A stretch of DNA of 63,998 nucleotides, the filler included, from Globobulimina sp. (lineage: Eukaryota), in assembly GCA_003354225.1 (NCBI GenBank). It is 15 parts of 15 records of this genome, joined end to end, with 100 filler letters (N's around TTAATTAATTAA, not from the genome) between each part and the next. Parts side by side here need not be neighbours in the genome. Positions count along the whole stretch, not along the records: positions 59,860 to 63,998 come from PIVH01001564.1; 14 more parts are not named here. One strand, 5' to 3'. A program made the translations under genes and the position numbers. Below, piece by piece: positions 1 through 63,998 of the stretch; the first letter of the stretch is position 1; every line of letters begins with the position of its first letter. Below the pieces are notes generated by a model, which made no database searches, had not been told where the DNA came from, and saw only the letters and a program-made list of their open reading frames with translations.

Positions 1-108
1 GCAAAAAATGATAAAACTGAAACAACCGAAACAAAAACAGAAACAGAAGCACCAAAACCACAAGAAACGCAAAGTCAAACTAACGCCGACACGACAGAAG
101 CCAGTTGA
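1..108 (+). CDS. 3' end of a gene with a T/E/K/P-rich low-complexity tail (partial)
   Basis: Frame 1 is open from the window start (AKNDKTETTETKTETEAPKPQETQSQ...) to TGA at 106-108, followed by AT-rich UTR-like sequence. Confidence 0.5.
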   Translation, partial: AKNDKTETTETKTETEAPKPQETQSQTNADTTEAS

Positions 109-360
109 TATTAAATATTATTAACATGAACTTTATAGAAATATGTATTGACCTTCACCTTCTCTCTGTGTCTGTAATGTGTTTAATTTTATAAAGTAAA
201 ATTAAGAGATTTATTCGCAAAGCCATTTGAACAAATTAAATAAATGCATGCGATGGCAATGGCAAAGCCATGCACTATTTTATTCTATTTGTTTCAACTA
301 TTTTTCCTTGTTTTCAGATATTAATAAGATAATAATGACGGAAAAGAGATGCGGCAATTC

Positions 361-425
361 CTGAAATTCTAGCCCTTGGATATTCACTAAAAGCACTTTT
401 CGTGATAATTCTACTTTCGTGAAAT
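361..425. repeat. Dispersed repeat with TTTCGTGA subunits, shared with 38497-38540
   Basis: CTGAAATTCTAGCCCTTGGATATTCAC matches the reverse complement of 38514-38540 (CTGAAATTCCAGCACTTGGATATTCAC) at 25/27 nt. Confidence 0.7.
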
Positions 426-499
426 TTGCATAGGACTTGTATAGGAGATATTCTTCAAAACACTAAGAAATCTTTCCCCCCCTCAACATCCAACCTCGG

Positions 500-3400
500 A
501 TGCTGTCATCTTACCTTTGTATATTACTAATATTGAGCTTTACAATTAACGCATACATTCGAGGTAAATGTGCACCTTCCAATTCTACAAAAGAATTGGA
601 GAGAAGCAACATATATAATAAACTATCCTATAAACTTGAAAAAATCCAATATAAACGAAAAATAATTTTAAAAATAAACTCCCTCATAAACTCTTTGCCT
701 TTATCAAATTTAATTTTATATATCCTCCTATATTGTAATCCCCTCCTTTATCAAATAAATCCTAACTATACAGAACAGCCGCAATATCGCAATATAATGG
801 AGAATACAAACAACAAACCAGATGAACATATACAACCAACTAAAAAAGATCGATATAAAAACAAAATCACTGTTAACATTAAAATTAAACAATCGCAGTT
901 CCAACGGGAATCGGTACCGGTGAATCGCCAGAAAATGTTCCATATTAAGGATAATATTGATTTACGTAAACGTGGTGTTATTAGCGCCTCTTTCGCAGAG
1001 GAGGTAACATTCCCAGGTACAGCACCACAATGGATCAAACCAGCATTAATTGTGAAAGTACCCGCATTTAAGAAGAATAAATTATTTTATTATTCGCCTG
1101 ATTGGAATGATGTGTTTCCAGAACGCAAAGCCAATGAAATTCCAACAGTAAAGCCAGCGATTCCTCCTTCTCCTCCAAATGTATATACCAGAGGCGATAC
1201 CATATTGCCTGCCATCATTGAAAACAATAAAGAGTCATTACGACTCTCTCAATATCCAGTGCCCAAACAATCGAACCATAGTAAATATATCAAAAAAAGA
1301 CGAACAAAGAACAATGACAAAAGAAAGCAACCAATTCAAAAATCTGAAATTGTCGCGGATCAAATACGAAATATAAAGAAAACAGGTGCCTTCGTAAAAT
1401 ATGAGGTTAGAAATGGCGAAATATGGGATTTTAGATTCGATAAAATTGATTTAAAAAAAGCGGCCGTGGACTTAGACGAATATAAACAAGTATGGACGGC
1501 AGAGAATGAATGCGATATTAGCAATGTCAGAGTATCAGCAAATTCACTAAATATTTATTCCCCGGTGAGCAAATTCATGGATTTAATCAATGGTAAACAT
1601 CCCGATTACGCTCAAGCTATTAATATAATTTATAAATTTGCAAATACCAATCATCCCATTCATCGATTAGTTATCCATCATTTGGTGCCATCGACGATAA
1701 TTATTGATAATAAAATGATGTTACACTTAGACCCAATTGGCGGCTCCCGGACAGAGTCAATATTAATGGATTTAGATTGGAATGTTCCGTATCCGAAATG
1801 GCAGCACAATGATATCGAAATTACGTATATCAAAAAGCGATTAAACTGGAAACCAACAAATTTATGCTTATTCAACGTACCGCTGAGTATACTGAATAAC
1901 AATTCATTGCATCGAATATTAAACGAGAAAATAACAGCCGCTATAAATTCAACGTGTATCCTGTATACAATTATTAGTGCGATGGAAAACGACTATGCGG
2001 TGACGGAAATAAATTATATGCCATTACTTTTAGCATTTATTAGACCGCATGCGATCAAAATGGAGAGAATGGCAAAAGCTAAAATGGAATTAAATAAAAT
2101 TAGATCAAGGCCGGTACCAATGGATGAAGATTCGAATGAAAATACAGCGGACCTTAGTGATGACTCCGTAAATGCGGATCTATGGTATGACAATCTGACG
2201 AATAATATAAATGGAGAGTATCTGGATATTATTAAATTAATGGAAAAACATGCCGTGTCCCCCGAAGACGTATTAAATAGCAATAAAGTTAGAAATCGAC
2301 GTTGGTGCAGAAACACATTATATCATATGAGTAATGCAACGGGCAGTAATTTTGCGTTGCCGTGGTGGATAAATGTCGAAAGTTGGGAGAAAATGATTCA
2401 TTTTATTGCTGCACAGAATTGTATACAGCAAATTGACAAACCATTCCGATCGGACTTAGTATTTGAAGATAAGAGAATATTTATCACACCGCTAACCTCC
2501 ACGGGAATAAACCCAAAATTATTAATTGGCGATGAAGCATTGGGATTCCCCGCAATCCAATTTAGATTTGGCACAATCATCAAATTAATGTGCTTATTGC
2601 GCAGCAATTTATATTATGATTTCATTGCATTCGCTAAAACCTGTGCCTGTGGGAAGAAATTTGTGCCGCATTCAAAATGTCCGGAACAAGAACATTATAT
2701 TAAAAAACAAATAAATCGAATTAGACAGAAATATAAAAAAAGATTAATCACAAAGAAAACGATGGAAAGACAGATCAGTAAAATTGTATCAATAAAATGC
2801 ATTCGCTGTGGATATTGGGGGCACTTTGGACATGAATGTGAGTGCAAAGACGATGAAGTCCGATGTTTATGTTGTTATCGATCCAGACATATCCGGACAT
2901 TGAATGCATTGGTATGCGGCGACACTGCCAATTTAATAAATTTATTTACCAATTTGAATGACTTAAATACGAATTGGACCGACGTGGATTTCGCCAATAT
3001 CGACCATTATAAATTAATACAGTGCACAGTCAATGACAAATTAAAAATTGAGGATCTCTATAAAATAATCGATACAAACGCAACCAACCAACAAATCGCA
3101 TTAAATCCGGTGATATCCCAAATTAACAATGAAAATGGAAATTATATTGACGTGGCACAGAATAATAACAACAATGAATTACAAGCTATTGATGCAGCGC
3201 TGAATAATAATAATAATAATACAAATCCGCAGCAAACCAATTCGTTAGAAACCACAGAAGAACAGCTATTGAATCATGGATTGGTGGATGAAGACTTTGA
3301 TACGGAGCCTCCTCAAAAAATCGAGTTCAACGAAACTAAGAGCATTATATTGGCGGAGAATAACACATTGAACCAATCAGAATCTATGAACCAATCACAA

Positions 3401-3871
3401 ATTGAATTGATGAATAATCCATATATTTCCCCATCGCTTATTCCTATGCTGACCAGCCAGGCAGTCCTCAATTCCCTGCAAAATGTTGAATTTACGGATA
3501 GTTTCTCGAATTTATTATCAAATAGCAACCAATCGCAAGATAATAATACTCCAACATCGCTGCCAACAACCTACGATTTTAATGATGAGCCAGAAATTAT
3601 TACCATTGCACCCAGTAATCGCCCAAGAAAGCCACAACCAAAGAAAGCATTACATTCGGTATCAATTGCCCCAAATATACCAAAATATAAAGACCGAAGT
3701 TCCAGCGAGTCGTTCCGAGTGAATATGCTCAGTGAAAAAATTAATAAATCAACAACTGACAACAAGATCGATAACAAATTGCCATTCAAGAATTTGAGGA
3801 AAAAAGCAAAAAAATCCAATGCAAGAAAACGACAACAACAAAAGTCCGATATTAGAAAAGAAGCAAAATGA
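500..3871 (+). mobile_element. Probable non-LTR retrotransposon ORF1 (gag-like, zinc knuckles), 1123 aa
   Basis: Intronless 3.4-kb ORF; CIRCGYWGHFGHEC (CX2CX4HX4C) followed by CLCCYRSRH...C, then a long N/Q/S/K-rich disordered tail; next ORF overlaps at ATGA. Confidence 0.6.
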
Positions 3872-4179
3872 TTAGAACGTTGGTTTTAGCCCTCACACAC
3901 GTCCCACTATGTAACTTATGTAAATATAATTATCTTAAACGTCTATTAATTATACAAATTGCAGCCATACACAGTATATTCCTTTTTTATTATTATTTAT
4001 TCCCTTTTTATCTAATCTCTATACGCTATGTTTTTCTTTTTGTAATTGATATTAAACAAGACGGAGACCATTCTATTCTCTCGGATTCGCACTTTGAGAA
4101 TTTATCCCACTGCGATCTGATAAAAAATATAGAATACTCCACTTTAAATCAATTAGTTTCCTTTTTAAATGGTAAGATA
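3868..4179 (+). CDS. ORF overlapping the ORF1 stop (possible ORF2 N-terminus, truncated by contig end)
   Basis: ATGA start/stop overlap; open to the contig end; no endonuclease motif recognised. Confidence 0.25.
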
Positions 4180-4279
4180 NNNNNNNNNNNNNNNNNNNNN
4201 NNNNNNNNNNNNNNNNNNNNNNNTTAATTAATTAANNNNNNNNNNNNNNNNNNNNNNNNNNNNNNNNNNNNNNNNNNNN
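4180..4279. other. Artificial contig linker (N44-TTAATTAATTAA-N44); identical copies start at 8458, 12735, 17012, 21288, 25564, 29840, 34115, 38390, 42665, 46940, 51215, 55488 and 59760
   Basis: 14 identical 100-nt N-flanked spacers with stops in all six frames; intervening contigs fall in length from about 4179 to 4172 nt. Confidence 0.99.
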
Positions 4280-5001
4280 GGATAAACAATGGGTATTTTC
4301 GGTAATTTTGTTTGTATGAAACCACATGTCTCCAAATCACAAACTGATGCTAACACAACAGAGCCACATTTATCTTTTTGAATGGCTGTTTGTGTTTGTT
4401 TTATAACAGTTTGTCTATCCCAAAAATATTGCTTCTCTTCGTTCATATCTCCATCATACAACACATGAAATGCTTTAAAACTGTCCTCAAATCCATATTT
4501 TATTAAATTATCTGTAAACAATGGTATCAAATGTTTATATCCGATGATCATTGAAAATGAATTTCCGGTATTCTTTGCCACAAAACATGATGCCTCGCCA
4601 AGTGAAGTTACTTTGATGTTTTCAAATGCTTTGACATTATCAGTGTTTAATAAAACTGTCATTGGCACCATGGATATGTCCCCAATAATAACTCCATCGT
4701 ATTTATAAAATTTGGCCCAACGGATTGTTTTTATAATGGTGTGATTGTAATATAAATCCCATTCTTTTTTATCTGGCCGTTGTGGTTTATTTTGCGGTTC
4801 AAATGAACATATATCATATTTCACATTAGTTGTAATTTGAGGAACTAATTGATTCAGTTCAGTATAGATCTGTTTATCTTCGCTTTCTGTGCCTAATGAG
4901 TTCATAAATAATATGTTTTTTGGTGGTCCAATGGCACTGAAATATCTGTAACATAGTGTTGGTAGTTGGTGTTGGCATTTATAGCCAAATTTGTTTAACA
5001 T
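4280..5001 (-). CDS. Asp/Glu/hydantoin racemase superfamily protein (3' partial), apparently lacking the catalytic cysteines
   Basis: Motifs ILFMNS, YDGVIIGD, VTSLGEAS, FSMI, GSVVLAS and IPIV occur in family order; N-terminus resembles a mitochondrial presequence. Confidence 0.65.
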
Positions 5002-5059
5002 TGCTGACTAAAGTTTTTTGAGAAAACCACAATAAGCAAAAACGCATTTTGTCGACAGA

Positions 5060-6013
5060 ATGGCAGAGGAAAAACATGAAATAGAACAAGAGACTGTAAT
5101 TACATGGCTATGGAAGGATAAACATAATAAATGGAGACATTGTGATGATGAATTAACACAAAAAATGGAAATCCTGGCACCAAACCAATCAATAATTATA
5201 AAAGTAAATGGCAGATCATATCAAATAAATAAAACCGATTCAAACAATGCAACACAAACAAATACCAATTCAAAAAAAACTCGATCAATGAAGCGAAGGG
5301 AAAACAAATTGGATAAAATGAATCAAATAATATTTTGGTATTGGATGAATAGCAATAATCAATGGATACCATTTGATGATAAAATATCAAATCAAATTGA
5401 AAATATCCCGTTAAATGCAATGATTAATATGAATATTAATGGTAAAAAATATCAAATATGTAAACAAAAAACAGTCGATAATGCATATAAATATAATGTA
5501 AAAACAAAGACGCAAAGATCATTAAAACGGATTATAAAATATGTAAAAGATAGAGGTGTCTGGCAATACGAAAGTAATAATTATAAACATAAAACAATCA
5601 AAACATGGACTGATTTACCATTAGTTATTTGTATCGATATTGAAAATTTGGGAATTGGAGAATCAATGAAATATTCACTGGATAAACATAAGACATATAT
5701 TGTTGTCAAGAGATCAGAGTGCCGATGTGAACAAATTCGAACTTCCACAAAAAAGAAACGTATTTTAAGGAGAGTTGTAAGTGACATTCATAAATATGTA
5801 ACACCTATAAACGAGGAGGTTGATGGGAATGCGGTTGAAATGAATGATAATGTGGCTATGGATAATGAATGCGTAGTTTGTATGGACAAAGAAAAGAATT
5901 ATGTGTGTACTCCATGTGGACATTTATGTTTATGTAAGGATTGCATCAATGTTATAAATGGAAAGTGTCCAATTTGCCGGAGCGATTGCCAGGTTATCAA
6001 AGTGTTTAAATGA
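5060..6013 (+). CDS. Triple-WWE domain + C3HC4 RING E3 ubiquitin ligase
   Basis: Three repeats of W-x-W/Y...W..(F/C)D...IE...Y.I...Q.N..T...R...R; C-terminal CVVC...PCGHLCLCKDC...CPICR. Confidence 0.85.
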   Translation: MAEEKHEIEQETVITWLWKDKHNKWRHCDDELTQKMEILAPNQSIIIKVNGRSYQINKTDSNNATQTNTNSKKTRSMKRRENKLDKMNQIIFWYWMNSNNQWIPFDDKISNQIENIPLNAMINMNINGKKYQICKQKTVDNAYKYNVKTKTQRSLKRIIKYVKDRGVWQYESNNYKHKTIKTWTDLPLVICIDIENLGIGESMKYSLDKHKTYIVVKRSECRCEQIRTSTKKKRILRRVVSDIHKYVTPINEEVDGNAVEMNDNVAMDNECVVCMDKEKNYVCTPCGHLCLCKDCINVINGKCPICRSDCQVIKVFK

Positions 6014-6204
6014 TGATAATGAGAAGGATTACATTCCATTCAGTAATTTCAGTTATAAATTTGTTATCACTTTGTGCTGGATTTGCAAACCGTTTCTATA
6101 TAAAAGTACAGAGTCAGAATGTTGTCCGCAGAACAAAATATCCATATGGTTAAAAATACTAATCCAACATAAATATCTTTAGAACTAACAAAAACTCATA
6201 AATC

Positions 6205-8457
6205 ATGTCTTCAGAGTTACCAACAATAGAAATTTCAGATTTCAAATCATTAACAACAGAACTACCAACCACTCACATTGCCACTTTACAATCATCCTCG
6301 GAACAAAAAGAGGATGATTTCCCTCAAACCAACATTGCTCGTATATTCACGCAGGCAAATTTAGAAATGACTCACACCCAACACGGCATTGGAACGAATC
6401 TAGAAAAAGAAATCGCAAATCTAACCAAACGGGTGACCCTTAGCCATGATACCACACAAAATACCAATCCAACCAAAGATACCGACAACAACGACCCGAA
6501 CACCGCTATAAACTCGGCCACCACTCTGATGAATATAGAACGCGGCGAAAATGAAGTCACCATCGCCATCCACAGTAAACAGAAGAAAATCTGCTCATTT
6601 ATGCCCAGAAAATGTAACTGTTCCGAACGATTAACTATGCAAAAAACCAAATTCGTTCTCTATATATTCCCACTGTTTTTACTCATCGCTTCTTTTTATG
6701 TCTTATTAGCGCAGCAACACATATCCACCATCACCTTCTCATTAATTTTAACCGTTTTAATATGCTCTTTTATCATGGCATGGCTCTGTGTCCTGTCCGT
6801 TTTATTTCTATTTCAAATCATATTAACTATCAGAGATGGCATATTTTGGTGCATTGTGGATAAGTTACGCACACAAATAATAATTGTATACGTGCACATG
6901 TACACTGTGCGAGGATACACAAAAACGAATATTTAGATGGAATTTGGAGCATAAAAAGGCATTTATTCAAGCTTATTCTGGCGTGGATTTAATGGCTGAA
7001 TTGGATGAACAGGAAAAGCAATTACATGCATTACGAATGATATACGTACAACAAATGAGAGCCAATCAAGAAATGGCACTAATTCAACAATCCACCAATT
7101 TAGTCATTGCTAATGGCACCGAGGAAGGCAACAGCACCGACGACACTGATCATGACATTGACAGACAAACGCATACAAATTCAAATACGCCGCAATTCAA
7201 ACATATTGTCAGTAATTCCACAGCAGCGTCGCCGTCAAATAATAACCGGGAAGATGCTATTAATGCGATTGCGGATGACATGGAGCACGAAATGGACACA
7301 GAAGACGAGCAATCTATCACTGAGTTGCAATCTGGCCATAAACAGATGGATACGATCGTGGTCCACCAAAATAAAGCAACGCCTCTATCTGCAGGTACTG
7401 GTACACACAAAACGGATAATTTAGGCACCGAACGCAATACCAACATCCTAAAAATTATCATTCACATTACTCCCTACACTCCGTCCACTGCATATAACCG
7501 CAACTACAAATACACTCAAACAAGTTCACATTTCCCCTCTTTCCCATCCCCTACACAGAAAACACTCGTTTTTACACTCACAAATCCCACATACACTCGT
7601 TTTTATACAGCAACAGACCTAAATTACGAAGAAAAGAAAGCGTACCGCCCATCCACCCACGCCACGGCCGACAGTGTCTCCGTCGACACAATGATCAAAA
7701 AAGACAGTCTCCGCATCAACGCCAATAAACTCCACATCTTCATATCCGACAAACAAGGCACACCATCCACTGCCACGTCGAGTGGCTCCCCGTTTACACC
7801 CATACCGACCTCAGCGCCCGTTACTGGCAACAATGATAATATTACCATGTTACAACCACAACACATCACCACCGCCAATGAGAAACTACAGCAAATCGCG
7901 GACAGCGCTGTCAATGCACCCGACGTCTCCTTCGACGAAGAAGAGGATCTAAACACGCCCGTCGCCATCGACAATGGCGAAGTCCGCGAAGTGGGCGAAG
8001 AAGAGAGGTGGGACTCTTTGGAGTTAGATCTGGATGGCTCTACCTTCAATATTTGGGGCACCTCTCCGGAAGAACGCACTGCTTTTTTGTATATCAGCAA
8101 CTCGCAGTCGGCCAACCTTTGCAAACATATGTATCGCTGCTGTCCGTTGTATCGGATGACTTTGGTGTTTTGCCTCAAAGTTTCCTGCGAATTGTGCCAT
8201 ACTTTGTGCATCTTCCTAAGCATATTCTTCTTTATCTTGACGGTGGTCTTTGTGACTGCCAATCCCATCCATTATTACGTGGCCAACGACGGAGCGTATT
8301 TGAGCAAAAGTTACAGCGCCACACAGTATAAATCCTTGTACGGCGAGCGCAGCGACGGCGAGAAGGGCAGTTCTGATTTCATTATCGGCGGAGATGAGCA
8401 GTCGGTGCAGATCTTGACGGATATTGTGAATTATCCGCAGACGTTCAAGTACGGTAT
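6205..8457 (+). CDS. Multi-pass membrane protein of unknown function (3' partial); intron 6864-6936
   Basis: GTTACG...TTTAG intron joins the two ORFs in frame (VDK|WNLEHKK); hydrophobic helices in both exons. Confidence 0.6.
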
Positions 8458-8557
8458 NNNNNNNNNNNNNNNNNNNNNNNNNNNNNNNNNNNNNNNNNNN
8501 NTTAATTAATTAANNNNNNNNNNNNNNNNNNNNNNNNNNNNNNNNNNNNNNNNNNNN

Positions 8558-11500
8558 TGTTGCCAGCACTTATTTAATTTGGCAAAACATTGCGATAAAA
8601 ACTTATACACAAACTCAACAATGTGCTCATAATAATGCGGCGAACACAATTGCACAAAGTTCATGAAAAAATGCTTGATGATAATGGATAAATGCGACAA
8701 TGGCAATTCCTGCCAATATGCGGTGACAGACTCAATCATCATATTCATGGCGTTTTTGTTTGCAAAAAATTGTTTATTAAAATACGACGAAACTGCCATA
8801 ATCCGACAGACGTAATCGCGAACATTTTGGATCCAAATCACAGCCTTTTCCAACGGCAATATCTCCTTTGGTTTGGCCATTGGATTTCGAACCAAATCAT
8901 CATATTTCAATCCATAGATATTGTACAACGATTTGACATCCAATGCATTCACAATGGAGTGGTGGCTGACAGATAATTTTGATTTAAACTCAGCAGTGTA
9001 CATATACGATAATAATTTGTTGCATTTCAATACATTGGCAAACACCGCACAAAATAAGGGCCACGAGGCAATATCCACAGCACCGTTGTCATTCGCACCA
9101 TAATTGCCTTTACCATAAACTTTGGGCAATCCGTCTAAATTTGCAGTGTGGAATAAATCTTTTAAACCAGTCTCGCCCTCAGATAACAATGACGCTGTCA
9201 ACGTAGACCGCAATATATCTAATACTGTGCGTATATGATATGCAAATCTGACCCTTTGGCCCATGCCGCCAACGTCTTTATTCATGCTGTAATTGGGGAA
9301 TTGGATCATTTTTGCAAATAAATTACTGTCATTCAGCACATTTTGTATTTCCGCGCAATTAAAATTATCAATCACATCTTTTAACAAATCGGACAACACT
9401 TTGCTGCGTTTATTCGTGTCATTCAATCCATTGCTAATACACACCAATAACTCGAATAAATGACACAGCGGACCTTCAGATATATCCATAATAGAAGCCA
9501 TATACACACCATTGGCATTGCAAGCGAGTTTGTTTTGATGTTGAGCTTCGTTTTCGTTTGCAATCGATTTGAAAGTGCTAAAATTTGCCTGTATGATTTG
9601 CATAACCTGCTTCCATATCGGCTCAATGAATTGGACACAAATATGTGGTATTCGCTTCGCAATATGCAACAATGCAAAAGCAATCTTGCGTTTATGTGCC
9701 ACTGCGTTGCATTTAATATCGTAGGCATCCCTGGCATTGGGCGCTAATGGCAGCGGTTTGGGGAAATCAGTCAGTAATTTGTCGAATGTCTTTTGTAAAT
9801 ATGCAGTTTTCCGGCAGTATAATGGCACTAAATACGATAATATGGGATAGATACGAGACATTAATTGCGTATCAAAACTATTCTCTTTCTCGTTACACGT
9901 CCAATTTAATAGTATTTGGTGCAATTGTATCACCATATTAATTAAAGGCGAGTTATCATCAAATAATGCCTCGTCGATGGTATTCTTGTTATTGGTTTGT
10001 CTTTTTTTCTTTCGTTTGTCGCGTTTAAATTTATAATTGATTGCATTTTCAAAAATAATCCGATAAACATCGCACAGTCCGTCCAAAGCAATGTATCTCT
10101 CGTTATTAATGGTGGAGTGTCCGATGGAATTCACATTTGTTACATCACGGTCGCAATTTAAAATGCTGAGAGTAAACTGTCCGATACATTCCATGCCGCC
10201 ATACGGCGATAACACAAAACATTGCTGTAATAAATGCGATAGCTTACTTTTCAACGTAGTACGGCAATTTGCCCATTCTTGCTTCGTTTCAAACGATTGC
10301 AAATCATGCCATTTGACGCGAAAATGGTTTAATACATATTTCATGATTCCAATGATAATCGATTGGAATTTGTCAGACTGTCCCAGTACACCATCGCTTG
10401 CTGAATAACCAATCATCTCTAAAGTGACAATTTCGTGCAATAAATACGACCATATGTTCATGGATCGTAATCGTATGCGCAAATCACAAGATTTCATACA
10501 AGATTCGCTGAGTCCTAGCACAATATCACGGATTGACTGCGATAATTCTCGGTTTTTAGGGTCTTTATTGTCTTTTTTAGGATGGATTTTATCTGTGTAG
10601 TCTGCCAATAATTTGCTGAATAGCTTTATTTTTCGAGTCATACATTCCAACATATAATCCAATCGCTGTAATGCTAAATTATTCTCCTCCTGATTCGCAT
10701 TATCATTGTCTTGATGGGTCATTAGATATAAACCCTTTGCAGTTTCCAGCTCAATGGACCACACTGTCAATATAACTCGTTGTTGTTCGATCTTATCATC
10801 CTTTAGAAAGTTATAATAATTTAATTTGCAAAAATGCAAACAAGTAAGAAATTTCTTAACGTAACAGAATAGTTATTCAATTCAGAAAATTTGCGCATAA
10901 AAAAATAGATATTTGATAGTAAAGCATAGCGATAAAATTCCTCATAGCATAAGGGGACGTTGCTATGTTTGCTGGTTTTGGCCACGGACTGCAATATTTT
11001 AGCTAAACCAATCAAGACCGGCGTGTCCAACAAAATGGTTCTTAAAGGAAATTGATTTAAATATTTCGGCAAAGCCTCCAGGCATCGTTTTAATATGTTT
11101 TGTGCAATTTGCACGTTATTATTTTCTTGATTATTGTTGTTATTTTCAAATATTCGCTGATAACATTGAGCCAACGCGGTACTGAATATTTGCATGATTT
11201 GCTTATTATTTCTCATTAATTCATCTTTGATTTGTTTTTTTCTCTTTTCGGGGATAATTTGTCGTTCACCACAGTAAAAATATAAATCTTTTAAAATAAT
11301 AAACAATATTTCGAATGATAGGGGATTTTGCTGTGATATTTGAAACAATGATGGCAGCAAATTGGTCCATTCATGCGGCCAATTATAGATAGCTAAGGTC
11401 ACAATTAATTCACTTATTTTCTCTTTTAATAATGTTACATTTGATGCATTGGAGAGGTTATTGAATTTAAATAAATGGATTGCTAAATCTTTTAAATCTT

Positions 11501-11738
11501 TTTTATCGCGCGAGTCTAAGCTGTTCCATTGGTTACACATTTTGCGTATGCAATGATAGCCAAATAATCGATGATGATCTTGACCGGATTTTATAAAATA
11601 ATAACCCAGTTCTTTGCATTTGAACGGATCACATGTTTGAGACTCTAAAAATCTGTATAATTCACCGCGTCTTGATTGTGAGGTTGATGCTGAATGTGTA
11701 GCATCCAGTGCTGATTGCACTTTGTTTTTGTTGTCCAT
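8558..11738 (-). CDS. Exportin-5/HASTY-like karyopherin-beta (3' partial); intron 10801-10865
   Basis: Importin-beta N-terminal/Xpo1 motifs (RLFGYH..., KEKISELIV...WPHEW..LL..L) followed by HEAT-like helices; 65-nt GTTACG...AAG intron restores frame. Confidence 0.8.
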
Positions 11739-11817
11739 TATTGCATTTATTGAATCAAGGAAGGATTGAAGTTAATGAAAAATGTAAAAATTGTTGAAAA
11801 GTCAAGTGAAGAACTGA

Positions 11818-12455
11818 ATGGCAACAAATACGAATTTAACAAAAGAGGGTTATTCGCAGGGCTATGCCAGTGGGAAAATCCAAGTTGTTGAAGAAAATTA
11901 TAATAATTCAAAACCCAGACCAGAAGCAGTGGCAACTTATGACGATCAATGTTGCGGATGTATAAATATTCGGAATGGTATAATTATTCTTGGAGTTTGG
12001 TTAGTATTTCAATCAGTATTGACTGCTATTCTGTGGATCAGTTATTATGCACAAATCAATCGCAGTTATCCCAAATATGCAAGTATCGCATTAGTATTTG
12101 ATATTATATTTGATGCATTTGGTATTTCTACTTTATATTTGTTAATGTTTTGTGTCTTTATACTTTTTTAAAAAAAGGAGGAATATTGGGAATGTTTGGT
12201 GGATATAAATATTCAACAAAAGTGATTTATTTATTTTATCTTTGGGCGATTGCCCGGTGTTTCTTTGCTGCGGTCGATGTCTTATTTTCTTTCATTTATT
12301 TATTTATTTTGGGGTTATGGATTTATTGGACTATTGTTATTCGAAGATATTACAAAATATTAATAGCTCAACAATTAAATGAAAATAATAATGGTTATAC
12401 TTACACCAGATATGATAATCACAACCCTTATATTGTAACAAATGAAGGGCTTTAA
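11818..12455 (+). CDS. Small four-TM membrane protein; intron 12122-12177
   Basis: CCGCINIRNG motif followed by four hydrophobic helices; 56-nt intron joins ...DAF-G-GILG in frame. Confidence 0.7.
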
Positions 12456-12551
12456 ATGTAATTAAATTCATAAACGGTTTTTTGTTCTGATTAACGTATC
12501 CATCGATCATTTTTTTTTGAAACCCGCCGTAACATAGCGGTAAGACTAAAA

Positions 12552-12693
12552 GCGCCACATTGCGGCGCCACATCTGTGGCGTCGCACTTTTTCAATTTAT
12601 GTGGCGTCACACTTTTTCAATTTTTGTGGCCTCACTTTTCCAATTTATGTGACGAATAAATACTACGAAGCGTTAGCTGAGTACTATTTATTC
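12552..12693. repeat. About 25-bp tandem repeat x3, with inverted CGCCACA units and a terminal hairpin
   Basis: TGTGGCGTC(G/A)CACTTTTTCAATTT at 12575, 12600 and 12625; CGCCACA twice upstream; GAATAAATA...TATTTATTC stem. Confidence 0.8.
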
Positions 12694-12865
12694 ATATGAA
12701 TATATCCGCTGTGTTTCAGAGTGTTTGCCATTTCNNNNNNNNNNNNNNNNNNNNNNNNNNNNNNNNNNNNNNNNNNNNTTAATTAATTAANNNNNNNNNN
12801 NNNNNNNNNNNNNNNNNNNNNNNNNNNNNNNNNNATTACCACCCACAAAGCCAGTCAAGATACCA

Positions 12866-13174
12866 ATGGCAAAACCACAAAGATCACCAAAATCACAAAG
12901 ATCCCCAAAATCGCAAAGATCCCCAAAATCGCATAGCTATGCTCCATCATCACCATTATTGGTGATGAATGTTAAAGATGTTTTTAAAAAGAATACAAAA
13001 CAAAGGAAGCGAGCTCGTCCGGTGGCAAACAGCATTGCCAGTAAACTTATACAACAACAAAACGCCAAAGAATTAGAAAAGATGTATGAAGAGCAAGAGG
13101 AACAATTAGTAAAACAAAAAACAAAACAAATCAATTGTGCTCCGTTGATTGCAGCTAATTCATTGAAAACATAA
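12866..13174 (+). CDS. Basic protein with QRSPKS repeats (possibly 5' partial)
   Basis: ORF with an 18-bp repeat x3 encoding SPK motifs and a coiled-coil-like segment. Confidence 0.45.
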   Translation: MAKPQRSPKSQRSPKSQRSPKSHSYAPSSPLLVMNVKDVFKKNTKQRKRARPVANSIASKLIQQQNAKELEKMYEEQEEQLVKQKTKQINCAPLIAANSLKT

Positions 13175-13400
13175 CAGCATAATGTCAGATATATTAATTA
13201 GTTCAAATCGTATCCATCACATTTTATTCATTTTATTGTTTCTTTTTTATTGTGTTTGTGTACAATATATTAATTGTTTTTTTTTATAAATTGAGTATTT
13301 TTGAGATTCTTTTTGAAAAAAAAAGCCTTATATATATCTCCTTGCACATATATATGGCCTGAACTGCAACCTCAGACACAAAAATGTTTTAAAAACTTTA

Positions 13401-14843
13401 ATGACTACAACATCTGCTCTATCTTCTATCTCTGCCCCGACGATGGCGGGAAGCATAACTACGTATTGTATTCCATCATTCATTTTGCTGATTGGTTCTG
13501 AAATCGCAATGAGTTGGATTTATGGAGATATTAAAAGAGTATATCGTGTAAATGATGCAATTAATTCAGTTTCATTGGGAATGGTAGAACAAACATTTGG
13601 TGCTATGATTCTCCCACTTATGACAAAACAATATGATACACTTTACAAATATCGATTATTTAATATACCAAATACATGGCCGAGTGCCTTCGGAATAATG
13701 TTGTTTAGAGATTTTTTATATTATTGGGCTCATAGATTTGCTCATCAGTCTAATTTCATGTGGGCTGCCCATAGCATCCACCATTCATCGGAGGATTTCA
13801 ATTATTCCACGGCATTACGACAAGCAGCATTTCAAGGTCTTGCTAATATGTGGCTTACTATTTACCCACCAGCAATAATCGGTGTTCCCTTTCAAATATA
13901 TCTATTTCATGCATCATTAAATGTTGTCATGCAATTCTGGATTCACACGCGATATTGTCAGGATTTAGGAGCATTAGAATACATTTTCAACACACCAGCT
14001 CAGCATATCATTCATCATTCGCGTGCTCCGGCATATTGCGATAGTAATTATGGCGGATGGTTCTCTGTTTGGGACCGATTATTTGGAACTTTCAAGCTCG
14101 GTCATCGACCACACAAATTTGGCGTTATTGGTATGTACTTTTCATGTTTTTGATTTGTTTACAAAATAACATTGAAAGCAGAACAACATTATACATGGGA
14201 TCCATTGCTCATTAATTTGAAAAATTATTGGTTGTTATTTACACGAATGAGTCGGAAAAAGGGAATTATTTCTAAGGGCAAATGGTTATTTTCAGGTAAT
14301 AGGTTTGTATATGACGGTGGTATAAAAGGCAGAGAGTTGTCAAAGAAAATAAGATATAATCCAATATTAACAAGCAAGCAAAGTGTATATTGCTGTGTTT
14401 TGTTTGTTTGCTCGATGTTGGAATATTTAGCGCCATTATTAACGGCAAAGGATAAAGGATATAAACATAAGTTGCTACGTGGAATGTATTTGATATTTTC
14501 ATTGAGTTCTTTGGGACAGTTTATGAGTAAAACAAAATGGGGCACAATTACAGAAACCTTGAGATGGATATTAATGATTGGAGTTTTAGGCAGTGATTCG
14601 TTGATTGGAGCAGGGCAATTTCCGTTGTTATTTGATGATTGCAATTATAATATTGCTAGATTTTTAAGTAGTAATGTTGCTGTTTTATGTGTTAACTTAC
14701 ATAGTAAATACAAAACAGTCATTGGATCGGCAATTGTGGCATTTGCTTTGTGGAGTTTGAAAAATGTGCTTTTGTTTAATTACAGCGATCAAGATGAAGA
14801 TGAAGACAATCACACAAAAAAAGACAAACCACTGTACACCTAA
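13401..14843 (+). CDS. AGMO: Alkylglycerol monooxygenase / fatty-acid hydroxylase family; intron 14131-14178 (or 14181)
   Basis: His boxes YYWAHRFAH, WAAHSIHHSSE, FWIHT, NTPAQHIIHH and NYGG...WDRLFGTF; NYSTALRQ motif. Confidence 0.85.
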
Positions 14844-15040
14844 TTTGACTCTAAGTGTTTTAAAAGTTTTTAATTGAATGGCACATAATTATATATTTAA
14901 TTGAATGGCACAACCATCCATAGCATTGATTACATCGCGTATATGGAGTCAACGAAATCTGTAAGTATTTTATAATAGATCCTTGATGACTTCACAATAA
15001 TTCAAATCATGAGTGTTCAATAGTTATATTTAATTGATAA

Positions 15041-16786
15041 ATGGCACACAATTATATGAAAAAAAAAGGAAAAAAAGTGTCTGCATATTATGGGTTTGGT
15101 ACTTTGAATGTTACATCAGTACATTGGAAAAATCCTACTTTAGACATAGACATACAACCATTGCATAGCAAAACTGTTCAATCGTTCAACAAAGCTGCAG
15201 CGTATCCAAACTTTAAATATGTCAAAAAATCAAAGAAACGGAAAAAGAAAAAGAAAAAAAGTAATGAACAAAAGGAGCCAACGCGACCATTATCTGCTTC
15301 ATTGATATCAAAAGCAAATAATAAGAAAGTTATAACTTCACAAGATTCAGATTCAGGAAGCATTCAATTTGAATTAATTAATGAATTAAAACAAGAGATA
15401 TCTGATCAAATAAAAAAACAAAACGTAAAAAGTAATGATTCAACCACTCAAAAACAAACAAATAAAAAAAATAAAGAGCCAATATTTGTGCCGCATATCG
15501 GTGCACCAATCGGTTCTCCAAAACGCCCAAAACACCAAAGTTTTCAACGACGACCGGCCTCTGGCCGTAGTAGACCAATTTTAGATGTTTGCATTAAAAA
15601 AAAAAAAAAAAGTTCAAAAAATACAAACAATCAGAAATGTAAAAATAATAGATTTAGTAAACCGACTCGCAAAATTTATTATAAGTACACACGTAACGAA
15701 CAACGTAATGAACGTAAACAATTACAATCACATATTCATACAATAAATGTAGGGGTTCAACCAATCCATAATTACAAATTAAGTGCGCCTTTTGCATCAA
15801 ATACGCCTCGAATATATCCATTAAATAAATTAATGGAAAATCCATCGTATCAAAAATTTCAAAATATAGAAAAATCGACGATAGTACAAAAAAATAAAAA
15901 AAGATACAGACCATTGTCAAGCAAACCAAATAAGACTAAAACAAAAATAAATAAAAGGAAAAAAAGAAAAAATAAACAAAAGCTAAAGCGTCCAACGTCT
16001 GCTCCTATCACTTCGTACAAGCGGCATGAAACCAGACATGACGAAAATGATTATGCCTCAATGCAATCGTATATAGCTAACATAGCAAATATAGAAAATA
16101 ATGTAGTAAAAGACACTTCGTTATGGAATCCATTCGACGGAATTACAATGTTTGAATTGCAATATTTGGTGGCTTTTTTGCGAAGGAAACAGAAATTATA
16201 TCGCATTTCGCCGCATACTTTAGATGTTTTAGATAAATGTTTGCGTTTTTATGTCAGCAATGATTCGTATGAAACCGCATGGAATGCATGGAATATTATA
16301 CAAAAGTTTCTATTGCCTGATAACAGCCAGTTAGATATTGACAAAACTCTTTGTAGACAAATATTATGCAAATATCAAACTCAATCAAGAGATTTGAAAC
16401 ATAATCATATTAATCAAGATTTATTTGATAATATTATACAAGAAATAGGCATTAAAATTGCTGAGAATATTGCAGATAAACAAGAATTTATGATTGAATT
16501 TGAGAAATATGTTATTAATATACAACAGTCATCTCATTATGATTCAGAGCCTCCACACAATATAAACACAAAACGGCCACAATCTGCAAGCACCACAGAT
16601 CTACTTCATAACGGAGACAATAATATAATTCAAAAACGACCGCAATCTGCGTTGCCGCAATCATCAAAAAAGAATTACAATAAATTGACAAATATTGATG
16701 AAGAAATACAAGTTATACAACCAAGTGAAGCTACTGGTAATGTAAAAATTAAATATTGTTTGGATGGTATCATTGATGAAATGTAA
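15041..16786 (+). CDS. Lys-rich protein with a C-terminal RGS-like domain and RPxSA repeats
   Basis: FL...LRFY...AWNIIQKFL...QLDID...DLFDNIIQEI matches the RGS helix pattern. Confidence 0.6.
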   Translation: MAHNYMKKKGKKVSAYYGFGTLNVTSVHWKNPTLDIDIQPLHSKTVQSFNKAAAYPNFKYVKKSKKRKKKKKKSNEQKEPTRPLSASLISKANNKKVITSQDSDSGSIQFELINELKQEISDQIKKQNVKSNDSTTQKQTNKKNKEPIFVPHIGAPIGSPKRPKHQSFQRRPASGRSRPILDVCIKKKKKSSKNTNNQKCKNNRFSKPTRKIYYKYTRNEQRNERKQLQSHIHTINVGVQPIHNYKLSAPFASNTPRIYPLNKLMENPSYQKFQNIEKSTIVQKNKKRYRPLSSKPNKTKTKINKRKKRKNKQKLKRPTSAPITSYKRHETRHDENDYASMQSYIANIANIENNVVKDTSLWNPFDGITMFELQYLVAFLRRKQKLYRISPHTLDVLDKCLRFYVSNDSYETAWNAWNIIQKFLLPDNSQLDIDKTLCRQILCKYQTQSRDLKHNHINQDLFDNIIQEIGIKIAENIADKQEFMIEFEKYVINIQQSSHYDSEPPHNINTKRPQSASTTDLLHNGDNNIIQKRPQSALPQSSKKNYNKLTNIDEEIQVIQPSEATGNVKIKYCLDGIIDEM

Positions 16787-17111
16787 AATATTATATGATT
16801 GAAAACAATCTCTTGTTTCAGTATATATTTGCAAACGTAGTTTACTGTGCCTTTAGCTTCTGTCCATTCGGAGTTATCTTTTGGAATACATCGTTTAGGG
16901 AATGTTGGTAAATTACCAAACCTAAACCAGCCAACTTTGAGCGCCGCGAGAAAGACTTATTAGCAGCGTTCTGCAAAAAAGTACAGCCATCGCAAGTCAT
17001 TGAATTCCGTGNNNNNNNNNNNNNNNNNNNNNNNNNNNNNNNNNNNNNNNNNNNNTTAATTAATTAANNNNNNNNNNNNNNNNNNNNNNNNNNNNNNNNN
17101 NNNNNNNNNNN

Positions 17112-17917
17112 TTTCAATCCGTTCAGTTTCGAATATTAGAAAATAAATTAGGTTTAGATAGACATAAACGAATGAAATATGACAAGAAAGAATATACAGA
17201 AGTACTTTCGAAGCAGCATCAACAAGTAATTTTGGAGAAAAGCAAAGGAAAACAATCTTTATTTGAGGTTTTGGAGAAATGGCTAGAAAGATTCCCATAC
17301 TTACAAAGTCATGATTGGTCGTTTTGGAATGAATACAAATTAGCTGTGAATGATTACATTTTGGAAGAGAAACAATTGTATTTAAATAATATTAGTCGCA
17401 AAGATAAAGAGTATGAAAAAGAATTAGAGGCAGCGTATCAAAAACATGTTGCAACATTCAATGCTATCTTTGATGAGACGCAATATCAAGAATTACGAAA
17501 TGAAGGCAAAGTAAGATTATCATACATTGCAATGAAAGCTGCATTGATGATTATGTTATATAGAGAAGAACCGCAATTACAAATGTATGTTTTTTTTATT
17601 TTTGTTGTGTCTTATTGTTGGACTGTTGGTGAAGGCCATTTCGTGTATTGGAGCTCTCTATGGATTTGGAGGCAGTGTTGACGCAATGGAGGAATGCCCA
17701 CGCTTTGATGGTGCATCGTATGTTAGGCAGTAAAATGGGGACTGGAGGTTCTTCGGGGTTTCATTATTTACGTACAGCTGCTTTACATCATAAAGTATTT
17801 TCCGACTTTTTTAATTTATCCACATACATGATACCAAAAAGTAATTTACCAAAATTACCAAATTCATTAAGATTTTGTATGCAATTTACATCTGAAAACA
17901 AGACTAACCTTAAATGA
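17112..17917 (+). CDS. TDO2: Tryptophan 2,3-dioxygenase (5' partial); intron 17585-17634
   Basis: FQSVQFRILENKLG, KWLERFP and WRNAHALMVHRMLGSKMGTGGSSGFHYL; 50-nt intron gives PQLQM-PFRVL. Confidence 0.95.
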
Positions 17918-18197
17918 TGAATGGCAAATAATATTCATGATATAAATAATGATTTGTATTTTTAGTGTTTATTTGTATTTTCTGCATTAAATATTCGATT
18001 GTTCGTCTAACACATGACAGCATACTCGAATCATATTCCTCTGTTATAAACATTGATCAAGTATTTTTCTATTAGCTATAGTGAGGATAGTACAGTGTCA
18101 TCGAGAAACTACAAACCAAATTAAACCAAATACTCTTGAATTAAGTTTAAAAACTTGATAGTTGATGTGAGTTAGTCATCTTTTATCAAAGTGAACA

Positions 18198-20979
18198 ATG
18201 ACAGCAGGAGCACATTTATCATTTCTTTTATTTTTTGCAGTGTTATTAAATCTAACAACATGTCATTTAAAATGTGGCCATGATACTTTTGAGCACCAAA
18301 TCTATCGAAATATCCGAACAAGTCTACCTCGACAAAACAAGAATATACTGACAAGAAATCAACGTAATTTACAAGATGCAGCAAATGATAATTTACCCGC
18401 AGATAATAACAATTGGGATAATATACGAATTGCATTCAACACAGAAGGTTTACTCTCTGGATGGACCAACACAAACTTTAAAAAATGGTTTGCCGTCGAT
18501 GTAATACCGGCAGCCATTGAATATTTACAGCAAAGTTTGTATCTAATTTATCTTAAACCGATCCTTTGCAGTTACACACTTTTATTTTATAGTCATTAAA
18601 GTTCGCCCAATCGACGGCAATTTAACCTTAGAGAGGAAATGTAGTTCGTGGCTAAATGAAGCAGAAAATAAATGCAAATCGTTATCGCATTCGTACAGAT
18701 CATGCAGTGGCTATTTTGACATCGAAGAATATTATTTCGATGAAATATATCTATGTCCAAATGGCGATGAAAGTTGTACACTGTCTCAAAGTGGCGGCGG
18801 CACTGCACATGATTTAACATTATATTTCGTGGGCAAATCATCAGGCGGTGGATGCTCCGGTGTGTACGGATACAGTTCCTATTGCCACAGCAATCTGTAT
18901 GACCGACCCATTGCAGGCTTTATAAATTTATGTGAGCAGACCTTGTTAGATGAAGGCGTTTATTTTACGTGGGAAAAGGCAGTGACATTGGTAGTGCACG
19001 AAGTGTATCACGTGTTAGGTTTCTCATCCACGGGATTTGCCTATTTTCGACGCAATGACGAGGCGCGAAGTGCAAGGTCGCCCCGCCACGGCGGCGATAA
19101 TGGGGATGGCGATGAACATGATGCTAATTTTGGCGATGTTTTACATAGTAATGAACGCGGCAGACATTATGCCTATGGCAATGATACGATAATCTATAAA
19201 TATGTCGCAAAACGAGAGAAAACCGCTGCATTTATTGTATTACCTACGGTTTTGACCGTAATTCGTGAGTTTTATAATTGCTCCACAATGATTGGACTGG
19301 AGTTGGAAGATTTTGGTGGCTCGGATACTGCGTCGAGCCATTGGGAACAGCGTATTTTATCCATGGAGTTTATGATTGGATATATCTCATCGGCTGCACC
19401 GGTTTCTATATTCTCATTCGCTGTGTTTGAAGATAGTGGATGGTACCAAATGAATTGGGAGTATGCCACGATACCACCATATGGTTTGTACTCTGTATTG
19501 TAAAGCCGGACAAAAGTGTTTTCGTGTTTTGGCATTACGGCTTTGAATGCTTTGAGTAGACAGTTTTTCCAAAGTAAAGTAAAGTGCTTACGGAATAATG
19601 GCAGCTTGTTTTGTGTAACATTGAACATTCCCCTTTTTGAGGCTTCTATTGTTGCAAAATTAAATATCAATCATGTTCTGTGCAAAGGTAAATCGTTTGG
19701 GTGTGATTGGTATGAAGAGAAATGTATAGTTGCTGTAGGTAATAAATTAAAAGCCTTAGACGAAGATATGTATTGCACAGAAGATGTAAAATATGCGTGC
19801 GCCGCCGATTACGTTGGCAAATCAAATTGCGAGTTGAAGGAATATACGGATGGCTCATTGCCATCACCATATCAATATTTTGGCGGTTTCGGCGATAACA
19901 TAACTGGCGGTGTCTTAGGATACGCTGATTTTTGTCCAATGTTTTACCATTATTCAAATGGTGACTGTCGGATTACTGAATCTTCGCACCTTTACGACTC
20001 ATTTGGTGCACAGATATGTCCACAATGTAAATGTAATGAAATGTATTCACATGATTTTAAAAAAAATTATGCAATTTGCTATCAATCGCAATGTGCGCAA
20101 AATTACTTATATTCTGACATAATATCTTCATTCGATTACAACGACAATGAATATTATAATGATTATAGTGATTATGTAGCGATACGAATAAAAATATCAA
20201 ATGACGAATATGATAAATATGAATATATTACCTGTTTTAGATTCGAATCTGATGAATATAAAAAAACCTCATATTATTCGTATTACATAAAATGTCCCCA
20301 ATTTGATGATATTTGCTATAATAAGAATCCATGGATGTGCCATGGCCACGGTATGATTAATCCGGATGGCGGAGGCGATGAATGTTTTTGTAATCATGGC
20401 TACATTGGATGTGATTGCACCATTCGCAATACACAAGAAAATAAATGGGACAGCGATGCCATAGACAGTACGTGTACGTATACGGAAGAAACAGTTGATA
20501 CATTTGGCTCAATGCCTGCACAAAATGAGAAGGATCTTAATTGGGATTATTTAGGTTTGGTGAATGTAACCATGCAAATTGATAATCGATATACGATTGA
20601 AAACATTATCAAAACATTGCGGCTATGGGTTGCCATCGATGTTAAAATACATGAAGAAAATGTATGGATTCAATCGTATCAAGATATGGATGAAAATAAA
20701 TTCAACTCTCTTTCTGGCGATATCCAAAATGATGAGGATGTTCAAAATTATTCCATCAGTATTGCTTATTATGATGATCAGAATCAAAATAAAATCAAAC
20801 CGGATTTATTAGTACATGAGTTTCGTTATTTATTCAACGCGGATTCGAAGAAAAAAGCAAATGATAATAGGTTTATATTGTATGATATTTATAATATCAA
20901 AGATCCAGACTCTGGTTGTAATGTTATAGCACCACGGTTTATTTTGTTGTTCTCGTTTGTGTTGATTATGTTATATTAA
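18198..20979 (+). CDS. Leishmanolysin/GP63 (M8) metalloprotease with EGF-like domain and hydrophobic C-terminal tail; introns 18535-18592 and 19484-19687
   Basis: Signal peptide, CGHD propeptide, RPIAG.IN.C, HEVYHVLGF, ELEDFGGSDTASSHWEQR, FEDSGWY, YGKSFGC and ADFCP motifs. Confidence 0.92.
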
Positions 20980-21537
20980 TTTTAAAATTGATTTTGTTTT
21001 TGTACAATTTTTATGTTTTTTCTTTATGTCATAAGAGATTGAGTTACATACATTCCATCAATAGCTTTTTTTATATTTTTTTAATTTTTTTCTCTCACTT
21101 TTTTTTTCTTTGTTATCGATTTGCTTTAATTCATTACTTTTATGCAACAAAATGTTCCGATCTTAAGAAAAATCACCAATCTAAAAACAAACAAAACAAA
21201 AAAAGTAAAAAAATGTTTTTTTTTAATGAGCGTGATACTGAGTGATATCGCCTTCATTATCCATATTATTATTGTTATTAAGTGATTNNNNNNNNNNNNN
21301 NNNNNNNNNNNNNNNNNNNNNNNNNNNNNNNTTAATTAATTAANNNNNNNNNNNNNNNNNNNNNNNNNNNNNNNNNNNNNNNNNNNNATGAAAGACACAA
21401 AAACACCAACTAAACGATAAATCGATAATGCTGTCGTGATCTCCTATCGTAAACTTATTTTGGTTACATAGTTGTGTCTCAATCCTATACAGACCACAGC
21501 AGGCCTTCATATTATAAAATCAACGACCAACAACATA

Positions 21538-24500
21538 ATGAGCAACAACGCTAACAAACAACATACAAAACGGAGCTTATCTCCGTCATCTGACCCATTA
21601 CTTCCATCAAACAGTTCATCGCCACCACCAAAAAAGAAGCGAAAGAAAAATAATCACTGCAACCTCTTATTATTCAAAGATTTTTCACATCGTTGTCATC
21701 TCCAAAATAGTTAAAAAAACAATTTATTATCACATAGGCGTACATTCATTAAAAAAAAAATATTAAATTGTTGACAATGATAAGATATACTACCATCCGC
21801 ATATCGCGCAGCAAAATTTAACATCAAAAACCTGTGTCCATTGCATGATATGTTGCCAGTCATTGGCGAAATGGAAGAGGAACCATTTAAGTTTGGTGTT
21901 ATTGATATGCGCCATATATGCATTAAATTCTATAAATATAATTAATATGAGATCTGAAATTAAAACATGTAAGGCATTCAACAGAGAGTCATTTCGGCGA
22001 TGTTCGGTATACATTACGTAATGGATTTTTACAGAGTCAATGTTCAAATTTTACAGAGTCCAATAAAAATTATATAAACAGCCTGATAAATCATGCACAT
22101 TCAGATATGAATAATATTAAGAATCTATCCGTTTGGGTCTGTACCGGCGAGAAAGATGAATGCCTTGATTTTCGAGCCAAATTGTCACATCATACAATTA
22201 CAAAAAACAAAACAAAAACAAAAACAGATTCAGATGATCATGAAATAAATACAGATATAGATGCATATAATGGCAGCGGTAGCGGTAGCGGTGTTATTCA
22301 AATTCCCTTAAACTTGCAAAATGTATTGATGCCATTTATGAACTCATTATCCAATGGCTCACAGAATTGCAATTTATTTTTCAATGTATTTAGTGATCAT
22401 GACGTCGACAATGAAGAGAATAATAACAATAACAATGATAATGAATTAGAATTACGCTTTTTACCCTTAGATGCATTACCTATACAAAACCAGATAAATA
22501 CGAAAAGATTAGCTTTCAAAGTGTTATCCTGTGGTACTTTTAAAAGGAATCTACAACCCATGGTATGTCAATATGTGTTGACAGATTAGATTAATGAGAT
22601 TCTTCTCTGTTATTTGTATATATAGCCTGATGCGTGTCGCATAACAAAATTAACGGATGGCCAGGATTGCTATGCATGTATTGATGATGCATTAGATATT
22701 GGTATTAGAATAAACACAAAAAAAGTATTTGACAGGAAAAAGCAGCAAGGCGCTGATAGTGTGTTGGGAGCGGGCTTTGATTGCAGCTCTAAATGTTCCT
22801 GGAGGAAACCACGAGGTACTGTACTGCACAATATTTAATTGCCTATGCTTTGTTGCAATTGTCTGTCATCGCATAATCGCATATTTGCCTATGCAGTATA
22901 TTGGGTATCAAAGAGTACGGGCTATGTTCGCGATCCTTTACGATGTCCCAATAAATTACAAAAGAGAGTTGTATCAAATATGGATGTGCGAATTTCATTG
23001 TTGTGGCCAAGACATATGACAGGTAAGTTATTATAAGCAATTAATCTGATTTCATGTCTATGTATACATAATTACCGATCGATTCGATATGTAGGCAGAG
23101 TGGATTTTTATTTGGGCGGAATCATATCACCATATATCGAGAAGATTAATGTGGATACATATGAACCCGCTGTTGGCCATGAATTAGATTCATTGAATAA
23201 TGATAATAATCTCGACAACGACAATTGCAATAACTGGGAAATTGTAGCGAAAAATGCACCGGATAATAATGATGATATTCTGAGTGCGATTCAATCGAAT
23301 ATTACCAATACCTTCAACAATATGAATAATATGAATGATTTCAATGGCATTAATACAAACAGTATGAGTTTCAATGGTCTTTTCAGGCAGATACCACCTC
23401 CACCGACCACCTTACAATTTAATCCAATCACAAATAACAGCATAAATATACCAAACCCACAATTTGTATATCAAAGCCAACCGCAGTCACATCGATATCC
23501 ACAACCACCAAATCCGAATAATATGCATATGATACAAATACCGCCAGTCATAAATAACAATATTTCTAACAATACAAATCATTTTCATTTATTTGCAACT
23601 CCACCGGTACCCAATGTCGCTAATTTCGAGTCTAATTCATCTACGAACAGCGGCACAACAAACACCACGCATAATTGTAATAATTCGCCTGGTAACGGAC
23701 AACAACAACAACAACAACAGTCATCGCCAGTATCATTATCGAGCAATACGGCCTCAACCGCCACCGCCACCACAACCACATCCAGTACTGGACCATTAGG
23801 CGCATCCGCCACAAATGTAGATGCCCACAGTTTGAGTATTTTAAATTGTGTCGAAAAAGATCTTATTATGGGCACATTAAATCATTCCACGAGTATTAAT
23901 AAATTAAATGTCCAGGCACCATATGTATTGGATGCGTTATCACAATTATTAATATTTTGCATAAAGCATCAGAATGGAAATAATCGATATCAGAATAGCA
24001 ACAATCCTGTACATGTACATGTGATTGATGTGCATTGCAATTATTATGTAGCCATTCTTAATCACATTGGTAAGTCCTTAGGTGAGCAGTGCGCAGTGGA
24101 CGGTTTTATTAAATGTTGGATTGATATGGATACAGATACAGAGAATACTGTCCATGTCCGTAGTAATAATAATAATAGTAATAATGCAGAGAATTTATGC
24201 AGTTTTATGCATTTAGTGACAAGATACAATCGCGTCAATTTAATGCAACATACACTTACATTATTTTCCGCTTTTTATAAGAATTTAGTGAATGCATTTG
24301 TCGACATTCGGACTACGTTATACAATGAGAGCAGTTTAGTGATCGGTATCAAATATGGCTATGAGGATATGATCGAATATATGTTATCCGGCATATGGCG
24401 CGCAAATGGCATCAACTCGCCGATTGTTATGAATAATATTATAAATTCAGCATTTGATAATTGTGGCACCACTGTATTGGCTGCATTGATTCAGTTTAAA

Positions 24501-24764
24501 TTATTTCTTGTGTTGGGATATTTGATTAATAATAATGTGAAAGCACGGACACAGTTTCTATCACAGCGAGATATTCTGATGATTGAACAGAATATAAATA
24601 TCAATCAAAATACACAGCAAATCGGCAATATACATACCATCAACAATATGAATATAATGAATAATATGAATCCAAATGCAATGAATAATATGAATGCTAT
24701 GAATATGATGCAAATTCAGCCCCCAATCATGAATAATATTAATACTAAATTGATTATGCAATAA
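21538..24764 (+). CDS. Multi-exon protein with NLS (PPPKKKRKK), N/Q-rich region and ankyrin-like C-terminus; exon structure only partly resolved
   Basis: Several short ORFs joinable by GT-AG introns (e.g. the one starting at 22816 removes the in-frame TAA at 22836); large last exon 23100-24764. Confidence 0.5.
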
Positions 24765-25663
24765 ATGGAGCAGTTACAAAATATACTAAAATTGTTATAA
24801 TATCATATAATTTTTCTGTTAATACATTTTTAAATTATGTACATTATATTTGCTTTTTTTATCGTTATAATTTCCTATTTTTTATTATGTCCTGCTTTTT
24901 TTTTATTGAGTCCGTCGTTGTACATTTCATTTATTTTATGATTACACGCCTTTTTCAATTTGATTTTTTTGTGTATTGTGTATATCTTTTTATTGTCCCA
25001 AATATCTTTTAAATTATTTTTTTTTTAGGTTTTAATTCAGGATCTTCAAACAAAAAAAACACTGTTTCTCTTTAGACAAACAAATGTTTTTGTAATCTAT
25101 TTAAACGAAATGCGGAAACAAGAAAGTTTCACGATAAAAACTCGAAGTTTCTCGCATTTTTAGCTTAGTCCAGTCATAATAACACTTACGTGTTGCTTAG
25201 CCTAGTCACAGATTAATTTGTAAACCTAAACCCATATATAATGTATACTTAAGGTTAATATGCAATATAAGGAATATTGTTCCCATTTTGTACTGACTGC
25301 TCTGGTGTGATATAAGCCACCAAATGATAAAATATATTGAATAATATCTGATGAGAATATCTCTACAAGATTGCAAATCTGATCCATTAATTTCTTGCTT
25401 TACAAAATCTTTGACACGAGTGACAGGAATGACGCGCAATATTGCGATTAAATCATGAATACAGTAGTGTTCCCGATAAGAGGTACGCATATTAGTACTA
25501 ATATATATATATTAGTTACTAATATATTTATATTCTGGAGCACATGTCACGGATTTTTTTACTNNNNNNNNNNNNNNNNNNNNNNNNNNNNNNNNNNNNN
25601 NNNNNNNTTAATTAATTAANNNNNNNNNNNNNNNNNNNNNNNNNNNNNNNNNNNNNNNNNNNN

Positions 25664-26782
25664 TTTAATACAAAAAATAATCACTGCAATTTGTGCCGTT
25701 CCAACACAAGTACACCAATTGAGCACCACTTAGCAGTCTGCTGCCCACAACTAAACACATTACGATATGAATATTGGAATCACGCCACTGCCAGCTTTGC
25801 AAAGAGTGGAGCAGCAATAGACCATATACACCATCACCTATATATGCAACGACTGATTGAACTATGTAGAAATGTCAATTTAAATCAGTCGCACTTCTGG
25901 AAAATACTATGTGGTGCGAATTATTATAACAATGATTCTCGCACTTTCAATTATATACACAAACAAATAAACATAAACACCACAAAACATACATTATATA
26001 ATGACGTTATTTCCCAAACCCACAGATGGTTACAGCACAGCAGACAAATTAACAAAGGAAAGTCCTCCATTCGTCAAATCCAATGCAAACATAACACCGT
26101 CCCATCAAAAATGATAATGTTCCATATAAGAAATGATAACCTAAATGAATGGCATCATTATCAGCACAAAATCAATGATACAGACTTAATCATAGCCACT
26201 GATTCCTCCCATGACCCCCAGACCAATACCACTGGCATAGGAATATACATTAAAAATAATAACAAAATACACTGCTTCTCGCAGCCAATAGGACAGCAAA
26301 CAAACCATTATGGCGAACTATATGCCATCTTCAAATCCAAATTCTTAATAAATTACCATAACATAAATATAACAAATAGAAGAATCATCATCTTCACAGA
26401 TTCGTTATTCAACTTCCTTCCACTGATCATCACTCCCCGAAGACATCGCAATAACCCGATATCAATCCTATTCAAAAACACACAAAAATACATAAAAAAG
26501 AACAAGATATTACTGTGGAAAGTCAAATCGCATACCAAACCACAACAACAGCCATTTAATCAGGTGACGGATATCTTAGCAGAAATTGGACGACAGCATC
26601 CACGAAATTCCAGCCTAATCACCACCAATTACAACTCCATACGCTATGCCAAATCCAAATCATTCGACTTTCCTTGGGGTATCTATCCCCACCAAATTTA
26701 CTCTCTCGCCGGGATGTTTAAGCAATCGGTGAGTATGGAGCCAGACTTAGATCCTGGCTGAATGTTGCCCCACTACTACTAC
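25664..26782 (+). mobile_element. 3' end of non-LTR retrotransposon ORF2: CCHC finger + RNase H + terminal DPG, then a short (CTA)n tail
   Basis: HCNLC...IEHHLAVCCP finger; RNase HI residues ATDSS, GELYAI, FTDS, KSH, NQVTDILA; ends LDPG*; CACTACTACTAC about 10 nt after the stop. Confidence 0.85.
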
Positions 26783-26806
26783 AAGAAATAAAACAATAAT
26801 CAATAA

Positions 26807-27118
26807 CTAGCTTGACTCTTCATCCGCATCATTATTATTTGCATCAACATTTACTGGCATCATTTCAACAGATTGATTGTTTGCATAATGCAAATGAGCG
26901 TGTGAAGTAGGAAATCGTGCCGGACTTTGTGTGGGACTGTAGGTGGGAATATCTGTAGGTGATGTTGTAGGGGATGCAGTTGGTGAAATAGGAGAAAATG
27001 ATGGCGCAATACTAGGTGATATGGATGTTGCTGTATTTAAATATGTATGAATTAAGATGTCGTTGTAATTTTTCAGACGAATGTCAGTAAAAACACCAAG
27101 CAAGATTGTCGAAGACAT
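26807..27118 (-). CDS. Small protein with PTxSPT mucin-like repeats
   Basis: SPSIAPSFSPISPTASPTTSPTDIPTYSPTQSP. Confidence 0.45.
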   Translation of the reverse strand: MSSTILLGVFTDIRLKNYNDILIHTYLNTATSISPSIAPSFSPISPTASPTTSPTDIPTYSPTQSPARFPTSHAHLHYANNQSVEMMPVNVDANNNDADEESS

Positions 27119-27193
27119 GATTTAAAAGTTTAAGAGAATCATTTATATAATTAAATACAAAACATCCCACAAAAAAAACAATATATATATTAC

Positions 27194-29517
27194 TTATTCT
27201 TCATCACGCGTAAGAATGATAGGTACGATCCGTGAAGTACTTGCAATAGTATTTTGCCTATGAATTGTAATATTTTGTATATTATCTTTTAAATAACTTA
27301 ATTCTTGCAGATTATTAAAAAAACCTTTTGTTACACATATCTTATATCCAAGACTCATTCCGTTGAAGGCAAATGATAATAATAATAGAAATACTACTTT
27401 TTCATGTATTAAACCATAGAAATTCAAAATAAAAAATGGTAAATCTTCACATAAGGCAACAAAAATAAGGGCTGCTTCTTGGCGAACAACTTTGGCCAAT
27501 ATACTCATTCTAAATGAAATTTGACGATGTGTTGATGATAACACACTTAACTTTCTTTTTGTTCGCGGTGTACGAAGTACTGAATCTTCGTCGGAATCCC
27601 ATTCACTATCTTCATTATTGGTTGGCATTAATTTTTCAATGCCATTGATCATACCGGATTTTAATTGGATATAACACGAGAACATATTGCGAATGGTGAT
27701 GGTCAGATGCGCAGTAAACACAAAACTTGAAAGTACAGATATCGCAAAATATAAAATAATAAATGTGTTCGTATAAACACTGTTCGCAGAAATTATAGTG
27801 ATTAAGGATAGAATATCAGTCACATAATCTGCCAAACCAATCATTGTTGAGATTGCATCCGAACTTAACGATATAAATAATCTTCTTTTTTCTTGATTTA
27901 ATAGTTTTTTCGATTCATCGTTTAAATCTTCACCATTTGTCTTCATATCGTCTTGTTGCTTAATAAATTTTTTACAGAATTTAACAATAATCCAAATAAT
28001 ATATATTAATATAATTAAACTGACCATTCCACCTAATCCATACAACGCAATTTGCAACGATGAATAGCCAGCATCACTCACTGCATTTGGGTCATTTGTC
28101 ATATAATCACTTCTTGGTGGAATTATATTATTTAATATAAACTCTGCTGGCCACGAAATATCATTTTCATTTAATACGATAGAATTTGGTGGTTCGAAGT
28201 AACCAATTTTTGATATTTTATTTTTTGCATAATTACAATAACTGAATAATCCACTCACACGATCGCCATTATTATCAAATGATACATTCCCAGATAAGCC
28301 AATAAATGATACCTCGGATTTTAATATATCCGCATATCGCTGACTAAAATTACTCATTGATATATTATTGATGTGTTGGTTAATATTATCCAAATAATAC
28401 CCATGTAAAGCAATATATTTATCAGTTGCGGATAAGACTGCGAGGACATTGTCGTAGCCATAGGTTGCTATGGTCACATTATCTGACGCTATCAATGGAA
28501 ATCTGTCGCGTAAATCACTATACTTTGATATAGATACATTTAAAGGATATGAATACGGCAAATTATCTAAACTCGTCGTATTGTATACACTCCATCTGCA
28601 GGTCCCGATTATTCCATCATAGGATGCGTTTAACAGTGAATTTGAATGATATATACTTAAATACCATAATGAATCTGTAGCAAGATAATAATATGGGAAA
28701 GAATGCATATTATAACCGGCTAATTGCTGTGTCAATAAATTGAAATCGTTGACATAGATAACTAATATAAATATATATAAACCGGATTCTTTCATTGATT
28801 GTGCTGCCTCAATAACTGTAATATCATCGTCTTCAATATAACTAAATGCCTAAATTATAAATTATTTGTATGCACAGCACGGAAATACATATTTTTGTTG
28901 TATACCTGAACGGAAATATTATACACTTCACCCCATTTTGTAACGGATCGAGCTAACGATGTGCCATAACTTGATGACATATGAACCACTCCAACCTGAT
29001 CCCATCCAAAGTGATTACATAATTTGATTTGTCCCAATGCTTGCATGCCATCGTCAGCGATGGAACGATAAAAAGACGGATACTCAGTTAAAAAAGTGGA
29101 CGTTGCTGATCCAGAAATATGCAACAAATCAAATGCTTCGAGCATTGGTGACAGCAACATCGACAATGATGAATATATCATACCGAATATTATCGGAATG
29201 GTGAAACCAAGATCTTGGAAATTTGATGACATATTTAATCCAGAAGTTAGGGTTAATTTCGATGTGGAATCTGTCTCTAATAAGATCATTGATAATGTAC
29301 AGTTATTTGCAATCAGATTTGGAAATAAAGTCGCTGCTTCACTCATTGTACCTGCATTAAAATCTGATATAGCGGTTTCCAATGCATTTATTGTTTGAAC
29401 GCCACCACCATTATACTCTCCTTTGTTGGTGCTTTGGGCTAAATGTCCAAATTTTAAATGACAACATTTACAAGAAATAATTAATAACAGCATTGAAACA
29501 GATTTATAGATCGACAT
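27194..29517 (-). CDS. Membrane receptor: signal peptide + Venus-flytrap (ANF-receptor) ectodomain + about 5 TM helices; intron 28850-28905
   Basis: HISGSATSTFL...YPSFYRSIADD..Q, FGWDQVGVVH....YG, YGYDNV, FIGLSGNVSFDNNGDR; 56-nt intron joins VQ|AFSY. Confidence 0.8.
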
Positions 29518-29583
29518 TGTAGTATTAGTGCTTCTGGAAAGGTTGATAGAAAATGTTAATTTAATCAAGGCCACAGAATAACC

Positions 29584-29839
29584 ATGGCAATTGTGCAACT
29601 GCTACTAATCACAAGTATTATTTACACCAACATTGCCCAGGATTGTGACAACAATATACCAGGCACATTATGTGTAATCGAGTTAGATAATTTGTATTTA
29701 TATATATGAATTATATTTTTTCACAGCATGCAATACCAACATTTTATAACAAAAAAGCGGCGAAAATGCAGGCTCTACCATCACGTGTCGAAGTGGTGAT
29801 CCTTGTGAGATTACATGTGATGGTTTAAATTCTTGCGCG
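29584..29839 (+). CDS. Secreted Cys-rich protein (3' partial) with one short intron ending at about 29757
   Basis: MAIVQLLLITSIIYTNIA signal peptide, then ...ITCRSGDPCEITCDGLNSC, the same repeat type as the 43237 gene. Confidence 0.6.
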
Positions 29840-30851
29840 NNNNNNNNNNNNNNNNNNNNNNNNNNNNNNNNNNNNNNNNNNNNTTAATTAATTAANNNNN
29901 NNNNNNNNNNNNNNNNNNNNNNNNNNNNNNNNNNNNNNNCTAATAATATCTGTATGGATGTAGTGGGTGCTACAGTTTCTAACGTATCCACTGACTAATA
30001 ATTGTGATCGTCTTTTCCTGGCAGCATTGTTCATTTTTCCTTAAAGATGTTTCAGGCACTTCGGACTCTGTGTATACTGCACTCTGAAAGCACACACAAA
30101 TAATATGAATCTGAAAGAGACAGAGAAAGGACCAAGTTAAATTAATTATGGCAAAATTAAAGAAACAAAACAGTAAAACATTAAATTGATATGGATAAAA
30201 GTATGAAATCGTCGAAAATATCCAAATTAACTAAGAATTGTGATTAACATTTCATCATATTTTTACTTTTGCAACTTTTGATACAAAAAGAAAGGGTAAA
30301 TCCATTCGAAATCCGTAATATACTGTCTGCTAATTCTAACACTATTGTGTCCATTCAATAATCTGTCTGACAATTTGTAAGATGCAATCTGTGCTAAAAG
30401 GCGTATTCAATCTCTTTCTCTAATCTCTATGGCTCATTATTAATATTACTGAAACAGATTAAGAGGGATCGGAGCAGACAAAACTGAGACAACAACAACA
30501 TTCAAAAACAATTGTGGCAGGGAAACGTAACAGTCAATTAACTGCGAATACTGTGCTGACAGTTATCATACAAACAGCGACAGCTTAATCACCATAAAAA
30601 TAAATTAATATACATATAAAATAGTTTTTTAATCCAGTGTATTGCAATTGTTCAACTTGTGTGTCATACCACTAAATTAGTTGTTTTAATTAGTTGGTTA
30701 TCGGTAAAATGTTTGACGTGTAAAATACTGTAAATGTATGTATATCAAGCGCTATAATGATAAAATTAGTGAGTAGTTTCTTGTCAATATCATTTGGAAT
30801 TGGAATGGAACGAATATATTTTAATAAATTCAAACCACATTACGATTCTCA

Positions 30852-31136
30852 TCATCTTTTATTTCTACCATTTTGACATCGATTGAGCAATAAAATGACA
30901 TTACAAACAATAATACATCCTGCCACTGCCACCAACAAATATAATGTTTGACTTGAAATTTCAACTTCAGTTTGTCCAAATATTATATTTCCTTTATTTC
31001 TATTCTTTACTGACAGTCCTTCATAATCATCATCTCCAATCAACCCTTTTTCGACTGCAAAACGGGCTGAAACAGCACCATAACAAATATTTGCTAACAA
31101 TATGAATCCCAAAAAACAACTCCAAGTATTCTTCAT
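30852..31136 (-). CDS. Small signal-peptide + single-TM protein
   Basis: Hydrophobic N-terminus and C-terminal TM (LYLLVAVAGCIIVCNVILLL) followed by basic residues; start codon uncertain. Confidence 0.45.
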   Translation of the reverse strand: MKNTWSCFLGFILLANICYGAVSARFAVEKGLIGDDDYEGLSVKNRNKGNIIFGQTEVEISSQTLYLLVAVAGCIIVCNVILLLNRCQNGRNKR

Positions 31137-32052
31137 TTTTGTGTACACCAAATAAAATCTAAAAAAAGTAACTTAAAAATTCCAAAGCAGTTAGATGACT
31201 AGAACCAGAAACCTTACACCAATAACAATCTGACGCTGAAAACCCGTGTGGAAAGCGCATGCTCTTAACGTATTAGAATATTATTGTACGTTTATGTCAT
31301 ACTACCGATCGAGTTGTTTTTTTGTACGACATAATAATAATAATCAGACATATATCACACATAAAAATATATTGTTTACTTACAATTTAGAACAAATTAC
31401 AGCATCTCTTACTGTACAATCTAACATATTTACACCTTTCATTGACCACACATCATTGATTAAATCATCATAAATCATAATCAGACCATTTTTATTGTAG
31501 ATACTATCATAAAATTCGATTCTATGTAATATATGTTGTCTTTTCCGCCACGCAAATAAATTATGAAAACCATTGCTTTCGCTCATTCCACGCTTCTCAT
31601 TTGCCATCATTTAATATTTTTTACTGTTCTTTTTTGGTCCACTAATCAATTTTAAATCATTTATAAATATACAAAATAATGCATAAATCCTCAAAGGAAA
31701 CGATTGTTTCTTTTTTGCATATATTAAATGTAAATGATTTTTATCCATATTTGAAATGGAGTCTATACATTCTTAGCTCAACTCTCGTATCGCCTCTCCC
31801 TTCAATGATTCGCCAATTACATCACATTTGCCGCCCGGGAAGCCAAGTTTGCCTTTGCCACTGCCGACATTATGTGATCGTTGATGATAAGCAACATATA
31901 ATGTTTCCTTTTCTTTGTTAAAATTAGTCGGACTTTGATCCTGAGTCGGACTTTGTTCCTGAATGTTTTCTCACTCCTTCATTAAAAAACTCAAAACAAC
32001 ATTTTAATTCTCAAACCATCTCTTTCTGACAAACATCAAATTACTTATTACA

Positions 32053-33122
32053 ATGGGTATGCGTTGATGTTACTTTGCAATTACAACCATGCACATTAAA
32101 ACATTTTGTATGTGTATACATTAAAGGCCTTTCATCCTCTCGGGAAAGCGATAAAGCCAAAACAAATACTTTATTATTTGACACATCAACGACATCTCAA
32201 GATAAATATAAATGTTCTCAAATGAATATACCAATTCAATTAGAACCTGAACGATTAAACACAGAATTTGAGAAAACTGTTATTGGCAAACCATCAAAAC
32301 TAAATGTAGATGAATGGAAAACTATCGATCCGACACCGAGTCAATACCGAGTGCCAAAACCATTGCAATCAAAGTTAAGATTAAAAAACAAGGCAAAGGC
32401 AATGAGCATGAATAATATTGACAAATTTATTAAATTTGTACGTAACAAGCATCAAAAATCACACTCGGAATTTGAAATACATAAACAATTAGATCCTGAA
32501 TCGCGAACTGTAACAGAATTAACGGCAACAGCCGACGAATTTATATTGATTTCATCATCTGAGGATTCATCTCATTCTGAAACATCTGACAATGACACTG
32601 CTAATGAATTTGAGTTGGAAATAGCTGAATTATGGATATTTAATATGTGTTTATGGACTGATGAGGAAATCGAAGAATTTTTAAAATTAATTGGTTCACA
32701 AAAATATATCGATACATTTAGATTTAATGCAATAAAAGCAAATCATTTAATGATTATCGATAAAGAAACATTACAATCAATGAATATTCCATCTGGTCAT
32801 TGTCTAAATATTATTTACGAAAGAGATTGGTTCTTAAAATGGTTTGTTTTGTGTGTTTTTCTTTATTTTTTAATATACTAAATTTGTAAATTATATTGAC
32901 AGTAATGAAAGTATACAAACTTTAATGGATTTGAATGTTTCAAATTGCGATAGAAATGCATTGGTGACTATATTGAACGATATTGAATCAATATTAAACA
33001 GGGCGACACCATATGCATTAAGAAAGAATTCAGAAAAAACCATTTTTGAAAATAAGTATGAAATGATGGTTAAAATTATCAACGACTATATGCAGAAAAT
33101 TGACAATCAATTAAAAATGTAA
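32053..33122 (+). CDS. SAM-domain protein with N-myristoylation motif; introns 32057-32126 and 32842-32902
   Basis: Spliced N-terminus MGLSSS; WTDEEIEEFL..IG...YIDTF..NAI...L...L..MNIPSGH..NII is a SAM pattern. Confidence 0.75.
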
Positions 33123-33559
33123 AATTAAAATAAGAAATTAAAATTATAACAAATAAGAATGTTTTCAATGAACTTTCACGAAATTGAAAGAAATCTGAAA
33201 ACGATTCTTCGATCCAATATATATATCGAATCAAACAGTTATTTATTTATTTATTTATTGCCAGCTTTTAGTTGAGCAATTTTTTATTTATTAATATTTA
33301 TTAATTACTATTCTCTTTTAATCTTTTTTTTCGAGCTTCTCATATCAATTGCAATTAAAGCAATGTGCGGTCTGTGCTTCCAAGGTACGAACAGGTTAAA
33401 TCTTTCTTTCGTATTAGAAATTCTAGAAAATTGTTCTTTGGGATCGAAGTCAACTGATCCTTGCACTTTGGAATATTGTGACAATGGATATAATCAAATG
33501 TTAAATAATAAATAACTTACACAGAAAAACTAAATAAATAACTTATTCATCGTAAACCA

Positions 33560-34114
33560 TTAATTCATATTTTCATCAGAATCTGAAGCGGATTCAAACG
33601 ATTCGCCACTGTCATTATCGCTATCCTCATCATTTGATATTCTCCGTCGTGTCCTCTTTTTTTTGGGCGCCTCTGTTTTATTATTATTCCCTTTCTTTTT
33701 CCTATTCGATGCACTCCGGCCGCCCGTAGCGGTCCTCCTCACTGTCACATTTGCATTATTATTACTATTACGATTACGATTTGTCAACAATGCATTTAAC
33801 AGACTGCCACTCCCATTGTTACCACCATTATTCTCCATCTTCCTTCTTTTCTTAACCCGCTTTGTCTTTGTTGTATTATTATGGCTGTTATTCGCACTCA
33901 AATGATTATTATTGTTATTCAAATCATTTGCTGTCGAAAATTCATCCAATACGCTCCTTTTCCTTTTCCTCCGCGTCCGATTACTCGACGCAATAACCGG
34001 TGTGTGGACATTTTGAATATTATTATTATTATTGCGTGGATCAAAACTAATGGAGCCATCACTATGATATTGTACATCGGTGGCAGTTGGTGTGGCTGTC
34101 GCCGTTGCTGTGGC
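33560..34114 (-). CDS. 3' part of an Asn/Lys/Arg-rich low-complexity (nuclear-type) protein
   Basis: Open frame with basic clusters and an acidic Ser-rich end. Confidence 0.45.
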   Translation of the reverse strand, partial: ATATATATPTATDVQYHSDGSISFDPRNNNNNIQNVHTPVIASSNRTRRKRKRSVLDEFSTANDLNNNNNHLSANNSHNNTTKTKRVKKRRKMENNGGNNGSGSLLNALLTNRNRNSNNNANVTVRRTATGGRSASNRKKKGNNNKTEAPKKKRTRRRISNDEDSDNDSGESFESASDSDENMN

Positions 34115-34326
34115 NNNNNNNNNNNNNNNNNNNNNNNNNNNNNNNNNNNNNNNNNNNNTTAATTAATTAANNNNNNNNNNNNNNNNNNNNNNNNNNNNNN
34201 NNNNNNNNNNNNNNGACAAAATATCAGACCAAAATATCAGTGATATTTTCAAGATTTGGGTGCCGAAATCTGAAAATATCAATACATAATTCAACATATG
34301 AATTATGAGACGAAATCTGAGATATC

Positions 34327-34504
34327 ATAGGCATATTACGGTTTATTGTGATAAAATATCGGTTGAATATTTTCGTTTATTCGGAATATGGGACTGATAG
34401 ATATTTTTTGTTTATTGGGATATCGCGACCCCGAAAATATCAGTCCCAATTCCAAAAAACGAAAATATCACCGATATTTTGTCCCAAAAACCATAATATC
34501 CTAT
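34327..34504. mobile_element. MITE-like imperfect inverted repeat (about 70-bp arms) built from AAAATATC units
   Basis: Left arm ATAGGCATATTACGGTTT...GGGACTGATA pairs with right arm TATCAGTCCC...AAACCATAATATCCTAT; further AAAATATC units at 34215-34325. Confidence 0.75.
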
Positions 34505-35023
34505 TAATATGTGTGAGTGTGAGAGAGAGGGAGAGGATATATTTGAAGCGGATGTTGTGGATTGTAACATTGTCGGAGGTTGTAATAAAATATGTGAGTC
34601 ATTGTTTGTGTGTTCTTCGGCATTATTTAACCTCACTGTTGATTTAGAAAACTTTCCATAACAAAATGATACTGCAGATGATTTAGAAAAAGAAGAGAAA
34701 CAATCCGAATCATAATCATATGATTCATATCAAAAAAAAATGTATATTCTGCACTGAATGATTTTATCAATGAATATTTTGTTATTTATTAATATGATCT
34801 TGCATGAAAAGTACGCATTTGGACCTGTTACAACATAAAAATTAAAGCTAAAATTAAGATCAGAAAATAATTTATTTTACAAAAAAATTGGACAATACGA
34901 AGTGAGGCAATATTGGTTCCAATAATGGCGTATAGATCTCATGATATGTAGAAATCATATACTCCGTATTTTACACATGTTATTTTTTTTTTGCTATGTT
35001 TTTTATTTTTAATATAAGCTTAG

Positions 35024-36685
35024 TTATCCAATAATTACCTCAGTAAATACAATAATACAAAGTGATATCATAAATCCGCGAATTGCCAATAGTGTCGCCG
35101 ATGTAATAGGTATAGACAGAATTGTAAATGGTTTATCATGCTTCAATAAACGAGTAATTATGATTTCAATTACATTCAACACATCTTTTTTTTGATCACC
35201 ATCCATATTTTTCAACACTGCCAATCTTAATTTCTCTTTTTCTAACATACTAATTTGTGATTGTGTTGTATTAAATGCTGTGCTCAATTCATCAAAGGTA
35301 ATACCTATAACTATAATTACAACAATAACTAATACACAGATTAATGACAAAGTAGTAACATCCCATTGCTGCAATTGGCCAGAAAATAGTCCAACGGTCA
35401 AAATTCCCACCAACAAAATCGATACAAATAATAACATACCACAAATAAATGACAAATTACCAATAGTTGTGGGAATATCATAAACTTTGTAATAATGCCG
35501 CAATTGCCACCATCCAATCACTTGATTTGATTCATTACAATACAACGGTTCAGCAAATACGTTCAAAATTGTATGAGGATATCTTGAAATTATTATTAAT
35601 TTTCTGAACGAATTTATCAAAATCAAAAAGTAAAAGCCCAATACCAATGACAAGCCAAGCGATCTCCATATTTGTTGTTGTGATATGGATGAAAAAGCAA
35701 ATGTAGTGCCGGCATACAACAACACCGCACTGATCAAAACCCATAAAAGGACATATCCAAATCCAATCCATTGACACGTGTACAGCGACGTCGACAGTTT
35801 AAGTTTATTCATATCTCTGCAGACATTGGTTTGGATGCGATTTTCTGTGTTTTCCATACACTCATAACGATTTAAAACAATTTTCTTGAACTCTTGCAAT
35901 TTTCTTTCTGTATCACGTGATTTGACCGCTAAGTTTGAGATCGCAAATGCAATTAAAAATAAAATATAGAGTGGTATTGCATCCATAATATAAGCATTAT
36001 AATACCCATAGGTACAAGCTGTCAATACGTATTTAGGACAAAATGTGTCTTGAAAAGACATAAATGTGCCAAAATAAACAATGTTTGCAAACAAAGAATA
36101 GGATAATATTAAAATGCCAATATGTTTTGGACAAAAAGAGAATTTTAATTGTTGTGGGTTTAGATAAAATGTCCTACAAATTGCGGTGTTCACCATGTTA
36201 AAACATTTATGTTTTGCTGCAGCGTCCATTCGTGCACTCTCATTAATATTTTTGTTGTCGTCAAATCTTTGCAGCTGCAATTTGGAAAATTTGGAGAATT
36301 CTCGCAATACGGGAGCTACATATTGGTGTGTGGCAGTTGACGATTTTTCAAAATCTTCAAAAGGAATATAATAATATGATTTTATGCAATGCAAAGATAT
36401 CAATATAAAAACAACGAAATTTGTTAAAGTTGAAATCAGAGTTAAAATATACCAACGGCTAAGCAATGTAATCAATGACATAATTAATAAAAAACTCAAA
36501 TAAGTTAATGCAATCCATCGTTTCCAACTTTGATCATAAGGGTTATCAATATCTAATGAATACATTCCTTGTCCAAGCTCAATAAATGTTTCGTTATCAT
36601 TATCAATTTTTGCCTTCGCATGGATACTGCCATCAGGATCTATTATGTTTGCTACCTGTGTTACCATTTCCATTTCTAACGACAT
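35024..36685 (-). CDS. Multi-pass membrane protein, possibly gustatory-receptor-like 7TM ion channel fold
   Basis: At least 7 hydrophobic helices; C-terminal PFTILSIPITSATLLAIRGFMISLCIIV resembles the split TM7 of GR/OR/DUF3537 proteins. Confidence 0.6.
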   Translation of the reverse strand: MSLEMEMVTQVANIIDPDGSIHAKAKIDNDNETFIELGQGMYSLDIDNPYDQSWKRWIALTYLSFLLIMSLITLLSRWYILTLISTLTNFVVFILISLHCIKSYYYIPFEDFEKSSTATHQYVAPVLREFSKFSKLQLQRFDDNKNINESARMDAAAKHKCFNMVNTAICRTFYLNPQQLKFSFCPKHIGILILSYSLFANIVYFGTFMSFQDTFCPKYVLTACTYGYYNAYIMDAIPLYILFLIAFAISNLAVKSRDTERKLQEFKKIVLNRYECMENTENRIQTNVCRDMNKLKLSTSLYTCQWIGFGYVLLWVLISAVLLYAGTTFAFSSISQQQIWRSLGLSLVLGFYFLILINSFRKLIIISRYPHTILNVFAEPLYCNESNQVIGWWQLRHYYKVYDIPTTIGNLSFICGMLLFVSILLVGILTVGLFSGQLQQWDVTTLSLICVLVIVVIIVIGITFDELSTAFNTTQSQISMLEKEKLRLAVLKNMDGDQKKDVLNVIEIIITRLLKHDKPFTILSIPITSATLLAIRGFMISLCIIVFTEVIIG

Positions 36686-37704
36686 TTGTTAGGGAATGTT
36701 CTTAGTATTACGTAATTGAATTGATGCCTAGGACCTAGGTGTCATTAATTATAATTAATTGTAATAAACTGAGAGTTTTTTTTAGAAATGTCTAACTTAA
36801 AAGTTGCAGACTGGAATGCGTTGCAAACTATATATCTATTAACATGTGATGGGAACACAAGGAAAGATATGGCATCAAAAGAATGAAAACTTGCATACAA
36901 GATCAATTTATAAATTGCAAGTCATCCAACTGATGATTTATTACACCAAAAATTGAGTAATGCGCTCAATGAATTTGCTATAATGCAGCCAAGTGAGCCA
37001 AGTGATATCAGTTATGTTAAACTTTTGTTATCACATCCAAATATGTTTAATATATTTAGATTAGATATGTTTATACGAATATCATAAATGTAGTGCTAAT
37101 ATATTAAAGCACAATGTTCATATTTAGGCGGAATACGTGGAGTATTATTAAATAATGTATTAGATAATATTGTTAATATACTTTATTGATGATTTTAAAC
37201 ATCTCATACATTGTCATTCAACAAGTGTATAATAATAAAGTAAAACAATATATTTGGATGGAAATGAATGTTTTTTTATGGGGAATCAGTAATATCAAAC
37301 ATAGGAAATTCATATATTCAAAATTAAAGGAAGTGGTTAGGAGAAATTGTAATGTCATTTTCATCAGAAACGCCATGGATTGAATTGAATTGATTGGATA
37401 AATATACTATCAGCTACCCACTGTCGATCTAATACTCATAATCCTATTTGTACTTTTTTTTTCTCATTTTTTTCCCTTGGGTTTGCCACATAGCGCAAGG
37501 TTTTTGTAAATTACTATCTTACTTCAAAAACTCATTTCTATCCGATCTGTCAATCCATTCCTCTGTGTGTTACTAGAAGAATACGTGCGATACATAAACT
37601 AAACGAGAACAAGTGTGACACACAAGCTTTGCGTCCCTAAACACATTGAATCAATTCACATTTAAACCCAATTAGCTGACCCAACAAAAATTATTAATAA
37701 ATCA

Positions 37705-38389
37705 ATGTCAGGAATTACAAAAGAATCACAATACGGCGCATCACGAAGTAGTTATTCTTCGGCCGATAAACGTTATACACCATACAACAAATCAAATGCA
37801 GCTAGAAATAACCGAACAAATGGATGTTTTAACTGTGGCGAAGATGGCCATTTCTCTCGCGAATGCCCACAAAAAAGAGGTGCTTCTTCAAACTCATCAT
37901 TCCAAGGATTCAAACAAAACAAATTCGGTATGGGGACCAACGATTTTAACATCAAATTCGGCCAAGCCGGTGGTGGATTAGTCGCCGTCGACTGGGCAGA
38001 GCGCTCATTATTGCCATTCAAGAAAGATTTTTATGAAGAATCAGCAAATACGGCCTCGCTCTCATTGGAAACCATCGATGAATGGAAAAAACAACACGAC
38101 ATTGAATGTTTCTATGGCTATCAAGAAAGTATAAAAAAAAACAATTTCTATGCCTCAGCACCAAGCAGCAAAAGTGAAGCAAAAAAAGTTCCAAATCCCA
38201 TTATGGGCTTCAAAGACTGTGCAGCATTCCCGCCCATTGTACAGAGATCCATCGCGAAATCTGGCTTTGAGGCACCGACACCCATTCAATCTGCGACATG
38301 GCCCATTTTATTGTCTGGATACAATGTGATTGGCGTCGCACGAACCGGTTCGGGTAAGACGTTGGCCTTTTTATTACCCGCAGTGGTGC
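37705..38389 (+). CDS. DBP2: DBP2/DDX5-like DEAD-box RNA helicase with N-terminal CCHC knuckle (3' partial)
   Basis: [26 protein letters not shown] motif GFEAPTPIQ; motif [15 protein letters not shown]. Confidence 0.85.
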
Positions 38390-38496
38390 NNNNNNNNNNN
38401 NNNNNNNNNNNNNNNNNNNNNNNNNNNNNNNNNTTAATTAATTAANNNNNNNNNNNNNNNNNNNNNNNNNNNNNNNNNNNNNNNNNNNNAGATATA

Positions 38497-38632
38497 CTTT
38501 TCGTGAAATTTTCGTGAATATCCAAGTGCTGGAATTTCAGAATAATTTTGATTCAGATCAAATCTGAGAGAATGAATTGAATTTAGATCAGATCTGAGTC
38601 AATGATTTTTATTCAGATTAGATCTGATCTGA
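38497..38632. repeat. Repeat end: TTTCGTGA units + motif shared with 361-392 + three ATT(C/T)AGAT(C/T)A(A/G)ATCTGA quasi-palindromes
   Basis: Three near-identical AGATC-type units between about 38551 and 38632. Confidence 0.7.
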
Positions 38633-38672
38633 TTGTAGTTTATATAATAACGAATTAAACAAATGTTTTCAT

Positions 38673-39083
38673 TCAAGCAAGCATCGATATGATAATTTGG
38701 GTTACATTATTTCCAAATAGTTTCTCTAAATACTGCTCTGTTAATTCGCTCGCCATATTGTTTAATTTTGTATTTAATGCAACATTATCATTTTCCATCT
38801 CTTTCAATTTACATTTTAATATTTTTATTTCATCATCTCTGTCTTTTAACATTGCCTCTATTACTTGGTTTATTACATAGTTAGTGTACATAGAGGTTTG
38901 TTTCCCATGCGTATGGCTACCTCCTCTTTCATGTATTGCCCGGTCATAGTTGTTTCTTCTGTTGGTGCTAAATTCAACTTTGCATATTTTGCAATAAAGA
39001 TAGCCATTTGGTTTATGTATATAATCAGATGGCGATAGCCATTCATTTAAAATTTTATTCACATCGTTATTTTGGTAATCCAT
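38673..39083 (-). CDS. U1/matrin-type C2H2 zinc finger + coiled-coil protein
   Basis: LYCKICKVEF...HERGGSH followed by heptad repeats. Confidence 0.6.
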   Translation of the reverse strand: MDYQNNDVNKILNEWLSPSDYIHKPNGYLYCKICKVEFSTNRRNNYDRAIHERGGSHTHGKQTSMYTNYVINQVIEAMLKDRDDEIKILKCKLKEMENDNVALNTKLNNMASELTEQYLEKLFGNNVTQIIISMLA

Positions 39084-39329
39084 AACGTACAGTTACTAAT
39101 TCACTAGAAATCCTAGACCCAAATTGCAACGACGCCACAAAAAATCACAATGGAACAATATATACCGTCCTTAGTTATATACTGGTGAGCAATATACTGC
39201 GTTTACTAAACGCCGTTTAGTGAGGAACTCGACAACTGACATCTTCTTTAAATTTCAAAGTTTTTACACTTCTTAAAACGGAAACTGCATTGTTTGGGTT
39301 TGCTTGAATTGTTTTATTATTTAATAAGA

Positions 39330-41976
39330 ATGATGCAATCCATCGTTTTGAAGATGCTTTTAATACTATTGCTCCGGAGTTCAGATGCCACAAAACGCAA
39401 ACAATTCATACCACGCACCCCAATGCCAGTATTCACAATCAACAAAATACAGATTAATTACCAGACAATAACTGGTTATTACACTGATCATTCGATTGCT
39501 GTTCTTCAATCTCAACAAAATATGCCTCCAATCCTCGTAAGTGACGACTTACTGAATTTTAGAATGGATTGGAACATTCAAATCGAATCTCTTTCTCCTG
39601 ATTGTATTTCACTACATCATCAATATCAATTTATGAACATTAATCACAGTAAGATTTTCCCAACAAACCCGCAGTATGTATCGCAAACCACTCATTCAGG
39701 TTTAGTTGAATACACATTCCCAGTCATTATCGATTTGACAGCACTGGAATATCGTCGTGAAATTAGGATCTCTCACAACCTCAAAATGATCGGAGTTGAT
39801 GGAAGTGTTACTAACTATCAAATGCGATTGCAAAATACATTTGTTTTGCAACCATCATTGATAAAACAAGTGATTTATTCCTTTGATGATGTATCAAATC
39901 CAAACATTATAACCAATCCATTTCAGTTTAGTTTGTGTTTTTTGTTTATAATTATGTGCAATCGGATATATCGGACATTTGTTTTTTTTCTCTGTTTTTC
40001 TGTTCATTTTTGCTTATGCATTTTTATAAATTATTAACTTATTTTATTATCTGATTATTTAAATAGCGAATCACCCAAAATTGTTACGATTCCAATTAAA
40101 GCAAACCTCAAATCGATGAGAACAATTTATCAGCCACGATTGGGTCATATGGAACTAATATCTCTTACACAAAATACATTAGCATTCACTGTGATGTTGC
40201 ATCCAAATGTCATGCGCCAGGTATACATTACATGAATATTTATTATTAATTAATTTTATTTTGATCAATATACAGTTTTCATGGAAACGGGGCAATTTCA
40301 AAGTAGACGCGTCGTATCAGGCCATGTTTGTTGGTGGTGCCACCAGCAAGAACTACTTGATACACCCAAATGCTTTACATTGTCGACATTCAGCTGTTTT
40401 AAATCGCGTAGACTGTTCACTGAGGCTTCACCAGCTTACAATACGTCACTCAAAGCATGCTCCAGTGCTTGGCTTCAACATTCTATATTGTATGCAATTC
40501 GCACCAACATTCAAACAAAAAATCCGATTCTATTTGGTGACACAAGGAGTTAGTGAGAGCAGTAGTGGCTGGTCAAAACAATTAAGCACTGCAAATATGC
40601 TGTTCAGTCATTATTTACGGTATGCATATAAATGGCATGATATCGAAGCTCCGGAATATATGATTGATAATAATCGTAAAGACATGTTGTTGGTGGATCG
40701 ACATTTTGCATTCAATCCGTTAAATGTCGTGTATTATTTGCAAAACATGCACACAAAGAAAGGCAACGTATGGAATTTATTGGATTTGTATCAATATCCA
40801 TTTACTTTTGAAGTTATTCATTATATGAATGAATTAGGTATCGATGAAGGAGCATTAACACAAGATTTCTTTGACAATATTTTCGTTGCATTAGCTAAGT
40901 TTATTGGCACTAATGCTGAAAATGGCGCTGTTTTGCACAGCGAAAACAGTACATTGGCACAACAGAGTGTTTTATGTTTAATGCGAAGTTGGAATTTATG
41001 TTGGAAAATGAATGAAAAATGGAAGGAAAAGTCGGGAAAACAAGCTCGTGAAACACGTGATTTTGAAGCTGTTGGTGGGTTCAATGAGGGAATTAATACA
41101 GTGAGCAATGTTGATATTGACTGCAGGTTTCATGCCAAGATTATTAATCCATTATATTTTGAAATTGCATTTGGTAAAATTGACGAATTGATTGCAAATG
41201 GAAATATTAGAAGGTTTGTGGCATACATTGCCAAATTAGAACAAGCAAATTTAGTGTCTTCGTGGTTGATTGGATTTTGTAAACAATATTTGGATGAAAC
41301 GTTGGATGCAGAACAAGAAAAAACAGTCATTACAGAATTTATGGATGGCATATATGGTGAAGACAACCATGATAAGCAAATGCCAAAAGCTCTAAACACA
41401 AAAATGAAACTAATAAGAGATTATTTATATGTTATTGAATTCAAAGGTATTATCGATATTATTTCATCGGAATTATATTTCTTTGGTTTATGGTTGGATT
41501 ATCGTCAGTTTTCAGATATTTTCTTCACTGAAACAAGTATCTCTGAACCTGACATTTGCAAACTTGTTACAATGATTCAGAATAATCAAAATTGGTTAAG
41601 CGGGAAAGAAGTTAGCAAAGATTCTCAGTTGGCATTACAAACATGTTTGACAAAGCAAATTGAGCAGCATTATTACGAGGACCCGGATACGGAATGGATT
41701 CAAACTTTACTGCAGTTTTGGACTGGGAGGAAATGGAAAATACCTGAAAAAATACAGATTGATATTCAATCAGTTGAGAATCCAGAAACTGTCGATAAAT
41801 TCGCAACATTATTAGCGTATTTACCCAAAGCTATGTCGTGTTACAATAAATTAATACTAAATGATATTTTGGTTTATTCAAATGGAGAGGGGTTCAATCG
41901 CAACGACTGTATATTTATGCATCAAGCTTTGGATATTGCTGTTCAATCAGTGCATGATGGATTTAATATGGTTTAA
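39330..41976 (+). CDS. Divergent HECT-domain E3 ligase with N-terminal signal peptide; introns 39926-40066 and 40221-40275
   Basis: C-lobe motifs LLQFWTG, LPKAMSCYNKLIL and ALDIAV...GF.. at the C-terminus; two GT-AG introns join three exons without stops. Confidence 0.75.
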
Positions 41977-42130
41977 TCAATTTAATTTAAATATAAATAA
42001 ATTTTTAAATGACATTCAACACATCACTCCCTTTGATAACTTTGTTGTTTTAAATCTGCATTTTGATTGGTTTAAAATCTTAATTGAGTTGTCATTTGAC
42101 TGAAAAAAAATCTACGCTTTGTTTGAAACC

Positions 42131-42664
42131 ATGGAGTCATTCTTTTTATATTTACTGGTAATATCATTACATATCACTTATATTAAATGCATAGTAAATA
42201 TATATATTGCAACAGATGGAGAGATATGGCATTGCAATTCGAAGCCATTAGACACTGTTTCAATATCACCTTTGTCTGCATCTGATCTGTTACGTATTAA
42301 AAAACTCGAACAAGTACAAGTTATGACCAGACACGGAACACGAACGCCCAATGCAAACATACAAGATTACTTTCCCCATAACACGCAATATTATCATTGT
42401 GATATATCCAGCATAACGGCCAGAATTAATACAAACAATAACCAATTCTTTCCACCTATATTGCAAACATTTGAATATGACAATGAATTATTATTACATT
42501 CAAACTGTGAGTCAGAACAATCGTGGCATTTTTATTACATCTCTGTTATTACATCTCTTTAAAGGAAGGCATTTTTTGTTTTATTTTAATGCAGATCGGT
42601 CCGCAAATCAATGTTGAATCTCTGCACAGTTGTCTTTGTCTCCAAATTCTAAGCTTTCAATATC
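42131..42664 (+). CDS. Secreted histidine acid phosphatase (3' partial)
   Basis: Signal peptide; LEQVQVMTRHGTRTP (RHGxRxP motif). Confidence 0.85.
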
Positions 42665-43236
42665 NNNNNNNNNNNNNNNNNNNNNNNNNNNNNNNNNNNN
42701 NNNNNNNNTTAATTAATTAANNNNNNNNNNNNNNNNNNNNNNNNNNNNNNNNNNNNNNNNNNNNAGGAAAAGAAGGATGAGAGTGAGAAAAAGTTATTAA
42801 ATAATATTATATTTAAATCACCGATTTCTGGCCATAAAAATTCAATGTCATTTGATAAAATTATTAAAAGATATAATAAGTCCTATGAGGCATATAAATG
42901 GTCGATCAGTATCAGTCAACGTAATAAAGATTGGTTAGTTATTAAATCAAATGATGATAATTCAAAACATCAAAGATATGCATCTACGAATCTTTTAAAA
43001 TCACAAAAAACATTTGATGCAACTGAACAATTCGCTTTATATACTTTTTTTGTTGAAAATATGTGAAATAGTTTATTTCTGTTGTACGTAATATAATACG
43101 TATACGTTGTTTCTTCATTTTTTTTTCCTATATTTAAACTAGTCTATAAGTTTAATTTTTTGCTGGATATAATCATATCGGTACAAAGGGCTGTTTTTTT
43201 GTGTGTGAAGTCACTCATCACTGCCCCTATTCGAGC

Positions 43237-46108
43237 ATGGCAAAAGTGTCAACTAATATTTCATTAGTGTTGTGTTTATTCATCATTTCCAACCAAATAA
43301 TACGTTTGTACTATTTTGTCATATCTGAAAAGTACCATATATTCATAATCTTATACAATTGCAATAGTGTTTACAAACAGTAACAACATAACATGTTTAA
43401 ATGATGGTTTGTGTCACGGCAAACCAATCATTTGTAACGATAACGAGCATTGCTATATATCATGCGACGAAAGAGACGCTTGTTATTATTCCATTGTTCA
43501 GTGCCCAATGAATGCTCAATGTAATATCTTTTGTGGAATGGACCGAAATTCATGCGATGACATTACGATCAACGCGACCCATTCAACATTATTACATGTC
43601 TTTTGTGCAGATAATGAATGTGACGATGCCACCTTATACTGTCCACACAATGGGCCAATGGGTACGGATCATCAATGTATTTTGCAAGGAGTGAAAGCAA
43701 TCGATCGCGTAAAACTTTACACCGAAGAAGGGTTTCATGACATCAATATAGAAAATATTGAATTGACAGAATCAACCATCTTTTGTGGTGCTGACGCACA
43801 ATATTCCTGCGCCATAAATGCAGATGAGAGTGGTTGTGAGGCATACGATGATCCAATATGTGACACCTACAGATTGCCATCAATATCACCTACATCGTCG
43901 CCAAGTTTTGCATCCTATATTATCTTACAGTGAACGCAACATTTATGTCACACAAAAAGCATTTCAACCGTCCATTGTTCCAATTATATCGCCTTCCAAA
44001 AATCCTGCGCAATATCAAGATACGTATAATGTGACAAATACTCCAATCACAGCGCCAACAAATGCACCCATTCAAATGTATAATAACGGAGATGCGAGAT
44101 TGGAGTTTTATATTTATTATAACGATACAAATGGGATTAATATGATATTTGCTAAATGGATGAAACAGGAACTATTAAACAGTTATGATGAATTTTCTGC
44201 AGTTTCATCGAAAAATGCGCAATGGAGCACTGCGGGCATACTGAATATGACATTTTGTACTGTATTCAATATGTATTATCATGACAATGATTATTGTCAA
44301 CGGTTCAAAGAATATGGATATTCTGAAAATGATCAAATTTTGATAGTTTAGTTTCATTCTAATTTCTAAACTTTGAATATGATACAAGTATAACAATATA
44401 AATATAAATATATCTATGTCTATGTATAGGAAACGGGCAGTGGATTGAATGCTGAATATGTAGCGTATGGTACATTTGGTATTTACTCCGATGAATCTAT
44501 AAATTCATTTCAATTATTTGTAATTGATACATTCACTTCATATTTATTTAAACAATCGTTTAATTTGAATATGAATGCTCGAATAAAAGCTGTTGGTTTT
44601 GAGGACCGCTTTGAAGGTATGATATTGTTGTTACATCGGTGTTTTTTTTCAATTTGCTGTTGCAAACACTTTAAATTGTAAAAAAAAACAAATGTTATTC
44701 ATGCAATATGTATACAGCCATTATGATATTGGTGCAGCCATTTGATCCAATCACAAAACAAAATTCAATTAATAGCAGACAAGCTCAGAATGCTCACGCA
44801 AATCATCTAAATGTTATATTAGGTGTATTGTTAGGAATTATCTGTGCGTTAATAACTGTTTTATCCATTTACGGAGTCCGTTATTATAATATCCGACGTA
44901 CAAAATCTTCCCAATTAAAGGGTAAAAATGGCAAATCCGGCACCAATGAAGGAATGAGTGGCATCGATAAAGAGCACAGTGAGACGCCAACCTATGGTGG
45001 TATTCTGACTCCAGACCAGACGCAATTGAGTAATAATTATTATTATGATCAACCACAACCAGGCAGTCATAGTAAATTACATAAACTACATAAAATGGAT
45101 AAGGACGATGATCCATACCAAGAAGATGATAAATTAATGGCACCGTCCCGTTTTGTAGCAAAGTTGCAAAATGGATATTTATCCACGGACAATGAGAGCG
45201 AGAATGATGAAAATGAGGAGAAGTTGCAAGTATTCTGCCCCGATGACAATCCATCCACAGACAGTAATGATAACAAATCGGTGATTTCCTCCATCATTTC
45301 GTTTGGGAAAAGAAAGCTTTCCCATTCTAAGAAAAGAAAAAGACGCAAACATCAACGTGCACGAACCATGGAGCTCCATGAAAAAAACGCATATGCAAAA
45401 AGGAAAAAAATTAAAAAACATCGACGAAAAAGAACGAGATCATTGCATTGGGGATTTACCGATAATGGCTCTGATATTCACTCGAAACATGGTGAAAATG
45501 GATCAGTGGTTGATGCGGAAGCATATTCATTGAATGCGTTGCATGTGAAAAGTCAAAGTGCCTTCACTATGAATAATAGTATGCATTCAACGGATAGTAC
45601 TTTACCCGAATTACAATTGCAATTTGCTGGGAATAGTCTGAGACAATTAGAAATCGCTAGAAATAGCAGCTTCCATTCACATAATGTTAATGTGAACCCG
45701 CAGCTGTCGAGTTCGTTTACTTTTAATTCAAATAATTGTAATGCATCGAGTCAAGGAAACAAATCGCAGAAAGTGAGTGTGGAGATTATTGATGATGATA
45801 AAACTATAAATATGAGTGATGCACAATTTATAGCGGCGTTAAGTCCCTCTATTAATTCCATCGAAGATATGTATGGTTCACCATCACCGGATGGCATACA
45901 ATGGACTGGAGGGAGAATTCCTGTGTTTCGTAATGCTGCACCTGTACAAATGCAAAGTGAGGTCACTTTAAAAAACCCGCTGTCTCCCATTCAAAATCAG
46001 GCAAATTTAGATTTAGAGCAAATTGAAATGAATATTAACGTGTTGCCGGTTATTGCGAATGAAGCGGATGAATGCGAAGATGATACAGCTACAGTAATTA
46101 TGCTATAA
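43237..46108 (+). CDS. Type I membrane protein: signal peptide, Cys-rich repeats, PT-rich stalk, TM helix, long disordered cytoplasmic tail; several short introns
   Basis: I.C....C.I.C....C repeats; PT.AP repeats; TM VILGVLLGIICALITVLSIYGV; ORF segments joinable by GT-AG introns (first at 43303-43367). Confidence 0.7.
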
Positions 46109-46397
46109 TATTACTGTTTTTAAATATATTCATATGCATTGTGCAAATATAATATTTTTTTGTTAGAGTTTATATTAAATATTTTTTTATTATTTTATTA
46201 TTGTGGGGTCTTGTTTTTTCGTACAATATTTTTTTTTGTTTTGCAGTTAATTGTCTATTTTACATTTACATTATTTTTCATTAACTATATGTACTTGGTT
46301 CCTTTGCTAGCAGTAGTACGTAGTGGGGGAACATTCAGCCAGGGTCTAAGTCTTGGTGTGGTATTGTATAAATCTAACGGTGCTATAAAAATGTAAA

Positions 46398-46886
46398 ACA
46401 TATGACTACATACATCAGTACATAGAATTTTGATCATATCTATATATGATCATATTCTGTACATCTGACTACATATATCTGTACATAGAAATTTGATCAT
46501 ATGCATAAATATATGAGCATATGATATGATCAATATGATCATGATATATGATCATAATATAATCAAACACATATTTTGCGTGTAAATCGGACATATATTT
46601 TTGTTCATATCATAGTCTAACTCAGAGTGCAAAAAGTACACTTTCCACTCATAGTCTAACTTACAAGACTCACTCGACAAAACCACATTACGCTAACTCA
46701 GACATAACTCGGGTGAGTCGCTCGCATATGCTGTATGCTTTTTTTGTTGTGATTATAGTTGTCCGATGTATGGTCATATGTATATATATATGATCAAAAT
46801 TTATATTCTATGTACATATGTATGTAGTCATATGTGCGGATATGATCATATATAAATATGATCAAATTTCTATGTACCATGATGTA
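46398..46886. mobile_element. Foldback/MITE-like element with about 110-bp modular terminal inverted repeats
   Basis: GTACATAGAA(A/T)TTTGATCATAT and CATATGACTACATACAT modules at 46398-46520 recur inverted at about 46770-46886; internal direct repeat TCATAGTCTAACT x2. Confidence 0.8.
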
Positions 46887-47039
46887 ATACAAAAATTCAA
46901 AATTTTTTGTTGAATCATTTTTTGTCGTATCGAATAATANNNNNNNNNNNNNNNNNNNNNNNNNNNNNNNNNNNNNNNNNNNNTTAATTAATTAANNNNN
47001 NNNNNNNNNNNNNNNNNNNNNNNNNNNNNNNNNNNNNNN

Positions 47040-49865
47040 TATAGATAAGATTAACGAGGAAAAAGACGTTGAAACTAATATTAATGCAATTTATATCGAT
47101 ATCGGTGTGCCAGATTATTCATTATCAATTATTGAGAAATTATTTGAAAAAAAAGTCCGAAAAAATGAAGAAAAAGAATCATATATTTGTAAATCATTCC
47201 AGTCAGAAATACCAATTTATGCTAAAAAAACAGTAATTTATGATACATTAAATATTACAGTTTATAAATATGAATGGGAATCATTCCCTGAACATCAATA
47301 TAAACATTTAATGTTACGAGCTGAAACAAATCAGTTTGTTAGGTTTTTAATAACGTGCTCATTTAATAATGTTTTCAAAGATAACATAAAATTGGCATCA
47401 GATAAAGATGAAATTATTATCACCAAATTGGCAAAATCAAAGAAGTCAAAAATTAACAGTAATGAGGCAAACAATGTTGGCAGAATTGAGCTAAAAATCA
47501 GAGTTAAACCTTATCAAAAAAGAGATTTACTGCTTGCAAAAGTTTGTGCGGATAATTATAAGTGGAGTTGGAAAGTACAACAAAGAAATACGTCAAAAAA
47601 AGACAATAATATTTATTTGAAATTGGCTGAAAAACAGTATGTATTTTTTGTTTTTCATTTATATCATAAATTGATTGTTAATGCCTCAGCTTAAGCGGAA
47701 TTAAAACAAATTATGACCAAATATATATAAAAAATGATTTACAGCAAATATCAAATGTAAAACAATTACATAATAAGCTTTTTGATGAATTAAAGGTTCC
47801 ATTTTTTATGGATATGAATTTCTTACCATTTAACGAATCAATAATGTCAATATCATTGGCACAAAATGAGAGTAAAAATAGTAATCAAGATGAAAATGAG
47901 GATAATCGCTATGTAAAATGTTTTGAAACATCATTATTTAAACGCGTAATTGATATGAAATTAACCTCAGATTATGAATCATATTTATTTTGCCCAGATA
48001 GAAAAATATCATTTAGGAATATTGAGCAAGGAAACTTACCAAATTGTGGTTTTGTTGCATCTCTGGTAAGTGTTGCACATAAAAAAGCATTATTAATTAG
48101 GAAAAATATATTTAATATTGATAACATGAATGAATTTGGAATATATACAGCAAATTTATATTTTAATGGTATTTTAACAGAGTACGTGTTGGACGATTTT
48201 ATACCATGTTATTGTTATGGACATAAACAGCCATCATTCACAAAACATGTTACAAATATAATATCAAATAAAAATAGAAAAAATAGAAAAATAAATAAAA
48301 AGAAAAGTGGAAATAAATACAATATAATATGGGTATTATTATTAGAAAAATGTATGGCAAAATTGTATGGAGGTTATGATCGTTTATCAAATATGTATGC
48401 CGTGGATGCATTTGCAATATTAACTGGATATCCAAGTGTCGAAATTGATTATGCGACAATGGATAATGCTGAAAAGCAAAGTGCAATTTGGAATAAATTA
48501 ATCAAGTTTGGAAACAATAAAAATATATTATTAACGTCGTCATGTCACCCAAAGCGAGGTCGTAAATCAATAAACGATTTATTTGGTTCGTCGTGGAAGC
48601 GCAAAAATGAATTTTTTGGTTTGTTTGCTAATAAAGACGGTCATGTTTGGAGTATAATTCGTGTCGTTGAGTATAAAACTATAAAATTAATTTGTTTACG
48701 CAATCCATGGGGTGAAACATTAGAAGATAGTTCAGCTGGCAATGGGTTACCTGGCGATCGATGGAAAGGTAAATATTCGAGATATGATACAATGTCATGG
48801 ACTAAACAATTGCTACAAGAAACCAAACCAAATTTGAAATATAATGATGGAACATTTTGGATGTCGTTGAATGATTATATGCATTATTTTTATAATTTAA
48901 GCATTTGCTATTGTTTCAATAATGATTATTCGAGGTTAGCTACAAAATGTAGTATTAAATATTGTGTATCGTCAGAGAATCAAAGTATGTTATTTCCAAA
49001 AATTATAATTGATATAAGGTTAAACGATGAGATGGATGAAAAGGTGAAGGATGAATTGGAAAATAAAGGATTAATATTAAAATGGGTTGGTATCATTCAG
49101 CAGGATGTGATGAATAAAAATAACACTTTTGATATAAAACCTACTGAATATTTAGATACATGTTTGTTTATTGGCGTTATTGATGAAAATAATAATATTA
49201 AACCAATAACATTAACTAATGTAAGCGCAGGAGCGAGAAGAATAAATTATGGTAAACAAGCATTAAATATTCGATTGAAAGCAAATAATAAATATATATT
49301 AATACCATACAGCACTGGGTTAAGACATGCTTTTTGTCCGTCTTCATCCGGATCTGATACAAATATTACAATAACTTCATTTATTTCGGGTAATAGAAAT
49401 AATGCGTATAATATTAAAATGATAAATAATGATTTTGTTAATGTACAACAAATATACGACATATTGTCAAATTATATAAAAATATCAAATGATTTCAAAA
49501 AATCAAAGAAAAATGAGAATGATTTTATATTTACAGATAAAACATTTAATGGCATGATAATTGCAGCTTGGTTCCATAAAAGAAATGATTTTAAATTTAA
49601 AACAAAAATAAAATTTAAATTAAACAATTGTTTACCTGCAGTTGGCTTCGATTACAATAATTATTTAATAAAACATAGAAAGAAATTTTTTGGCCAAAAA
49701 AATAAAAATGATCCTAATAAAGCTAAAAAATATTCGTGGACTTTTAATGTTGAGAATTATATATCAAATCAAGTGTGTTTAGTTATTATGAAAAAAATAA
49801 AAAACGAATCAAATCAATTTGGATATTCATATTCCTTCGATAATGGCAACTTTGAATCTTGCTAA
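47040..49865 (+). CDS. Calpain-family cysteine protease (5' partial); intron 47637-47689
   Basis: Catalytic triad motifs QGNLPNCGFVASL, GHVWSI and LRNPWG; WVLLLEKCMAKLYGGY; DGTFWMS. Confidence 0.92.
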
Positions 49866-49957
49866 CTGTCGAATTATGAACTGACGAATTATTATAATGC
49901 ATTTAATGTTTTATTTTTGTTGTTTTTTGGTGCTTCACTTACCACCGTACCTTGATT

Positions 49958-51193
49958 ATGACTTCGCAACTTGTAAAAGGAATAACATTCAAATCATTAA
50001 TAAAACAATTATCCAAACCTGAATTTCTATCATTTATGGGCAAAATATTTGATACCAATCAGTCTGACTTAATTTCAACCGCATTGTTTAATCATTTTAT
50101 TAATCCGCCATCAATAACTAATCCGATTGCTGACGATTTAAATAATATTAATTCAGAATTGTCACAAATTATACGAGCAAGAAAAACAAAACCAAAGCAA
50201 GTCTCAACAATAAATACTAAATTAGATGAATTACCAAAAGCATTAATTGGACATATTTCATCATTCCTTGAGCAAAAACAATATTTTCAATTTGAAAAAA
50301 CAAATAGATATCTTTTCATTGCTTGTAATTCACCGAATATGTTAAACACATTGGATTTATGTGCCAGTGCCATTTATATGGATTATTCATCAATAAATTT
50401 AGCTCGATTTGCTTCAATAAAGAACCTTAAAATCAATTTAGCTCAATTTAATGAATTCATATTACCACAATCGCTAAATGAACAATTTATTGTTAATCAA
50501 TTAGAAGATTTATACTTGGATGGACAATTTAGTAACATCAATATTGAACCTTTTATGAATCAAACTTGCATTAATGTGGCAAATATTAAATATTTACAAT
50601 TTGTTCACTTTGGTAGGGGTTTTAGTACAGACAAATTTTGGAGGTTACTAACAAAATTTAAAAATGTTGAATATCTTATATTGAGTGCTGTTGTTCTCGC
50701 ATCACGTTTTAAAAAAGAAAAATTACAAATATTATATGATTTATATCCAAATTTGAAGGGAGTTGGTGTTAATAGGGGTCGTCGGAGCTTGTATGATTTA
50801 GCCCAAACATTTGGAAATAATTTACAATTTTTATTGTATTCTTGTCGTCCACATCCTAACATTGATTTTAGTAATCTTAACTTTAGTAAATTACAACAAG
50901 TTATATTGACCACACCATCCATTAAAATAATTAATCAAATATTAAAAACAGGACAAAATATAACGAATTTTCATATTTATCCACAATATTATGTAATTTC
51001 GCCATCACCACAAGAATTAAAAACTGTTATTCCGCAAATATTTAAATGTAAATTATTACAATATTTTGGAATTGAGGTAGGTGATGCAAATTATATATCA
51101 GCATTGGATGGAATTGAGAGTGGTTTATATCATACAAAAAAATTTGACAGGATACAAATGAAAATTAGAGTTGATGCAGCCAACAATTCATAG
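49958..51193 (+). CDS. F-box-like + degenerate leucine-rich repeat protein
   Basis: LDELPKALIGHISSFL F-box-like segment followed by L..L.L repeats. Confidence 0.55.
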   Translation: MTSQLVKGITFKSLIKQLSKPEFLSFMGKIFDTNQSDLISTALFNHFINPPSITNPIADDLNNINSELSQIIRARKTKPKQVSTINTKLDELPKALIGHISSFLEQKQYFQFEKTNRYLFIACNSPNMLNTLDLCASAIYMDYSSINLARFASIKNLKINLAQFNEFILPQSLNEQFIVNQLEDLYLDGQFSNINIEPFMNQTCINVANIKYLQFVHFGRGFSTDKFWRLLTKFKNVEYLILSAVVLASRFKKEKLQILYDLYPNLKGVGVNRGRRSLYDLAQTFGNNLQFLLYSCRPHPNIDFSNLNFSKLQQVILTTPSIKIINQILKTGQNITNFHIYPQYYVISPSPQELKTVIPQIFKCKLLQYFGIEVGDANYISALDGIESGLYHTKKFDRIQMKIRVDAANNS

Positions 51194-51314
51194 ATTGATT
51201 TAAAAAGTATAATTNNNNNNNNNNNNNNNNNNNNNNNNNNNNNNNNNNNNNNNNNNNNTTAATTAATTAANNNNNNNNNNNNNNNNNNNNNNNNNNNNNN
51301 NNNNNNNNNNNNNN

Positions 51315-52578
51315 CATCCTCAAAAATGGGGAAGATTTCACCAGTCAATGCCTCCGCGTCCCAGTTGGTACTCTCTCCCGCATCCAGCAAATTATTTATC
51401 TTTTTCGACACTTCGCCATCCACTCCAACCGTCTGCAGCTCATATTTATTAAACTGATAATATGCCAACGCAGCCCACTGCCGCGTCGCTTGTTGTTTGT
51501 TGGCAGTCCAAGTCGTAAATATCGAGCTGATTAACTTACAAATATGGCTCACTGCGACTTGTTTGTCCTGCAACTTATTAATGGCAGGGATCAATTGCAT
51601 GAGCGACCACATAATAATCTCGCAGCGTTTGCTGTTGGTTTTGACTGTGTCGAATTTGTCGCATAATAAACTGATGAAGAATGATAAAGTTTTGCCGGTG
51701 ATCTTCTTGGCAAAGGCCAATATGACATACATTAAACACTCCGATTGCGGGTTGCCAACATACGCCTTGTAGTGGAACACGTGTTGGCTGATTAGACGCG
51801 CGATTTTCTGTTCTACCGAAGGGTGCGAGCCATATTTATATATAAAATCCGCGAGACAGAGACAACACTCCTTATAATTGGCCATGAAGCCATTGGTTTG
51901 CAAGGAAAACACAGCGAGTTTCTCAAAGCCTCGCCACCATTCTGAGACATCCATTTTTTTGCTGAATATCATTTTGCCGTAAGATAAGTATAGATCTTTG
52001 ACAATGATATCGTTGCCAGATTCTTGCTTCCCGTTTAGGTTTAATTTGTCGTTTTGAGCGCTCTTAATTGGATAGAAATTGTTTTTGTGTTTGGCGCAGT
52101 GCGCGAGGATGCAATGTAGATATTGTGGTTAACTATGATTTGTTGCACAGAGTTATAGACTTTGCCACCTCTTCGATCGCCAGGGTAGCGATATAAGTGT
52201 GGGAACGATAATTGCTCTGAGATGAATTTGATGACATCGTCGTCAATGTCATCCAAATGTTGCGACAATGTGAGCCATAGCTCGCCTGCTCCGAGTTTGT
52301 TTCGGTCGCGTTTTAGTTCGGCATAACATCGTTTGGCGAAGTCGCGGTTATAGCCGTAATGTTGAGCTACTCTCTCAATGTCTGGTTGTGTTATTTCGGC
52401 TTGGTTTGAGGTGATGAAATGTGAAAATAATCGCTCGATTTCGACATGACAAGTGACTGAACCGAGTGCTGGCGATTCCAAATTTGCACTGTGCATATGC
52501 TTACGCAAATCTTGGAAGCCTACTTTCTGTCGCGACGACATGGTGTTTGAACTTGCTTTTAGTGGCACAGTTTTATTT
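51315..52578 (-). CDS. Alpha-helical (HEAT/MA3-like) protein of unknown function (partial); 71-nt intron at about 52063-52133
   Basis: GTTAAC...TAAG intron joins the 175-aa and 237-aa ORFs in frame; upstream acceptor after a (GT)n tract. Confidence 0.5.
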
Positions 52579-52708
52579 AACTACAACACACACACACACA
52601 CATACATACAATTAATTTAACAACTTCCACACAACACTCACAATCCAAACTAGTTCCCCTCGCGTCCGAAGAATGACGTATAATATTATAAATTGTCAAG
52701 TTTTCTAT

Positions 52709-53119
52709 TTAATAATAAGTGAAAACAAATTTGTAATAAATACAATACAGATTATAATCTGAAACGAGAGGAAACATTATACATAAAAATACGAGAGGAA
52801 ATAATTGAACTACTTCTTGATATTCTGGTTTTTTTGTGAATCTTCCAAGTGAATATTTTAATAACCGAATCATTTCATCTTGGTTTTTCAAATAATGATA
52901 TTAAATCAATTAAAGTTGCACTGTTTTTAATTAGCGCATCTGGGTCATCCAAAATGTTTGAAATATGTTTTTTCATCTTTGAAGATATATTTATCTCAAA
53001 TTCACTGCCAGTTTTCACATATTTATTGTATAATTTATGCGCTTTTATTTTAGCTTCTTTTCAAATTGCTTCATCATTCCCCGCGGAGCAGCACTCGGCT
53101 TCGATAATAACAGATTGTG
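52709..53119 (-). pseudogene. RGS-domain pseudogene (in-frame TGA and frameshift)
   Basis: PQSVII...AI*KEAKIKAHKLYNKYVKTGSEFEINIS...LFEK, then a frame change to QDEMIRLLKYSLGRF; TGA at 53061-53063. Confidence 0.7.
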
Positions 53120-53388
53120 GGTGTGTTCTGTCTGCTCTTTTGTGTGGGGTGGGCTCTGTCTGCTTTTGTGTGTGTCGTCTAACCTAAACTCTAAAAATAA
53201 TTTTTTTCTGATTGGTTGACTCAAACATATGTGTAATCACTTTATGACGCCAGAACACACCCCAGACAACAGACACAAAAAGCAGACAGAACACACACAC
53301 CACACAAGGGCAGGCAGAACACCCCCCACAAACAAGAGCAGACAGAACACACACCACACAAAAGAGCAGACACAGCCCACGCCACAAT
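53113..53388. mobile_element. Foldback-like element made of about 27-30-bp CACAAAAGAGCAGACAGAACACAC units in inverted orientation
   Basis: Two units on the - strand at 53113-53180 and four on the + strand at about 53260-53388; ends ATTGTGG/CCACAAT. Confidence 0.75.
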
Positions 53389-53469
53389 GACAACAATGCA
53401 TTTTTCTTTATCTTTTTCACTAACACTAACTGAATGTCGTGTAGCTAGTCAGAATTAATTCAATTGTTG

Positions 53470-54585
53470 CGTATGCCACAAAACATGCATTTTTGGACTG
53501 CCAAACGCTTATGTTTAATATCGATGATAATGGTAATCGTTATGTTTATATGGGGCGTTTTGCGGATGACATTTATGACAAGTGTTGATTCTAATGAATC
53601 GGAAATACCCCCCATGTTTATAAAAGAGAAGATACAGCAAACTGAGCAAAGCCCACAGTCACATGTACAGAATCTAAACAAAGGAATAACTTTACTCTTT
53701 GTGGCAGGAATGGAAGGAACAGGCCATCATTTATGGCTAAACATAACAACAACTATGAGCCGATCGTTCCCAAACGATGTTGATGTCACATTCTATCATA
53801 GCGTGAGTCCATATAACTTTTCACCAGATTTAAGAGACTGTTTTGCGATCGATAACACCATCGATGGTCATCATTGTCGCCAAGTCGCTGCTAAACTTAA
53901 ACAAATATATTTGCATAAATACAAAGATAAACAGATTTTAATGCATTTGCGATCCTTTTCATATCCATTTATGGCCTTAGATTTAAAGCATGTTCCAAGT
54001 ATTATTAAATTGAAAACAATCATTAATAATATTAACAAAGACTTGAATCCGGATAAAAATGTATTTACTTTAAAATTTATAGTATTAAAAAGAGAATGGG
54101 TCTCTGCGTTGGTGTCATGTTGCATTAATAGATACGGCCGATGTCATCAAAGAGTAGATATGTTACCAAAAACATTGCATATCCTCAACCAGCAACTAAT
54201 GCATAGTGCAGCGAGTGATTGGTTCATGTTAGATTATGATGATTTTGTTTCGAGAGCATTGCAATATAAATATATTATTGCCGAATGGCTAAATATAAGG
54301 AATATAGATATTGTTGAAACTGGTCTAACATTGGTTGATAATAAGAAAGGCTCCAAAAATGCCACTCAAAAATCGTGGCAGATTGTGAGTGAAAAGATGT
54401 CCAAACGCTCGGCAAATGGAAATATCAAACCACAAAATTTGAATGGTTTGAAAGAGAAAATCAGTGAGAATTTTTATTCTGAGAATGCTAAAGCAAAAGC
54501 TGCATTGTTTCATAATCAATGTGTGGTCGTTACGCCGGAAAACAAGCAATTTCTAAACCAAAGTTTCAAATGTGACATTATTTAA
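53470..54585 (+). CDS. Type II membrane sulfotransferase-like (P-loop) protein
   Basis: N-terminal TM anchor; LLFVAGMEGTGHHLW (5'-PSB-like); FIVLKREWVSALVS (3'-PB-like); LDYDDFV; start codon uncertain. Confidence 0.65.
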   Translation, partial: RMPQNMHFWTAKRLCLISMIMVIVMFIWGVLRMTFMTSVDSNESEIPPMFIKEKIQQTEQSPQSHVQNLNKGITLLFVAGMEGTGHHLWLNITTTMSRSFPNDVDVTFYHSVSPYNFSPDLRDCFAIDNTIDGHHCRQVAAKLKQIYLHKYKDKQILMHLRSFSYPFMALDLKHVPSIIKLKTIINNINKDLNPDKNVFTLKFIVLKREWVSALVSCCINRYGRCHQRVDMLPKTLHILNQQLMHSAASDWFMLDYDDFVSRALQYKYIIAEWLNIRNIDIVETGLTLVDNKKGSKNATQKSWQIVSEKMSKRSANGNIKPQNLNGLKEKISENFYSENAKAKAALFHNQCVVVTPENKQFLNQSFKCDII

Positions 54586-54800
54586 TCAACCATTTTTCTG
54601 AACCTTTTGTGTACACATTTATTTCAGAAAATTTATGCATGAACAATTAAAATCGCTTATATTGATATCCTGAAAGCAAGAATTAAAACAAATTCAATAA
54701 TAATCAATTGAAAATATTAACTATATATTTAAAACGTTACTTATCACACTATTTAAAGTTACTCATAACTAATAATTCAAAATCAAAAACATATCAAAAA

Positions 54801-55487
54801 CTATCCAAGCCGTAATATCCCAGCGGCCATCAACAACTCAATCTTATCTTTAATATGCGGTCTATCCCTCATCGCCTTATACAAAATGGTGTTATCGCCA
54901 GACTGTGCTTGCAATAACACACTGGAAACCTCAGGATCATTCATAGCCGCTTGAACCGCCGGATCTTGCAATGCCCGCTGTCTCTCCTCGTCACTTATCG
55001 GCCCACTTTGATTTCTCCTTTGTATCGCCATCAAAGTGTCTCTTTTCGCAGTGATCAAATCCTCCACAGTCGCATCAATGGCCTCCGCCTGTTTGTACGC
55101 TTCGAGCGCTTTATGATATTCTTTCAAACAATGATGGATTTTGCCTTTGCGTATGTACGCTTTCACGAAGAGCGGTTCTAATTTGATCGCCTCGTCACAA
55201 TCACTCATAGCCGCGTCCCAACGCATCAATTTACAGAAACACGTCGCCCGATTACTGTAAATCTTATGATCGCCCACATTCCGCTGCAACGCTTGCGTAT
55301 ATTTCTCGATCGCGTCTGCAAATTTACCCGCACTGAAACAGACATTTCCTTCTTGCTTCAACTTCTCCGCCAACTCCGGGTCAAACAACGCCTCTTCCTT
55401 CTCTTTGACTTCCTGCCGTTCCAATTTGCGCACTTTTACACGCAACTTATCGTCGTGCTGCTCCACCATCTCGCCCGCGAGCGCCGC
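54801..55487 (-). CDS. STI1: STI1/HOP Hsp70-Hsp90 organising protein, TPR2B + DP2 (5' partial)
   Basis: DPELAEKLKQEGN, YSNRATC, FVKAYIRKG, ALQDPAVQAAMNDP, KIELLMAAGILRLG. Confidence 0.93.
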   Translation of the reverse strand, partial: AALAGEMVEQHDDKLRVKVRKLERQEVKEKEEALFDPELAEKLKQEGNVCFSAGKFADAIEKYTQALQRNVGDHKIYSNRATCFCKLMRWDAAMSDCDEAIKLEPLFVKAYIRKGKIHHCLKEYHKALEAYKQAEAIDATVEDLITAKRDTLMAIQRRNQSGPISDEERQRALQDPAVQAAMNDPEVSSVLLQAQSGDNTILYKAMRDRPHIKDKIELLMAAGILRLG

Positions 55488-55587
55488 NNNNNNNNNNNNN
55501 NNNNNNNNNNNNNNNNNNNNNNNNNNNNNNNTTAATTAATTAANNNNNNNNNNNNNNNNNNNNNNNNNNNNNNNNNNNNNNNNNNNN

Positions 55588-56131
55588 TGGTCCAAATACC
55601 GATGATCCCGTTTTTAGCATGGTTTGGCTGGCAGTCATCATTTTTGTTCCATCCGTTGCTAAATCTGCCACTGAGCCCATTCCTGTGCTTATTTTCACAT
55701 TTTTGATGACATTATATGCTCCTTCCATATTTTTGATTGTATTGAATTGTGCAAATAAACCTGTACCGCCTCCAAAATAAACTTGTCTAACCGCCCCATA
55801 TTGTTGTTCTTCCCATGTAGTTAATGCACTGTCTACTTTACTCAGACCTTTCTGTATATATTGGGCATTAATTTGAGGCATAAAACAAGGCATGTCACAG
55901 AACTTCAATATCTTTACTTTCGTCTTCAAATGAAACTTCCTGAACATTGTCTGCTGTTACATCAAATTTATGATCATCAATATTTTCATGTGCTATAACA
56001 CCACATCGTTGACAATAAGGTTCATCATTATGGGCACAATCCTCTTCTACACATTTATATAGTTTCTTTTTTGATGCTGGACGACTGCAAAAAGAACAAG
56101 TAATCATTTTTTTCGTCATCTTGAGTGCCAT
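55588..56131 (-). CDS. B-box-like zinc-finger protein (3' partial); intron 55852-55903
   Basis: CSFC...C...C...YCQRCGVIAH.....H; 52-nt GTTCTG...CAG intron restores frame. Confidence 0.6.
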
Positions 56132-56178
56132 GGTTGAAGTAAGTGCTTTCAAAATCTGCGTTTGTAAGTAATTATACC

Positions 56179-57535
56179 ATGTCAGCGACTAAATACAGCG
56201 TAGGTGATGAAGTGTGTCTTGTTAAAGATCGGCAAGGAATAATCCAATTCAAGGGCCAGATTGAAGGGAAGAAGGGTTCATATTATGGCGTAGAGGTCAC
56301 CGTAGGAGCAGGCAAACACAGCGGAATGTATAAACATGTCAAATATTTTGAAGTTATTATATTTACATATTATATATACCAGTACATATACAAACATATA
56401 TAAACAGTGCGGAGAAGGACAAGGCATATTTGTTGAAGACAGACATGTTTTATATAAAATGGAATATAGTTTCAGCGATAAAGAGGAAGATGAAATACCG
56501 GGATCAGCAACACCGGGAACACCGGAAACAATCATTAAAAAATCTAGAAGATCAAGAAAAAAAAAGGCAAAAAAAGGGAAAAAGAAAAAGAAAAAGAGAT
56601 CAAAATCGCCGTATATAAGACAAATGCAATATATTTCAAGCGATGAAGAATTAGATTTATTAGAAACTGACGCGGCGATCAGTTTGTTGTCATTATCAAA
56701 AATAGAATTAATCCAAAAATGTAAAGCCAAAGGAATTGTGTGTTTAGGTAAAAAGGAAGAATTAGTTCACAAACTATTGACAACCAAACAAGTCAGAAAC
56801 TATTCCTTTAAACGGGTAAACTCATTCACATTAAATGCAAAAGATTATAAACACGAATATTTGACATTATATGAGTGTAATTATTATTTTATCTGCGGAT
56901 ATATTAAACAAAATATGGTCAGAATCGAAAACAATGCAATAAAGATTACGTTGCTGCAATATATTCAGAGTGTGATCCCATTCTTTGATGTCTGTCCAAA
57001 GGAATATAGGAAAGAGATCAAACAGAATGGCTCGGTGATAAAACAAAATAAAACAAGGAAACAATTTTTGGTGGGCTGCTCCAAAGGGTTTGCACCAAAC
57101 AGCGGTATTTATCGGTTTTCAATAAGAATAAATAAGTTAAATAAGAATCGGAATAAAAATGAAAAAGAGAAGGATGAATTTGGTTTATTGTCAGATAGGA
57201 AATATATTCGCATGCGAGATGTCGAGGATGATGTTGCTTTATGGAATGTAGATTGTAATTCGTATTATATTTCATTGAATAATGTGTATGGAACGCATAA
57301 GATATCGAGTGGTGGCTTTAATCGACGTAAAGTTGGATTGTTGTCAAACGATTCTAAGCCAATTAAACGGCTGGATATTGTTACCATTGTATTAAATACA
57401 AATAGATCGAGATTGTATTTTGAGAAAAATGGAAAACGATATTGCGAATCGTTTGATATTGTACCAAATTGTGTATACTATCCGTGTGTTAGTTGTGGCT
57501 GTAAACATAATGAATATGAAATCGTGTTTTTTTAA
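56179..57535 (+). CDS. CAP-Gly + SAP-like + SPRY-like protein; intron 56353-56407
   Basis: VGDEV...GIIQFKG...YYGVE...GKHSG....KYFE|C....GIFV (CAP-Gly); LSKIELIQKCKAKGI...GKKEELVHKL (SAP); C-terminal SPRY-like beta motifs ending YYPCVS. Confidence 0.8.
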
Positions 57536-57610
57536 TTATATTATTACTTTTTCAATATCTTTCCTCCCCTAAACTAGTAATATAAACAATTAAAGGCAAA
57601 CAAAAAGTAT

Positions 57611-59759
57611 TCACCATAATATACATTTATTTTGTGGATTCATAGCAGATCCAACGGGGCAATTAAATGTGTCTGCAAAAGCTTGCGCATTTTGTACAAC
57701 AGCAACCATTCTGGGCTTTTCCGGGGAATGAGTCCAATAATATCCAGGTTGTGTAATTTTATCATCGATCATAAAACTTTTTTGTCCAAATATCACAAAA
57801 AGTCCTTGCAAATCCGATCCAATATAATTTCTCATGATTTAGATGTTGTAATCCTGGCAATTCCACCTCATCCCAATAATCATTGCTTTCTTCAATATAT
57901 TTAGTGAATGCAAGGTATGATTCTTGAACTCCTGCATTGTCCGCACAATTTTCAGTGATTGAATTTGTTCCATTTAAAAATATACCATTTACACTCAAAT
58001 TATCATATTGTTTTATAAAACAGTCCATTTTTTGTGCATAATTTGTAAGTGTTGAATTTGTCCAAATTGACACTTTTGTTCCATTCCAATTAAATCCAGA
58101 TCCCGAAGGGTCAAATGCGTGAGAAATCTCGTGCCCAATGACACCGCCAATTGCTCCAAATTTCATGGCCGAGGGATAATTCATACGGAAAAAGGGAGAA
58201 ATTGATATTGTCCACGGCATAACAAAGAAATTTCCATTTTCATTTGCTATTCTTTGACGATTGTAAAATGCAGTAATTTGGGTCAACCACGAATCCTCAT
58301 AACGACCATGAATAAGTCGTTCCGGATGCGATAAAGCTAGCGGCCATTGAGGGGAAACCAAATTAGTTTCTACATTTCCTTTGAATCTTAGTAACATTTG
58401 TGCTTGTTTGAAATCTATTAATTCTTCATAATTTTGCACAAAATTAGATTCATTTAATGTCATATTCAAATAATAAAGATTCAAATTGCTAATATTTCTA
58501 ACTTTTGGCGGTAAGCCAGTGTACATTCTCATACTTTGTGCTTTTAACAATACATTGTTTTTGGATTCTTGGTCCATCCATTCAGCGGATTCGATCAATG
58601 GAATTGCCCCTTTTTGCATGATATAATGTGAGATTTTGTCAATTTCAGTTTGAGCGGCAATTCCATACATTTTTTTATCCAAAATATGAGCGTAAATATA
58701 ATTAAATCCATTTTTGGTTAATTCAAAACAAAACTGCTTGCGATCAATTTTATTACTTTGATGTAATGATTCTTTGTTTGATAAAATACTCAAATATAAA
58801 AAGTACTGTACAGTGATTGGTGGCGTACTTTCAATCAAAACACGAAAATCATTAAAGAAATCAATACCATTTTGCAAATAAATAATATATTCAATCTCTG
58901 ACGAAATGGATTCAATTTCAAATGTATTGAAAATTAATTGGGAATAGTTCAAAATTGAGGATGCCCCAAAAATATCATTAATTTCATCAAATTGCATCGA
59001 TGATAATGTATCTGCGTTATATGGCTCTTTTTGTATTGTGCTGATATTTGCAATTTTATTCATAAAATCAATGATTTCATCAGAGATAATATTTCTTTCC
59101 GTTTCATTTAATCCGAATAATAATTCAAATTCTTTTTTGTATACATTATCCATCATATTTTTCCAAAACGTCACATTAAATCCAATCCATATATTTCCAT
59201 TTTGATAAATTGAAGGAATTTGTTGTGAATAAGTGTTTAAATTAAAAAATAAATTCCATCTTCGACGAGATAACCATTTTAATGCATTTTGGAAACGATG
59301 AATTTCAATGAATGTCCAATTAATATTTAAATCCATATTATTAATAATATTTTGAGTGAAATTCACATTTTCAATGAATTTATTTAATAAAATGTTTGCT
59401 TCAATTTCTTCTTTATTTGCATTTGATGAATAACACGAATCGTAAAATGTAATCACTTTTCGAATGCTACTTTCATTTAAATTCAATCCATTCTTATTTG
59501 TAAATATTGCTTCTAAGAATGCATCTTTTTGCAAATCAGCCATTTTATCTAAAGCTCTATATTGGTGCTCTCCATTTTGCGCCAATTTATATGAATATTC
59601 TTTGGTAAATCCATGACATGAATAACTGAAGAAATCATTGCATGGATCATAGGATTCATCCATATAAGATAAGATTTCTTGAGATAATTCAATACATTCT
59701 TGCCTAATATATCCATGTATGATTGGCATTGCCCATAAGCTTGCTTTAAATCTGCAAGT
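57611..59759 (-). CDS. Neprilysin/ECE (M13) metalloendopeptidase (5' partial) with a frameshift near 57762-57785
   Basis: DPCNDFFSYSC, TAFY, FGAIGGVIGHEISHAFD, ENCADNAG; the terminal HSP...R...FNCPVGSAMNP..KC.LW lies in the +1 frame. Confidence 0.9.
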
Positions 59760-59859
59760 NNNNNNNNNNNNNNNNNNNNNNNNNNNNNNNNNNNNNNNNN
59801 NNNTTAATTAATTAANNNNNNNNNNNNNNNNNNNNNNNNNNNNNNNNNNNNNNNNNNNN

Positions 59860-60229
59860 TTTTTTTCAAAACCTGCTTTTTTTTTTTTTTTTTTGTGTCT
59901 ATCGCCTGTTTTTCCAAAAGTGCAATGGATGTAAAGCATCTCAAAAATTTCCTTTTTGTGTCTTCGTCGAATATTCCTATCGGTAACTGTTTTTTTGTAT
60001 GGGATTGGCGTTTTGGTGTGCGATTAAATTCAGTTTTCCCTCTTCCTCCGCATTTTTCCTCTGCAGGCAAGTTGAATCTCACTTTTCTAGTGTTTTTGCA
60101 ATGTACTGCAGTTTTTTTTGAGCTTGTACTCAATGTGCGTGTGCATTTTAATTTTAATCTGGTTGCTGGTTGTAACTTTACTATGCGTCGACGCCATTTA
60201 TTGTAGCTAACTCTTTGAAGAGATTTCAT
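59860..60229 (-). CDS. Very basic ORF divergent from the transposase (3' partial)
   Basis: About 123 open codons from ATG to the contig end; K/R-rich; contains KVRF. Confidence 0.4.
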
Positions 60230-60380
60230 AATTTTGGAATTAGGGCTATTTAATTATATTTCATAATGACGTAATTATTACATTTAAAAATAATAATTCA
60301 TATTACATATTACATCTTCAATAATTATATCATCTTCAAAATAATATCTGCATTCTACAACATACGCAAATATCAAAGCA

Positions 60381-63300
60381 ATGGAAACTATCTCAATGGT
60401 TGAAGTATATAAAAGCATCGCAATATGTAAAGAAGCTGAGATTATATCAAAAATTGTATCGGAAAAAACAATCCGTTTGAAACAAGCCATCGATATCGGA
60501 AATAAAGGAACATTGGATACAAGTCATCATATTACGGTTTTTATTACAAAATGGTGGGATGAAAAAACATTAATTTTGGATGGTATTGACACAAATATGA
60601 CTGTATTGGGACTCAAACATCGGATAAAAGAAAAATGCATTACATTTAATATACAAACGGAAGATATGGCATTGTATAGATTACATTGCGACAATGTAAC
60701 ATTAAAAAAATGTCGCATATCAAATTTGGAAACAATAATGATGAATCCTAAAAATTGCATAAAAGGTGGAGGAATGGATAGATTTGACATTGTTTATGGT
60801 GACATTGACAGTGACAGTCAAAATGAAATGGAAATAACTCGCAAACGCAAATTGCCTCTCTTGCCACGTCCGCCAAGAAAAAGACAAAAACTTGGTAAAA
60901 AAAATAACAATTTCACTGATCACTTTGAAATCAGAACACTAACATCAGAGTCAACTTCTCCAGTCAACTTCTCCAGACATGGAGCATTCAATAAATCCAT
61001 TTTTTTTTCGAAACGTAATACAAATAAACATAATAAAAATATATCAAATAATAAAAATATATCAAATGTATCAATAACAGACAGTGAGAGCGAAGAAAAT
61101 ATTGCAGTAAGTCTAAATGAGTCAGAATATACTGCATCTGAAAAAGAGTTAGAATATACTGCTGACCTAAGTAGTGATGATGATAGTGATTGGGGCAAAT
61201 CAGAATTATTACGTTTAGAACAAAAATATGAAAAAAAAATCAAAAAATTAAAAGATGATCTTTTGAAAGAAAAACGTAAATGTAGAGACTTATTACATTT
61301 AAAAGAAAAACATGAAGAAATTATCAAAGATTTAAAAGATGATCTTTTGAAAGAAAAACGTAAATCTAGAAAGGGTAAAAAAAATACAAACAAATTCAAG
61401 GATAAAACAACTGAATTACCAACAAAATCAAATTCTAAATCATCAAGAGTGAGAAGTTCTAAAAAGATTGCAGCTGGTATCAAAGATTTATCGCATTTGG
61501 AAAAAGTTTTAAGACATATGCCAGATATAAAATCAGAGTATAATGATAATATCATTAATGGATACATCAAAACAAAAAATAAAAAAAATGCAAAATATAA
61601 AAGAAATATGGGATGGTCATTGCGTTCAGCCGCTATTATTTGTCATTCAAACAGCAGCAGACGTTCATATAATCTTCTAACTACTAAAAAATATAAAATA
61701 TGGGATGAAGAGACTCAAGAATTAGTGGATGTGGACTTAGGAGATATAAAGTCCTTAAAACCATCATGTTACAACACAATATTAAAAAGAATTCAACTAT
61801 TTTATGTAAATCATTCAGGATATAAATGGAATCCGTCAATTGACTATAAAATAATACAAAGATCAATAAAACATGTAATAAAACAAGATATAAAGTTCGC
61901 TATCAAATATAAGGTAGAATCAAATGAACTAGTTCGAAATTTAGGAGAATTTGTAAACAACAATCCAAATGCATCAATATATCGAAGTAAATCTTTCATC
62001 TTTTTTTTTAGTGACGGCACCGGAGTTCGAAGTGGACGAGATGGTTTATTAGTATCTGCAGTATCTACCACTCATTATGAGGATCATGCAAGCTCTGTGT
62101 TCACACAGACAGATGTGTTCGCAGCAGAGATTAAAGAAAAAGGTGACAGAGCGCTGCAACATTATAAAGAAGCAAATAAAGAACTAAAAGAAATCATAGC
62201 AACAGGATCAATTACAGTTAACATTGCTGAAAACTTCAAAGTGGTTGAGAGTTATTCAGGTGCTCAAATGGTTGCAGATATGGGATTATCACCAATGTGG
62301 CGAAATACTAAAGGATTAAATTCAACAATATTTGATTGCGTTGGATGTGTTTTATCTGGAAATAAAAAAAAACAAACATTTATTTCAAAGACAAATTGGA
62401 CTCAGTATATTGATATTGCTAGTAAGACACCAACAGAAATACAAAAATCAAAAAGCAAAAAACAATCATATACACCAATCACACCAGAAATCGCTGTTAA
62501 CGAAGGTAAAAAAATACAGGAGATTTTCGATGCTGGCAAAAACAAATGGAAAGAAACCAGACACAATTTTCATCGAAACAAAATAGCAAATTCACAGGGT
62601 TCTGTATTTTTAGGTTCGCCAGTAGCTGAGTTAGCATTTGGTCCGATTTTACCAGTATTGCATATTACATTATCATTACATGATGTTGCAATCTCCAAAT
62701 CTATGGTAAAAGCAACATCACGTGGTTTTACAATGGGTCCGTCTGTTTTCGATGCGTTCGAAGCAATGGGCCCATCAACATTTCTCAAATCCACTAGGTT
62801 GCAGCTAGAAAAACTTGCAATCAAAAAGAGATCAAAACCTATACATTCCACAGGAACAATGGCAATATATGGAATTAACAGCAAATATAATAAACGTTAT
62901 TTTAACGAAATGGCAAAATCAATTGCTAATACTTCAATAACTAAAAAAAACAAAATAACATCAAATGATAAAATATACCATCAAATATTATGTAGTATTA
63001 CATATTTAGTCTTATTTTTTGCATCATATCCTATATTAATCTCAAAATTAAAGATATTAACAGAAGACCAACATAAAAAAGCAGAGGAATATGGAAGAGC
63101 TGCTTTAACTTTGGTCAAAGAATTCCATACCTCATTTTTCTGGGGATATTTGTGGATATGTTGCAAATCTCTGCCACTATTTATTAGATGGTCTATTGAT
63201 ACAATAGGGAAGAATCAATTCATAGCATATGACGGCAGACATGAATCAGATTTGAAGGATTGGAAACGAGAACATAAATTAAGAAATAATAATTCGAAAA

Positions 63301-63779
63301 AGTCTTTGCAAAGTCTAGGAAATAGAATGGATATGAAACGTAAAGCAACCATTATTACTGGTTTATGGAATTATAAAACATCAGAAGAACAGGCACGAAA
63401 ACAACGCCATTTATATCACCAACGAAAATTATTTGCACACGACATAATAAATGAAAATGAATCACATTTGTTGTATGTACAAGAATTATTTGATTTTGCA
63501 CTTAAAAAAAGAAAAAAAATGCCAGAATCATTCATGAACATTATAAATGACCCAAAAATAACAAAAGATTGTAAACAGACAGAAACATTATTACAGCAAA
63601 TGGGAGAACGAAAGCCAGAAAATGATGGAAAAGACAAAGAAAAAAGTAACGAAGAAATACGAAACGATCCGGAGTTAGAACAAGTTGACGCTGAAGTATT
63701 GTTTTCAAATGACAGTAACAGTAACAGTCACAATCACAATCAAAAAAGAGAAATTTCGTCATCAGATGATTTTGAATAA
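60381..63779 (+). mobile_element. RAG1/Transib/Chapaev-type DDE transposase fused to an N-terminal ubiquitin-like domain, 1132 aa
   Basis: Ordered motifs S...Y..L, FSDG (D545), VAD (D633), CxxC (653/656), PVLH (H761), HES..K (E955); Ubl at aa 51-130 ending GG; intronless. Confidence 0.78.
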
Positions 63780-63921
63780 TCAAATTAAATTTGTTTTGTT
63801 AATTGTAATTATCGCATTGTAAAATTGTAACATTCCTAATCATATTATTTGTTAATTCTTAATTGTTAAATGTTTTGCGTTGCGATGGCTCCGAATGTGC
63901 GCTCATCATCGCATAAATTCG

Positions 63922-63928
63922 CACTGTG
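63922..63928 (-). repeat. RSS-heptamer-like candidate transposon terminus (CACAGTG on - strand)
   Basis: CACTGTG on + strand 142 nt after the transposase stop, followed by GC-rich GGCCA. Confidence 0.5.
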
Positions 63929-63998
63929 GGCCATTCCAAATCTATCTATTTGTTTTGCGTTGTTTGTGTGTGAGTCGTTGAGAGAGAGGCATCGATAT

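Follow-up and report, generated by a model that had tools for sequence, protein, structure and literature searches.

A foraminiferal gene of Globobulimina sp. encoding a candidate, very diverged RAG1/Transib-like protein

The contig, its reading frame and the host

The window, i.e. the whole 63,998-nt stretch of Globobulimina sp. DNA analysed here, is split by 14 identical linkers (N44-TTAATTAATTAA-N44) into 15 separate contigs of 4139–4179 nt each. Since these contigs are unlinked, the "genomic context" that the window seems to offer is not physical, and the reading frame under study is described here on its own contig:

59760..59859, no strand: artificial linker N44-TTAATTAATTAA-N44, dividing the ORF's contig from the contig before
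59860..63998, no strand: ORF-bearing contig, the sole true physical context, cut at the window end (GC 0.309)
60381..63779, + strand: intact ORF encoding P0001, 1132 aa, ATG to stop (GC3 0.216)
63870..63998, no strand: high-depth tandem repeat at the contig end (depth 59.7 versus 7–11 over the ORF), with "goes back 128/129" joints

A first-pass annotation had reported an intact 1132-aa ORF at this position, and this was borne out. The ORF sits within a stop-free frame of 1144 codons, which in 31% GC DNA is far above chance, and it has a homologue at E 6.9e-106 (P0002, below); together these identify P0001 as a real gene. Its description as intronless within a genome rich in introns, on the other hand, did not survive inspection of the window, which consists of 15 joined contigs: as 14 of the 15 carry stop-free frames of at least 378 aa, a long uninterrupted ORF is unexceptional here. 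The GC content of the contig lies within the span of the other contigs (0.266–0.388), and GC3 of P0001 likewise falls among the values for the longest frames on those contigs (0.201–0.521).

To place P0001 we compared it with 1,835,955,588 protein representatives. Six matched at E<=0.001 and no others: one protein of Bolivina argentea and three of Nonionella stella, all from EukProt sets, and two NCBI proteins, which come from contigs of 942 and 1138 nt. The Bolivina protein, P0002, aligns with aa 571–1121 at about 40–41% identity (219 of 542 columns identical). P0005, P0006 and P0007 match at E 1e-15 to 4e-8, and the N. stella transcript P0005 aligned with aa 298–459 shows 34% identity over 163 aa with 1 gap (E 5e-23). 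Similarity to the Bolivina and Nonionella proteins is thus significant, and relatives occur in two foraminiferal transcriptome-derived protein sets. Searches of metagenome and prokaryote-genome contigs, started either from an alignment of 2 sequences or from P0001 by itself, gave 273, 54 and 70 pattern stretches but 0 relatives by tblastn, and a word-index protein search, whether queried with the core or a 4-sequence profile, gave zero matches even at E<=10. Judged by these comparisons, P0001 is a foraminiferal gene whose family has so far been seen only in Foraminifera.

One could suppose instead that the contig is contamination, derived from an animal or some organism other than the host. 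Fragmentation of the assembly is severe, P0001 is by itself on its contig, and the contig is present in one of the three runs of the sample: that run contains 93% of its words and two sister runs next to none. No RNA run with the contig is listed, so the runs are silent on expression. Against this, every named relative is foraminiferal and the composition resembles that of the other contigs. In addition, another contig of the window encodes an M13 peptidase for which the same foraminifer, Bolivina, provides the single match at E<=1e-20 (49% identity, 90% coverage). Because both the named relatives and the peptidase match are foraminiferal, the objection that this is an animal contaminant fails, and contamination of any kind is hardly credible. 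The non-animal host that the first-pass annotation had proposed is therefore upheld, and the host is a foraminifer.

Protein layout and candidate active-site residues

From the N-terminus to the tail, P0001 would comprise a weak ubiquitin-like domain, an NLS-like stretch, duplicated Lys/Glu-rich helices, a basic pre-core region, a core of ~600 aa and an acidic tail, the last two both conserved:

60540..60746, + strand: weak ubiquitin-like N-terminal domain, aa 54–122 (Pfam ubiquitin, E 0.048)
60840..60902, + strand: basic stretch RKRK...PRKRQKLGKK, aa 154–174, NLS-like by eye and suggestive of nuclear localisation
61202..61369, + strand: 84-nt tandem duplication, 87% identical, encoding two heptad-like repeats of 28 aa, rich in Lys/Glu
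61272..61757, + strand: pre-core basic/helical region, aa 298–459, conserved with P0005
62013..62015, + strand: codon of D545, candidate for the first catalytic Asp, preceded by the hydrophobic FIFFFS and outside the coverage of all homologues
62091..63743, + strand: core and tail, aa 571–1121, homologous to Bolivina argentea P0002
62277..62279, + strand: codon of D633 (ADMGL), proposed second catalytic Asp, invariant between P0001 and P0002
62337..62348, + strand: C653-V-G-C656, a CxxC 20 residues past D633 (in Bolivina C-L-G-I, first Cys only)
62985..63041, + strand: conserved hydrophobic TM-like segment, aa 869–887 (Kyte-Doolittle)
63135..63179, + strand: FFWGYLWICCKSLPL, aa 919–933, second most conserved block, holding C928 (11 of 15 identical)
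63243..63296, + strand: E955, candidate catalytic Glu, and next to it the LKDWKRExKLRNN block, aa 958–972 (12 of 15 identical)

The N-terminal likeness is sub-threshold for both candidate headers. The ubiquitin profile PF00240 matches with 13.9 bits against a cut-off of 25.4 (profile positions 2–68 of 72), and the Crinkler N-terminal domain matches the same aa 54–122 at E 0.048 with 14.9 bits against a cut-off of 24.6. No ubiquitin chain appeared among the results of the PDB sequence search, and the Nonionella fragment P0005 lacks the domain. A weakly ubiquitin-like N-terminus also sets P0001 apart from RAG1 and Transib, where RING/Chapa zinc modules would be the counterpart (PMC4411706). Further along, aa 869–887 have a Kyte-Doolittle 19-aa mean of 2.15 in P0001 and 2.36 in the Bolivina homologue; such TM-like hydropathy is unusual in a soluble nuclear enzyme.

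As for the motifs on which a RAG1-like reading had been based, all ten strings were found, and D545, D633, C653, C656, H761 and E955 carry the numbers given by the first-pass annotation. If the core descends from a transposase, as a highly diverged DDE domain with an RNase H fold of the RAG1/Transib–CMC ("CMCT") kind, then D545, D633 and E955 would coordinate two metal ions for DNA cleavage. Two of these three residues are invariant wherever covered, D633 in 2/2 sequences and E955 in 3/3, the latter being kept in P0002 and P0006. Their surroundings differ in conservation: the best 15-aa window covering D633 falls within the top 28%, and aa 958–972, which begin 3 residues past E955, form the family's most conserved 15-mer (top 0.7% of windows). 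C928 is kept also in Nonionella P0006. We presume that the E955 and C928 blocks sit where the DDE Glu helix and the RAG1 ZnH2 region would be expected. A hydrophobic strand followed by Asp, as in FIFFFSD and QMVAD, is typical of DDE enzymes.

Set beside the RAG1 core and Transib (HzTransib, BbRAG1L of ProtoRAG), P0001 is alike in having a ~600-aa core, in presenting its candidate D...D...E in the same order with each residue following a hydrophobic stretch, and in placing a CxxC ~20 aa past the second Asp; we take the corresponding spacing in RAG1 to be 19, against 20 in P0001. By eye, we also likened to RAG1 a conserved Cys/His-Lys-Ser/Thr-Leu element that precedes the Glu by ~27 aa, together with the basic helix that follows the Glu. 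The distance from the second Asp to the Glu, in contrast, is 322 aa in P0001 (D633 to E955), compared with 206–214 aa in Transib, 253 in RAG1 and 325 in hAT (PMC1131882). Part of this excess is accounted for, by eye, by a Lys/Ser-rich insert at aa 675–735. The zinc-binding residues deviate as well. A C(2)C + H(3-4)H signature is reported to be common to all CMCT lineages and RAG1 (PMC12730594), and an SxxCxxC motif is perfectly conserved in Transib (PMC1131882). P0001 has a single CxxC (C653-C656), unconserved and with no Ser at -3, while its Bolivina homologue has neither C(2)C nor H(3-4)H; between D633 and E955, H(3-4)H is absent from both full-core sequences (residues 634–954 in P0001, and Bolivina).

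Kinship with RAG1, Transib and other transposases

The link between RAG1 and Transib was reportedly based, by Kapitonov and Jurka in 2005, on significant similarity across a ~600-aa core. We found no such similarity to Transib or RAG1 with Pfam hmmscan and PDB phmmer/hmmsearch. At E<=10, Pfam hmmscan of whole P0001, of 7 family members and of sub-regions returned 0 RAG1 or transposase families. Likewise, phmmer/hmmsearch of PDB sequences at E<=10, with the protein, a 4-sequence profile, four sub-regions and the Bolivina homologue as queries, returned no chain of RAG1, Transib or ProtoRAG, all of which we take to be present in PDB. A PDB match of aa 585–670 to kinetochore DSN1 (E 0.0076) was rejected as chance, since the Bolivina homologue fails to reproduce it and gives an equally "good" unrelated match.

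Structure prediction was uninformative. AlphaFold2 runs on aa 400–1030 with 3 homologues and on aa 571–1132 with 4 gave low-confidence models (pLDDT 37.4 and 38.5, pTM 0.29 and 0.25, respectively), and comparing the first model with PDB by Foldseek and VIA-align gave helical-repeat noise only, which says nothing about the fold.

A different picture came from protein language-model neighbours. For aa 400–1010 the ESM-Atlas neighbours include RAG1_RNase_H, pre-RNase_H, ZnC2 and ZnH2 clusters at 0.90–0.92, one neighbour being an arthropod cluster with RAG1_RNase_H in 38% of its members, and 9 of the 10 best named matches belong to one family or clan. The Bolivina protein P0002 again reached RAG1 clusters, at 0.83–0.86, with 10/10 in one family or clan, and a Transposase_21 (tnp2) cluster stands at rank 22 among its neighbours. 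Shared features number 143–156 versus at least 170 expected within the same family, the recognition value for P0002 is 1790, under 2300, and shuffled proteins reach 0.9 in 4–10 of 100 cases; by the tool's own calibration the RAG1 neighbours are therefore weak, and serve as leads rather than tests. The claim of RAG1/Transib membership thus stands in part: RAG1 clusters are the nearest named neighbours of two queries, but neither Pfam nor PDB sequences show HMMER-detectable similarity and the 322-aa spacing speaks against it. Formal membership of P0001 is unproven.

Alternatively, P0001 could be a protein peculiar to Foraminifera that never descended from a transposase, with a mostly helical fold that may associate with membranes; its D/D/E and Cys motifs, singled out by eye, would then be chance look-alikes. 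We regard this as a serious contender, though somewhat doubtful. No profile or sequence search ties P0001 to a known family, the clade signature H(3-4)H is missing and the CxxC is unconserved, the TM-like hydrophobic segments are conserved, and both low-confidence AlphaFold models are nearly all helix past aa 700. The ESM scores, as calibrated, fit chance or a distant relative, and spurious PDB matches near E 0.01 (DSN1, OMP decarboxylase), unreproduced between homologues, are consistent with the same reading. It fits less well with two homologous queries converging, among millions of clusters, on one narrow group of families, the RAG1 domains, with the proposed Glu heading the family's most conserved block, and with the DDE-typical contexts of FIFFFSD and QMVAD. 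Were it correct, P0001 would be a conserved ~1100-aa protein found only in foraminifers, and a caution that likeness to RAG1, by eye or by language model, can arise without detectable homology.

The second-Asp-to-Glu distance might also point to a DDE transposase derivative outside RAG1/Transib–CMC, e.g. a hAT-like one with a generic RNase H fold and a large helical insertion, as 322 aa lies near the 325 aa of hAT (PMC1131882). The missing CMCT zinc-motif signature agrees with this, and the Transposase_21 cluster at rank 22 for P0002 shows that the ESM signal is not exclusive to RAG1, though Transposase_21 is itself a CMC family. On the other side, neither a C-terminal hAT dimerisation domain nor a BED finger was detected by Pfam at E<=10, nor were MULE, P-element or other transposase families, and hAT-type families are missing among the listed ESM neighbours. 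Soon after the second Asp, hAT transposases are expected to carry the His of a [C/D]xxH motif; this His is absent from P0001 (CVGC) and from Bolivina (CLGI). A DDE origin outside RAG1/Transib–CMC, hAT-like or other, appears distinctly unlikely.

We tentatively favour, while allowing that it may well be wrong, the reading that P0001 is an expressed gene in low copy which derives from a transposase of the RAG1/Transib–CMC kind and has diverged very far. With CMC/"CMCT" transposases (EnSpm/CACTA, Mirage, Chapaev, Plavaka, ESTA, Lanisha) P0001 shares the general D-D-CxxC-...-E layout, and a Transposase_21 cluster is among the ESM neighbours of its Bolivina homologue; it departs from them in the C(2)C + H(3-4)H signature and in having no Pfam match to Transposase_21 or any other of their families. 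Several CMCT lineages are tied to RAG1 solely by HHpred-level similarity (PMC12730594), and divergence of about that level would be expected for P0001.

Copy number, mobility and non-animal precedents

The first-pass annotation had called the protein "possibly active" as a transposase, and here the contig gave little encouragement. Neither TIRs nor TSDs were found on it, and the window's other 14 contigs have no paralogues of P0001. In the one run that contains the contig, the ORF has an even unitig depth of 7–11, which looks single-copy; Logan contigs by themselves give neither copy number nor transcript ends. Within the contig, no inverted match joins the 521-nt 5' flank to the 219-nt 3' flank. 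The flanks contain one CACWGTG, a CACTGTG at 63922, 143 nt past the stop codon, which falls within the tandem repeat at 63870..63998; this repeat is not demonstrable as a transposon end. TIRs that begin with an RSS-like CACWGTG and 5-bp TSDs mark RAG1/Transib elements, and RAGL transposons have a RAG2-like (kelch/propeller) gene alongside. No RAG2-like partner was seen on this contig: its only other frame (59861-60229, - strand, 123 aa) gave nothing in Pfam at E<=10. The contig is short, and both transposon ends and such a partner may lie beyond it.

That P0001 belongs to an active autonomous Transib transposon copy is accordingly very improbable. The intact ORF, the single heptamer 3' of the stop codon and a minor variant unitig (4 differences in 121 nt, depth 3 versus 7), which may represent a second copy or an allele, are what such an element could show. 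Yet no inverted repeat is common to the two flanks, an unrelated tandem repeat of high depth encloses the heptamer, and depth over the ORF is low as well as even, with no paralogue on the other 14 contigs; moreover, non-catalytic regions are conserved across genera, a better fit to a host gene. Low copy, lack of recognisable ends on the contig, an architecture kept whole across distant foraminifera and relatives in two transcriptome-derived protein sets together suggest that P0001 is a resident gene, perhaps a domesticated one, rather than an active transposon.

A bolder version of the favoured reading would make P0001 a domesticated foraminiferal recombinase: a conserved, expressed, low-copy protein descended from a very deeply branching RAG1/Transib-like transposase, to which a ubiquitin-like N-terminus was fused and from which the canonical zinc site was lost. 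Programmed DNA elimination and nuclear reorganisation are known in foraminiferal life cycles, and such a protein would be a candidate for a role in them. We consider this unlikely in its full form; if true, it would be an independent domestication, parallel to those that gave rise to V(D)J RAG1 and ciliate PiggyMac.

If the core does derive from RAG1/Transib, this clade would reach into Rhizaria and P0001 would be its most diverged member so far, the canonical signature for zinc binding would prove dispensable, and Foraminifera, whose genome dynamics are poorly understood molecularly, would gain a candidate domesticated recombinase. Literature searches on RAG1/Transib in foraminifera, Rhizaria and Reticulomyxa, and on transposases in foraminifera, showed nothing on topic among the papers listed, as judged partly by title. 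The statement that RAG1/Transib is described mostly from animals is nonetheless outdated: RAG1L/Transib is already known from a pelagophyte, fungi, plants and bacteria (Tao et al. 2022, PMC9435367), so a protist member is by itself unsurprising. Non-animal precedents include AanRAGL of Aureococcus anophagefferens and bacterial, fungal and plant Transibs, among them single-exon genes in a unicellular eukaryote (PMC9435367). These proteins are recognisably similar to RAG1/Transib, with an average identity of 26% across the two groups, and carry TIRs and 5-bp TSDs, joined in Aureococcus by a RAG2L partner (PMC9435367); on the one short contig of P0001 none of these hallmarks was seen. Finally, RAG1L fragments in "several other primitive eukaryotes" are tabulated in the supplementary material of Tao et al. 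2022, which may bear on the novelty of the foraminiferal protein (PMC9435367).

The reading frame and its surroundings

The ORF at 60381-63779(+) runs from ATG to stop over 1132 codons, within a stop-free frame of 1144 codons, bearing out its intactness, and every motif string quoted in the first-pass annotation is found in its product, P0001, with D545, D633, C653, C656, H761 and E955 at the residues claimed. A frame of such size cannot arise by chance in DNA of ~31% G+C, and since a homologue from Bolivina argentea (P0002, 625 aa) also matches aa 571-1121 of P0001 with 41% identity (E 6.9e-106), we conclude that the gene is real. Its composition (G+C 0.307, GC3 0.216) falls inside the spread of the longest frames on the other contigs (GC3 0.201-0.521).

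The window was put together artificially from 15 contigs of 4139-4179 nt, placed in order of length with 14 identical linkers between them, and gene neighbourhoods across the linkers are therefore not real; the ORF stands alone on the last contig, 59860-63998, which is cut by the window end. It had been singled out as intronless in an intron-rich genome. This does not distinguish it, since these unlinked contigs bear stop-free frames of at least 378 aa in 14 of 15 cases. The remaining contigs carry ordinary eukaryotic proteins.

Features of the window outside the ORF
4180-4279, 8458-8557, ... 59760-59859: linkers, N44-TTAATTAATTAA-N44
500-3871 (+): uninterrupted 1123-aa ORF on its own contig; no Pfam match at E<=0.001; unrelated to P0001, which has no match here by tblastn
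8506-10722 (-): exportin-5-like protein
19768-20979 (+): leishmanolysin-like fragment
27194-28795 (-): ANF-receptor-like fragment
47808-49865 (+): calpain
57762-59729 (-): M13 peptidase; best relative from Bolivina argentea, 49% identity
59861-60229 (-): basic 123-aa frame upstream of the ORF, extending into poly-T/poly-A sequence where the contig begins; nothing in Pfam at E<=10; doubtful as a coding frame
63870-63998 (no strand): terminal tandem repeat, period ~140 nt; unitig depth about 60-90 in run X1, the only run of the sample that holds the ORF's contig

A family in Foraminifera

A full HMMER pass over 1,835,955,588 representative proteins gave only six relatives at E<=0.001: P0002; P0005, P0006 and P0007, all from Nonionella stella; and P0003 and P0004, two unnamed short proteins in NCBI whose contigs measure 942 and 1138 nt. 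The Bolivina and Nonionella proteins come from EukProt, whose sets draw largely on transcriptomes, so expression of the ORF's relatives is probable. At E<=1e-20 the neighbouring contig's M13 peptidase has one match only, likewise from Bolivina argentea (49% identity, 90% coverage); together with the Bolivina and Nonionella relatives this indicates that the assembly is foraminiferal. Judged from these searches, the family of the ORF is so far confined to Foraminifera. An animal contaminant, named at the outset as an outcome that would refute the proposal, is rejected on these matches, and with the family so restricted and the peptidase also Bolivina-like, a contaminant contig of any kind is highly improbable.

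Anatomy of P0001 and possible kinship with RAG1 and Transib

Features of P0001 (all on the + strand)
aa 54-122 (60540-60746): possible weak ubiquitin-like domain, sub-threshold Pfam match
aa 154-174: basic, putative NLS-like stretch, function judged by eye
61202-61369: 84 nt duplicated in tandem within the reading frame, the copies 87% identical, giving two Lys/Glu-rich repeats of 28 aa each
aa 298-459: conserved region ahead of the core, 34% identical to Nonionella P0005 over 163 aa with one gap
aa 571-1121: core and tail, with 219 of 542 columns identical in the homologous Bolivina P0002

At the N-terminus, aa 54-122 match Pfam ubiquitin (profile positions 2-68 of 72) at E 0.048 and 13.9 bits, for a cut-off of 25.4, and the ubiquitin-like Crinkler N-terminal domain, also sub-threshold, at E 0.048; this segment possibly represents a fusion of a ubiquitin-like domain with the core, and the Nonionella fragment shows no such domain. 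That fragment aligns from aa 298, at the end of the first repeat, and on through the second; a lineage-specific duplication is therefore possible.

The best-conserved 15-mer of the core between P0001 and P0002, LKDWKRExKLRNN (aa 958-972), lies directly after E955, and the runner-up, FFWGYLWICCKSLPL (aa 919-933), contains C928. D633 (ADMGL) is invariant, yet its surrounding window is conserved only moderately, and the CxxC window poorly. A hydrophobic 19-mer at aa 869-887 (62985-63041; Kyte-Doolittle mean 2.15, and 2.36 in Bolivina) resembles a membrane span, for which the transposase reading offers no explanation.

In P0001 a hydrophobic run leads into D545-G and another into D633, with the CxxC 20 aa on; a conserved Cys-Lys-Ser-Leu lies ~27 aa before E955 and a basic helix follows it. 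The order and contexts of these candidate residues fit a DDE enzyme and, by eye, appear to agree with the layout of RAG1. When aa 400-1010 were submitted to the language-model feature search, RAG1_RNase_H, pre-RNase_H, ZnC2 and ZnH2 clusters scored 0.90-0.92, nine of the ten best named matches belonged to one family or clan, and one neighbour was an arthropod cluster with RAG1_RNase_H in 38% of its members. P0002 again recovered RAG1 clusters (0.83-0.86), with a Transposase_21 cluster at rank 22. By the tool's own calibration, shared features of 143-156 (170 expected) and a recognition of 1790 for P0002 (2300 expected) are both of the grade 'chance hits or distant relatives'.

No RAG1 or transposase Pfam family was found at E<=10 with the whole protein, seven family members or sub-regions, and PDB-sequence searches with the protein, a four-sequence profile, four sub-regions and the Bolivina homologue gave no RAG1, Transib or ProtoRAG chain. 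Of the zinc-motif signature C(2)C plus H(3-4)H, reportedly shared by the CMCT lineages and RAG1 (PMC12730594), P0001 carries a single CxxC and lacks H(3-4)H, and the Bolivina homologue has neither; P0001 lacks the SxxCxxC motif, which PMC1131882 calls perfectly conserved in Transib; and its D633-E955 spacing of 322 aa exceeds the second D-to-E distances given there for Transib (206-214) and RAG1 (253), that for hAT being 325. Membership of another DDE superfamily is unlikely. The proposal of a RAG1/Transib-like transposase holds in part: this is an intact protist gene and its kinship is plausible; it departs from three of the clade-defining sequence criteria. We tentatively favour a very diverged, RAG1/Transib-CMC-type transposase-derived core, the leads to which are weak and not independent; an unrelated orphan protein is a somewhat doubtful but serious alternative.

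A complete RAGL transposon is known from the pelagophyte Aureococcus, with RAG1L fragments in 'several other primitive eukaryotes' and bacterial Transibs also reported (PMC9435367, Tao et al. 2022); PMC10462144 echoes such non-animal findings. A RAG1-like protist gene is therefore no longer novel in itself. We found no such rhizarian or foraminiferal lineage in the literature; the supplements of Tao et al., outside this search, might list a rhizarian. New, if true, would be a rhizarian lineage diverged beyond HMMER's sight, with a ubiquitin-like N-terminus and without the zinc signature, conserved across Foraminifera as a low-copy gene.

Mobile element or resident gene

The gene had been called possibly active, which the contig does not favour. 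No inverted repeat links the 5' flank (521 nt) with the 3' flank (219 nt), a single CACWGTG heptamer occurs, at 63922, within the tandem repeat of the last 129 nt, and tblastn against the other 14 contigs found no paralogue of P0001 (best E 6.3). Depth over the ORF in run X1 is even, at 7-11, Logan contig depth not being equal to copy number. With such flanks and depth, an active transposon is very unlikely. Conservation across genera extends to non-catalytic parts (aa 298-459, Nonionella). Because of the flanks, the even low depth, the lack of paralogues and this conservation, the gene looks more like a resident, possibly domesticated one than an active element, on what is a short contig. The high-depth terminal repeat is probably the reason that the assembly ends there. 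Over 61976-62096, run X1 also contains a variant unitig that differs at 4 positions in 121 nt (depth 3 vs 7); it may represent another allele or a second, nearly identical copy.

Follow-up and report, generated by a model that had tools for sequence, protein, structure and literature searches.

The intronless open reading frame (ORF) described here, from Globobulimina sp., encodes what is probably a foraminifer-restricted, transposase-like nuclear protein, a very divergent DDE enzyme of the RAG1/Transib type, and it probably bears a real, lineage-specific ubiquitin-like (Ubl) add-on at its N-terminus. It is the sole copy (tblastn, self-match only) in the window, meaning the whole stretch of 63,998 nucleotides that was analysed. 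As for function, the favoured explanation, held tentatively and at slightly less than an even chance, is that the Ubl add-on of this divergent RAG1/Transib-type protein stays fused and attached, and tunes the amount of transposase in cis.

The original prediction had proposed a Ubl domain with a di-glycine end fused ahead of a RAG/Transib transposase, and the letters that it quoted are where it placed them: positions 60531-60773 are codons 51-131 of the ORF at 60381-63779, and the nearest in-frame stop 5' of the ORF is at 60342. The layout of the locus is given in Table 1. Regarding the part of the protein that follows the Ubl-like segment, the basic stretch resembles a bipartite nuclear localisation signal, and the 28-aa tandem duplication sits within a Lys/Glu-rich helical stretch; the contig ends soon after the gene because of a high-copy tandem repeat, which lies outside it.

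Table 1. Features of the ORF and of the contig end, in positions of the window
Feature	Position	Strand	Remarks
Intronless ORF P0001, 1132 aa	60381..63779	+	Stop codon included
Leader, aa 1-50, 5' of the Ubl-like segment	60381..60530	+	Without family match
Ubl-like segment, aa 51-131	60531..60773	+	Sub-threshold PF00240 and PF20147 matches
G129-G130-G131, sole Gly-Gly of the protein	60765..60773	+	
ATG of M132, context GGAGGAATGG	60774..60776	+	Probable ancestral or alternative start
Basic stretch RKRK...KRQKLGKK, aa 154-174	60840..60902	+	Read from the sequence
Tandem duplication, 84-bp unit x2, 87% alike (28 aa)	61202..61370	+	
Conserved block, aa 298-459, versus Nonionella stella P0005	61272..61757	+	34% identity, E 8e-24
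Candidate first catalytic Asp, D545, in FFFSDGTG	62013..62015	+	
Core, aa 571-1121, versus Bolivina argentea P0002	62091..63743	+	41% identity, E 6.9e-106
Candidate second catalytic Asp, D633, in Q-M-V-A-D-M-G-L	62277..62279	+	Invariant in P0002
C653-x-x-C656, beginning 20 residues past D633	62337..62348	+	First Cys alone kept in P0002
Candidate catalytic Glu, E955, in the H-E-S-D-L-K-D-W-K-R-E block	63243..63245	+	
High-copy tandem repeat at the contig end	63870..63998	.	Word depth ~10x that of the ORF

The add-on, aa 1-131, is genuinely coding, because the 131 codons upstream of M132 are open only in the frame of the ORF and share the in-frame codon preference of the window. They contain 0 stops in that frame, while each of the other two forward frames has 10, and the probability that 131 codons stay open by chance is ~1e-5 at 8.4% stops per codon. 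In frame, their codon-usage log-ratio lies between +0.12 and +0.19 (+0.19 for aa 1-50), and it is negative in the other two frames; along the remaining ORF it is 0.13-0.54, a range that contains the upstream segment. It is quite improbable that M132 is the usual translation start, and the upstream codons a leader or a seldom-used alternative isoform: M132 does have a purine at -3 and G at +4, and the Nonionella relative P0005 begins at the equivalent place, but M1 has a likewise good context (AAAGCAATGG, with A at -3 and G at +4), and an untranslated leader would neither remain open over such a length at that frequency of stop triplets nor retain the in-frame codon bias.

Regarding the nature of the add-on, a Pfam search with aa 41-131 returned exactly two families, both of ubiquitin fold. 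Ubiquitin itself (PF00240) matched with E 0.041 and 14.1 bits, below its cut-off of 25.4, and the match extended over model positions 2-68 of 72 (93%) on aa 54-122; the Crinkler N-terminal domain (PF20147) matched with E 0.045 and 14.9 bits, below its cut-off of 24.6, and over model positions 19-57 of 106 only. The whole 1132-aa protein gave no Pfam row at E <= 1. This profile test is not independent, because the segment had been picked for its ubiquitin likeness in the first place. As controls, 40 in-frame 91-aa pieces of ORFs of the window (7 from this ORF and 33 from other contigs) were scanned in Pfam; 23 of them yielded at least one row, with 31 rows in total, and ubiquitin-type families accounted for 0 of these 31. 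Nineteen control rows were under the cut-off at E <= 0.1, and 14 of the 19 were unsupported by the full-length proteins, or ~0.35 unsupported rows per segment; since such rows are common at this level, an E of 0.04 is by itself ordinary noise and has no weight. Model coverage above 60% was reached by one of the 14 unsupported control rows, versus the 93% of the ubiquitin row, and the sole control case of two related families falling below the cut-off on one stretch was SAP/SAP_new25, apparently a genuine SAP domain.

With aa 1-140 as query, phmmer retrieved no ubiquitin from the PDB chains at E <= 10; the Atlas neighbours of aa 46-133 were all below 0.9, the best three being unnamed, and those with a name were Rad60-SLD and ubiquitin, at 0.85, which is a lead only. 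AlphaFold2 on aa 1-150, run without an alignment, had a mean pLDDT of 29 and gave no usable model, so that it is uninformative on the fold. Hence, of the ubiquitin-family profile search and structure prediction that had been proposed as a check, the former yielded sub-threshold matches to the expected families and the latter this low-confidence result. A Ubl-like module ending in Gly-Gly ahead of the remaining protein appears weakly but specifically supported: the matches are specific for Ubl families and the Gly-Gly is the only one of the protein, while both matches stay below their cut-offs.

A chance resemblance, with aa 1-131 a real coding extension that is not a beta-grasp domain and GGG a flexible linker, is a serious alternative, although an unlikely one. 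The sub-threshold scores fall where unsupported rows are frequent, the PDB search lacked a ubiquitin match, and the Atlas scores are below 0.9; moreover, aa 1-131 have no detectable relatives, and a composition rich in K/I/T/L, as in ubiquitin, is what this AT-rich proteome typically shows. What chance would have to produce, on the other hand, is a pair of rows that are both of ubiquitin-fold families, one of them nearly spanning its model, when the control rows contain none of this type, together with a Gly-Gly placed where the tail of a Ubl would end.

This Gly-Gly agrees with the predicted di-glycine end followed by G-M, as the segment terminates in I-K-G-G-G and M132 comes directly after, with its ATG at 60774. 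Among the 1132 residues, Gly-Gly occurs only at G129-G131, where composition predicts ~1.9, and the probability that one falls in a given 8-residue window is ~1.4%; it is positioned 7-9 residues past the last residue matched by PF00240, and the tail from the last matched strand to the Gly-Gly is longer than that of ubiquitin. In the sequence comparison, P0005 begins within ~14 residues of the position corresponding to M132, so that the GG(G)-M junction has the look of a true boundary between modules.

The junction raises the question of cleavage, as the original prediction had invoked host deubiquitinases, or else targeting to the proteasome. In natural ubiquitin-fusion genes, as here, a ubiquitin-type module has a Gly-Gly end directly before the Met of the next module; in contrast, the module of this ORF resembles ubiquitin only remotely and scores below the Pfam cut-off, it comes with a 50-aa leader, a longer tail and a transposase-like partner of ~1000 aa, and its cleavage is only putative. 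By analogy with polyubiquitin and the ubiquitin-ribosomal-protein fusions, the ORF could encode a cleavable precursor, cut after the Gly-Gly by a host Ubl-specific protease into a free Ubl of 130/131 aa and a transposase starting at G131 or M132. The Met directly after GGG, the only Gly-Gly of the protein, and the coincidence of the junction with the start of the homologue speak for it. So do the polyubiquitin genes of Rhizaria, where the monomers are described as linked via 1-2 extra residues (A, S or T) past the Gly-Gly (PMC3014934), so that the junction is GG-G-M here and GG-A/S/T-M there; GG-X-Met is therefore a junction that host enzymes process (PMC3014934). The window is indeed foraminiferal, since it contains a HOP-like ORF 78-79% identical to its top matches, the named one being from Ammonia sp. 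Still, cleavage is improbable: at 14 bits the module would be too far from ubiquitin for the recognition expected of ubiquitin-specific proteases, judging from their known specificity, the ORF has no protease domain (Pfam, whole protein), and a dedicated host protease is unlikely for a lineage-specific Ubl without detectable relatives. Ubl domains within larger proteins are mostly uncleaved, which also counts against a cleavable precursor. Even less probable is its most elaborate version, in which a RAG1/Transib-like transposase would be made as a ubiquitin-fusion-type precursor, and host enzymes would clip the transposon-borne Ubl at a rhizarian-style GG-X-Met site, freeing both the transposase, which would begin at its ancestral Met, and a conjugatable Ubl; if it were true, the element would control the dose or the maturation of its recombinase with ubiquitin-processing machinery borrowed from the host.

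As for the distribution of the protein, six relatives were found among 1.84 billion representatives, in foraminifera only, and the add-on had none in the same set. Word-indexed searches returned nothing at E <= 0.1 for aa 1-200 among shorter proteins, and no relatives for aa 400-1060; scans of metagenomes and of viral contigs had no relatives either. Only one of the six relatives, P0005, covers the N-terminus, and it is without the Ubl (1/1): it has 159 residues ahead of the conserved block versus 297 here, and its N-terminus maps to residues 118-139 of the query, with the proviso that its transcript may be 5'-incomplete. Therefore, as far as can be seen, the Ubl is not common to the family, and the expectation that homologous transposases would share the Ubl and its Gly-Gly was not borne out.

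The core of the protein is under purifying selection. A second allele or copy detected in the reads (three sequencing runs, all of them contigs of one sample) differs at five positions, and 5/5 are synonymous third-position changes, including that of the D545 codon from GAC to GAT. The core is the basis of a transposase-like family known to date from foraminifera alone and undetected by Pfam, as no family, RAG1 included, was detected for the whole protein, for four pieces of the core or for the 625-aa relative P0002. In the candidate triad D545, D633 and E955, successive residues are 88 and 322 aa apart. The relatives show no variation at D633 and E955, and the Glu with LKDWKRE is kept in P0002 and P0006. 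The catalytic roles of the three residues are presumed from a putative likeness to RAG1 motifs.

The RAG/Transib identity claimed for this core in the original prediction is only a lead, based on language-model similarity and the putative likeness in motifs. On the positive side, 9 of the 10 best named Atlas neighbours share RAG1 families, with similarity of 0.89-0.91 in language-model features; on the negative side, there is no match in Pfam or the PDB, as six sequence or profile searches of the PDB with the ORF or its core found no RAG1 or Transib chain at E <= 10. The features in common with the RAG1 clusters number 138-155, fewer than the 170 that are typical within a family. An AlphaFold2 model of aa 340-1040, built with six relatives, had a mean pLDDT of 40, uninformative on the fold, and a Foldseek search of this low-confidence model against the PDB found nothing at E <= 0.001.

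The core resembles RAG1/Transib proteins in language-model features that lie nearest to RAG1 clusters, in a putative triad of D, D and E separated by a long D-to-E distance, and in a CxxC 20 residues past the second D, and it differs from them in lacking a Pfam or PDB sequence match. The distance from the second Asp to the Glu is given as 206-214 aa in Transib, 253 in RAG1 and 325 in hAT (PMC1131882), so that the 322 aa found here are longer than in either Transib or RAG1. A hAT-type core was considered for the nearness of this spacing to the hAT value and discarded, with no hAT or BED domain in Pfam and RAG1 proteins as the Atlas neighbours. Another difference from RAG1/Transib elements concerns the ends: within the contig flanks of the ORF, 520 bp upstream and 219 bp downstream only, there were neither inverted repeats bracketing the ORF nor 5-bp duplications. 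The sole CACTGTG of the contig, at 63922, is inside the high-copy tandem repeat, and the window shows no excess of the CAC heptamer (33 observed versus 48 expected).

Parallels for an N-terminal Ubl come from two other systems. The cargo proteins of nematode Mavericks are described as bearing divergent, modular N-terminal Ubl domains, and mutation of one of these altered toxin dosage (bioRxiv 10.1101/2022.07.12.499685). The likeness is one of architecture, an N-terminal divergent Ubl on a selfish-element-linked protein: there the hosts are nematodes and the partners proteases or kinases (WASP proteases such as MSFT-1, and KRMA kinases), whereas here the host is a foraminiferan and the partner a transposase-like protein; the excerpted Maverick account makes no mention of a Gly-Gly processing site (bioRxiv 10.1101/2022.07.12.499685). 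In the second system, the N-terminus of Crinkler (CR) effectors is described as a Ubl fold, and CR proteins, which occur also in free-living eukaryotes, are said to join Ubl headers to nuclease and transposon-derived C-terminal domains (PMC5289972, summarising Zhang et al. 2016). In them, as putatively in this ORF, a Ubl header precedes an enzymatic C-terminal part directed at nucleic acids (PMC5289972), and this pairing, along with the PF20147 match, would fit a protein that is a nuclease-like, transposase-derived effector with a translocation or trafficking header and not a working transposase. This is very unlikely, since the PF20147 match is partial and below the cut-off, no LxLFLAK-type string is present in aa 1-140, 50 residues precede the header, which is not at the extreme N-terminus, and the stretch resembling a nuclear localisation signal comes after it.

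The attached-handle explanation would be as follows. A gene fusion may have placed the 131-residue add-on upstream of the original start, M132, in this copy; the add-on would consist of a leader of ~50 aa and a highly divergent Ubl (beta-grasp) module of ~80 aa, which most likely remains attached or is at most partly removed. The Ubl would then act in cis as a handle on transposase accumulation, by engaging ubiquitin receptors or the proteasome, and the GG-(G)-Met junction could be a scar of ubiquitin-fusion-type ancestry. The beta-grasp fold, the DDE chemistry and all of these functional steps are what we infer.

No fusion of a Ubl to a transposase was found in open-access text, and the terms Transib and ubiquitin-like occur in unrelated contexts in the relevant portion of PMC3417536; likewise, nothing relevant was found in the open-access literature on Transib in foraminifera, Rhizaria or protists, and the match for Reticulomyxa deals with Merlin elements. 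If the core proves to be of RAG1/Transib type, the known range of the superfamily extends into Rhizaria.

It has long been asked how transposases limit their dose so that the host is spared. For one family, a ubiquitin-like handle built into the protein would, if true, give a direct and testable answer, in parallel with the Maverick cargo of nematodes, whose toxins are tuned by Ubl domains. Vertebrate RAG1 carries an N-terminal RING E3; the link to the ubiquitin system would be N-terminal in both proteins, with a Ubl here and a RING E3 in RAG1, and, if the explanation is true, it would be a second, independent link of a RAG1-type recombinase to that system.

As to its setting, the window strings together 15 contigs, each about 4.18 kb long and ordered by length, with linkers between them, so that gene neighbourhood across the linkers is meaningless, and genes side by side in the window are not genomic neighbours. 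The contig of interest extends from 59860 to the end of the window and carries one long gene, an intron-free ORF of 1132 codons, with flanks of 520 bp upstream and 219 bp downstream. Its codons 51-131, for which a ubiquitin-like (Ubl) module had been proposed, correspond exactly to 60531-60773, and the sequence reads as quoted in the original prediction; the segment ends with I-K-G-G-G and is followed at once by the ATG of M132 (60774). The high-copy tandem repeat that closes this contig has a word depth of about 91, compared with about 9 across the ORF, and the sequencing contigs loop back there by 128-129 bases, with 11-12 letters in between.

As for the 131 codons ahead of M132, they contain no stop in frame, against ten in each of the other two forward frames; at the base composition of the contig, stops are expected at 8.4% of codons and the chance of such a long open run is about 1e-5. 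The codon preference, with a measure trained on 17 further ORFs in the window, was +0.12 to +0.19 in frame, inside the 0.13-0.54 range found along the rest of the ORF; the two remaining forward frames scored negative. This N-terminal part is coding, and start contexts are good at both M1 and M132.

The likeness of this segment to ubiquitin was addressed with profile searches. No Pfam family matched the whole ORF protein, and the scan of aa 41-131 gave only two rows, both far below their curated cut-offs: ubiquitin (PF00240; E 0.041, 14.1 bits, model positions 2-68 of 72, or 93%) and the Crinkler N-terminal domain (PF20147; E 0.045, 14.9 bits, positions 19-57 of 106), the latter described as a ubiquitin-like fold in PMC5289972. 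As controls, 40 in-frame pieces of 91 residues from ORFs in the window, seven of them taken from the present ORF and 33 from ORFs on other contigs, were put through the same scan, and 23 of them returned at least one row, for 31 rows in total. At E <= 0.1, nineteen rows lay below threshold: three named families properly matched by the full-length proteins (calpain, WWE, RNase H), two paired SAP with SAP_new25 on a single stretch, probably a genuine domain, and 14 were without support, so that an E of about 0.04 is common noise in such scans. What sets the PF00240 row apart from this noise is the type of family, with no ubiquitin-type family among the 31 control rows; the model coverage, which exceeded 60% in only one of the 14 unsupported rows; and the pairing of two same-fold families on one stretch, seen in the controls only for SAP/SAP_new25.

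The other comparisons were less informative. The protein-language-model feature comparison (Atlas) of aa 46-133 contributes little: the best neighbours are unnamed (0.87-0.88), and among the three listed sets that have a name, Rad60-SLD and ubiquitin scored 0.85, below the level at which a match is more than a lead. The AlphaFold2 model of the N-terminal part, built without an alignment, had a pLDDT of 29, which counts neither for nor against any fold. In its hydrophobic core positions and helix motif the segment appears to align with ubiquitin, its tail being longer by about two residues. Overall, the Ubl observation is partly confirmed: the two ubiquitin-fold rows speak for it, but both are sub-threshold and phmmer matched no ubiquitin among the PDB chains with the N-terminal part.

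The di-glycine end was confirmed, as GGG at 129-131 directly ahead of M132; it is the sole Gly-Gly of the protein, placed where a Ubl tail would end, and the chance of Gly-Gly in a given 8-residue window is about 1.4%. The Nonionella relative P0005 (330 aa) aligned with query 298-459 from its residue 160 onward by BLASTP, and with query 189-460 from its residue 72 onward by phmmer; these offsets place its first residue at query 118-139, a bracket that includes M132. The expectation that homologous transposases share the Ubl did not hold in P0005, the single relative available for comparison, although the 5' end of its transcript may be incomplete. From these alignments, M132 is read as the probable ancestral start, and aa 1-131 as an add-on that this lineage or copy apparently acquired through a fusion. 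Rhizarian polyubiquitin is described with one or two extra residues between monomers after Gly-Gly (PMC3014934), so that a GG-G-Met junction has the local format of ubiquitin fusions, as a parallel and not as proof of cleavage. The more striking alternative, that a host protease releases the Ubl at Gly-Gly, is rated lower: ubiquitin-specific proteases would not be expected to recognise so divergent a module, and one so isolated is unlikely to have a dedicated protease.

Only six relatives emerged when 1.84 billion representatives were searched exhaustively with HMMER: P0002 (625 aa, from Bolivina, 41% identity over query 571-1121), P0005 and four short fragments; all four named relatives come from Bolivina argentea or Nonionella stella. 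Two of the fragments, P0003 (on a contig of 942 bp) and P0004 (1138 bp), match the C-terminal end of the ORF at 53% and 63% identity, respectively, with residues 1-72 of P0004 left unaligned; both point to additional, diverged copies of this family in a fragmented assembly. The gene is under selection: the sequencing contigs contain a second allele or copy with five differences in the ORF, all at synonymous third positions.

The assignment of the partner to the RAG/Transib transposases is a lead. In the Atlas comparison of aa 400-1060, the nearest sets were unnamed eukaryotic clusters (0.92), then RAG1 clusters (0.89-0.91); RAG1 families made up nine of the ten best named hits, with 138-155 shared features, below what is usual within one family. 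D545, D633 and E955 are candidates for the catalytic residues, and a CxxC lies 20 residues past D633; the relatives show no variation at D633, at E955 or around them, but the second Cys of the CxxC varies. These motifs and the D-to-CxxC distance appear to resemble those of RAG1. Against this, neither Pfam nor the PDB chains matched the ORF protein, its pieces, P0002 or the family profiles, and the D-to-E spacing is 322 aa. Kapitonov and Jurka give shorter spacings for Transib (206-214) and RAG1 (253), whereas that of hAT (325) is close (PMC1131882). AlphaFold2 with the six relatives reached a pLDDT of 40, too low for the ensuing fold search to carry meaning, and no terminal repeats were seen in the two short flanks. 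As a lead, we consider a RAG1/Transib-like protein somewhat favoured.

Features of the window (nucleotide positions unless marked aa)
Feature	Position	Strand	Remark
Linkers	4180-4279, 8458-8557 and onward to 59760-59859		N44-TTAATTAATTAA-N44
ORF	60381-63779	+
Acidic stretch	first after M132	+
Basic stretch, putative nuclear localisation signal	aa 154-174	+	after acidic stretch
Ser/Asp-rich stretch	between basic stretch and Lys/Glu-rich helix	+
28-residue tandem duplication in Lys/Glu-rich helix	61202-61370	+	84-bp unit, twice, 87% alike
Conserved body	after Lys/Glu-rich helix	+
Differences of second allele or copy	62006, 62015, 62042, 62066, 62219
Tandem repeat, contig end	63870-63998
1123-aa ORF	500-3871	+	Cys/His knuckle-like strings
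305-aa ORF	25844-26761	+	RNase H domain, E 6e-7
HOP/STI1-like ORF	54801-55469	-
399-aa ORF with SPRY and probable SAP	56336-57535	+
Two related SAP families	56636-56908	+	sub-cut-off E 0.02, ahead of SPRY domain
WWE and RING protein, calpain, M13 peptidase, leishmanolysin-like fragment	5060-6013, 47808-49865, 57762-59729, 19768-20979		ordinary eukaryotic genes, other contigs

Among the other contigs, the HOP/STI1-like ORF shares 78-79% identity with its best database hits, of which the named one belongs to Ammonia sp., a foraminiferan, and only 52% with Reticulomyxa filosa, which places the organism among foraminifera. The 1123-aa ORF, with no Pfam match at E <= 0.01, may be another orphan or mobile-element protein, and the RNase H ORF is possibly a retroelement remnant.

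As for the function of the add-on, we infer, for every step, that a real, very divergent Ubl was acquired upstream of the ancestral start and would influence in cis how much transposase there is, through contacts with ubiquitin receptors or the proteasome, most likely staying attached and uncleaved. The nearest precedent for such a dosage role is found in Maverick cargo proteins, which carry an N-terminal Ubl; a point mutation in it is described as raising toxin dosage (bioRxiv 10.1101/2022.07.12.499685). The original interpretation, of a Ubl with a di-glycine end fused ahead of a transposase, is partly supported; processing by deubiquitinases or proteasome targeting would be the proposed mechanism.

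In conclusion, the architecture is proposed from one orphan copy and sub-threshold profile matches, with no fold, and no report of a Ubl on such a transposase partner was found in the open-access text of the literature. If real, it would join known themes, ubiquitin-fusion genes and Ubl heads on proteins of selfish elements, and it would surprise transposon specialists.
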